A stretch of 32,000 nucleotides of DNA, from the NCBI GenBank assembly GCA_034530875.2, contig JAVRCJ020000003.1, positions 72,246 through 104,245 of the forward strand, read 5' to 3'. Position numbers and translations under genes: made by a program. This document shows, one piece after another, positions 1-32,000 of the stretch. The notes under the pieces were generated by a model. That model searched no databases. It saw nothing but the letters and a program-made list of their open reading frames with translations, and was not told the DNA's origin. The stretch's first letter is position 1; every line of letters begins with the position of its first letter. Origin of the DNA: Nostoc sp. DedSLP01. GTDB taxonomy: Bacteria; Cyanobacteriota; Cyanobacteriia; Cyanobacteriales; Nostocaceae.

Positions 1-588
1 GAATACCCAATCACCAAATTTATTTTTGTCAACACACTCTAATTTATAGGGCGGAAAGAAAGTAGGAGCTGAGGCAGAAGCGGTGCATATCTCCCATAAA
101 TAACAGTCATCATACCATCTGTCTCCTAAATCGGGATGGCAATTTGTAAAAAAAGTGGTATTACGATAAAGTGTATCGTAAGCCAGAATTAAAATAATGG
201 GGTCTTGAATATCTTTAATTCTTTGATTTTTATATGCATCTTGAAGGACATTAATAATACCATCATGAGAATATTTAGGTGGCGAGAATATATCTAAAAT
301 AGCTTTAATAATAGACGGCATTTTTTTGTAGCGGTCTTTTACATTTTGCGGGAATATATCTTTACCTCTCTCTCGATAAAGCTTCATTAGTTCATAGCTA
401 TCTTTACCTACAGCAATCCCTGCTGTTAATATTGAGCCAGTAGAAGTGCCTGCAATCATATCAAAGTATTCGTGTAAAAAGTCTGCTTTCCCCTGACTTC
501 TAATTTCTTGCTCTACTTCTTGAAGTATCCGTGCTGTAATAACTCCGCGAATACCACCGCCATCTAAACTAAGAATTTTGAACGACAT
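1..588 (-). CDS. Patatin-like phospholipase, N-terminal ~196 codons; the 3' end runs off the left window edge
   Basis: My own minus-strand translation from ATG (588-586) gives MSFKILSLDGGGIRGVITARILQEVEQEI... It has the patatin oxyanion motif DGGGxRG and the nucleophile elbow GTSTG (..DMIAGTSTGSILTA..). The frame is open to position 1. It is absent from the supplied ORF track, probably because the window edge truncates it. Confidence 0.85.
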   Translation of the reverse strand, partial: MSFKILSLDGGGIRGVITARILQEVEQEIRSQGKADFLHEYFDMIAGTSTGSILTAGIAVGKDSYELMKLYRERGKDIFPQNVKDRYKKMPSIIKAILDIFSPPKYSHDGIINVLQDAYKNQRIKDIQDPIILILAYDTLYRNTTFFTNCHPDLGDRWYDDCYLWEICTASASAPTFFPPYKLECVDKNKFGDWVF

Positions 589-613
589 AAATAGTAATTC
601 TCCTTGATTTTCT

Positions 614-631
614 AATTCTGAATTCAGAATT
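614..631. promoter_or_regulatory. Perfect 18-bp palindrome AATTCTGAATTCAGAATT in the patatin 5' region; possible operator
   Basis: Read directly: 614-622 is the reverse complement of 623-631. It lies 26-43 nt upstream of the patatin ATG. A regulatory function is inferred only. Confidence 0.3.
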
Positions 632-733
632 TGTAATTAAGTCGCTGTTAGAAATTTGTGATTTTAACCCACAACTACTTAAAGTCAAAAGGGTAAAGAA
701 ACGGATATTCACTAGACCTCTTGCAAAAGTCAC

Positions 734-1144
734 TTAGGTAAATTCGGTTTGGGAGAGATGAAGCTCGTAATTGTAGAGAGCAGCAATCAAATTAAACCTC
801 AAACTAAATCTTTTTCGACGATTTCTATAAGTGAGGGACAAAATTTTAAATCCCTTCAGCTTCCGATTTACATGCTCACCTAAAACTCTGATTTGGGCTA
901 ATTTTTGATTACTCTTTTTATCCTCACAACTTAACTTACTTCCTCTAGGCTTTTTTTTAGGAATTTGACTATTGCTATGTAGCTTTTGAATACCTTGATA
1001 ACCTTTATCTCCCAAGCATTTTATGTCTCCTCGCAACCTAACTTTACTATTTTTAAATATCCGAAAATCATGCTCTCTACCCTTACCATGAGCGGTACAG
1101 ATGATTTGACCATTCGCTTGGTCTACTACTACCTGTGACTTCAA
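734..1144 (-). CDS. IS transposase orfB (DDE catalytic part), probably expressed as an orfAB fusion by -1 frameshifting
   Basis: The motifs ..CLGDKGYQG.. and ..RVLGEHVNRKLKGFKILSLTYRNRRKRF..IAALYNYEL fit the C-terminal DDE region of IS5-type transposases. The orfB frame is open upstream to the A7G run, where a -1 shift from orfA joins the frames (KKQKKFYSG..). The only start in this frame is a TTG that overlaps the orfA stop. Confidence 0.75.
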   Translation of the reverse strand: MKSQVVVDQANGQIICTAHGKGREHDFRIFKNSKVRLRGDIKCLGDKGYQGIQKLHSNSQIPKKKPRGSKLSCEDKKSNQKLAQIRVLGEHVNRKLKGFKILSLTYRNRRKRFSLRFNLIAALYNYELHLSQTEFT

Positions 1145-1575
1145 TGTATGCTGTTTCTTTTTCCCACTATAGAACTTTTTTTGTTTTTTTTAGGACGTTC
1201 AATTGGACTTTCTGTTACATCAACTACTACCACTTCTAATTGATAATTAGAAGTAGTCAGCTTTTTCTTCCCTGGCAGTGTGAACGCCCTCGATTTAGTC
1301 AGCATATCTTCTATTTTTCTGATAATTCTGTATGCCGTAGACTCATTTACTCTCCAAGATTGACCTATATGGAAGTATGTCCGGTATTCTCTCCAATATT
1401 CTAATGTCATTAACAATTGGTCTTCCAAGCTTAATTTACCTGGTCTTCCTGTTTTTTGTTTTAGCTGACTTTGCGATCGCACTATCTCTAACATCTCGTT
1501 AAAAGTCTCTGGACGTACACCACACAAGCGTTTAAAGTCTTCTGACTTCAGGCTCTTTACCTGTTCGTAGGTCAT
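1141..1575 (-). CDS. IS transposase orfA (HTH N-terminal part)
   Basis: The ATG is at 1575-1573. The sequence ..GRPGKLSLEDQLLMTLEYWREYRTYFHIGQSWRVNESTAYRII.. is typical of the helix-turn-helix part of IS5/DDE_Tnp-type transposases. The ORF ends just after the slippery run CCT-A8-C-A7-G (plus-strand T7-G-T8 at 1176-1191). Confidence 0.8.
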   Translation of the reverse strand: MTYEQVKSLKSEDFKRLCGVRPETFNEMLEIVRSQSQLKQKTGRPGKLSLEDQLLMTLEYWREYRTYFHIGQSWRVNESTAYRIIRKIEDMLTKSRAFTLPGKKKLTTSNYQLEVVVVDVTESPIERPKKNKKSSIVGKRNSIH

Positions 1576-1703
1576 TTATGCTACCCAACTCTCACTTACT
1601 TGTCCCATGCATCTAGGACTTTTGCAAGAGGTCTCTTCATCAGCTGTCATCAAATTGAGAAAATTGTTAGCTGAAAAACAAGCTCTGCCAAAAGCACAGG
1701 ATA

Positions 1704-1970
1704 ATGACTCTGAAATATTTGCTGGATGAAAATGTTGCTCCTCTTTACCAGATTCAACTCAAACGGCAAAAACGCGATTTAATTGTTTGGGTAGTTGGCG
1801 ATGCTGGTACTCCTCCTAAAAGCACATTAGATCCAGAAATATTATGCTGGTGTGAGGAATACGATTTTATTTTGGTAACAAATAACCGCAGATCTATGCC
1901 TGTACATTTAGCTGAACATATTGCCCAAGGGCGTAATGTACCAGGTATTTTTATTTTGAGTGAAAATTAA
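1704..1970 (+). CDS. DUF5615-like small PIN-like protein (putative toxin-type nuclease fold)
   Basis: The 88-aa product is MTLKYLLDENVAPLY...LDPEILCWCEEYDFILVTNNRRSM. The pattern (LLDENV.., ..ILVTNN..) matches the DUF5615 family as I recall it. No partner gene is present upstream, where the IS sits 69 nt away. Confidence 0.6.
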   Translation: MTLKYLLDENVAPLYQIQLKRQKRDLIVWVVGDAGTPPKSTLDPEILCWCEEYDFILVTNNRRSMPVHLAEHIAQGRNVPGIFILSEN

Positions 1971-2123
1971 CTATAGGTCAGACTATTAATCAATTAATTT
2001 TAATTGCTGAAGCCTCTTTTGATAACGAATATCAAAACCAAATTTTTAATTTACCACTATTTTAATATATGCTTTAGAACAACTAAAACGAAGTGATGAG
2101 TATTTTAATTCAATAAGCATTTG

Positions 2124-2161
2124 AAAAAAATAAACTCCCCGACTTCTTAAAAAATCGGGGA
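2124..2161 (-). terminator. Intrinsic terminator of the BON lipoprotein gene
   Basis: On the minus strand the stem CCCCGA (2155-2160 pairs with 2137-2142) has a 12-nt loop and is followed by a U-run (plus-strand A7 at 2124-2130). It lies 47 nt after the stop at 2208. Confidence 0.6.
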
Positions 2162-2207
2162 TTTATCTTACAGCCAAAAGTCAACAATTTAGAACTGCTA
2201 TCTTGTC

Positions 2208-2678
2208 CTATGGCTTTTTCACAGCTTCAACTTTTGCTTCTACCTTCACCGTTTTCACACCTTGAACTTGCTTCGCTAAAGTTTCAGCTTTTTTGAGTTC
2301 ATCAACAGAAGCAGCAGTACCTTGGAGGATAATTTCACCCTCTTTATTTTCAACTTGTAACTTATTTCCTGGTAAATCTTTATTCAACTTTTTGCTGACT
2401 TCAGTTTTTAAATCACTTTCAACTTTCGTTGCTGCACTTTTTGGAGAATCGATTTTAACTTTAGTCTGTGTAGTAGGTATTGGAACCAAAGTTGGTAGTG
2501 CTGGAATTTTAATAGTTTTATCAACATTTGGATTTGTTGCGGAGGCTGGTGTTGCTGGTGCTTGGGACGCTTCATTGGTAGTGTTAGGAGTTTGGGAACC
2601 AGTTTTAGCAGTCTCTTGGCAGCCAACAGTACCAATTACCAGAATGCCACTAACTAAAAATGGAATTAGCTTTTTCAT
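2208..2678 (-). CDS. BON-domain lipoprotein
   Basis: The lipoprotein signal MKKLIPFLVSGILVIGTVGC is followed by a low-complexity T/P/A linker. The C-terminal ..LQVENKEGEIILQGTAASVDELKKAETLAKQVQGVKTVKVEAKV resembles a BON domain. Confidence 0.75.
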   Translation of the reverse strand: MKKLIPFLVSGILVIGTVGCQETAKTGSQTPNTTNEASQAPATPASATNPNVDKTIKIPALPTLVPIPTTQTKVKIDSPKSAATKVESDLKTEVSKKLNKDLPGNKLQVENKEGEIILQGTAASVDELKKAETLAKQVQGVKTVKVEAKVEAVKKP

Positions 2679-2770
2679 TATTTATCTCCGAATTCAGTAC
2701 TTGAAGCGATTAATTAAGCTGTCTGTTGTGGTGAGGAGCAAATGTTAAAAATTTATTATTTTTTGTTTAC

Positions 2771-2791
2771 CATTTGTCATCTGTCATTTGT
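2771..2791. repeat. Heptamer tandem repeat (CATTTGT/CATCTGT x3), STRR-like
   Basis: Read directly as catttgt catctgt catttgt. Short tandem heptamers are characteristic of heterocystous cyanobacteria. Confidence 0.7.
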
Positions 2792-2815
2792 ACTTTGCTA
2801 ACGACTAATGACTGT

Positions 2816-2871
2816 TGTACAGAGGTAATAAATCACGTCTATGCACAGACGCGATTCATCGCATCTCTACA
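2816..2871. repeat. Small dispersed palindromic repeat of the ..ACAGACGCGAT..ATCGC.TCTCTACA type
   Basis: The sequence is gtacagaggtaataaatcacgtctatgcacagacgcgattcatcgcatctctaca. It is related to 4110-4160 and to the hairpin at 19706-19736, sharing the TGTAGAGACG.. core. Confidence 0.6.
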
Positions 2872-3188
2872 ATGGCTAAAATTTTGGAGAATGCACCAAC
2901 TCAATTTCTTTATGGCTGCTTACTAGCATAGTTCAACATCAGTCTCTAGCTTTTTCAATTTCCGGTAGATGCTCAATAGCTTTCTTGGAATGAGACGATG
3001 CTGCCATATCATCGTGATTTGATGTTATCAGATTTGCAGAAGTTTGGCGATGTCTACAACAACCTCGTAGATACAACTCAAAATTTCCGCATTTTTCCAA
3101 TTCTTTGCCAGCAAAGTTACCAACAAAATGTTAGTTTAAAAAACTATGGCTTGCTTAAAATGTCCACAATACCAGGAAATATTAGCCA

Positions 3189-4109
3189 ATGCCCTATCTT
3201 AGTTCTGCCAGGGAAATTCGCGCCATTGTCGCTGAATATACTCATACTAAAACGCTGTGGATAGATACAGAAGTGGCTGACTATAAAAGCCGCAATCCCA
3301 AGCTGTCGCTGATTCAGGTATTGGACGATCCTGATGATATGAGTGGCGATCGCGTTTATCTTTTAGATGTCCTAGAGCAGGATAATATTATAGCTGAATT
3401 TATTGAAAAAATTATGTTCAATCCTAATATTGAAAAAGTTTTTCATAATGCCAGTTACGATCTAAAACTTCTCGGTAATAAAAAAGCAAAAAATATTACT
3501 TGTACTTTGGAAATGGCCAAGAAAATTCCTTATTATCTGTTGCCATTGCCAAATTACCAACTCCAAACCATAGCTACTGCACTGTGTAGTTTTAACAATA
3601 TCGACAAACAAGAACAACAAAGCGATTGGGGGAAACGTCCCCTTACCGAAGAACAAATAGAGTATGCTTACCTAGATTGTATTTATCTGGCTCAAATCCA
3701 CTCGAATTTGTTAAAATTACAAGCCCAAGCTAACCTCGATCCGGCAACAGAAGATTTAGGAATACTTAGTGCTAAATACTCGCAACTTGAACAGCAATGG
3801 AAGTTATTAAATTCAGAATTCGAGCATTTGCAAGAACGTATCAAAAAAGCTATGCAAGCCCAGAATATATCTGAAACTCCTGATTACAAGTTGACTAGTT
3901 ATGAACGTACCACAATCAAAACTACATTTACAGAATTGTTCAATTTAGCACAAACTGAAGGTATTGATGTAGATTTTCCCATTACACTAACTCAGAAAAT
4001 CCAAAAAGATTTAGGGCAAAATCTAGAACAGTTATCTGTAGATGTTGACAAAACTACTGCTTGGCGCTTAACTCCTAAAACTCAGGATGCGGAAACGGAC
4101 AATGATTAA
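3189..4109 (+). CDS. 3'-5' exonuclease, RNase D-like DEDDy family, with a C-terminal helical extension
   Basis: The three Exo motifs are readable: WIDTEVAD (ExoI), HNASYDLKLL (ExoII) and YAYLDCIYL (ExoIII with Tyr). Confidence 0.8.
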   Translation: MPYLSSAREIRAIVAEYTHTKTLWIDTEVADYKSRNPKLSLIQVLDDPDDMSGDRVYLLDVLEQDNIIAEFIEKIMFNPNIEKVFHNASYDLKLLGNKKAKNITCTLEMAKKIPYYLLPLPNYQLQTIATALCSFNNIDKQEQQSDWGKRPLTEEQIEYAYLDCIYLAQIHSNLLKLQAQANLDPATEDLGILSAKYSQLEQQWKLLNSEFEHLQERIKKAMQAQNISETPDYKLTSYERTTIKTTFTELFNLAQTEGIDVDFPITLTQKIQKDLGQNLEQLSVDVDKTTAWRLTPKTQDAETDND

Positions 4110-4160
4110 CAGACGCGATAAATCAATAAGTGAGAGACGCGATAAATTGCGGTCTCTACA
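4110..4160. repeat. Small dispersed repeat / hairpin directly after the exonuclease stop; possible terminator
   Basis: The sequence is acagacgcgataaatcaataagtgagagacgcgataaattgcggtctctaca. It holds two copies of GAGACGCGATAAAT and an imperfect palindrome AGAGACGCGATAAATTGCGGTCTCT. Confidence 0.55.
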
Positions 4161-4381
4161 AAAATGATATTGAATTCAATGGAGGCAGCGTTAATAAAGT
4201 TATTAAATTGACAAAGCTCATTGCCAAATTATGAGAATAATTTTTAATCTAAAATTTAAAATTAGTACGGTCAATTAATAAAATTTATTGAAAGCTGTAT
4301 CAAAAGTTAGAGTAATTATTCTGTTAAAGAATTAAAATCTAGATTTTGGGATTAATTCCAGAAGATTGCAGAGGAGTTGCA

Positions 4382-4403
4382 GGGGCACGACATTGTTGTG
4401 CCC
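4382..4403. repeat. GGGGCAC..GTGCCC hairpin repeat
   Basis: The sequence is ggggcacgacattgttgtgccc. It belongs to the same class as the hairpin at 31402-31427 (aggggcgcacatttgtgcgcccct). Confidence 0.5.
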
Positions 4404-4541
4404 TTAGCCGTGTACTTCATTTACCTGAAAAAGGCTGTATTTCAGGCGTTCTTAAGAAAGAACAAAGGCGTCAGTCAGCAGATGTTCTTGTTCTGATTTC
4501 TGAATTGGTGAATTCTTATTCAAGGCAGTTTATTTTAACTT

Positions 4542-5384
4542 ATGATACGGCGTTTATTTGGGCAAAAGCGAACAAAGGTAAATAAAGTATTTACCATAGC
4601 TATTTTTACTACATTGACGGCAATTAGTAGCGTGTCTTGCAGTAAGAATGATAATGTATTAATTACCGAAGTCGGAGTTAGTCCACCTAGCCGTCGTTCA
4701 GCTATCAGAACCAAAGCTGAAGCATTCTACGTTCAGGGAAAAAATCAGCATATCAACGGCGATTTGCAAGCCGCGATCGCTTCGTATACTCAAGCAATAG
4801 AGCAGAATTCTCAATATGTCGCTGCTTACAACAGTCGGGGATTAGCCTATTTTGATTTGGGAGATAAACAAAAAGCGATCGCAGATTACAATGAAGCGCT
4901 GCGTATCAATCCCAACAACGCCGAAGCATATAATAACCGGGGAAATGCCCGCGCCTCCCAAGGAAATAACCGAGAAGCTGTTAAAGATTATAGTGAAGCG
5001 ATTCGCCTAAATCCCAACTACGCCGAAGCCTATAATAATCGAGGAAATGCCCGCGCCTCATTAGGAGAAAAAAACAGGGGGATAGATGATTTTGACCAAG
5101 CCATCGCCCTCAGACCGAGATATGCCATCGCCTACAATAACCGCGGAAATGCCCGTGCTGCCAATGGAGATCCGCAAGGAGCGATCGCAGATTACAATGA
5201 AGCCATTCGCCTCAATCCTAACTTTGCCCCTGCCTACAATAACCGCGGAAATGCCCGCGCCAAGAATGGAGATAAAGAAGGCGCACTTAAGGACTTGGAA
5301 CAAGCAGCCAACATCTTTCAAACTCAAGGTAACAACGATCTATATCAGCAAGTGACAAAAAATATCAAAGAACTTGCACAGTAG
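4542..5384 (+). CDS. TPR-repeat lipoprotein
   Basis: A signal/lipobox ..LTAISSVSC is followed by about six 34-aa TPR units with the recurring AEAYNNRGNARA...A..DY..AI.LNPN signature. Confidence 0.85.
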   Translation: MIRRLFGQKRTKVNKVFTIAIFTTLTAISSVSCSKNDNVLITEVGVSPPSRRSAIRTKAEAFYVQGKNQHINGDLQAAIASYTQAIEQNSQYVAAYNSRGLAYFDLGDKQKAIADYNEALRINPNNAEAYNNRGNARASQGNNREAVKDYSEAIRLNPNYAEAYNNRGNARASLGEKNRGIDDFDQAIALRPRYAIAYNNRGNARAANGDPQGAIADYNEAIRLNPNFAPAYNNRGNARAKNGDKEGALKDLEQAANIFQTQGNNDLYQQVTKNIKELAQ

Positions 5385-5492
5385 AGGGAATGGGGACTGG
5401 GAGATGGGGAAGTGTGGGGAGTGTGGGGAGTGTGGGGGGAAAGATTTCTTCCCCATCCTCCTACACCTGCCACACTTCCTATGCCCCATGCC
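5385..5492. repeat. G-rich/C-rich palindromic dispersed element (copy A), including a GTGTGGGGA x3 nonamer run
   Basis: Its reverse complement aligns with 25678-25799. The shared core is GGAGGATGGGGAAGAAATCTTTCCCCCCACAC, flanked by ATGGGGCAT. It fills the gap between the convergent TPR and actP genes. Confidence 0.8.
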
Positions 5493-5502
5493 TTATTCTC
5501 AA

Positions 5503-7077
5503 TTACATTTCAGAGCCAATGTGGATGCGATCCTCAACTTCTGCAAATTTTTCCTGTGCCTGTCGTTCGGTACCCAATAACGAAACAACGATCGCCACGA
5601 TAAATGCTAGAGGAATCGTAACTAATCCAGGATTTTTCAGCGGGAAGGGCGCCCAAGGGTTTTTGAGAATTGTTACCTGAATAGTAGGTGACAAATAAAT
5701 CAGTAGTAAGGAGGAGAAAGTACCTACTAGCGTACTTGCAACTGCCCCGTTAGTGGTAAAGCGTCGCCAAAGCATTGACAGAAGCAATGCTGGGAAGTTG
5801 GCACTAGCAGCGATCGCAAATGCTAAACCTACCATATAAGCCACGTTTTGCCCTTTAAACAAGATGCCCAGGAGTATGGCTACTAACCCGAGAAGCATTG
5901 TCGCACCACGAGCCACCTTCAGCTGTTCTGACTCGTCAGCATGACCCGAACGCACCACATTCACCCACAAATCGTGAGAAAGTGCAGCTGCACCTGAGAG
6001 TGTTAATCCAGCAACAACCGCCAAAATCGTTGCAAAGGAAACGGCAGCAATAAAGCCTAAGAAAGCATCGCCACCAAGAAATTCTGCCAACATCGGTGCA
6101 GCCATATTACCACCAGTACCGATTTGCTTGATGGCATCTTGGCCTACTAGCACCATTGCCCCAAAGCCCAGGATGAAAGTCAGAAGGTAAAAAGCTCCAA
6201 TAATGGCTGTGGCGTAGGTAACAGAAATCCGGGCGGCTTTAGCGTCGGGTACTGTGTAGAAACGCATTAGGATGTGGGGTAATCCAGCTGTGCCGAACAT
6301 CAACGACATGCCTAAGGAAATAGCATCAAAGGGGTCAGAAACTTGTTTGCCTGGAGCTAATACACCTGTATATTTCTCAGCCGCAGCGGCAAAAAGAGCC
6401 ATTGGGTTAAAGCCAAATCGCGCGAGTACCAAAATAGCTAGCAAGATAGTTCCGCCAAGCAAGAGAACTGCTTTGATAATTTGTACCCAAGTGGTGGCAA
6501 TCATCCCCCCAAAAATCACATAAGCCATCATTACGCAACCGACAATGACCACGGCTAATTCATAATCAAAGCCAAACAGCAGTTTGATTAGCTCCCCAGC
6601 ACCTACCATCTGGGCAATTAAGTAGAAGGTGATTACTGCCAAGGTTCCAATTGCAGATGCTATGCGTACAGGTTTTTGTCGCAAGCGAAAAGCTACTACA
6701 TCAGCAAAGGTGTATTTACCCAAGTTACGTAGCGGTTCTGCAATCAAAAACATGACAATCGGCCAGCCCACCAAGAAGCCGATAGAATAAATTAAGCCGT
6801 CAAAGCCGTTGAGTGCTACCAGCCCAGCGATACCTAAAAAGCTGGCTGCACTCATGAAGTCTCCCGCTAGGGCTAACCCATTTTGAAAACCACTGATTTT
6901 ACCGTCAGCTGTATAAAAGTGTGAGGTGCTTTTAGTGAGCTTTGCCGCCCAATAAGTGATGCCTAAAGAACTTACAACAAAAAGAAAAAAGAAAGCGATC
7001 GCCAACGGATTAAAGTGGCCAAGTCTAGAAATATCCGTTACTGCTAAAGGCAAATCGCACCAAAACACAATATTCAT
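5503..7077 (-). CDS. actP: Cation/acetate symporter (sodium:solute symporter family)
   Basis: The 524-aa polytopic protein contains ..[44 protein letters not shown].., typical of ActP. It is preceded by a DUF485 gene, as in yjcH-actP operons. Confidence 0.9.
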
Positions 7078-7132
7078 GCTTAATTGGGTTTGATATCTTA
7101 GATTTTGGACTAGAAATTGCTAATAACTAAAT

Positions 7133-7408
7133 TCACTTGCGTGTGAGTCTTGCGATTTGGTTATCGTAACTGCTATTTGCCCAACGCACGTAGATAAAAA
7201 TTAATACCCATGCCGAGACAATTACCAGCGCCCCTAGTAAAATTCCCAAACTCAGACCTGGAACTACTAACGATCCCAATAGGGGCTTATTGAAGGCAAT
7301 TAACAGGATAAAACCAAAGTAAATAAACATCATGGCTCCACTCAAAATCAGGGATACCCGCCAACGTTCAGCCGCGAGAGCCTGGAGAGCCTTTGTGCGA
7401 TCGTTCAT
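7133..7408 (-). CDS. yjcH: DUF485 (YjcH-like) small inner-membrane protein
   Basis: The product is 91 aa with two TM helices and a ..WRVSLILS..MFIYFGFILLIAF.. pattern. It lies 55 nt upstream of actP on the same strand. Confidence 0.8.
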   Translation of the reverse strand: MNDRTKALQALAAERWRVSLILSGAMMFIYFGFILLIAFNKPLLGSLVVPGLSLGILLGALVIVSAWVLIFIYVRWANSSYDNQIARLTRK

Positions 7409-7808
7409 GTCTTCCTTGAGGTAGAGAAGATTAGGTCACGATTGTCTCATTGAAGTTGATTTCTGTGTAATTTTCTTAAAGATTATTAGTAAATCTATTG
7501 TTGTGTTAGGTAATAAAATTAACTTTGCTAAGGAATATACACAATAAAAAGACAATAATGACTATGTTTTGATATGCGTAAAACTACAGATACTATGAGA
7601 TATCAATAAATCTGAAATATAAATAATTTTTTACCTAGTTACTGACTCAGTAGTAACTTATCCTCTTGAGATACTCAAACAAGAGTCAAAAATATCAAGT
7701 TTTGATATACAAAAAGTTTAAATTTAATGCGTATTTATTGCTAGGTTTTTATTTTTAAAATTTCATAAAAAATTTCTCTCAAGTAGATAATATATTAAAA
7801 AAACTTGG

Positions 7809-7843
7809 TTTTTTGGTATTTCTGATAAAGAAATACCAAAAAA
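7809..7843. terminator. Perfect 14-bp stem hairpin with flanking T/A runs (bidirectional terminator-like) inside a divergent intergenic region
   Basis: TTTTTTGGTATTTC (7809-7822), a 7-nt loop, then GAAATACCAAAAAA (7830-7843), read directly. Confidence 0.45.
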
Positions 7844-8212
7844 TACCGGAGTTGATTACGTAAATAAACAGTAATATTTATATCATCAGTTTACTAACAT
7901 ACAGATAAAGCGCTAGAAAAATCTAGTAAATCATAGTACTAAAAATATCTGGCTCAGCTTTTATCTGCATTGCAATTTGCATAGATATGAATTTCATCAT
8001 TGTAACGAGCGAAAGCTGATTTTTAACACATTGTCTGACTATATCAACTGATTCAGAGCATCTCAGTTCCACAAAAATATTTAGGAAAAAATGCGAAAAT
8101 TATCGACGTAAATTTGTAGATATATCTATGTCTACAAAAGTGAGATGCACTCTTTAATTTAACCCTCAAAAAGCCCAAATTTCAGCTTCTACCATACCAC
8201 AAACCAGAATCT

Positions 8213-8836
8213 ATGTTTATTGAAACGCTATTCACAGACCCAATTTCTTTTTTGAGAATCATTGTAATTGTCATATTTTCCATTACTTTGCACGAACTTG
8301 CTCACGGCTGGGCTGCTATGAGTCAGGGGGATAATACTCCACAAAAGACAGGGCATCTCACCCTTAATCCTGTAGTTCACATGGGCAAAGAATCGATTAT
8401 CTTTCTTTGTCTGATGGGTATAGCCTGGGGACAAATGCCCGTCAACCCGTCTAAATTTCGCTCTCGCAAGCTAGGCAATATTTTGGTGTCTGCGGCTGGC
8501 CCATTTTCAAATTTGGCTTTAGGTATTCTATTTACTCTAGCCCTTAAAATTCTCGCTACCTTGACCCTTGCAGGAGTCTTCAGTGTCGAATTTCTTTATC
8601 TAGCGGCTCGAATCAATTTAACATTATTTATGTTTAATCTCTTGCCAATCCCACCACTTGATGGCTTTCATGTCTTCAGTGAAATTTTTCCAAAATTAAA
8701 ACCATTAGAAACTACTCAATTTGGAATCTTTGCAATGATGCTTCTATTTATAATTCCAGAATTTGGGATTGGACTTAGTAGCATTTCTGATTTAGTTATT
8801 CGGTCGGTAATTGGTGTAAAATCCGGAAATTTTTAA
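8213..8836 (+). CDS. Site-2 protease family (M50) membrane metalloprotease
   Basis: It has the HELAHG (HExxH) motif in TM1 and ..FNLLPIPPLDGFHV.. (the second metal-ligand motif). It is 207 aa and polytopic. Confidence 0.85.
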   Translation: MFIETLFTDPISFLRIIVIVIFSITLHELAHGWAAMSQGDNTPQKTGHLTLNPVVHMGKESIIFLCLMGIAWGQMPVNPSKFRSRKLGNILVSAAGPFSNLALGILFTLALKILATLTLAGVFSVEFLYLAARINLTLFMFNLLPIPPLDGFHVFSEIFPKLKPLETTQFGIFAMMLLFIIPEFGIGLSSISDLVIRSVIGVKSGNF

Positions 8837-8864
8837 CCTCATAAACTATTTAAAGCCAGGGATG

Positions 8865-8900
8865 CCCGACTTGTTACCAAAAGTCGGGTATCTTGTTGTT
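8865..8900 (+). terminator. Intrinsic terminator of the M50 gene
   Basis: The stem CCCGACTT (8865-8872) pairs with AAGTCGGG (8881-8888) and is followed by a T-rich tail tatcttgttgttt. Confidence 0.6.
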
Positions 8901-8920
8901 TATCAATCAATACAGTTCAG

Positions 8921-9013
8921 TTAAGATCCCCCCGCCTGCGGCGACCCCCTTAAAAAAGGGGTGAAAGAGAGTTGTTAGCCCCCCAATTTATCGGGGAGTT
9001 GCGGGGATCTTAA
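8921..9013. repeat. MITE-like palindromic dispersed repeat (TTAAGATCCCC...GGGGATCTTAA)
   Basis: It has inverted termini and an internal CCCCCTTAAAAAAGGGG hairpin. It belongs to the same family as 31234-31342 (..GATCCCCC..CCCCCTTAAAAAGGGGG..AATTTATCG.GGGG..GGGGGATC..). Confidence 0.75.
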
Positions 9014-9039
9014 AACACTAAGCCAAGCGTATTGGTTTA

Positions 9040-10428
9040 TCAATGATTTAGAGTTGCCACTTTTTTGCTGTAATATTCAGTTTTTGCATAGATACTGATA
9101 ATACTATCACCAACTGCAAAAAAAGTACCTTGTTGCTCATTTTTAGAAAATTGCAAATTGGGATATTTAGCAGCGACTTCTTGCACAGTCATCGGTTTTG
9201 CGTTCATTTGGTCTGGCAATACTCCAGTACAACCAATATAAAATACTAAGGGAGAAATCTTGTCTTGGTAGATTTTTTCTGCATATTGTTCTAACTTAGT
9301 ATTTGCAGTTGTTAATGCTGCGATCGCTTCTTCTTTATTGATTTGCTTGCCAGCTTGTTTATCCTGTAATAAATCTGCCAAATCTTCAGCACCAACTCTT
9401 GTGAGAATGCGTACAACTATGCCATTTTGCTCAAGTCCAAGAAAATCATCAAAAATCGGTTTCATCAACTCGTCAACTTTTGTAATCTTGGTGCGTGATG
9501 ACAGTAGCCTCTGTCTCACAGCAAGATTCCGATTAAATATCATCTCAAAACTCGACTTTTTAATAATCTCTCCAGTTTTTTTATTGTAGAGACGATACAT
9601 TCTATTGAGAAATTTGTTCGCAGAATGCAACTTGTTCAAGTTAAGGATATCCTGGCTACCAATATCAATTTTATAGCTCAATCTGGATTCTAAAGTACCA
9701 TTTGCTATAGCTTCATGGATATCTGTGTATTCATTAGTCGTCGGAAAATTGATGTAAACATTCTTAGATAGGTAGTGCTTTTTAAATTCATCTAACTGTT
9801 CTGCTACAAATACATCGGACTCATTTTTCAAGCAAGCAGAAATCATACTAGTAAGTACTTTAATTTCTGCAAGTTCATTGAATAGTCCATCTATGCTGCT
9901 GTAATGACTATCAGCAGGTACAAGCGGTAAATTATCTAATTGGATAGTATATTCACCACGAAAGTCAAAATTTTTTGCATCTAGTACGCCCTTTTGTTGA
10001 AGTAATTCAAAAACTTTTTTACTACTAATTTTGACTCGTAAAGATTTGACGTTGATGTTGCCGTTACTAACAATCGTGTAATTATTAAAGCTATCTAGCT
10101 CATTAACTAACAAACCTGCTACCTCAAGAGTGGGAGTTTGGTCTGCGGATTTAGCAAGTTTGACTTTACGTTTGATAAGCATATTAATAGTAGCGGTATT
10201 GCGATTAAAGTGAAACTCGCCCATACCAACATACTCAGCATTATCTATATTTTCTGTTCGCAACCAAGGTTGGATCGGTTCTCCGTTTTCGTCTCTCACA
10301 CCTTTAATACGCTTGATACCTGTTCTTTGATAATTTTCTTGCAGGTGCTTGATGTTGACGATAATATTGTGACGATATTGCGTAAAGATTTTGATGAGTT
10401 CTACTAGAGAGATTTGATTATTTGTCAT
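9040..10428 (-). CDS. Hypothetical protein, about 462 aa, with no domain I can recognise
   Basis: This is a long open frame. I moved the start to ATG 10428-10426 (MTNNQISLVELIK..) because AAGGTGG lies 5 nt upstream. The track start at 10491 is not an ATG. No P-loop, TM helix or metal motif is visible. Confidence 0.6.
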   Translation of the reverse strand: MTNNQISLVELIKIFTQYRHNIIVNIKHLQENYQRTGIKRIKGVRDENGEPIQPWLRTENIDNAEYVGMGEFHFNRNTATINMLIKRKVKLAKSADQTPTLEVAGLLVNELDSFNNYTIVSNGNINVKSLRVKISSKKVFELLQQKGVLDAKNFDFRGEYTIQLDNLPLVPADSHYSSIDGLFNELAEIKVLTSMISACLKNESDVFVAEQLDEFKKHYLSKNVYINFPTTNEYTDIHEAIANGTLESRLSYKIDIGSQDILNLNKLHSANKFLNRMYRLYNKKTGEIIKKSSFEMIFNRNLAVRQRLLSSRTKITKVDELMKPIFDDFLGLEQNGIVVRILTRVGAEDLADLLQDKQAGKQINKEEAIAALTTANTKLEQYAEKIYQDKISPLVFYIGCTGVLPDQMNAKPMTVQEVAAKYPNLQFSKNEQQGTFFAVGDSIISIYAKTEYYSKKVATLNH

Positions 10429-10564
10429 ATTTCCACCTTGGATATAAAGGCTAACAAGCTGTTGAACCGTGGAAAATTGAAGTGCAAACACACGAGATTT
10501 TGCTCAATAAAAGTATGACAATTTCACGCAGAGGCGCAGAGTGAGAGATTGAGTTTTCATACTA

Positions 10565-10584
10565 TATAGTACAATTGTACTATA
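10565..10584. promoter_or_regulatory. Perfect 20-bp palindrome TATAGTACAATTGTACTATA upstream of the orphan gene
   Basis: Read directly. It lies about 140 nt upstream of ATG 10428 in the gap between that gene and the 3' end of the mprF synthase gene. An operator function is inferred only. Confidence 0.35.
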
Positions 10585-10768
10585 AAAATGTCAAATTGGG
10601 TAGGTTTAGTCCATCGTAGGCATTGCCGTACTGTTGAATAGGACTAGAATAAGTGCCTTTTCAGCTTTACGCCTTTGAGTGACTTTAAATAAATTTGTTG
10701 TGCTTGGGAGAGAGTTAGATACTTATCTCGCGAATTTTTTGAATTAGGGTGTTATCATTTTCTGATAT

Positions 10769-12439
10769 TTAGGCTCCGGGTTTAAAATAATCCAAGAGGC
10801 GATCGCCTGAATCAGCGCGAATCAATGCTACAACTACATCTGGTAAGGCAGCTAAGCTGGGATAAACTAAATAACGCGGTTCCCAACGGGGGTGGAACTT
10901 CTCTTTATAGGTATGTAACCCCTGGAAATTGTAGAAGTGATTTAAATGTTCGTAAAGATAATGCAATACTTTCTCTAAACGGCGCGATTGTGGGTTATCT
11001 CCAACTCCAGCGAGTGCAGAAAGACCAAAATTGAAGCTATCGTAACCACATTCTTTAAAATGCTGGAGCAGCGAAATGAATAAAAAGTCCATTATGCCAT
11101 TTTCAAGGGACGAGCGATATCGCATCAAATCGATAGTTGCTTCATTAAGTTGATACTCTGGAATAATATTTGCAAAGGCGCTAATCTGACCTTCAGGGCT
11201 ATGCAGGACAGCAATCTCACATTCTCGCAGATATGCTTCATCAAACCAACCTAAAGAAAAGTGTTTTTCCGAACCTTGTACCATATTTAGCCATTCATCA
11301 CTTACAGGTTTGAGTAAGTGCAACAAATCATTGTCGATTGGTGGTTGGTAAAAGTTAATTCGGTATCCTAGTTTTGTTAAACGATTGATTGATGGTCTAA
11401 AATTTTTCCCAGCTTTACCTTGTAATGTAAAACTTTGCAAATCAACGATCGCTTCTTCTCCAATCTTGAGTACTTGAAATCCCAATGACTTGTAAAGTTC
11501 AACATCATCGGGCAAAGTTTGATAAAAACTAGGATACCAATCATTGCGCAGGCAAAACTGCCAAAAAGCAACAATTGTCTCTTTGCGGTCTTCAATGGGG
11601 CCGATGGGATCTCCTAAGGCGATCGCGCCTCGTCCTTTGGAAACGTAAGCGATTACACTATTACCAGAAGGGCTGAAATAATAACTCTTATCATTTAATA
11701 ATGTCAAAGCTGCTAAAGAAGAACATCCATATTGTTCGATAATTTCTTTAGCTTTTTTGCGTTCGTTTGGAGTTGCTAAATTACGCCAAAATACGGGTTG
11801 CAACAACATAACCACCGCGTATGTAATAGTAACTGCTGCAATCACATAAATAGAATTAGCAAAAAAAGCCCCAAACTTGCTTTTTGGTTCCAGACCCCAA
11901 TTATCTTCGGTGAAGAACATTGCTAAAGTCTGAACTACGGCTTCACGCCAATTAAAATTTTGTGAAAACTTGCCATCTAATAAGTAAAATCCAATAGTTC
12001 CGTATGCCAGGGTAAATAATAAAGCACCAATTAGCACTCGGACTCCCCTTGCAATAGAAGGAGGGTCTGATTGCGCTGTAAAAACATGGCGCATCAGAAT
12101 TAATTGCATTAATAATATGCCAGATAATATACTTTCTTCGTAATCAAATCCTTTCACCAAGTGGCTGAACATAGAAATGACTAGCAGGCTAACAATCAGT
12201 AACCAAGCTATCTTTTTTCGGCGTAATAAATTAGTTGCAAGTGTTAATAAAACAAACCCAGTCAGTGCTGCAAAAATATGACCAGTAGCACGAATTTCAA
12301 ATGGTAAAAATTCCTTTAACCAGTGATTTCGACCGTACAGGTTAGGTGTCACTGCGGATAACAAATTTACTATCCCCACTAAACCTGTAAGGAAAGCTGC
12401 ACTCCAAAGTCCAATCTGAGTTTTTAAGTTATTAGTCAT
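10769..12439 (-). CDS. mprF: Aminoacyl-phosphatidylglycerol synthase half of MprF (about 6 TM helices plus the cytosolic LPG-synthase C domain)
   Basis: It aligns by eye with the S. aureus MprF C-terminal half: IIEQYGCSSLAALTLLNDKSYYF..AIALGDPIGP versus [31 protein letters not shown], and FYNFQGLHTYKEKFHPRWEPRYLVYP versus [26 protein letters not shown]. Confidence 0.9.
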   Translation of the reverse strand: MTNNLKTQIGLWSAAFLTGLVGIVNLLSAVTPNLYGRNHWLKEFLPFEIRATGHIFAALTGFVLLTLATNLLRRKKIAWLLIVSLLVISMFSHLVKGFDYEESILSGILLMQLILMRHVFTAQSDPPSIARGVRVLIGALLFTLAYGTIGFYLLDGKFSQNFNWREAVVQTLAMFFTEDNWGLEPKSKFGAFFANSIYVIAAVTITYAVVMLLQPVFWRNLATPNERKKAKEIIEQYGCSSLAALTLLNDKSYYFSPSGNSVIAYVSKGRGAIALGDPIGPIEDRKETIVAFWQFCLRNDWYPSFYQTLPDDVELYKSLGFQVLKIGEEAIVDLQSFTLQGKAGKNFRPSINRLTKLGYRINFYQPPIDNDLLHLLKPVSDEWLNMVQGSEKHFSLGWFDEAYLRECEIAVLHSPEGQISAFANIIPEYQLNEATIDLMRYRSSLENGIMDFLFISLLQHFKECGYDSFNFGLSALAGVGDNPQSRRLEKVLHYLYEHLNHFYNFQGLHTYKEKFHPRWEPRYLVYPSLAALPDVVVALIRADSGDRLLDYFKPGA

Positions 12440-12450
12440 TTGTCGTTAAT

Positions 12451-12482
12451 AGTTAGGAGTGAGGAGTTAGGAGTTAGGAGTT
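12451..12482. repeat. Heptamer tandem repeat AGTTAGG/AGTGAGG x4.5 (STRR-like)
   Basis: Read directly as agttagg agtgagg agttagg agttagg agtt. It lies in the 58-nt spacer between the esterase stop and the mprF synthase start. Confidence 0.8.
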
Positions 12483-12497
12483 TTCAATTTTTAACTC

Positions 12498-13406
12498 TTA
12501 ACTTCTACCTTCTGACTTATGAAACTGTTCTCCTACATAAGAGAGTGAATTTTTGAGATGTTTGTGGAAGTAGTTCCAGCCGACATCAGTACCAGATAAA
12601 CCATGACCTCCAGGAAATGCATAAAATACGTGAGTAATACCTAACTTATTTAAGGTTTGATTAAAGGCTTTGGTTGAAGCTAGTAAATTAGTATCGTTAA
12701 CGCCCGCATCTAAGTAAATACGTAATTGCTTCCTATCTTGAATTGGTAACTGTTGCACAATTTGTTGAGGACTATTTTGCGAACCGCTGCTATCAGTAAA
12801 GTAACCGCTATGACTAAAGAAAATATGGAAGTTGTTAAGATAGCGTAAGCCGATATTAAAAGCTCCCCACCCTCCAGAGGATATACCTCCTATAGCCCAA
12901 AATTGGGGTTTTTCTAAAGTGCGGTAGCGTGACTTGACAACTTGTACTAATTCCGAACCAATTAAAGTCCCGACTTTGCCATTCGGCCCGTCAAAATAAT
13001 CAGGGTCGTATAAAGGACTGGAACCGCGATTGTCATTACCATCAGGTGTAATTACAATCGATGGCGGTAATTTCTTACTTTGATAAAGTTCGTGCAACAC
13101 ATCTAAGATTGCATATTTATCAGCAAAGGCGCGAGCATCATCATGTCCCCCATGTAGTAAGAATATCACGGGGTAGCGCTTTTGCCGATTTTTGTTATAG
13201 CCAGGAGGTAAGATGACGCCATAGTTGCGGACTGCACCCATCGCTTGGGAATTGAAGCTTACTAATTGAAACTTTAGCCCAGTATTTGTTTCTTCTGCGG
13301 GCGGGTCTAGTTGTGGTGCGCCTAAGATAAATACATAATAGTAAGCAGCGATAGTGAGAAGGGCGATCGCTCCTACCAAGCTAATCAAAAATTTGGAAAT
13401 CTTCAT
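12498..13406 (-). CDS. Exported/anchored alpha/beta-hydrolase (esterase family), paralogue 1
   Basis: It has an N-terminal hydrophobic anchor, then YPVIFLLHGGH, and a nucleophile elbow in FWAIGGISSGGWGA (GxSxG-like). It closely parallels the neighbouring gene. Confidence 0.75.
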   Translation of the reverse strand: MKISKFLISLVGAIALLTIAAYYYVFILGAPQLDPPAEETNTGLKFQLVSFNSQAMGAVRNYGVILPPGYNKNRQKRYPVIFLLHGGHDDARAFADKYAILDVLHELYQSKKLPPSIVITPDGNDNRGSSPLYDPDYFDGPNGKVGTLIGSELVQVVKSRYRTLEKPQFWAIGGISSGGWGAFNIGLRYLNNFHIFFSHSGYFTDSSGSQNSPQQIVQQLPIQDRKQLRIYLDAGVNDTNLLASTKAFNQTLNKLGITHVFYAFPGGHGLSGTDVGWNYFHKHLKNSLSYVGEQFHKSEGRS

Positions 13407-13523
13407 ATATTTTTAGCTTGAAAAAATTCACCTCCATATAGAATTTCAGATATTTAGTCTAATGCAATTTTCGACATAGCTTTTTGATTCAAATTTGACC
13501 GTTAAGCTTTTGATAATATTCTG

Positions 13524-14486
13524 TTATTTTTTGACATTAAGACTTTGATTTTCACCTTTATCCATTATCTTTGCTAATTTGAATTGTTCGCCCACGAATG
13601 TTAAAGAATCAGCTAAATGTTCGCGCCAATATTGCCAAGTATGACTGCCAGGAAACTCCCGAAACAGATGGTAAATTTGGAGTTGTTCGAGTACTTTCTC
13701 AAATTGTTCGGCTTCTTGGATTTCTTCTGTATCTGACCTACCAGAATCGAGGTAGATTCTCAATCTTTTTTGTGCTTGCAAAGGAATAGTTTTGATATAA
13801 ATTATTGGGCTATTTTTAGGACCGCTTTTATCCTGAAAATAACCGCTATGACTAAATAAAACTGAAAAATTATTTAGATTGTGTAATCCCACATTCACCG
13901 CACCCCAACCGCCAGAAGATAAACCACCTATTGCCCAAAAATCTGGGTTTTTTATTGTACGATAACGGCTTTGGATAACTTTTACTAATTCATCTCCCAC
14001 GGCTGTGGAGACATTACCGTTAGGGCCATCGATATATTCAGGGTCTCGGTAGGGACTAGAGCCGCGTTTATCGTTACCATCTGGTGTAATAATTATGCTC
14101 GGCGGCAACTTACCTGTAATATAAAGTTGTTTGAGAGTTTTAAGAGCTTGTCCTTTATTTTCAATAAACCAATCTTTAGGATTGCCATGTCCGCCGTGGA
14201 GAAGAAAGATTACAGGATAGCTTTGTTTTGGATTTTGCTCGTAACCAGGGGGTAAAGAAACGCCGTAGGTACGACTTCCACTCATAACTTGACTATCGTA
14301 AGTTTCAATTTTATAGCTGAGGGGAGTAGCTAAGTCGCTATTATGAGGCTGCGATGGAAAAAGCGAAGGCGTTGTTTGTAAGTTTTGCTGTTGCGGTGGG
14401 TTTGCTACGACACTTTGCGAGAAATGACAGCTAAATAGAGTTAATAGTGAAACTAGCAAGAAAATATTCGATTGTTTGTAGTTCAT
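13524..14486 (-). CDS. Secreted alpha/beta-hydrolase (esterase family), paralogue 2
   Basis: The signal peptide is MNYKQSNIFLLVSLLTLFS. The first ATG is at 14486; the track start at 14492 is a TTG. Readable motifs are YPVIFLLHGGH, LPPSIIITPDGNDKRGSSPYRDPEYIDGPNG and FWAIGGLSSGGWGA. Confidence 0.75.
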   Translation of the reverse strand: MNYKQSNIFLLVSLLTLFSCHFSQSVVANPPQQQNLQTTPSLFPSQPHNSDLATPLSYKIETYDSQVMSGSRTYGVSLPPGYEQNPKQSYPVIFLLHGGHGNPKDWFIENKGQALKTLKQLYITGKLPPSIIITPDGNDKRGSSPYRDPEYIDGPNGNVSTAVGDELVKVIQSRYRTIKNPDFWAIGGLSSGGWGAVNVGLHNLNNFSVLFSHSGYFQDKSGPKNSPIIYIKTIPLQAQKRLRIYLDSGRSDTEEIQEAEQFEKVLEQLQIYHLFREFPGSHTWQYWREHLADSLTFVGEQFKLAKIMDKGENQSLNVKK

Positions 14487-14629
14487 TTTCAAAGAGCATT
14501 GAGTATTGGACAGTGAGCGCTAGCAATCAAAAGTTTACGCAAGTAATTTGTCAATCTTGTGTCAAGACGATGGAAACTTTACGACTAGTTGTAAGTTAAA
14601 AATCAATAGTTAAGATAAGTTTGCTGGCG

Positions 14630-15559
14630 ATGATGAAAAAGCTGCGACTTCATTTGAGTTCTTTGTTTGGCTTGCTGCTGCTGGTAATTTCTGTCTGGGC
14701 GATCGCTCGCGAATTGCATGACTATAATTATCGTGATATCCTCAACTCATTAGCGGCAATTCCCAAGAATCGCTTAAGCTGGGCAATTTGGCTGACAGCT
14801 TTGGGCTATCTAGTGATGATTGGCTATGATATTTTGGGTTTTAAATATATTAATCGTTCGCTAAGTTGGAACAAAATAGCTTTCACTAACTTTATTAGTT
14901 CTACATTTACCAATACGATTGGTTTTGCCTTGCTAACTGGCAGTGCTATCCGTTATCGATTTTATGCTAATTGGGGAGTGTCAGCAGTAGCGATCGCTCA
15001 AGTGATTGCTTTTGCTAATTTTACTTTTTGGTTGGGAATGTTTGCCATTGCTGGATTGATATTTATTACCAACCCTTTAACAATTCCCCCACAACTACAT
15101 TTGCCTTTTGCAACAGTACGTCCCATCGGTGTAATTTTTTTGGTACTGATTGCTATATATTTGCTGGGAAGTATTTTAATTAAAAAACCTGTAATCATTC
15201 TTCAGCATGAATTTCGCTTTCCTTCATTGCCAATATCCTTAGCTCAAATTGTGATTTCTAGTCTTGACTGGATTATTGCTGCGGCAGTTCTTTTTGCAAT
15301 GCTTCCTAGTAATATAACTTTGTCTTATCTCGATTTTTTAGGAATTTATTTACTAGCGATGTTTGCAGGGGTGGTGAGTAATGTTCCTGGTGGTTTGGGT
15401 GTTTTTGAAACTGTGATGTTGCTGCTTCTCTCATCAAAAATTTCGGCGGCGGTAGTTTTGGGTTCGCTGTTAGCTTATCGTGGGATATACTATTTTTTAC
15501 CTTTGCTGGTTGCGGCAGGTTTGTTAGGAATATATGAAGTTAAATTTGGAAGAAATTAG
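14630..15559 (+). CDS. mprF: Flippase-like N-terminal half of MprF (LPG-synthase TM / UPF0104 domain, about 8 TM helices)
   Basis: It aligns by eye with S. aureus MprF residues ~20-320: RELHDYNYRDILNSL.. versus RELSGINFKDTLVEF.., and ..FAGVVSNVPGGLGVFETVMLLLL..LLAYRGIYYFLPLLVA versus ..[39 protein letters not shown]. I prefer the ATG at 14630 over the track TTG at 14621. Confidence 0.85.
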   Translation: MMKKLRLHLSSLFGLLLLVISVWAIARELHDYNYRDILNSLAAIPKNRLSWAIWLTALGYLVMIGYDILGFKYINRSLSWNKIAFTNFISSTFTNTIGFALLTGSAIRYRFYANWGVSAVAIAQVIAFANFTFWLGMFAIAGLIFITNPLTIPPQLHLPFATVRPIGVIFLVLIAIYLLGSILIKKPVIILQHEFRFPSLPISLAQIVISSLDWIIAAAVLFAMLPSNITLSYLDFLGIYLLAMFAGVVSNVPGGLGVFETVMLLLLSSKISAAVVLGSLLAYRGIYYFLPLLVAAGLLGIYEVKFGRN

Positions 15560-15769
15560 GTTTTTGAAACGCAAAGGTATGCAGAGGTTAGCGCAGAGGA
15601 ACGCAGAGGATTTTAGCAATATCTTCATAAACTGCGGCGTAAATTCCTAAGTTTTGCTGAGGCAGTTGCCAGTTGAATTTTATAAGATTAGTAATAGTTA
15701 TTTAGGATTTTTGATGATATTACAAGAGGTCATCAAAAATTTTGTTTTATCGATTGAAGAGAAAAAATA

Positions 15770-16159
15770 ATGAGAAATAAACTATTGTTTGGCGCCATAT
15801 TTATGGCAACTTGGGTAGGAACATTAATCCCGAGTGCTTTTGCGGCTTCACCTTGTTCTGTGGGACAAAAAGCAGAGGTTTTTTGGAAAGATACATGGTA
15901 TGCAGCAACAGTCTTAGAAGTGAATGACGATCGCTGCTATATTACCTACGATGGTTATGATAGTTCTTGGGATGAATGGGTTGATTCTTCACGCTTTCGG
16001 GTATCTTTTGAAGTTGGAGACGCAGTACAAATTCTCTGGAAAGGTAAATGGTATGCAGGGAAAATTTTAGATGTGAGTGACAATCTTTATAAAATTACTT
16101 ATGACGGTTATGATAGCTCTTGGGATGAGTGGGTTGAACCTGCACGAGTAAGTAGATAG
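15770..16159 (+). CDS. Secreted protein with two tandem Tudor/Agenet/SH3-like barrel repeats
   Basis: The signal peptide ..LIPSAFAA is followed by two ~50-aa repeats: G.KAEVFWKDTWYAATVLEVNDDRCYITYDGYDSSWDEWVDSSRFR and GDAVQILWKGKWYAGKILDVSDNLYKITYDGYDSSWDEWVEPARV. Confidence 0.7.
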   Translation: MRNKLLFGAIFMATWVGTLIPSAFAASPCSVGQKAEVFWKDTWYAATVLEVNDDRCYITYDGYDSSWDEWVDSSRFRVSFEVGDAVQILWKGKWYAGKILDVSDNLYKITYDGYDSSWDEWVEPARVSR

Positions 16160-16184
16160 CTAATATTTTAGTTTTATAAGTTCA

Positions 16185-16228
16185 AAGGGACGATTTCATT
16201 TGTAGAAGTCGTCCCTTCAATTTTTTTA
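16185..16228 (+). terminator. Intrinsic terminator
   Basis: The stem AAGGGACG (16185-16192) pairs with CGTCCCTT (16210-16217), followed by T7 at 16221-16227. Confidence 0.75.
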
Positions 16229-16307
16229 TAATTTTTTCTATTATTACTTGTTTAGAGGCTGGTAGACTGAGAACCATAAATAAAATTCCGTATATTTTGG
16301 CGAATTT

Positions 16308-16685
16308 ATGGAGCCAGTATCACTAACAGCAGGTGCGATCGCAACCTTGGTCATCATCAAAGCTTTTGAAAAAACTGGTGAAATCATCGGCGAAAAGGCT
16401 TGGCAGGAAGGTGAAAAGTTATTTTTACTCCTAAAGCGCAAACAACCCAATACGGCAAGTGCCATTGAACAGGCTCAAACACAACCTTTAAATTATGGTC
16501 AGGCTTATCTGATTGGACAGCAAGTAGAGGAAGCAGCAAAGAAAGATCCTGAAATTGCTCAAGCGGTGGCAGCTGTAGCCAATGAGGCACAACCTCAACT
16601 GACGAACACTATTATTGAAAATTGGCAGGGGATAAACATTAAAGGTGGAACTAATACTATTTCTGGCAATACCTTTAACTTCTGA
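16308..16685 (+). CDS. 125-aa helical N-terminal module ending in a Gly/Asn-rich motif; a free protein or the N-terminus of the downstream STAND NTPase
   Basis: The ATG is at 16308. The product starts MEPVSLTAGAIATLVIIKAFEKTGE.. and ends ..ENWQGINIKGGTNTISGNTFNF, then TGA at 16683-16685. It is in the same frame as the ORF at 16746..18458. Confidence 0.6.
   Translation: MEPVSLTAGAIATLVIIKAFEKTGEIIGEKAWQEGEKLFLLLKRKQPNTASAIEQAQTQPLNYGQAYLIGQQVEEAAKKDPEIAQAVAAVANEAQPQLTNTIIENWQGINIKGGTNTISGNTFNF
16683..16685 (+). other. In-frame UGA, followed by C, separating the N-module from the NB-ARC ORF
   Basis: The sequence ttc TGA c ta cag was read directly. The 20 codons to 16745 are open in the same frame (LQSPEQERVKSNPSTEIPQN). 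Confidence 0.9.
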
Positions 16686-16745
16686 CTACAGTCGCCCGAA
16701 CAGGAACGGGTAAAGTCAAATCCTTCTACTGAAATACCGCAAAAT

Positions 16746-18458
16746 TTGCCCCTGAGTGGGGTGGTGGAATTTATCGGACGCGAAGAAGAATTGCAAAATC
16801 TCCACCAACTTTTGCAGGATAATAAACAAGTAGCTATAGCCGCTATTGCGGGGATGGGTGGAGTTGGTAAAACAGAACTCGCCTTGCAATATGCCATCCA
16901 GCAACGCGAGACTTACAAAGGTGGGCTTTGCTGGTTGTTACCGAAAATTGGGGATGTGGGCATTCAAGTTGTGCAGTTTGCCAGAACGCAGCTTGACTTA
17001 AACCCGCCAAAAGATTTTGATTTACTCGCTCAAGTGCAATACTGCTGGCGGCGTTGGCGTGGTGGTGAGGTGCTGCTAGTGTTGGATGATGTCAGCGACT
17101 ACGAGGAAGTTAAGCCTTACTTCCAGTCGCTACCTTCTCGGTTTAAAGTGTTGATGACTACGCGCCAGAAGTTGGGACGCATCGCACAGTTATCTTTGGA
17201 TGTGCTGCAACCAGAGGCGGCGCTGGAGTTATTAAGGTCTTTACTCAAGGAAACACCAGAGCGAATTGAGCGAGAATTAGCTTTAGCAAATCAGTTGTGT
17301 GAGTGGCTGGGATATTTGCCTTTGGGTGTGGAATTAGTGGGGCGCTATCTGGCGCGGAAACAGGATTTATCTCTAGCAGAAATGTTGCGACGGTTGCAGA
17401 ACAAGCGATTAGATGAGCGTTCCCTGTCTAAATCTAAGTCGGAAGCCGACATGACAGCACAACGAGGTGTGTTAGCAGCCTTTGAGTTGAGTTGGCAAGA
17501 ATTAGAAGACGACGATAAGCAATTGGGTTGTTTATTGAGTTTATTTGCTGCTGCACCCATACCTTGGAAGTTGGTGGAACAGTGTTTACCAGATGAAGAT
17601 GCTGAAGATTTAGAAAAAATTAGAGATGATAGTCTGCTGACTTTGCATTTACTCCAGCGCAAAAGTAAGGGAGTTTACCAACTGCATCCACTGTTGCGGG
17701 AGTTTTTCCAATATAAGCTTACAGGTTTAGAACAGGCAGAGGAATTTAAGCGATCGCTTTGTCGAGTAATGGTAACAGTTGCTAAGAAGATTCCTCAAGA
17801 CCCCACCCTTGAGCAAATTAAAGATTTCACCCTGGCAATACCTCATTTAGCAGAAGTAGCTAACAATCTTATTCAATATGTGAGTGATGATGATTTAATT
17901 TGGGCATTCGTTGGTAATGCTCGATTTTACAATGGTCAGGGATTGTATGACAAAGCAGCACCTTGGTTGAAGCAGTGTCTAGAAGTTATCAAAAAACGCT
18001 TGGGAGAAGAACATCCATCTGTCGCCACTAGCCTCAACAACCTAGCAGAACTCTACCGTTCCCAAGGCAGATACAGCGAAGCCGAACCCCTTTACATCCA
18101 AGCTTTGGCACTTAAGCGCAAGCTGCTGGGAGAAGAACATCCAGATGTTGCACTTAGCCTCAACAACCTAGCAGCACTCTACGACTCCCAAGGCAGATAT
18201 AGCGAAGCCGAACCCCTTTACATCCAAGCTTTGGCACTTAGGCGCAAGCTGCTGGGAGAAGAACATCCAGATGTTGCACTTAGCCTCAACAACCTAGCAG
18301 CACTCTACTACTCCCAAGGCAGATACAGCGAAGCTGAACCCCTTTACATCCAGGCGTTAGATATTTTTGAGCAACGGTTAGGTGCAAATCATCCTAATAC
18401 TATTACTGTGCGTCAAAATTTAGCATATTTGCGCGATCGCCTCTCCTCAGAACAGTAA
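16746..18458 (+). CDS. NB-ARC (STAND) NTPase with C-terminal TPR repeats (NLR-like); the start is uncertain and it may be the 3' part of a 716-codon gene beginning at 16308
   Basis: Readable motifs are Walker A GMGGVGKTELA, Walker B LLVLDDV, MTTRQK, a GLPL-like motif GYLPLGVELVG, and then kinesin-light-chain-type 42-aa TPRs (LNNLAxLYxSQGRYSEAEPLY). The only candidate starts are TTG 16746 and GTGs, with no SD. The first ATG lies inside the P-loop. Confidence 0.8.
   Translation: MPLSGVVEFIGREEELQNLHQLLQDNKQVAIAAIAGMGGVGKTELALQYAIQQRETYKGGLCWLLPKIGDVGIQVVQFARTQLDLNPPKDFDLLAQVQYCWRRWRGGEVLLVLDDVSDYEEVKPYFQSLPSRFKVLMTTRQKLGRIAQLSLDVLQPEAALELLRSLLKETPERIERELALANQLCEWLGYLPLGVELVGRYLARKQDLSLAEMLRRLQNKRLDERSLSKSKSEADMTAQRGVLAAFELSWQELEDDDKQLGCLLSLFAAAPIPWKLVEQCLPDEDAEDLEKIRDDSLLTLHLLQRKSKGVYQLHPLLREFFQYKLTGLEQAEEFKRSLCRVMVTVAKKIPQDPTLEQIKDFTLAIPHLAEVANNLIQYVSDDDLIWAFVGNARFYNGQGLYDKAAPWLKQCLEVIKKRLGEEHPSVATSLNNLAELYRSQGRYSEAEPLYIQALALKRKLLGEEHPDVALSLNNLAALYDSQGRYSEAEPLYIQALALRRKLLGEEHPDVALSLNNLAALYYSQGRYSEAEPLYIQALDIFEQRLGANHPNTITVRQNLAYLRDRLSSEQ
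18000..18377 (+). repeat. Three tandem 126-bp (42-codon) TPR-encoding repeats with very high nucleotide identity
   Basis: The units start at 18000, 18126 and 18252. Units 2 and 3 share a ~57-nt identical run and differ at only 3 positions over the first ~103 nt. Confidence 0.9.
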
Positions 18459-18486
18459 AATTTAAGTTCTCAACTTCATCAATCAA

Positions 18487-18717
18487 GGTTTTTTCTCCAA
18501 CGTTCGTGTTTTGAACTCAAAGTTTCCTGTTCCAAACGAGAACGTTCCCGTTTCAAGTGAGAATGTTCTTGTTCTAAACGAGAACATTCCTGTTTCAAGT
18601 GAGAATTTTCTTGTTCTAAACGAGAACGTTCCTGTTTCAAGTAAGAATGTTCTTGTTTCAAACGAGAACGTTTCTGTTTCAAGTGACAACGTTTCAGTTT
18701 CGAGCTAGTCGTTTCGC
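18487..18717. repeat. 21-nt periodic tandem array, about 11 units, consensus GTTTCAARYGAGAAYGTTCYT
   Basis: The units begin at 18487, 18508, 18529 ... 18697. Each unit carries a GAAC(G/A)TTC-type palindromic core, and neighbouring units are also inverted repeats of each other (AGAATGTTCT..AGAACATTCT). There are no unique spacers. Confidence 0.85.
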
Positions 18718-18748
18718 GTTCTGACGTGGAATGATGGTGTTGTAAAGG

Positions 18749-18875
18749 CGATCGCTCTACTTTAAAGTGTAAATCAACTGGCGATGTCTCTGACGGGCTA
18801 CGCCTACGCTTTGATGTGATTATGAATAATGGAAAGCGTAGACGCATAGCGGCTTGTCGTCAGACATCGCTTTTC
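18749..18875. repeat. Small dispersed repeat cluster to the left of the PIN cassette
   Basis: CTCTACTTTAAAGTGTAAATCAACTGGCGAT (18755-18785) recurs at 19580-19610 (29/31). GCGATGTCTCTGACGGGCTACGCCTACGC (18781-18809) is the inverted copy of 19649-19677 (27/29). A partner arm lies at 18836-18870. Confidence 0.8.
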
Positions 18876-18903
18876 TTGAGATAAAGTTGTAAAAAAAAGC
18901 TAT

Positions 18904-19344
18904 ATGACCAGGGTTTATCTAGATACCAGTATTTATAATCGTCCGTTCGATGACCAAACACAGCCAAAAATATTTCTAGAAACACAAGCTATTATCATAA
19001 TTTTACAAATGGTGGAGGCCAGATTAATAGAATTAGTTAGTTCTTCAGTTCTAGAATATGAAAATAGTCGTAACCCTTTTGTGGTAAATCAGCAATCGAT
19101 GGAGCGATATTTACAAATAGCTGTCTTGAAAGTATTAGTAGATGAAAATATTAGAGGTAGAGCAGAAGAACTAGAGCAACAAGGAATTAAACCTATCGAT
19201 GCACTTCATGTAGCGTGTGCAGAAGCTTCCCAAAGTAATTATTTTATTACTTGCGATCGCAGATTAATCAACCGCTGCCAAGATTTATCACTTTTGGTAA
19301 TCAACCCAACTAATTTTATTCTAGAGGTAGACAATGGAAATTAA
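18904..19344 (+). CDS. PIN-domain protein (VapC-like toxin candidate)
   Basis: MTRVYLDTSIYNRPFDD.. supplies the first acidic residue, and ..IKPIDALHVACAEASQSNYFITCDRRL.. supplies the conserved distal acidic residues. The product is 146 aa. Confidence 0.75.
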   Translation: MTRVYLDTSIYNRPFDDQTQPKIFLETQAIIIILQMVEARLIELVSSSVLEYENSRNPFVVNQQSMERYLQIAVLKVLVDENIRGRAEELEQQGIKPIDALHVACAEASQSNYFITCDRRLINRCQDLSLLVINPTNFILEVDNGN

Positions 19345-19558
19345 AGTGATTAACGAACAAGAAAATTTACAAGAAGTTATGCAGGTTTTACTCACTCATT
19401 TAGAACCATCGAAGGTAATGAAATTTTGGGCTGCTTGTAAACTTAGTGAAGGCGACTATTTGCAAGTTAAAGAAAAACTATTTGCTCAAGAAACAGTTAG
19501 CAGCTTATATGCCAAAATCAAAGAATATCAAGATGATAGTAAACGCGAAGTCTCTTGA
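19334..19558 (+). CDS. 74-aa partner protein (antitoxin candidate), translationally coupled to the PIN gene
   Basis: Its ATG at 19334 overlaps the PIN stop (19342-19344) by 11 nt. It is small, acidic and helical, and I recognise no family. Confidence 0.5.
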   Translation: MEIKVINEQENLQEVMQVLLTHLEPSKVMKFWAACKLSEGDYLQVKEKLFAQETVSSLYAKIKEYQDDSKREVS

Positions 19559-19559
19559 C

Positions 19560-19680
19560 TCGCCCATGCAGCGTCTACGCTCTATTTTAAAGGGTAAATC
19601 AACTGGCGATCGCTCTTAGATTATAGATAAAAAATATAAACGCGATGTGCGTAGGCGTAGCCCGTCGTAGACATCGCTTA
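19560..19680. repeat. Small dispersed repeat cluster to the right of the PIN cassette
   Basis: See 18749-18875. It holds a direct copy of the 31-mer at 19580-19610 and the GCGTAGGCGTAGCCCGTCGTAGACATCGC motif at 19649-19677. Confidence 0.8.
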
Positions 19681-19705
19681 TCTATTACACATCTGGTAAA
19701 ACGAA

Positions 19706-19736
19706 TGTAGAGACGTAGCAGTGCTACGTCTCTACA
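19706..19736. repeat. Perfect 15-bp-arm hairpin TGTAGAGACGTAGCA g TGCTACGTCTCTACA
   Basis: Read directly. It is a member of the TGTAGAGACG.. dispersed hairpin family seen at 2816-2871 and 4110-4160. Confidence 0.8.
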
Positions 19737-19762
19737 ATATTTGTCTATAACGCATTCAAATT

Positions 19763-20341
19763 ATGATAGCCTCCCCCAAACAAAACTACCTTACCCCTGA
19801 AGAATACCTCCAACTGGAGGAACAAAATTCTGTTAAACATGAATACATCAACGGCTACATCTATGCAATGGCTGGCGCACTCGATCCACACGTTACCATT
19901 GCTGGAAACCTGTTTGCTCTCCTCCGCGATCGTGTGCGCGGTTCTGGTTGTCGTGTGTACATCGCCGATATGAAAGCCCGAATTGAATCTCTAAATCGCT
20001 TTTATTATCCCGATGTCATGGTTACTTGCGACTCACGAGACCAAGAAACACCAGCGTATAAAAGATTTCCTTGTTTAATTGTCGAAGTTTTATCCAATTC
20101 TACCGAAGCCTTTGACCGAGGCGACAAGTTCGCTGATTATCAAGCACTGGAAAGTCTGCAAGAGTATGTTTTAATTAATACAAAACGTCAGCGAGTTGAG
20201 TGTTTTCGCCGCAACGATGAGGGATTGTGGGTTTTGCAATCTTACACAGCAGAAGATAAATCATTTCGGCTCAACAGTATCGATTTTCAAGAAACAATGA
20301 CAGCACTCTACGAAGATGTGGTTTTTGAACGATCGCAATGA
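19763..20341 (+). CDS. Uma2-family (DUF820) PD-(D/E)xK endonuclease
   Basis: The features ..LTPEEYLQLEE....HEYINGYIYAMAG.., ..YYPDVMVTCD.. and ..PCLIVEVLSNST...D...K...Y are the hallmark pattern of the Uma2 family, which is abundant in cyanobacteria. Confidence 0.85.
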   Translation: MIASPKQNYLTPEEYLQLEEQNSVKHEYINGYIYAMAGALDPHVTIAGNLFALLRDRVRGSGCRVYIADMKARIESLNRFYYPDVMVTCDSRDQETPAYKRFPCLIVEVLSNSTEAFDRGDKFADYQALESLQEYVLINTKRQRVECFRRNDEGLWVLQSYTAEDKSFRLNSIDFQETMTALYEDVVFERSQ

Positions 20342-20455
20342 TGATTGGGTATGCTACACAATGTTTAGTAAACTAAATATCTATTAAAAGCTTTAAGGCT
20401 TCCTAACCCGGCGGAGGCATTGAGCAAAACGGACACAATTAATTGACTCAAAGTT

Positions 20456-22303
20456 ATGGCGCTCATAGTTCAGAAATACGGTGGTACATCTGTCGGTTCA
20501 GTTGAACGCATTCAAGCTGTTGCACAGCGCGTTTACAAAACTGTCAAAGCTGGAAACTCTGTGGTTGTAGTGGTTTCGGCAATGGGCAAAACCACTGATG
20601 GACTCGTCAAGCTAGCCAATGAGATTTCGCCAAATCCTAACCGCCGGGAAATGGATATGCTGCTTTCCACCGGCGAACAAGTAACTATTGCTTTACTCAG
20701 TATGGCGTTGCAGGAACTCGGACAACCAGCAATTTCCATGACTGGCGCTCAGGTAGGAATTGTTACCGAAGCCGAATACACCCGCGCTCGCATTTTACAT
20801 ATTGAAACCACTCGCTTAACTCGCCACATAGAAGCAGGTAAAGTAGTCGTTGTAGCTGGTTTTCAAGGTATCGCTAGCACTGATGCCTTAGAAATTACCA
20901 CTTTAGGGCGCGGCGGTTCTGACACTTCCGCAGTCGCACTCGCAGCAGCATTACAAGCTAATTTTTGTGAAATTTATACAGATGTTCCCGGTATTTTAAC
21001 TACAGACCCGCGCTTAGTTCCCGAAGCTCAGTTGATGGATGCCATCACCTGCAATGAAATGCTAGAACTAGCGAGTTTGGGAGCAAAAGTCTTGCATCCC
21101 CGCGCAGTGGAAATTGCTCGTAATTATGGCGTTCCCCTGGTAGTGAAATCGAGCTGGACAGATGACCTAGGTACTTGGGTAACATCAGCTAAACCCAAAG
21201 GGCGATCGCTCGTCAACCTCGAAATCGCCCGCCCAGTTGACCATGTAGAATTTGACACCGACCAAGCAAGGGTTGCTTTGTTGCGCGTGCCAGACAAACC
21301 AGGTGTAGCAGCAAGTTTGTTTGGCGAAATTGCCCGCCAAAAAGTAGACGTAGATTTAATTATTCAGTCAATTCACGAAGGTAATAGTAATGACATCGCC
21401 TTTACTGTCACTACACCAATTTTAAAACGAGCCGAAGCAGTAGCAGCAGCGATCGCTCCAGCCTTGAGGAGCAAATCTAACCCCAAATCTGACGAAGCCG
21501 AGGTAATGATAGAGCATAACATTGCCAAAGTCAGCATCGCAGGTGCAGGGATGATTGGGCGCCCTGGTGTAGCTGCCAAGATGTTCGCCACCTTAGCCGA
21601 AGCTGGCGTCAATATACAGATGATTTCCACCAGCGAAGTCAAAGTTAGCTGCGTAGTAAATGCAGCCGAATGCGATCGCGCCGTTACTGCGCTACGTAGC
21701 GCCTTTGAAATTGAAGCAGAGGAGCAGGGGAGCATGGGAGCAGAGGAGAGTTCATCCCCTCTGCCCCTCCGCCCCTCTGCCCCTGTAGCCAGTTTTCCTC
21801 CCGTCCGTGGCGTCGCTTTGGACTTAAACCAAGCGCGTCTTGCGATTCGCCAATTACCAGATCGTCCAGGGATGGCGGCGAAGTTGTTTGGATTATTAGC
21901 GCAACATAACATTAGCGTTGATATGATTATCCAATCTCAGCGTTGCCGGGTAGTTGATGGCGTTCCTAGACGGGATATTGCCTTTACAGTCTCGCGGATG
22001 GATGCGGAAAATGCCAAACAGCTGCTTACCCAAGTAGCAGCAGAATTAGGATGGGGTGAAGTTGTTTTAGATAATGCGATCGCCAAAGTGAGTATTGTCG
22101 GTGCAGGTATGGTAGGACAACCAGGTGTTGCCGCTAAAATGTTTGAAGCATTAGCCCAACAAAAAATCAATATTCAAATGATTGCCACCTCAGAAATTAA
22201 AATTAGCTGTGTTGTAGCACAAGAACAAGGTGTTAAAGCTTTACAAGCTATTCATAGCGCCTTTGGGCTAGCTGGTAGTGAAAAATTTGTAGTACCAGCG
22301 TAA
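20456..22303 (+). CDS. lysC: Aspartate kinase, cyanobacterial long form with a duplicated ACT-pair regulatory region
   Basis: The N-terminus MALIVQKYGGTSVGSVERI.. is followed by the kinase core and then two homologous regulatory halves (..LLRVPDKPGVAASLFGEIA.. and ..IRQLPDRPGMAAKLFGLLA..). Confidence 0.95.
   Translation: MALIVQKYGGTSVGSVERIQAVAQRVYKTVKAGNSVVVVVSAMGKTTDGLVKLANEISPNPNRREMDMLLSTGEQVTIALLSMALQELGQPAISMTGAQVGIVTEAEYTRARILHIETTRLTRHIEAGKVVVVAGFQGIASTDALEITTLGRGGSDTSAVALAAALQANFCEIYTDVPGILTTDPRLVPEAQLMDAITCNEMLELASLGAKVLHPRAVEIARNYGVPLVVKSSWTDDLGTWVTSAKPKGRSLVNLEIARPVDHVEFDTDQARVALLRVPDKPGVAASLFGEIARQKVDVDLIIQSIHEGNSNDIAFTVTTPILKRAEAVAAAIAPALRSKSNPKSDEAEVMIEHNIAKVSIAGAGMIGRPGVAAKMFATLAEAGVNIQMISTSEVKVSCVVNAAECDRAVTALRSAFEIEAEEQGSMGAEESSSPLPLRPSAPVASFPPVRGVALDLNQARLAIRQLPDRPGMAAKLFGLLAQHNISVDMIIQSQRCRVVDGVPRRDIAFTVSRMDAENAKQLLTQVAAELGWGEVVLDNAIAKVSIVGAGMVGQPGVAAKMFEALAQQKINIQMIATSEIKISCVVAQEQGVKALQAIHSAFGLAGSEKFVVPA
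21716..21785. repeat. ~70-nt G-rich/C-rich imperfect palindrome inside the lysC interdomain linker
   Basis: The sequence is gcagaggagcaggggagcatgggagcagaggagag ttcat cccctctgcccctccgcccctctgcccctg. It shares the CCTCTGCCCCTCTGCCCC motif with the intergenic element at 28111-28189 and encodes ..AEEQGSMGAEESSSPLPLRPSAPV.. Confidence 0.7.
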
Positions 22304-22315
22304 GGCAATAATTTT

Positions 22316-22364
22316 GTAATTCGTAATTCGTAATTCGTAATTAAAAATTTTTAATTACGAATTA
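22316..22364. terminator. GTAATTC heptamer x3 merging into a perfect 34-bp AT-rich palindrome; bidirectional terminator candidate
   Basis: The heptamers lie at 22316-22336. The palindrome at 22331-22364 (TAATTCGTAATTAAAAA|TTTTTAATTACGAATTA) was read directly. It sits between convergent lysC and the ORF at 22384-23262. Confidence 0.6.
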
Positions 22365-22383
22365 AATAATTAATTGATTAAGT

Positions 22384-23262
22384 CTATCTATTGCCGGGAT
22401 GCCATTTTTCCATCATGGTTATTATTTCAGAAATTTGCCGATCGCCACACCAAACTAAATCAAGTTTTTTGAGTTGTTCGAGGCTGATACCGCCATCTTC
22501 GTCAGCAATTCGATAATATTCTGTATCTTCCATTGCTGCTAATAAATGTTGAAAGATAATCGTCTCATCAAACTGAGGATTTTCCTCTGGATCGTTGAGG
22601 ATTAGCATTGCTCGTTCTTGCGGTAATTCTTGCAGAGTAGTAAAAATAAACCGTGTGGGAAAGTCTACATCTTGCAATTCAGGATGACGCGAGACTAACC
22701 CAGCTACTAGCACTCCCAAGTAAGCAGCTGCTTGAGAATTACTCAATACCTGCATCTGTTGGATAGCAATCTTGGTCAAATTACTAAAAAATGCACACCC
22801 TAACTGCTGTTCGATAGCAATAATTCGATCTTCGACTAGTAAAGGTTCTACTTGTGCTGCAAATAAAGCCTGACGTTCCTGTGGCACATGACGCTGTAAA
22901 ATTTGCTTGGCGCGATCGCTTACAAGGAGTCTGCCATCAGATCCAAAGCTAAAGTCTTTGCCTGGTTCCAAACCTTCACCCAAAAGGATTTGAAAAACAT
23001 TCGTTTGGGCTTTTCCTTGCATCTGTTCGTATTGTGCTTGCCCAAGAAAAATTTGGCAAAACCAACGGTGGCTCTCAGAGTCACACTCGAGCATTACCTC
23101 GTTAACAATCAAATTAGTTAACTTTTCTGCTCCCACAACTCTTTGCCAATGTACAATCAGGCTACTAATAGCATCAATGTCACGACGACTCAGCGCGTTG
23201 AGCAATTGGCGCTTTGCAGTAGCTAGTCGATCTTTGTTTTGCCTAAATCTCTTGATTTTCAA
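22384..23262 (-). CDS. Hypothetical protein, up to ~292 aa, start uncertain
   Basis: This is a long open frame with ordinary composition. The track start is a TTG, and the first ATG is 56 codons further in. I recognise no motif. Confidence 0.5.
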   Translation of the reverse strand: MKIKRFRQNKDRLATAKRQLLNALSRRDIDAISSLIVHWQRVVGAEKLTNLIVNEVMLECDSESHRWFCQIFLGQAQYEQMQGKAQTNVFQILLGEGLEPGKDFSFGSDGRLLVSDRAKQILQRHVPQERQALFAAQVEPLLVEDRIIAIEQQLGCAFFSNLTKIAIQQMQVLSNSQAAAYLGVLVAGLVSRHPELQDVDFPTRFIFTTLQELPQERAMLILNDPEENPQFDETIIFQHLLAAMEDTEYYRIADEDGGISLEQLKKLDLVWCGDRQISEIITMMEKWHPGNR

Positions 23263-23625
23263 GCTTCTAGATGAGGTTATATTTCACCAATGCGCTATTT
23301 TTTAGCGCATTTCGGGATCGGCTGTCATGGGTGAGATTGCTGAAGAATAAAGATTAAAAGAACCAGTTAATACACTCACTTTTCGCTTATAGTCTCTTTT
23401 GATGCAAAAATATTACTTAAATCTGGTAGTATTTAACCGTATAAATTCAGTAACATTTTGCTAAAAAAGAAAAATACTAGTAGCAATATTAGTATTGGTT
23501 AATCAATCAAATTTTATATATACAAGTTTTGGGTTCGTTATTTTCTTTTACAAAGGTTTTTTATTTTAAAATAACCAGTAATAATACGTATACTAAAATC
23601 AAATAAAATATGAAAATTGATATTA

Positions 23626-25692
23626 ATGAATAGTCATTTTCTAGATGGACGCTACCGAATAATAAAAGTTCTAAATGATGGGGGAAAGGCAAAAACCTAT
23701 CTAGCGGAAGATGCCAATTATACTACTAATCAATATACAGTCAAGCAGCTACATACTCCTAGTAGCAATCCCCAAAGTTTAGCAATGCTGCACCGCTTGT
23801 TTGCTACTAAAGCAGCAACTTTACAACAACTCGGACAAGAACACGACCAAATCCAGAAGCTAGTCACCTGTTTTGAAGAAAATGACGAATTCTATATAGT
23901 CCAAGAATTCATCCCTGGGTTACCTCTAAGTCAAGAAATTTTACCAGGACAACCTCTCAGTGAAGAGCAAGTTATTAGTCTTTTATCAGAGATATTAGAA
24001 ATTTTAGTAATTGCCCATAGCAGTGGAGTAATTCATCAAAATATTAAGCCAGCAAACATTATTCGTCGAGATTCAGATAAAAAGCTAGTTTTAGTTGACT
24101 TTAATAGTATTAATGAAGCTATTACAAATTTAGATAATCTCGAATATGCACCTATAGAACAAGTTAATGGTAACCTGAAATACAATAGCGATATATATGC
24201 TTTAGGTTTAGTTGCGATCGCCGCACTTCTCGGTTTCACAAACAACGACATATCTCAGTTACGAAATCAAAAAAATCGGCTGACAGGTGAAATTGTTTGG
24301 CAGCACAAAAATTTAAAAGTTAACAAAAAATTAATAAAAATTATTAATAAAATGGTGCGTTTTGATTATCGAAAGCGCTACCAGTATGCAACTGAAGTTT
24401 TAGAGGATCTGCAAAATTTAAGCACTATTAACCCTCAGCAAAAGCAGCAGCCGGAAAAATTATTCTTAGTAATAATAGGGATAATTGTAACTATTACACT
24501 AGGTGTTGTAGCTTGGTTTTTGCTACTACCAAAAACTGAAACTGACGCTCAAAAAAAATTATATCAAGAGGGAATAAATAAATATGAGGAGGGAAACTAT
24601 GAAGGGGCAGTTCAAGATTTTAATCGCTTGATTGAATTAGAACCGCAAAATGCCTTGGCTTATAATAAACGGGGTGATGCTTATTATCGGTTAGGAGATT
24701 ACGAGCAAGCGCAAGCAGACTCTAGTCAAGCAATTTCGCTTAATCCTCAAGATGCGAATGCTTATTATGACCGCGGATTTGCTTTGTATGAATTGGGCAA
24801 GTATAAAGAAGCGATCGCTGACTATACAAAAACGATTGAGTTAAATCTCCAGGATGCTAATGCTTTTTATGGCAGGGGATTAGCCCGCGCTCAAATTAAA
24901 GATAATAAAGGCGCAATTGCAGATTTTAGTAAAGCGATCGCCATTAAACACGACTATACTGATGCTTATTTACAAAGAGGTATTCTCCACCGTCGTCTCA
25001 AACTCAGACAAGCAGCAATCCAAGATTTTAATACAATAATTAAAATTAACCCTAGCGATGCGAAAGCTTTTTATCAAAGGGGTTTAACTCAAACGATTAA
25101 TAAGCAAAAGGATGCAGCTATACAAGATTATTCAGATGCAATTAATATCAATCCCAAATATATAGAAGCTTATTTAAATCGTGGTGATATTTACAGCGAT
25201 TTAGGACAGAATATAGCAGCTACTGAAGATTACAATAAGATTTTACAGCTAGATCCAAAATTTATTTCAGCTTACATCCACAGGGGTATTCACCGCTTTT
25301 CTTTCGGAGATTATAAAGGTGCTATTGAAGATTATACTAAAGCCTTAAAACTAGATCCGAACGATCCAGCAGCTTACAATAACCGTGGTAACGCCTATCT
25401 CGAACTCGGAAATAAAAAAGCTGCAAATCAGGATTATTCACAAGCGATCGCCATTGATAGCAAAAATGCCTTAGCCTATTATAATCGCGGCGTAATTCGC
25501 GCCAAGCAGAAAAATAAACAAGGAGCGATCGCAGATTTCAAAAAAGCTGCAAGGCTATTCCAACAGCAAGGCGAACAAGCTAGTTATCAAGATGCCCAAA
25601 GGGAAATTGCAATTCTGCGAAACAATTCAACACTAGGAAAAGCTACTCGTCCCAAGTCTGGGAGAAGAGGAAGAAAAGGGAGTGGGGAGTAG
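23626..25692 (+). CDS. Ser/Thr protein-kinase-fold (predicted catalytically dead) - TM helix - TPR repeat protein
   Basis: The kinase fold is readable (..YRIIKVLNDGGKAKTYLAED.., ..YTVKQL.., ..IHQNIKPANII.., ..LVDFNS.., ..YAPIEQ.., ..SDIYALGLV..). A TM helix LFLVIIGIIVTITLGVVAWFLLL and about 11 TPR units follow. I prefer the ATG at 23626 over the track TTG at 23617. Confidence 0.85.
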   Translation: MNSHFLDGRYRIIKVLNDGGKAKTYLAEDANYTTNQYTVKQLHTPSSNPQSLAMLHRLFATKAATLQQLGQEHDQIQKLVTCFEENDEFYIVQEFIPGLPLSQEILPGQPLSEEQVISLLSEILEILVIAHSSGVIHQNIKPANIIRRDSDKKLVLVDFNSINEAITNLDNLEYAPIEQVNGNLKYNSDIYALGLVAIAALLGFTNNDISQLRNQKNRLTGEIVWQHKNLKVNKKLIKIINKMVRFDYRKRYQYATEVLEDLQNLSTINPQQKQQPEKLFLVIIGIIVTITLGVVAWFLLLPKTETDAQKKLYQEGINKYEEGNYEGAVQDFNRLIELEPQNALAYNKRGDAYYRLGDYEQAQADSSQAISLNPQDANAYYDRGFALYELGKYKEAIADYTKTIELNLQDANAFYGRGLARAQIKDNKGAIADFSKAIAIKHDYTDAYLQRGILHRRLKLRQAAIQDFNTIIKINPSDAKAFYQRGLTQTINKQKDAAIQDYSDAININPKYIEAYLNRGDIYSDLGQNIAATEDYNKILQLDPKFISAYIHRGIHRFSFGDYKGAIEDYTKALKLDPNDPAAYNNRGNAYLELGNKKAANQDYSQAIAIDSKNALAYYNRGVIRAKQKNKQGAIADFKKAARLFQQQGEQASYQDAQREIAILRNNSTLGKATRPKSGRRGRKGSGE

Positions 25693-25799
25693 GGAATGGG
25701 GAATGGGGCATTAGGAGGTGTGGGAGGATGGGGAAGAAATCTTTCCCCCCACACTCCCCTTGTCTCCCCATCTCCCCATCTCCCCACTCCCTACTCCCT
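25678..25799. repeat. G-rich/C-rich palindromic dispersed element (copy B, inverted relative to copy A)
   Basis: The left arm GGGGAGTAGGGAATGGGGAATGGGG pairs with the right arm CCCCATCTCCCCATCTCCCCACTCCCTACTCCC. The core GGAGGATGGGGAAGAAATCTTTCCCCCCACAC is shared with 5385-5492. It overlaps the last codons and stop of the kinase-TPR gene and ends 3 nt before the acsF stop. Confidence 0.85.
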
Positions 25800-25802
25800 A
25801 AC

Positions 25803-26879
25803 TTAACGAACTGTCCCTCTCAAGGATTCAGCATCGACGGGTTTGATGAGGTAAATCTGCAACAGATGCCCAACAATGGAGGCTATCAGAGGTAATTTTT
25901 GGAAGAACTTAACAATCTTGGGGCGGTTGCTGTTATTAATCTCTATTATTTTGAGATTAAGGTTAGAACACTCTTCCAATCGCCAGAAAAAGTCTGGATG
26001 ATTTGTATTTAATGTTAGAGGAAATGCTCGTGCAGCCGTGTTATTTGTTTCCTGAATAACTCTAGTATTATATTCTCGCGGGTCAATGCCAATAGATTGA
26101 TAAAATTTTGCCCGTTCAAATACAGTCAAAGTATGAGTAGCAAAAACACTCAACAAGAAGAACCGCACCCACAATCTAGCTTTCCAATTGTTCCATAGTT
26201 GGGGTTGCGATCGCAGCAGCGCATTGAAAAAATCTCCGTGTCGATTTTCATCCTGACACCAACTCTCAAACTTACGAAACAGCGGATAAATTTGGTGTTC
26301 TCGATGTTCTTGCATGTGGCGATGCACTAAAATGTAACGCCAATAACCAATTTTTTCAGACAAGTAAACTGTGTAAATAATCCACTCTGGTGGGAAGAAG
26401 GTATAAGTGCGATTTTTGGTCAAATAACTTAAGTCAAGGGAAAGATTAAAATCTGCCATTGACTTATTCAGAAATCCTGCATGGCGCGCTTCATCTCGTG
26501 CCATAAAATTAAACGCTTCCGCCAAAACCGGATTCCGATTTTTCAGACGGCGCGATAATTCTTTAAATAGCAGAAATCCCGAAAACTCTGAAGTACAAGA
26601 ACGTTCCAAAAAGTCAATAAAAGCGAGGCGTGTTTCGCCATCAATACGATCCCAACATTGCTTAAATTCGTCATCACGTACAAAATGATGCCGATTATAA
26701 TCAGCCCGTAACTCCTCTACAACTGCCCGTAACTCCTCATCCTGCGCCGAAATATCTAACTGCGCCGCGGCTTCAAAGTCAGTAGTGTAAAAGCGCGGTG
26801 TTAATAATGTTTCCTGCACAGGCGGTTTTACGCCCGGTTTGAGCAACTCTGGATCGGGAGTTTCCACAGACTTAACCAT
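25803..26879 (-). CDS. acsF: Mg-protoporphyrin IX monomethyl ester oxidative cyclase (aerobic cyclase, di-iron)
   Basis: It is 358 aa. ..LLTPRFYTTDFE.. together with the ..EARH.. and ..DENRHGDFF.. di-iron motifs is typical of AcsF/ChlA/CHL27. Confidence 0.9.
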   Translation of the reverse strand: MVKSVETPDPELLKPGVKPPVQETLLTPRFYTTDFEAAAQLDISAQDEELRAVVEELRADYNRHHFVRDDEFKQCWDRIDGETRLAFIDFLERSCTSEFSGFLLFKELSRRLKNRNPVLAEAFNFMARDEARHAGFLNKSMADFNLSLDLSYLTKNRTYTFFPPEWIIYTVYLSEKIGYWRYILVHRHMQEHREHQIYPLFRKFESWCQDENRHGDFFNALLRSQPQLWNNWKARLWVRFFLLSVFATHTLTVFERAKFYQSIGIDPREYNTRVIQETNNTAARAFPLTLNTNHPDFFWRLEECSNLNLKIIEINNSNRPKIVKFFQKLPLIASIVGHLLQIYLIKPVDAESLRGTVR

Positions 26880-27382
26880 AGGAATCCTTTTATCATTTCA
26901 TGCCTTACAAGTTATATAAGCATAAATAATTATTTCTAGGCATCAGTTAAATTATTGAAAGTAAATTGTGAGAAATAAACTTAATACATCAGCTATAATT
27001 TGTGCATAATTAATTACATTTAAGCAACTTTAATAGTAGAAATACTTTAAAAAATACAATCTAAATACTGGTAAAAATTGAGGATAAAAAGATATTAAAT
27101 TTACAAAATAATTTATAACTAAGTAATACTATGTATTCAGGTTTTTAATTGCTGAAATATAAATAAATTTTAATAACTTCATAGCTATGCAAATATTAAT
27201 AGTTAAATAATTTTAGGAGAAATAAAAACAGGTGGGGTCTACATTGGCAGTGGTACTTGCTGGATAGATTAATGCAGATCCTCACTAAACCTAGAATAAC
27301 AATCTTTTAACTTTGGTACTGGCAGGCATCCACCAATGATGACTGCCGGAAAATCTTGCGCTTGAACCTCAAGGAAGCAAAA

Positions 27383-28093
27383 ATGAGTAGCAATCTAGCC
27401 GCCAAACTGCGCTCTGGAACTCAACAAGCCCACACATCAGCGGAAAACGTGGGATTTATGAAATGTTTTCTCAAAGGAGTTGTAGATAGAGACTGCTTCG
27501 CCAAGTTCTTAAGCAACTTGTATTACATCTACAGCGAACTAGAAGCAGCTATAGCAAGCCATGTAGACCATCCTGTAATTGGTGCGGTTTATTTTCCCGA
27601 ACTTAATCGTCAAGCTGCGCTCGAAAAAGACATGGTGTTCTATTATGGGGATAATTGGAGAGAGAAAGTTACCCCTTCATCTGCTGCCCGAGACTACATT
27701 GACCGCATTCGGGAAATTTCTGCTAACGAACCGACCTTATTGCTAGGTCATGCCTACACTCGCTACATGGGCGACCTCTCAGGGGGTCAAATGCTACAGA
27801 AAATTGCTCAATCAGCCCTCAAGCTTTCTGGTTACGAAGGTACTTCCTTCTATAATTTTGAGTTAATTCCTGATAAAAAGGCGTTTAAAGATAAGTATCG
27901 TCAGGTATTAAATCAATTACCCATTGATGATGCTACAGCAGAACGAATTGTTGCAGAAGCAAATAATGCCTTTGGATTAAATTTACAGATGGCTCAGGAA
28001 CTAGAAGCAAGTTTAATTAAAGCACTGGGTCAAGGTCTATTTAATCAGCTGACTCGTTCCCAAAACCCAGGTAGTACTGAAATTGCTATTTAG
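27383..28093 (+). CDS. Heme oxygenase
   Basis: MSSNLAAKLRSGTQQAHTSAENVGFMKCFLKGVVDRDCFAKFLSNLYYIYSELE.. matches the canonical HO N-terminus with the proximal His. The ATG at 27383 is preceded by AAGGAAG, and the track TTG at 27356 is less likely. Confidence 0.9.
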   Translation: MSSNLAAKLRSGTQQAHTSAENVGFMKCFLKGVVDRDCFAKFLSNLYYIYSELEAAIASHVDHPVIGAVYFPELNRQAALEKDMVFYYGDNWREKVTPSSAARDYIDRIREISANEPTLLLGHAYTRYMGDLSGGQMLQKIAQSALKLSGYEGTSFYNFELIPDKKAFKDKYRQVLNQLPIDDATAERIVAEANNAFGLNLQMAQELEASLIKALGQGLFNQLTRSQNPGSTEIAI

Positions 28094-28108
28094 TCATTAG
28101 TCATTAGT
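28091..28108. repeat. Heptamer tandem repeat TAGTCAT x2.5
   Basis: Read directly as tagtcat tagtcat tagt. It overlaps the heme oxygenase stop codon. Confidence 0.7.
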
Positions 28109-28110
28109 TT

Positions 28111-28189
28111 TCCCTTGCCTCCTCTGCCCCTCTGCCCCCCATCTCCCCATCTCCCCACCTCCCCACCTCCCCACTCCCCTCACACACAC
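28111..28189. repeat. C-rich half-element (CCTCTGCCCCTCTGCCCC, (A/C)(T/C)CTCCCC octamer run, CACACACAC) in the ho-hemN spacer
   Basis: Read directly. It resembles the C-rich arms of 25678-25799 and 21716-21785, but no G-rich partner arm is adjacent. Confidence 0.7.
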
Positions 28190-28207
28190 TTATTGGAAAG
28201 GAACTCA

Positions 28208-29590
28208 ATGGTTTTTCTATTACCTGGTGTTAAATTTGATTTGGATTTGATTCAAAAGTATGACACTCGCGCACCGAGATACACGAGTTATCCACCTGCT
28301 ACAGAGTTAAACGAAACATTCACCCAAACTGATTTTAAAGCTGCGATCGCCGCCTCGAATCAACGCAAAACTCCTCTTTCTTTGTATTTCCACATTCCCT
28401 TTTGCCAAAGTGCTTGCTACTTCTGTGGCTGTAACACGGTAATTTCTAATAACAAGAATATTGCCAAACCTTACTTAGAGTATTTAGTTCGAGACATCAA
28501 AAATACTGCCAGCTTAATCGATTCAGAAAGAAGGGTGCTGCAAGTTCACTGGGGTGGTGGTACTCCAAATTATTTGGAACGCGACCAAGTGGAAGTTTTA
28601 TGGAAAAACATCAATCGTAATTTCACCATTGACCCACAAGCTGAAATCTCAATTGAAATTAATCCCCGCTACATCGATAGAAACTACATTTTCTTTCTCA
28701 GAGAAATTGGGTTTAATCGCATTAGTTTTGGCATTCAGGATTTTAATACCCAAGTGCAAGTAGCTGTGAACCGCGTCCAACCTGAAGAAATGTTATTTGA
28801 TGTCATGAGTTGGATTAAAGAAGCGAAGTTTGAAAGTGTGAATGTAGACCTGATTTATGGTTTACCTTATCAAACTCTCGAAACATTTCGGGAGACGGTG
28901 AAAAAGACTATGGAATTAGACCCCGACCGAATTGTTGTTTTTAATTTCGCTTACGTACCTTGGCTGAAACCGACGCAAAAAAATATTCCTCAAGAAGCTT
29001 TACCTCCAGCCCAAGAAAAGCTAGAAATTCTCAAAATGACCATTGAAGAATTGACAAATAACCAATATTTATTTATTGGGATGGATCATTTTGCTAAAAT
29101 TAATGACGAATTAGCGATCGCTCAACGCAATGGCACTCTCAAGCGGAATTTCCAAGGCTACACTACCCACGCTGAAACAGAACTCTTTGGTTTCGGTTCT
29201 ACATCAATCAGTATGCTAGAAGATGCTTATGCTCAAAATCACAAAGAGTTAAAGGATTATTATCAGACAATTGCAGCGGGAAATTTACCTATTAGCAAAG
29301 GCATTCAACTGACTCAAAATGACATCATCAGACGAGATGTCATCATGTCTATCATGTCTCATTTTCAGTTGCATAAGCAAGACATTGAAAACAAATATCA
29401 TATTACTTTTGATGAGTATTTCTCTGGCGAACTAGAGGCACTAAAACCACTAGAAGCTGATGGTCTGGTGAATTTATCCAAAGATCGCATCCAAGTCACA
29501 GATATCGGCAGATTACTAGTAAGAAATATTGCCGTCATCTTTGATACTCATACAAGAGCGCGAGAAGCAAAATTTTCTCGTGCTATTTAA
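28208..29590 (+). CDS. hemN: Oxygen-independent coproporphyrinogen III oxidase (radical SAM)
   Basis: MVFLLPGVKFDLDLIQKYDTRAPRYTSYPPATE.. is followed by the CxxxCxxC cluster in FHIPFCQSACYFCGCN, for about 460 aa. The ATG at 28208 is preceded by GGAAAGGA. The track extension back to 28115 merely translates the C-rich repeat. Confidence 0.9.
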   Translation: MVFLLPGVKFDLDLIQKYDTRAPRYTSYPPATELNETFTQTDFKAAIAASNQRKTPLSLYFHIPFCQSACYFCGCNTVISNNKNIAKPYLEYLVRDIKNTASLIDSERRVLQVHWGGGTPNYLERDQVEVLWKNINRNFTIDPQAEISIEINPRYIDRNYIFFLREIGFNRISFGIQDFNTQVQVAVNRVQPEEMLFDVMSWIKEAKFESVNVDLIYGLPYQTLETFRETVKKTMELDPDRIVVFNFAYVPWLKPTQKNIPQEALPPAQEKLEILKMTIEELTNNQYLFIGMDHFAKINDELAIAQRNGTLKRNFQGYTTHAETELFGFGSTSISMLEDAYAQNHKELKDYYQTIAAGNLPISKGIQLTQNDIIRRDVIMSIMSHFQLHKQDIENKYHITFDEYFSGELEALKPLEADGLVNLSKDRIQVTDIGRLLVRNIAVIFDTHTRAREAKFSRAI

Positions 29591-29639
29591 CGTAGCTACA
29601 AAGCTATTGCAATTTTATTTCTAATATTTACCAAACTGA

Positions 29640-29671
29640 AGATTCCTAAATTTTTTAAAAATTGGGAATCT
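29640..29671 (+). terminator. Hairpin downstream of hemN; weak terminator candidate
   Basis: AGATTCC..AAATTTTTTAAAAATT..GGAATCT forms an imperfect palindrome 50 nt after the stop. No clean U-tract follows. Confidence 0.35.
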
Positions 29672-30043
29672 AATACTATTTTCATAAAACATAATTTTTA
29701 GCCAAAAGCCAGAACTATGGAATTTAGTTTTGGTTTTTTGATTTATCTCCATAAAGATAGACAAAATAATTATTTCTTCAGATAGATACAAAAGAACCCA
29801 AATTATTTGTAGATAAATCAATATTTATACATTAATTGTATATGTATTGATAATAGTTGAAATTTCGATACAATGATTTTTTATTCGCAACTAATTACAA
29901 ATCAGAATTTACCTAAAATCTCATAGATATAGTCTATTTGATCTAACTTTTGGATTTAGCATTTATCCCATCTGATAGAAAGAATTGTGAAGAATAGTTG
30001 ATAACTTAGATACAAGTCAGAATTGATGAGGTAATTATCGATT

Positions 30044-30319
30044 ATGAGTATTATTGCTTGGGTAGTTTTAGGACTTTTAGCAGGTGCAATCGCTAAAGCT
30101 ATTTATCCTGGTTATCAAGGTGGTGGCATTCTTTCAACAATGATTTTAGGTATCGTTGGTGCGTTCATTGGTGGAAGTTTATTTACATTGCTAAGAACAG
30201 GAACTCTGCAAATTACCTCAGCTGGCGCTGGCTTAACTATTCCTGGCATTTTAGTAGCTGTCCTTGGTGCAATTATTGCTATCTATCTGTGGGGCTTAAT
30301 CAGAAGAAGTAATGCATAA
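30044..30319 (+). CDS. GlsB/YeaQ/YmgE-family (transglycosylase-associated) small membrane stress protein
   Basis: MSIIAWVVLGLLAGAIAKAIYPG.QGGG..STMILGIVGAFIGGSLF is the family signature. It is 91 aa and is preceded by a GAGG SD. Confidence 0.85.
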   Translation: MSIIAWVVLGLLAGAIAKAIYPGYQGGGILSTMILGIVGAFIGGSLFTLLRTGTLQITSAGAGLTIPGILVAVLGAIIAIYLWGLIRRSNA

Positions 30320-30470
30320 TTGCTATTCGGCAGTTATCGATCCTGAAATGAATACTGGTCTTCATTCGTTTTTTATTTTCCATTTGAGAAAGTGATAAAA
30401 ATGGAAAACGCTACGAACGAGTAAACCAGTATATAGATGTTATCAAATTGTTTTTTGGAAGTGTAAATCT

Positions 30471-31160
30471 ATGTTCTTTCACAAAAAAGATCCTATCCAC
30501 GTAGTAAATGTTAAAGAAGCAAATCCTCGTTTTGCTCAATTACTTCTAGAGCAATTTGGTGGAGCAACCGGAGAACTAAGTGCAGCTTTGCAATATTGGG
30601 TTCAATCATTCCATGTAGAAAATGCTGGAATTAAAGATATGCTCCAAGATATTGCGATCGAAGAATTTAGCCATCTAGAAATGGTTGGCAAACTCATCGA
30701 AGCTCATACCAAAAATACCGATCAAACAGAAGCTTATAAAAGCACTCTCTTTGCAGTCAGAGGAATAGGGCCTCATTTTCTAGATAGTCAAGGTAATGCT
30801 TGGACTGCTAGCTACTTGAATGAAGGTGGAGATGTTGTCCGCGATTTAAGAGCTAATATCGCAGCTGAAGCTGGCGCTCGTCAAACTTACGAAGAGTTAA
30901 TTAAGTTAGCAACTGACGAAGGAACTAAAAATACTTTAGTCCATCTTTTAACACGAGAAATTTCTCATACCCAGATGTTTATGAAAGCTCTAGATTCTCT
31001 GGGTAAGTTAACAGATCCATTCTTTGGCAACATTCAGCCAGATGAAACTGTTGCTCTCTACTACAACCTATCTTCTAATGGCGGCAAAGATGAGCGTGGC
31101 CCCTGGAATTCAGAGCCAACCTTTAAATACATAGCTAATCCCCTCGAAAGCCACTCTTAA
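30471..31160 (+). CDS. Manganese (non-heme) catalase
   Basis: It is 229 aa. ..FAQLLLEQFGGATGELSAALQYWVQSFH.. and ..DIAIEEFSHLEMVGKLI.. are the di-Mn ligand motifs of the Mn-catalase family. Confidence 0.9.
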   Translation: MFFHKKDPIHVVNVKEANPRFAQLLLEQFGGATGELSAALQYWVQSFHVENAGIKDMLQDIAIEEFSHLEMVGKLIEAHTKNTDQTEAYKSTLFAVRGIGPHFLDSQGNAWTASYLNEGGDVVRDLRANIAAEAGARQTYEELIKLATDEGTKNTLVHLLTREISHTQMFMKALDSLGKLTDPFFGNIQPDETVALYYNLSSNGGKDERGPWNSEPTFKYIANPLESHS

Positions 31161-31233
31161 TTCCATAGATTGCAGCCATAAGATAAGTTGATTTACAGCA
31201 AAGATTTTTGGCAAATTATTGGAAGTTTTTAGG

Positions 31234-31342
31234 ACTTACGCACTCAGATCCCCCAACCCCCTTAAAAAGGGGGCTTTAGAAGTTCCACTCAATTTATCGA
31301 GGGGCTAGGGGGGATCTAGGTTTCAGGCTTCAGTGCGTAAGT
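31234..31342. repeat. MITE-like palindromic dispersed repeat with ACTTACGCACTC / CAGTGCGTAAGT termini
   Basis: It has inverted termini plus a GATCCCCC..CCCCCTTAAAAAGGGGG..GGGGGGATC interior, the same family as 8921-9013. Confidence 0.75.
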
Positions 31343-31401
31343 TCTAGTTTTGATAATTGCTGAGTGCTATTTGCTTATATCAATGTCAAGCCGATACACC
31401 A

Positions 31402-31427
31402 TAGGGGCGCACATTTGTGCGCCCCTA
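31402..31427. repeat. Hairpin repeat TAGGGGCGCACA tt TGTGCGCCCCTA
   Basis: It has perfect 12-bp arms, read directly. Confidence 0.75.
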
Positions 31428-31752
31428 AGAATCGCTAAAAATATTCGTCAGACACAAGAATACAGCGCGATATTTTTGAGTTGAGAAATTACAGCAGATT
31501 TCGTGCAATACACACCTTCAGTCTAGGAAGTTATTACACTTCTAAATTGCACATTTACTCATGCTGTTGACTGCTGAATGTTTACTGTCAACAGCTAACA
31601 ACCAAGATGAAAAGATGTGCTGTGTTAAATATGCAACAGCTTAACCAAGCATAAAGCTTGTTTTATTCCTGAATGCAGAATTTATAATTCTGAATTCTAA
31701 ATTCAGCTGGTATTGAACTCTAAATTAAAACTCAGGATCTGGAGATTGAATT

Positions 31753-32000
31753 GTGATTGTTAATGCTACTCCAAATGGTTGGGAAGTTATTTATCATCGC
31801 GCCCATGCTTTGTTAGCAGCTCAACTAGCAGGACAATGGCGGCGTAAGGATGCTCCAGCCCGATTATATGAAACATTAGCTGCAATTTCCCATCACGATG
31901 ATTTAGAAAAAGAATGGGAAGAAGATAATCTAACTGAAGCTGGTGCGCCAAGAGACTTTACTTTGATGACGACAGATGAGCAGCTACAAGAGGGCGTTCA
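31753..32000 (+). CDS. Conserved hypothetical protein, N-terminal 82 codons (possibly DUF3891-like); continues beyond the window
   Basis: The GTG at 31753 lies 7 nt after GGAGA. My translation is VIVNATPNGWEVIYHRAHALLAAQLAGQWRRKD..AAISHHDD.., and the frame is open to the window end. The family assignment is from memory only. Confidence 0.5.
   Translation, partial: MIVNATPNGWEVIYHRAHALLAAQLAGQWRRKDAPARLYETLAAISHHDDLEKEWEEDNLTEAGAPRDFTLMTTDEQLQEGV

Follow-up and report, generated by a model that had tools for sequence, protein, structure and literature searches.

An esterase upstream of the synthase in C. glutamicum was reportedly described by Smith et al. in 2015. Three hydrolase families are found beside aaPGS genes, namely PesT, AhyD and VirJ, and PesT is a "putative esterase" encoded in an operon with the six-TM aaPGS homologue AlaDAGS in Actinobacteria/Corynebacterium (PMC6103681; PMC10580965). 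It is the sole studied esterase of its kind, and is required for Ala-PG formation, its role having been read as that of either a hydrolase or a transferase (PMC6103681). AlaDAGS of C. glutamicum (the "type VII" aaPGS homologue cg1103) combines six TM helices with a GNAT-like domain and has no flippase subdomain; the pair yields Ala-DAG as well as Ala-PG. In Agrobacterium and Rhizobium (LpiA-AcvB) and in P. aeruginosa (PA0920-PA0919), the gene for a canonical fused MprF adjoins that for a periplasmic, membrane-associated VirJ-type aminoacyl-PG hydrolase, and in Enterococcus faecium (MprF2-AhyD) an alpha/beta-hydrolase in the aaPGS operon controls aminoacyl-PG levels; AhyD is considered in review to be structurally unrelated to PesT-type esterases. 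Varied alpha/beta or VirJ-family hydrolases are encoded beside genes for lipid or sterol aminoacyl-synthases (VirJ/AcvB, AhyD, PesT, and the fungal ErdH). In R. tropici MprF, Subdomain 1 (TM1-8), which holds the aminoacyl-headgroup pocket (Cavity C), extends from Leu24 to Arg325, and Subdomain 2 (TM9-14) from Ser334 to Arg530 (PMC8131360).

The 32,000-nt stretch of Nostoc sp. DedSLP01 DNA analysed here (the window) carries MprF as two separate genes beside two membrane-tethered esterases, an arrangement that is real and widely conserved. An ORF check found all four ORFs at the coordinates given in the earlier note, and the features are as follows:

10769..12439, minus strand: SYN, the synthase half (PF09924, NF033480 positions 316-840, six TM helices)
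12498..13406, minus strand: EST1, an esterase with an N-terminal anchor (PF00756), directly upstream of SYN
13524..14486, minus strand: EST2, an esterase with a lipobox (PF00756)
14487..14629, no strand: EST2/FLIP divergent intergenic region (alignment of 66 distinct Nostoc sequences)
14630..15559, plus strand: FLIP, the flippase half (PF03706, NF033480 positions 4-300, eight TM helices)

SYN (556 aa) consists of six N-terminal TM helices, as judged from hydropathy, followed by a cytosolic tandem-GNAT synthase domain. It matches PF09924 over residues 232-526 (E 3.4e-85) and positions 316-840 of the 841-position MprF profile NF033480 (E 1.8e-154, 516 bits), aligns from its residue 19 with residues 353-843 of R. 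tropici MprF, and is similar to the LysPGS catalytic domain of B. licheniformis (4v36, E 1.6e-70); chance is excluded for the domain matches at this locus by their E-values. We therefore retain the earlier assignment of this ORF to the remaining TM helices plus synthase: SYN is a predicted aminoacyl-tRNA:lipid aminoacyltransferase whose TM helices correspond to TM9-14 of MprF (Subdomain 2), and is very probably an active aminoacyl-lipid synthase. The LysX model gives it 166 bits, and its match to PF16995, a TM region of LysX type, reaches 27.7 bits at a cut-off of 26.8. The Arg456 conserved in classical MprFs, which tethers the TM domain to GNAT fold 1, is missing from SYN, its place being taken by Ala122, and SYN falls into its own "Ala-type" lineage. 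For AlaDAGS and LysX, its relatives with six TM helices, the lipid acceptor is diacylglycerol and not PG.

FLIP comprises 309 aa from the ATG at 14630, or 312 aa from an alternative TTG at 14621, the ATG being favoured because homologues align from residue 4-5. With eight TM helices by hydropathy and matches to PF03706 (E 1.3e-13) and to NF033480 positions 4-300 (E 5.8e-67, 227 bits), it fits the N-terminal flippase part, as first proposed, and is the equivalent of MprF Subdomain 1 (TM1-8); it aligns with residues 24-324 of R. tropici MprF (6lvf) and 22-317 of the MprF homologue 7f47. FLIP retains the equivalents of Asp234, Glu280 and YRxxY (in SLDW, GVFET and YRGIY), residues with which R. 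tropici MprF binds the headgroup of Lys-PG and gates its channel. Compared with canonical MprF (S. aureus; R. tropici LpiA, 6lvf/7duw), both modules are fully present, the headgroup/gate residues are shared and the topology would permit the same assembly, but they form two polypeptides from divergent genes, and each half scores below the 600 bits that NF033480 sets as its cut-off.

Judging from the alignments and the subdomain limits of R. tropici MprF, the break between FLIP and SYN lies inside the 8-residue inter-subdomain linker connecting TM8 to TM9. This is the same place at which S. aureus MprF was split experimentally, into residues 1-320 and 328-840 (PMC8131360), and the protein cut at that point functions in trans (PMC8131360; Hauser preprint). 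Decay of an mprF gene, or faulty assembly, could give a similar picture, and the related locus L099, where FLIP and SYN follow each other in canonical order and in the same reading frame with one stop codon between them, shows that such breaks can occur. In Nostoc, however, the halves are encoded on opposite strands and separated by two genes, and both are full-length and kept at 76-92% identity across the whole order Nostocales (SYN in its 556-aa form) in hundreds of assemblies, which refutes decay or artefact. The division of MprF where its activities separate, as claimed earlier, thus stands as a split at the subdomain boundary, but a single clean fission is not demonstrated, since split, reverse-fused and canonical-fused forms all occur in the lineage, and for the same reason the change may have run in either direction.

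Between the halves, EST1 (302 aa; PF00756, E 2.9e-20) and EST2 (320 aa; PF00756, E 1.1e-25) are indeed paralogous alpha/beta-hydrolases, with 52% identity across 263 residues (E 1e-101), and share the identical blocks already pointed out (YPVIFLLHGGH, LPPSI.ITPDGND.RGSSP, FWAIGG.SSGGWGA, FSHSGYF). The Ser-Asp-His triad is intact in both; in EST1, Ser176 and His268 are each conserved in 54/54 sequences, and position 238 is Asp in 48 and Glu in 4 of the 54. Neither esterase matched the VirJ-type domain in a profile search, in agreement with their earlier exclusion from that family. Export and anchor signals were judged from sequence and conservation. EST1 begins with a K-rich segment and one hydrophobic helix, predicted to be an uncleaved anchor oriented N-in, with the catalytic domain outside; its AF2 model (pLDDT 87.5) has an N-terminal helix at residues 2-27 and an alpha/beta-hydrolase domain, and the anchor and an aromatic juxtamembrane motif with Tyr residues are kept in cyanobacteria and Actinobacteria. 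The signal peptide of EST2 ends in a lipobox, LTLFSC, with the Cys at position 20, and the pattern L-T-L-[VFI]-[GSA]-C is found in 70/70 orthologues; its ATG at 14486 is supported by the many orthologues with stop codons directly upstream of the ATG. Both esterases, as the earlier note had supposed, are likely to be extracytoplasmic.

The folds nearest to the EST1 model are CE1 feruloyl esterases and esterase D, acetyl-xylan esterases also being among the top structural matches; the NCBIfam matches to enterochelin esterase are weak and below threshold, and JGI labels the homologues "enterochelin esterase-like". These matches would suit cell-wall/exopolysaccharide CE1-type or siderophore esterases, unrelated to lipid aminoacylation and only incidentally syntenic with SYN. 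We find this very improbable: an esterase gene directly upstream of SYN on the same strand persists in two phyla while esterase identity falls from 90% to about 30%, the conserved anchor and juxtamembrane Tyr residues would put the active site at the membrane surface, and there are no polysaccharide or siderophore genes within the window.

The intergenic region at 14487-14629 is presumably the shared promoter and regulatory region of EST2 and FLIP. Alignment of the 66 Nostoc sequences revealed high conservation at 14528-14623, with repeated TTTACG, TGTCAA and GTA-N8-ATC motifs; consensus promoter and terminator scans were uninformative, and Rfam gave no match in the region.

Gene linkage holds well beyond this strain, reaching other cyanobacterial orders and Rubrobacter-type Actinobacteria. 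EST1 and SYN are adjacent in 79/80 Nostoc loci, 10 of the 80 being without FLIP and EST2 together, and EST->SYN linkage extends to Fischerella and Scytonematopsis, in which EST2 is also found. EST2 is an extra gene confined to Nostocales; a single esterase is all that Phormidium tenue, Chroococcidiopsis and L085 have. The order EST->SYN->FLIP occurs in Phormidium tenue, in a cyanobacterium from a metagenome and on a plasmid of Chroococcidiopsis, and EST->SYN is present on a Rubrobacter plasmid and with 4/4 further actinobacterial-type esterases sampled. EST->SYN->FLIP operons are known from two phyla, with SYN and FLIP overlapping by 4 bp in Rubrobacter. In metagenomes, EST lies beside SYN in 36/63 assessable loci, almost all of those without EST belonging to the two other sub-clades, and FLIP is not nearby in 17/28 well-flanked EST-SYN loci. 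The four-gene module inferred earlier therefore persists as a set of coupled lipid-aminoacylation genes, but its conserved core is only EST->SYN, with FLIP optional and often unlinked. A fifth gene in related cyanobacteria, missing in Nostoc and hence from the window, encodes a cytoplasmic Abhydrolase_1/6 protein, which by description may be the nearer AhyD analogue.

Because FLIP is not nearby in the 17 metagenome loci and the 10 Nostoc loci, SYN and EST may be able to do without it, or may rely on a copy that is not linked to them. FLIP might then be a general lipid translocator of the PplT/YbhN type, likewise eight-TM PF03706 proteins encoded alone, which in Nostocales lies nearby by chance, SYN and EST1 forming a complete unit. 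Standalone PF03706 proteins are common, 84 of the best 150 representatives being short standalone forms, and one close standalone relative (P0245, 48% identical) has an amino-acid permease and DUF1003 as its neighbours, on a 13-kb contig that carries no SYN. We nevertheless regard a general role as improbable. Unlike PplT/YbhN proteins, FLIP is linked to or fused with a synthase and is much nearer to the MprF flippase subdomain than to TIGR00374, the generic model (25.7 bits, cut-off 43.2), and it keeps the residues that bind the aminoacyl headgroup. Single ORFs joining SYN and FLIP in reverse domain order, the gene order of the relatives, occur on seven independent metagenome contigs; P0242, L118, L140, L142 and L145 have FLIP joined to a SYN homologue. 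Such natural fusions tie the two together in Rosetta-stone fashion, and the operons of two phyla also speak against a general role. FLIP itself falls into a clade of 20 members, made up of standalone flippases and a reverse fusion. Finally, Cavity P of the R. tropici structure lies between TM1/7b/8 and TM9-13, that is, between helices of both halves, and a complete pathway would therefore need both SYN and FLIP.

We lean, by a little, towards a cyanobacterial tRNA-dependent lipid-aminoacylation module of MprF's general kind, with a SYN-FLIP assembly and esterases that are most likely hydrolytic. SYN, anchored by its six TM helices, would work at the cytoplasmic face, taking an amino acid from aminoacyl-tRNA and attaching it to a glycerolipid, PG or possibly diacylglycerol. 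FLIP would contribute the eight TM helices that SYN lacks for an MprF translocator, headgroup pocket included, and we infer that it docks on the TM bundle of SYN, rebuilding the 14-TM pathway and bringing the product to the outer leaflet. On the membrane's outer face, EST1, held by its TM anchor, and EST2, by its lipid anchor, both active-looking, would have the exported aminoacyl ester as their substrate, most likely stripping the amino acid and so setting the steady-state lipid level. Counting against this module are the FLIP gaps, the role of PesT, the DAG-modifying six-TM relatives, the CE1 folds and the missing Arg456.

It is likely that the esterases act on the SYN product or a derivative of it; if so, hydrolysis is somewhat favoured over transfer. 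The earlier proposal of an outer-leaflet hydrolase for lipid homeostasis survives as one option, PesT being needed for Ala-PG formation. As product-forming, PesT-like aminoacyl transferases, EST1 and EST2 would take the aminoacyl group off the primary SYN product, e.g. aminoacyl-DAG, through acyl-Ser176 and hand it on to another acceptor on the membrane's outer face, such as PG, a glycolipid or a polymer of the cell envelope. C. glutamicum forms Ala-PG only with both AlaDAGS and the upstream PesT, for which transfer from Ala-DAG to PG has been proposed (PMC6103681). PF00756 includes acyl-transferases, one of which, the C. glutamicum mycoloyltransferase PS1 (6sx4), is a weak match; SYN shares its six-TM architecture and PF16995-type TM region with DAG-modifying enzymes; the esterase stays beside SYN even without FLIP; and two differently anchored Nostocales paralogues could serve two acceptors. 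The sequence features, however, do not tell a transferase from a hydrolase, the structures nearest to EST1 are hydrolases, as are the other characterised aaPGS-linked enzymes (VirJ/AcvB, AhyD, ErdH), and the likeness to PesT is one of description and gene arrangement. Overall, we consider the transferase role rather unlikely, and prefer the hydrolytic one.

The literature searched contained no report of an aminoacylated lipid in cyanobacteria. The esterase family is not the new, non-orthologous partner that it was first taken for, with PesT already described beside AlaDAGS (PMC6103681; PMC10580965), and by analogy the actinobacterial PesT-AlaDAGS pair appears to be the closest described relative of the module. 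SYN resembles AlaDAGS in its architecture, EST1 lies beside SYN as PesT does beside its synthase, and the other Actinobacteria sampled share this arrangement; by contrast, the Nostoc module comes from a different phylum, its SYN is much nearer to MprF than to LysX, and it adds a cognate FLIP gene and two differently anchored esterases. The VirJ-type systems follow the same logic, a synthase gene adjoining that of an extracytoplasmic esterase for the aminoacyl ester, but use another hydrolase family and a fused MprF. The module is thus the form that an already known esterase-plus-synthase system takes in cyanobacteria, and the four-gene unit is its Nostocales elaboration.

The four ORFs that the earlier note had placed in this region are all present, and the MprF homologue is encoded by two of them, as separate proteins on opposite strands:

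10769-12439, minus strand: SYN, the synthase half of MprF, 556 aa
12498-13406, minus strand: EST1, a PF00756 esterase
13524-14486, minus strand: EST2, the paralogue of EST1
14630-15559, plus strand: FLIP, the flippase half of MprF (TM1-8), starting at the ATG at 14630 (alternative TTG at 14621) and matching PF03706 and positions 4-300 of NF033480 (227 bits)

The 841-position NCBIfam MprF model NF033480 is shared out between the two proteins, with SYN covering positions 316-840 at 516 bits; the 600-bit cut-off of this equivalog is reached by neither of them, and the 14-TM domain and the synthase, which one polypeptide should combine, are found in the window on two. Hydropathy profiles yield six TM helices in SYN and eight in FLIP. 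SYN can be aligned from residue 19 onward with residues 353-843 of the R. tropici enzyme (RtMprF), and FLIP with residues 24-324. In RtMprF, Subdomain 1 (TM1-8) extends from Leu24 to Arg325 and Subdomain 2 (TM9-14) from Ser334 to Arg530 (PMC8131360), and these limits, taken together with the alignment ends, put the natural break in the short inter-subdomain linker, in agreement with the initial proposal of a split at the flippase/synthase boundary. S. aureus MprF cut at the same point (1-320 plus 328-840) is functional in trans (PMC8131360).

PF03706 occupies essentially the whole of FLIP (residues 20-297 of 312), in keeping with a PplT/YbhN-type protein, and TIGR00374 yields 25.7 bits, under its cut-off of 43.2. 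FLIP carries SLDW, GVFET and YRGIY, the equivalents of RtMprF Asp234, Glu280 and YRxxY, which bind the lysyl headgroup and make up the gate (PMC8131360), and they are conserved in its clade. In the tree, FLIP belongs to a group of 20 members that, apart from one protein discussed below (P0242), contains standalone forms only.

SYN has the C-terminal tandem-GNAT aminoacyl-tRNA:lipid transferase domain (PF09924/DUF2156), matched over its full length in the Pfam search (profile 2-298 of 298, E 3.4e-85) and resembling 4v36, the catalytic domain of LysPGS (E 1.6e-70); a match to PF16995, the LysX-type TM region, is just over threshold. Twelve positions are conserved to 95% or more in the aligned fused forms, and SYN retains ten of these; its catalytic domain is complete. 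One position has changed consistently: Arg456 of the classical MprFs, a TM10-11 loop residue forming a salt bridge to GNAT fold 1 and tethering that fold, corresponds to Ala122 in the window SYN. Arg is found there in 36 of the 37 classical fused representatives in the alignment; the 11 non-classical synthases, 10 of which are esterase-linked, all have Ala, Val or Gly.

The two esterases score 73.6 and 91.4 bits against PF00756 (cut-off 22), are 52% identical to each other, and contain the identical blocks quoted in the earlier note. An alignment of 54 cyanobacterial and actinobacterial relatives shows no variation at Ser176 (of GxSxG) or His268, and an acidic residue (Asp or Glu) at the Asp238 position in 52 of them; an earlier candidate for the catalytic acid, Asp233, was dropped when the deeper alignment pointed to Asp238. 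The AlphaFold model of EST1 (pLDDT 87.5, pTM 0.85) has an N-terminal helix at residues 2-27 and reaches a target-normalised TM-score of up to 0.86 against 5vol, the closest solved folds being CE1 feruloyl esterases and esterase D / S-formylglutathione hydrolases. PF00756 is the sole Pfam match of EST1 and EST2 at E <= 0.01, with no VirJ-type catalytic domain in either, and the modelled fold of EST1 does not resemble VirJ.

Export signals had been ascribed to both esterases, and sequence and conservation agree with this, with a different mode for each. The N-terminus of EST1 is basic and is followed by a single hydrophobic helix and then by an aromatic motif next to the membrane (cyanobacterial GYWYVF..., Rubrobacter-type GYNYY...), a layout present in every SYN-adjacent EST1 orthologue of both phyla, with Tyr22 and Tyr24 at least 90% conserved; EST1 is therefore predicted to have an uncleaved N-in/C-out anchor. 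EST2 begins with a classical signal peptide with a terminal lipobox, the Cys of which is conserved in each of the 70 orthologues inspected, and is accordingly a predicted lipoprotein.

We sought to determine how far the linkage extends by the synteny survey that had been put forward as a test. The contig scan gave close Nostoc relatives only, so that the 80 loci from GTDB species representatives are nearly all Nostoc; gene content was scored by tblastn at 50% query coverage or more, and broader sampling came from plasmids, individual loci and a metagenome survey. EST1 directly precedes SYN on their common strand, ending 58 bp ahead of it, and the two are neighbours in 79 of 80 loci, the contig in the remaining one stopping just past EST1, where SYN is not assessable. 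All four genes, as FLIP(<-) EST2(->) EST1(->) SYN(->), are present in 66 loci; 10 have EST1->SYN alone, with both EST2 and FLIP missing for at least 9.6 kb upstream, and in three EST2 is there and FLIP is not seen (one at a contig end). Both the synthase-only 556-aa protein and the EST1 orthologue are found across Nostocales at 70-92% identity. One locus with the full Nostoc-type four-gene arrangement (76-88% protein identity) is on a 12.9-kb MAG contig labelled "uncultured Acetobacteraceae bacterium" (L039, CAZZZY010000091.1), and is probably a binning contaminant.

Linkage reaches well beyond the strain, into other cyanobacteria and Actinobacteria. Fischerella and Scytonematopsis share the inverted layout of Nostoc, with a fifth gene, ABH, between FLIP and EST2. 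The co-directional order EST->SYN->FLIP is found in Phormidium tenue, in one metagenomic cyanobacterium and on a 370-kb conjugative plasmid of Chroococcidiopsis thermalis, and forms an operon with a 4-bp SYN/FLIP overlap on a plasmid of Rubrobacter radiotolerans; four out of four further actinobacterial-type esterases sampled are directly upstream of a PF09924 gene. The metagenome survey, anchored on split-type synthases, comprised 80 loci, mostly of unassigned taxonomy, whose synthases are 52-95% identical to that of Chroococcidiopsis; of the 63 that could be assessed, 36 have EST directly ahead of SYN. Among the 28 EST-linked metagenome loci with good flanks, 17 are without FLIP nearby, nine have the divergent Nostocales layout, and two are EST->SYN->FLIP. 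It should be kept in mind that FLIP was counted near the locus, and that it may be located elsewhere in the same genome. Overall, these counts make EST->SYN the invariant pair and the linkage of FLIP facultative, while EST2 and the inversion are Nostocales features; the four-gene unit originally envisaged is thus reduced to a conserved EST->SYN core. The arrangement first noted is confirmed, and there is good support for a functional link between the genes.

The two plasmid-borne EST->SYN->FLIP loci, from C. thermalis PCC 7203 (L089, NC_019699.1) and R. radiotolerans (L090, NZ_CP007515.1), suggest that the module is mobile between genomes. Two actinobacterial-type loci (L093:6001-11759 and L094:4977-9034) have synthases of 685-700 aa flanked by two PF00756 genes. 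One of these esterases is 591 aa long, with additional N-terminal TM helices; this looks like a separate duplication of the esterase partner.

FLIP was searched against 1.84 billion cluster representatives, and the best 150 matches were classified: 84 are standalone (about 310-330 aa) and 37 are canonical fused MprFs. The matches also include P0242, an 882-aa protein from three metagenome contigs, which begins with a homologue of SYN (64% identical) and continues with one of FLIP (49% identical). The metagenome survey adds four such reverse SYN-FLIP fusions and ten canonical FLIP-SYN fusions, and disproved our supposition that the FLIP->SYN order never occurs. Reverse-order fusions are located on seven contigs (L081-L083, L118, L140, L142, L145), and at L099:6960-9668 FLIP and SYN are in the same frame with one stop codon between them. 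A further protein of 555 aa, P0247 (L097:6001-7668), has the six TM helices of the SYN type joined to FLIP, but no synthase domain.

In neighbour-joining trees, which were built from distances on trimmed MAFFT alignments and are indicative, the lineage of the window SYN receives 88/100 bootstrap support, and every member has Ala in place of Arg456; the classical MprF representatives split off at 100/100. Within the lineage, a sub-clade of canonical-fused forms without an accessory hydrolase (96/100) is accompanied by a paraphyletic ABH-associated group, which holds all reverse fusions, and by the EST-linked cyanobacterial group, the latter two being united at 60/100. The canonical-fused sub-clade, which emerged from the metagenome survey, disproved the view that esterase-linked synthases stand apart from all canonical fusions, and with canonical and reverse fusions in the same lineage the picture of a clean fission of one polypeptide is not upheld. 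Rubrobacter-type and cyanobacterial synthases appear as sisters in the BLOSUM-distance NJ tree, but with a bootstrap of 1/100, at which shared ancestry, inter-phylum transfer and independent recruitment of esterases are not distinguishable. For the esterases themselves, we favour a common origin of the Rubrobacter-type and cyanobacterial forms, as suggested by the conserved anchor and juxtamembrane Tyr residues.

ABH, a cytoplasmic Abhydrolase_1/6 protein, is a recurrent fifth module member in other cyanobacteria (L095:3153-3980; L096:3966-4811; L085:3911-4738; L079 at about 8011-8826; L081:5897-6748), with a length of 275-283 aa, the nucleophile motif CHSYG, and 51-77% identity between loci. 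It goes with the reverse SYN-FLIP fusions that are without a PF00756 esterase, and may be an analogue of AhyD. The window lacks it, as do 79 of the 80 fetched loci; only L079, from an uncultured cyanobacterium, has it.

About 95 nt of the divergent EST2/FLIP intergenic region (14528-14623) are near-invariant in 66 distinct Nostoc sequences, and contain repeated TTTACG and TGTCAA motifs and two copies of GTA-N8-ATC. This segment could be an operator/promoter region or the 5' leader of FLIP; it has no Rfam match. Scans for consensus promoters and terminators gave a signal at shuffle level, and searches for Rfam families and tRNAs had no hits. Next to FLIP, many Nostoc loci keep a small exported protein (15770-16159, plus strand in the window) with a signal peptide followed by two Tudor/Agenet-like repeats of about 50 aa; to our knowledge, chromatin-reader-type folds are unusual in secreted bacterial proteins. 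A gene for a 483-aa protein without a Pfam or NCBIfam match (9040-10491, minus strand) closely follows SYN, in the same orientation, in most Nostoc loci, and is not seen in modules outside Nostocales. Outside Nostocales, DUF1003 proteins, APC-family amino-acid permeases and PAP2 phosphatases recur by SYN and/or FLIP (L081-L083, L086, L089, L098, L099, L140, L165; L090, L091), and in L086, a contig without SYN, a standalone FLIP adjoins the permease and DUF1003. An aspartokinase with four ACT domains (20456-22303, plus strand in the window; L096:749-2566 in Scytonematopsis) immediately follows FLIP in Scytonematopsis, and in many Nostoc loci, the window among them, lies 3-8 kb downstream of it. 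Aspartokinase catalyses the first step towards lysine, and its proximity may be plain housekeeping synteny or may hint at lysine as the amino acid used.

Comparison with known systems shows that the closest one is the PesT-AlaDAGS pair of Corynebacterium glutamicum, rather than VirJ-type pairs, as judged by six-TM architecture and the adjoining esterase, the likeness being one of layout and published descriptions. AlaDAGS and LysX have six TM helices and a GNAT domain and modify diacylglycerol (PMC10580965); SYN likewise combines six TM helices with a GNAT domain and is without the flippase subdomain, and its esterase gene, EST1, is directly upstream on the same strand, as also in Rubrobacter-type operons. 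The products of the Corynebacterium pair are Ala-DAG and also Ala-PG, formation of which requires PesT together with AlaDAGS (PMC6103681). The VirJ, AcvB and PA0919 hydrolases, by contrast, have the VirJ-type domain. Corynebacterium proteins were not among the matches of a search seeded with the Rubrobacter esterase. The esterase had at first been taken for a novel partner, but PesT was already known beside AlaDAGS (PMC6103681), and the separable activities of MprF, synthase-only and flippase-only genes, and the frequency of cyanobacterial MprF-type proteins were also stated before (Hauser et al. preprint). Several things appear to be undescribed: the cyanobacterial lineage as such, a cognate flippase that has a gene of its own, fusions in reverse order, the different ways in which EST1 and EST2 are anchored, ABH as a fifth gene, and the loss of Arg456.

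In RtMprF, TM2-8 make up the inner cavity, and the outer one is enclosed by TM1/7b/8 on one side and TM9-13 on the other (PMC8131360). Since the two cavities need both TM1-8 and TM9-13, a full translocation path would require assembly of SYN with FLIP, and the predicted N-in/C-in topology of each fits the canonical assembly as well as the reverse fusion. For this assembly, the esterase substrate and the chemistry, we infer the following scheme. SYN would aminoacylate a lipid in the inner leaflet, the amino acid and the lipid acceptor not being readable from its sequence; a SYN-FLIP heteromer would move the product across the membrane; and outside, EST1 and EST2 would either de-aminoacylate it or re-transfer the amino acid, their active sites being predicted to sit at the outer face of the membrane, where the flipped product would appear. 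In cyanobacteria, PG is the sole phospholipid, and the bulk of the lipids are DAG-derived glycolipids. The literature searched yielded incidental co-mentions only, and no paper reporting an aminoacylated cyanobacterial lipid. A bolder version, which we regard as rather improbable, holds that cyanobacteria make such a lipid and that EST1 and EST2, with their different anchors, are trans-acylases rather than mere erasers, relaying the amino acid from the first product of SYN to a second acceptor at the periplasmic or thylakoid-lumenal face. If true, it would reveal the function of PesT-type esterases, and tRNA-dependent lipid modification would gain a second branch, dependent on esterases and common to Cyanobacteria and Actinobacteria.

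Most work on the tRNA-dependent aminoacylation of lipids has dealt with it as a trait by which pathogens resist antimicrobial peptides, and here a complete, conserved module is present in free-living and symbiotic cyanobacteria. The system comes naturally in pieces, namely a synthase with TM9-14, a translocator made of TM1-8, and one or two esterases anchored at the surface, and its reverse fusions and FLIP-less variants are natural built-in controls. The module thus makes it possible to test how the membrane subdomains of MprF cooperate, whether a PesT-type esterase is a hydrolase or a transferase, and whether a six-TM synthase acts on PG or on neutral lipids.

Follow-up and report, generated by a model that had tools for sequence, protein, structure and literature searches.

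The window, a 32,000-nucleotide stretch of the genome of Nostoc sp. DedSLP01, carries a small Bell-type gene with a BASS7 amyloid signaling motif and, downstream in the same frame, an NB-ARC/TPR NLR. Comparison with related loci suggests, with a probability that we put at roughly 60%, that the two form a single translational unit, which a programmed, leaky UGA divides. This reading is based on the common frame, the missing start codon and missing second motif of the NLR, the context of the stop codon, and the RNA structure downstream of it.

Organization of the Bell–NLR locus

The ATG-initiated ORF at 16308 to 16685 encodes 125 aa and ends with TGA at 16683–16685, which is followed in the window sequence by C at 16686. 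It shares its frame with the NB-ARC/TPR ORF, and this TGA is the sole interruption between them. The 20 codons 3′ of the TGA are open and read LQSPEQERVKSNPSTEIPQN, and the open linker frame continues into LPLSGVVEFIGREEEL and the P-loop GMGGVGKT (16851–16874). The frame stays open until the stop at 18456–18458, giving a fused product of 125 + 1 + 590 = 716 aa. The main features of the locus are as follows.

16185 to 16217, + strand: terminator-like hairpin of 13 bp with a T-run, closing the upstream gene and marking the 5′ boundary of the unit
16267 to 16296, + strand: sigma-70-like site, a consensus match only, and the sole + strand site upstream of the pair
16308 to 16610, + strand: Bell-type helical domain, aa 1–101, with an MEPVS start and a hydrophobic first helix
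16611 to 16682, + strand: BASS7 amyloid signaling motif IIENWQGINIKGGTNTISGNTFNF, aa 102–125, the sole copy in the locus
16683 to 16686, + strand: in-frame UGA stop with a 3′ C (UGA-C, then CUA), candidate readthrough site
16686 to 16769, + strand: linker of 28 codons with no stop and no start 5′ of TTG 16746, holding the conserved peptide EIPQNLP
16746 to 16748, + strand: TTG that gene callers take for the start of the NLR, not conserved
16782 to 17456, + strand: NB-ARC NTPase domain with an intact P-loop (PF00931, E 4.7e-16, residues 33–257 of the ORF from 16686)
17847 to 18458, + strand: TPR sensor repeats (TPR_12/TPR_10 profile matches) and the stop codon at 18456–18458

A search for intrinsic terminators and internal promoters found no such site between the two ORFs. 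A preliminary description of this DNA, made from the sequence alone, had reported two ORFs in one frame split by a single TGA with C after it, 20 open codons, and a 716-aa fusion, and the ORF coordinates, sequence, and translation agree with it on these points. Its statement that no ATG precedes the P-loop also holds, there being none 5′ of the P-loop Met. Among the candidate starts that it listed, TTG 16746 stands, whereas the GTG codons given as 16758 and 16761 lie at 16761 and 16764 (16758 is GGG). In line with its claim, no purine-rich Shine–Dalgarno sequence is visible upstream of TTG 16746. Cyanobacterial genes often lack a Shine–Dalgarno sequence.

The upstream product had been called an effector-like N-module, which is correct and can now be made specific: from its MEPVS helix and its match to published BASS7 motifs, the module is identified as a Bell domain joined to a BASS7 amyloid signaling motif. 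It begins MEPVSLTAGAIATLVII, and M1, E2, and P3 are nearly invariant in the alignment of N-module homologues; a "MEPIS"-type N terminus is a feature common to Bell, Hell, Bab, and Avast2. The AF2 model (pLDDT 62.8, pTM 0.62) contains five helices at residues 6–20, 29–45, 47–55, 63–79, and 81–105, with the BASS7 region disordered. A Foldseek search with this model of moderate quality returned no PDB match below E 0.7, and Pfam, NCBIfam, and PADLOC gave no meaningful match for the module. Its homologues are small stand-alone proteins, both the 217 of 117–163 aa from a protein search that returned only query-like lengths and the 221 found by HMMER, the best 150 of which were checked for fusions. 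About 20 of the 23 motif residues are identical to published Bell-side BASS7 motifs, as seen in the sequence match of IENWQGINIKGGTNTISGNTFNF to NENWQGINIKGGTNTINNNTFNF (AKG20974.1, Table S2). Assignment of the motif to the RHIM-like BASS3 was considered and rejected, as the published table assigns it to BASS7; published BASS amyloid experiments concern BASS1 and BASS3 only.

The downstream ORF had been described as an NB-ARC/TPR protein, which the PF00931 and TPR_12/TPR_10 matches confirm, that to TPR_12 having an E value of 2.8e-68. Across related loci, the NB-ARC region has a pN/pS of 0.22, by which measure the NLR is under purifying selection, and the downstream ORF is open for 240 to 1053 codons across the in-frame loci. 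The number of TPR repeats varies between near-identical strains, and for this reason an exact look-up of the NLR protein with three start variants found no match. A few decayed copies also occur, namely L016 and L019, which have extra stops, along with L067 and a remnant, L079.

Conservation of the in-frame TGA and its companions

In 59 of 80 related loci, an in-frame TGA is followed by a stop-free linker and then by a downstream ORF that is intact; many of the loci are paralogues, so that these counts are not independent events. The stop is TGA in all 59, and the +4 base is C in 57 of them. The taxa include Nostoc, Aulosira, Calothrix, Tolypothrix, Komarekiella, Dendronalium, Amazonocrinis, Aerosakkonema, Floridaenema, Coleofasciculus, and Waterburya, and the TGA is thus conserved across genera and orders; three more loci (L016, L019, and L064) are consistent with the in-frame layout. 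Since the protein homologue search returned only query-like lengths, fused forms were judged from the tblastn loci and an exhaustive HMMER search of 1.84 billion representatives. A sense codon at the TGA position occurs in none of the 80 tblastn loci, and no fused Bell–NLR is present among the best 150 of the 221 HMMER matches. The orthologue comparison proposed in the preliminary description, whether codon 126 is a sense codon or a conserved TGA, is hereby answered in favor of the TGA. A metagenome scan with TTYTGACTAMAGYCGCC yielded chance matches at about 115 of 120 loci, the real ones being L131, L136, L170, L186, and L192.

In the same loci, TGA-C ends 1.4% of 218 long ORFs and is the rarest local stop context. 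Because TGA recurs in so many of the loci and TGA-C is this rare locally, the recurring in-frame arrangement is far beyond chance. The linker measures 24, 25, 26, or 28 codons, all of its indels are multiples of 3, and its other two sense frames are always closed. The codon preceding the stop varies (TTC, TTT, ATT, TTA, or GGC). Ribosomal hopping from the Phe codon was rejected on account of this variation and of the conserved linker peptide.

The start codon assigned to the NLR behaves differently. The equivalent of TTG 16746 is TTA, CTC, CTT, ATT, or ATA in at least 15 loci, and TTG is found at the NLP leucine in the window and 37 of 56 loci. The first start codon falls after FVGR in L035, L043, L054, L070, and L074, and in L077 it is the P-loop Met itself, with none before the P-loop. 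In 50 of 51 loci, no start lies 5′ of a conserved [IT]PxN[LIV]P peptide, which is translated in classical NLRs (the homologue in the classical NLR of L066 reads SQSERAKLNPPKHLP) and which, as EIPQNLP, would be cut by the annotated TTG start. The earlier judgment that the NLR has no credible start of its own is therefore upheld, as the TTG varies between loci and falls within a conserved peptide.

In thirteen classical loci, the NLR starts at an ATG of its own and bears a separate copy of the Bell C-terminal motif; the Bell gene ends with TAA, TAG, or TGA, and the two genes are in frame 0, 1, or 2. Within ±4 kb, there is exactly one motif copy in the in-frame loci and two in the classical BASS7 loci, of which L066, L072, L073, L075, L076, and L078 carry the paired motif on the Bell protein and the NLR N terminus. 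A second BASS7 copy at the adjacent NLR is absent from the window and from every in-frame locus. The in-frame layout coincides exactly with the lack of a motif and an ATG on the NLR side. The NYGGNVGN motif type occurs only in the in-frame class and is absent from the published BASS table.

RNA structure after the stop codon

The first 12 codons after the stop (+1 to +12, 36 nt) have a synonymous identity of about 1.0, with a pS of 0.09 versus 0.42 in NB-ARC. Their pN/pS of 1.6 reveals no protein-level constraint, the coding signature of these codons being masked by the RNA constraint, and codons 13–20 show weak protein constraint (0.60 versus about 1 in the other frames). The following elements are predicted at the stop codon and in the sequence 3′ of it.

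16694 to 16711, + strand: stem 1, a hairpin of GCCCG with CGGGU and the 8-nt loop AACAGGAA, beginning 8 nt after the UGA
16684 to 16717, + strand: outer helix of 16684–16687 with 16714–16717, enclosing stem 1 and pairing the GA of the stop codon
16702 to 16724, + strand: possible pseudoknot stem 2, tentative, pairing loop AGGA 16702–16705 with UCCU 16721–16724

Stem 1 is 99.1% paired across the alignment, with compensatory CG-to-UA changes at two pairs and one CG-to-GC flip. The observed covariation was reached by none of 500 shuffles, and sliding the partners lowered pairing below 48%. Both stem 1 (−7.4 kcal/mol) and the outer helix were predicted independently by RNAalifold; 96.5% of cells in the outer helix are paired, with G-C/G-U alternation only. 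The minimum-free-energy fold of 16683–16730 is −10.1 kcal/mol. Stem 2, although 97.3% paired (pair types GC34/GU7/AU3/CG1 and GC42/GU4/AU1), was derived from the same sequences that were used to score its pairing and is weak alone (−1.3 to −3.8 kcal/mol). It is comparison between loci that supports the structure, as the single-sequence fold of 16671–16760 is no better than shuffles (z 0.17). A covariance model matched only at Bell stops in 640 kb, with 46 matches at E < 1e-9. At 5 and 4 bp, the stems are short compared with what a recoding stimulator would be expected to have, and we know of no such stimulator established for bacterial readthrough.

An antisense ORF (16595 to 16897, − strand) was considered as the cause of the synonymous constraint and rejected, since it is open in just 31 of 62 loci and the G-U pairs are compatible with the sense RNA alone. 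The hairpin is missing from one clade of 14 in-frame loci, all of which retain a TTG, so internal initiation is possible in that clade.

Proposed readthrough, its alternatives, and known systems

Of the four readings that the preliminary description had left side by side, the split effector/sensor pair fits the wider Bell/NLR family and deserves the most weight among the alternatives, although we consider it unlikely at this locus, where the NLR has neither its own ATG nor a motif copy. It would make the two ORFs ordinary cistrons, with the NLR starting at TTG 16746, at GTG 16761 or 16764, or, depending on the strain, at a different codon; the in-frame UGA would be an inherited relic of the origin of the pair, the NLR would activate Bell-BASS7 without a motif of its own, and the conserved RNA would act not on decoding but on mRNA stability, coupling, or initiation downstream. 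The frequent TTG at the NLP leucine, which gene callers use, its retention throughout the hairpin-less clade, and the lack of protein-level constraint in codons +1 to +12 all agree with this, and an outer helix that pairs the stop codon itself would suit coupling or occlusion. However, such a start would be variable in both position and identity, missing before the P-loop in L077, and placed inside a conserved peptide that is otherwise translated. Separate cistrons also have no need to keep the frame, indels in multiples of 3, or a stop-free linker, and they leave unexplained both the constant TGA-C and why the in-frame loci are those without an NLR-side motif and ATG.

It is improbable that the UGA is specifically recoded, whether as selenocysteine or through a dedicated suppressor tRNA, and that the hairpin serves as a SECIS-like element. 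Bacterial selenocysteine genes do have such a layout, in which a hairpin lies a few nucleotides 3′ of an in-frame UGA, and the hairpin here is conserved, but no Rfam family, SECIS families included, matched in 16200–17000, and the loop AACRGGAA lacks the G/U features that we take bacterial SECIS elements to have. The UGA falls in a disordered linker that has no redox role, 14 loci lack the hairpin, and in the selenium surveys consulted, cyanobacteria figure solely among selD carriers that lack the Sec-decoding trait or have an orphan SelD. Even less probable is a nonsense pseudogene, that is, a once-fused Bell–NLR killed by the stop and now decaying downstream. A lone in-frame stop without a downstream ATG does resemble a fresh nonsense mutation, and some copies have decayed, but the stop is kept in 59 loci across several orders upstream of an open ORF under purifying selection, and neither the 80 loci nor the best 150 of 221 HMMER matches include a fused, ancestor-like form with a sense codon. 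A sequencing or assembly error at 16683–16685, no more than an a priori possibility in a MAG-derived sequence, is close to negligible, given that the identical 125-aa product is found on six independent contigs from different assemblies and read sets and the same TGA in 59 other loci. The pseudogene and error readings of the preliminary description thus fall to the conserved TGA, intact ORFs, low pN/pS, and lack of a sense codon, and its readthrough reading is the one that the comparative evidence favors.

From these features we infer readthrough and its efficiency, as well as amyloid templating, pore formation, and the trigger. In the readthrough model, the Bell-BASS7/NLR pair would be transcribed as one mRNA. 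Most ribosomes would stop at UGA 16683 and release free 125-aa Bell-BASS7, a latent pore-former with an unfolded, amyloid-prone tail, while a minority would decode the UGA by a near-cognate tRNA (Trp, Cys, or Arg), aided by the weak UGA-C context, the CUA codon, and the hairpin/pseudoknot starting 8 nt downstream. The resulting 716-aa Bell-BASS7–linker–NB-ARC–TPR protein would be the sole route of the NLR to a start codon and an amyloid motif. A trigger sensed by the TPR would lead to NB-ARC oligomerization, and the tethered BASS7 segments would cluster and nucleate the amyloid, serving as a template for the abundant free Bell-BASS7, whose Bell domain may then attack the membrane, resulting in regulated cell death or abortive infection. 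For the class as a whole, we lean narrowly toward the view that cyanobacterial Bell/NLR modules use UGA readthrough stimulated by UGA-CUA and a small hairpin/pseudoknot, whereby one ORF would provide both a free pore-former and a scarce, identically tagged NLR.

To our knowledge, bacteria offer hardly any documented cases of programmed stop-codon readthrough apart from selenocysteine and a few phages, and our literature search found no description of it for Bell/NLR genes or cyanobacteria. Phage Qbeta A1 is an example of viral programmed readthrough. The E. coli prfB (RF2) site, CUU UGA C, exploits the poor UGA-C termination context for a +1 frameshift with an upstream Shine–Dalgarno-like stimulator, whereas here both ORFs are in the same frame and no such upstream element is visible. 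The present site resembles the alphavirus nsP3/nsP4 UGA-C with 3′ RNA structure (PMC3159437) in its UGA followed by C, its synonymous-site conservation, and its structure a few nucleotides downstream. Such viral sites, among them the retroviral gag-pol stop with its pseudoknot (PMC2194720, background), yield a short and an extended product with a common N terminus in a fixed ratio, as the site here would. Unlike viral readthrough, the case here concerns a chromosomal bacterial gene family, RF2 rather than eRF1, and very short stems, and it is known from sequence alone.

Two-gene Bell/BASS–NLR amyloid pairs, including cyanobacterial BASS7, were described by Dyrka et al. 2020 (bioRxiv 10.1101/2020.01.06.895854). 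The present locus shares with the BASS7 pairs a small Bell protein with a C-terminal BASS7, a collinear NB-ARC/TPR NLR next to it, and occurrence in the same filamentous cyanobacteria. However, those pairs are defined by a second motif on the NLR side, and the NLR in them is translated from a start of its own that often overlaps the Bell stop by several nucleotides, whereas the present NLR has no motif or conserved start and is joined in frame via UGA-C and a structured RNA. Loci of this kind lie outside the reach of a paired-motif screen. The proposed mechanism is like that of fungal HET-S/NWD2 and E. coli Bab/Agp (bioRxiv 10.1101/2024.11.07.622273), in which an amyloid nucleus on the NLR side templates a HeLo- or Bell-type membrane effector; likewise, MEPVS resembles the MEPIS-type N-terminal helix of Bab/Avast2, and the putative readthrough product would resemble an "all-in-one" NLR. 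HET-S/NWD2, all-in-one NLRs, Bab/Agp, and Avast2 consist of two genes or one uninterrupted gene, and none is reported to produce both forms via a leaky stop.

If the readthrough reading is true, conserved, structured, family-wide readthrough in chromosomal immune-type genes would be new bacterial translation biology and would add a third architecture to the "two-gene" and "all-in-one" NLRs, intermediate between them. It would account, too, for those "orphan" Bell proteins whose amyloid motifs lack an NLR-side partner, and for NLR genes to which annotation pipelines assign arbitrary, non-conserved starts; current annotation divides at least 59 loci at what is probably an intentionally leaky stop. 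A single motif copy would ensure a perfect match between nucleator and effector, and the leak rate would set the ratio of sensor to effector, which suggests a simple means to fix both stoichiometry and motif matching in amyloid-based death signaling.

An in-frame junction between Bell-BASS7 and the NLR

The N-module has no match in the curated libraries Pfam, NCBIfam and PADLOC. We found 217 close homologues, and 221 by an exhaustive HMMER scan; practically all of these stand alone as proteins of 56-245 aa, and none of the best 150 of the 221 HMMER matches forms the N terminus of an NLR. Their alignment reveals a conserved N-terminal part opening MEPVS and a variable tail rich in G, N and Q, and the AF2 model contains five helices with a disordered tail. 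Because described Bell domains share a MEPIS-type N terminus, a helical bundle of ~100 aa and a C-terminal motif (Dyrka et al.; Ibarlosa et al.), the N-module was assigned as Bell-type. Its tail, IENWQGINIKGGTNTISGNTFNF, is a near-match to the Bell-side motifs labelled BASS7 in Table S2 of Dyrka et al., where they are paired with an NLR-side copy, e.g. ENWHGINIKGGKNEIKGNTFIF.

16308-16685, + strand: Bell-BASS7 ORF; ATG start, 125 aa, ends at TGA 16683-16685 followed by C
16851-16874, + strand: P-loop GMGGVGKT of the NLR, read in the Bell frame

After the TGA, the Bell frame in the window stays open via LQSPEQERVKSNPSTEIPQN, LPLSGVVEFIGREEEL and the P-loop until the stop at 18456-18458, and a hypothetical Bell-NLR fusion would have 716 aa. 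The downstream ORF encodes NB-ARC (E 4.7e-16) and then TPR_12/TPR_10; it has no ATG upstream of the P-loop Met, and TTG 16746 is its first canonical start. The preliminary description had proposed this arrangement, with the TGA as the break between same-frame ORFs, the 716-aa product, the domain identity and the missing ATG, and each of these points was confirmed by the sequence or the domain matches. The GTG starts that it placed at 16758/16761, however, lie 3 bases later, at 16761 and 16764.

The identical 125-aa Bell protein is present on six independent contigs; lichen-associated Nostoc assemblies (ChiSLP02, DedSLP05) carry it. Strains with this protein carry NLRs of 528, 570 and 708 aa (window 16746-18458; L201 3439-5025; L202 3439-5563). 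These lengths seem to differ by the number of TPR repeats, a pattern suggesting that the sensor gains and loses repeats rapidly.

The NLR is surrounded by defence or mobile-type genes. Directly after it lies a 122-aa ORF of repeated ERSRLEQE(H/N)SHLKQE-like units (18479-18847, - strand), a called gene for which no Pfam match is recorded. Next come a PIN-domain gene of 146 aa that overlaps a 74-aa ORF (18904-19558), the two resembling a toxin-antitoxin pair, and a Uma2-family endonuclease gene (19763-20341). Upstream, a 129-aa protein (15770-16159) has a signal-peptide-like N terminus, weak Tudor-knot/Agenet matches and two internal repeats (..W(K/Y)DTWYAATVLEV.. / ..WKGKWYAGKILDV..).

The UGA-C stop and the linker across related loci

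Among 80 related genomic loci (L001-L080), 59 form an in-frame class: Bell ends at a TGA, the linker after it is open in the same frame, and the ORF that follows is intact and 103-1053 codons long. The orthologue comparison at codon 126 that the preliminary description had pointed to gives this in-frame arrangement with TGA in 59/80 loci and a sense codon in 0/80. Three further loci fit the pattern, two with an extra stop in Bell (L016, L019) and one at a contig end (L064). Classical pairs account for 13/80; in these the NLR starts at an ATG of its own, frequently overlapping the Bell stop, and repeats the Bell C-terminal motif at its N terminus. Bell ends there in TAA, TAG or TGA, and the NLR lies in frame 0, 1 or 2. 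In the last 5/80 the locus is disrupted or decayed, survives as a remnant, or runs into a contig end. Within ±4 kb, one motif copy is found in the in-frame class against two in classical BASS7 loci.

TGA-C is the stop in 57 of the 59 in-frame loci. In 218 ORFs of at least 300 codons from 81 sources (the window and L001-L080), TAA makes up 55.5%, TGA 15.6% and TGA-C 1.4%, the rarest stop tetranucleotide. This rarity fits the idea that ordinary genes avoid a weak terminator.

The in-frame class includes Nostocales, Aerosakkonema, Floridaenema, Coleofasciculus and Waterburya. Its motifs are of the BASS7 type, the NYGGNVGN type, which does not appear in the published paired-motif table, and other types in L068-L077 and the metagenome loci L131 and L136. 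A second Bell C-terminal motif, NTVDKNYGGNVGNVSNDNRNQTFNF, is confined to this class (L039-L057 and L064, ~4325-4390 in each locus) and is missing from the published paired-motif table; it is possibly of amyloid type, with a copy on the Bell side only and never on the NLR side. The partner is NB-ARC in 54 loci, and the others are as follows.

L068, 4415-6811: nSTAND1-WD40 partner, without the hairpin
L080, 3840-5207: CHASE2 partner; UGA-G at the junction precedes a GTG that may be an ordinary start
L071, 4433-5155: TM and PsbP-like protein
L031/L033, 4373-5131: TM protein with no Pfam match

Two loci show degraded junctions. L079 retains a remnant (TTC TGA CTA GAG TC, 4433-4460) that stops after 6 codons and lacks an NLR; a second Bell-like segment (..AILIFTRYFEKTGENIG..) lies 336 nt further on and shares its frame with an 823-codon ORF without an early start codon (4769-7237). 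In the decayed copy of L067 (4397-4600), Bell ends in TAA, 6 nt are gone from the hairpin region, the RVKSNPPQNIP linker is shifted to the +1 frame and the sequence after it is not NB-ARC.

The linker is 24, 25, 26 or 28 codons long across in-frame loci, so that all indels are multiples of three. It is stop-free in frame 0 in every locus, and the other two sense frames are closed in all. The gene callers' start, TTG 16746, is replaced by TTA, CTC, CTT, ATT or ATA in at least 15 loci. The first canonical start comes only after FVGR in L035, L043, L054, L070 and L074, and is the P-loop Met in L077. Moreover, a start upstream of the conserved [IT]PxN[LIV]P peptide, within which the TTG is the L codon, is absent in 50/51 loci; in classical NLRs translation covers both this peptide and the SERAKLNPP-type segment before it, downstream of the ATG and motif. 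The pN/pS of codons 13-20 is 0.60 in frame 0 versus ~1 in the other frames, which weakly supports linker translation, and falls further on in frame 0 to 0.28 and then 0.22.

A conserved RNA element after the stop

16694-16698/16707-16711, + strand: stem 1 hairpin, 99.1% paired in 48 sequences
16702-16705/16721-16724, + strand: possible pseudoknot stem, 97.3% paired, with GC/GU/AU/CG alternation

Downstream of the stop, the first 36 nt (CTA CAG TCG CCC GAA CGG GAA CGG GTA AAG TCA AAT) have a synonymous identity of ~1.0 with an amino-acid identity of just 0.4-0.9, and their pS is 0.09 versus 0.42 in NB-ARC. PMC3159437 describes the use of synonymous-site conservation of this kind in viral recoding studies to reveal 3' readthrough signals. 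In the 48 sequences, stem 1 covaries from CG to UA at two pairs, with one CG to GC flip. The observed covariation was reached by 0/500 shuffles, and sliding the partner columns by 1-3 reduced pairing to <48%. RNAalifold independently recovered the same hairpin together with an outer helix pairing the UGA itself, and the minimum-free-energy fold likewise places the stop codon in this helix (UGACU / AGUCA, 16683-16718), a pairing that might bear on ribosome pausing or release-factor access. Folding energies are modest (stem 1, -7.4 kcal/mol; minimum-free-energy fold, -10.1 kcal/mol), and the single-sequence fold is indistinguishable from shuffles. The hairpin begins 8 nt 3' of the stop, the spacing of viral readthrough and frameshift stimulators.

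A covariance model run over 640 kb matched only at Bell stops (46 at E<1e-9), and no Rfam family matches the element. An antisense ORF across the junction is not conserved among the loci, and the many G-U pairs fit the sense RNA. The classical locus L066 retains the element's downstream half but not the hairpin's 5' arm. Among in-frame loci, one clade of 14, with linkers of 25 codons, lacks this hairpin.

Alternative explanations and a proposed mechanism

The best explanation, to which we assign a probability of about 0.6 from sequence comparison, is programmed UGA readthrough giving free Bell-BASS7 and some Bell-BASS7-NLR. Ordinary internal initiation of the NLR, with a role for the RNA in coupling or regulation, is a possible but unlikely account: the TTG in the window, the hairpin-less clade and the lack of protein-level constraint on the first 12 codons agree with it, but it leaves unexplained the universal TGA-C, the maintained frame, the non-conserved start and why these coincide perfectly with the NLR having lost both its motif and its ATG. 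Decoding of the UGA as Sec or by a dedicated suppressor is very improbable, as the Rfam search gave no SECIS match, the site is implausible and the selenium surveys consulted list cyanobacteria only as selD holders that do not decode Sec. The preliminary description had also considered a recent nonsense pseudogene and a sequencing error. Conservation of the stop across loci, purifying selection and the identical protein on six contigs contradict both, making the former scarcely credible and the latter's probability negligible.

Bell/BASS/NLR systems are already known as a kind, as is a leaky UGA-C with 3' structure. The BASS families of Dyrka et al. were derived from motif pairs; the genes are reported there as collinear and frequently overlapping, with no mention of stop codons or readthrough. 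A full-text literature search for readthrough with Bell, NLR, Nostoc or cyanobacteria returned nothing relevant. The combination of these two known kinds, and its occurrence as a conserved bacterial chromosomal class, appears undescribed.

16185-16217: strong terminator-like hairpin after the upstream gene
16267-16296: promoter-like site upstream of the Bell ORF

Because these two signals precede Bell and no transcription signal was found between the Bell and NLR ORFs, the pair is probably carried on a single mRNA. What these loci show is the genomic logic; readthrough, amyloid formation and killing are inferred. Termination at UGA-C would yield chiefly free Bell-BASS7, while readthrough would produce a minority of Bell-BASS7-NLR, supplying the NLR with both initiation and an amyloid motif. 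By analogy with the tested Bell/NLR, HET-S/NWD2 and Bab/Agp systems, oligomerisation driven by a ligand would set off nucleation of the BASS fold and templating of the free effector, after which membrane permeabilisation by the Bell domain would follow.
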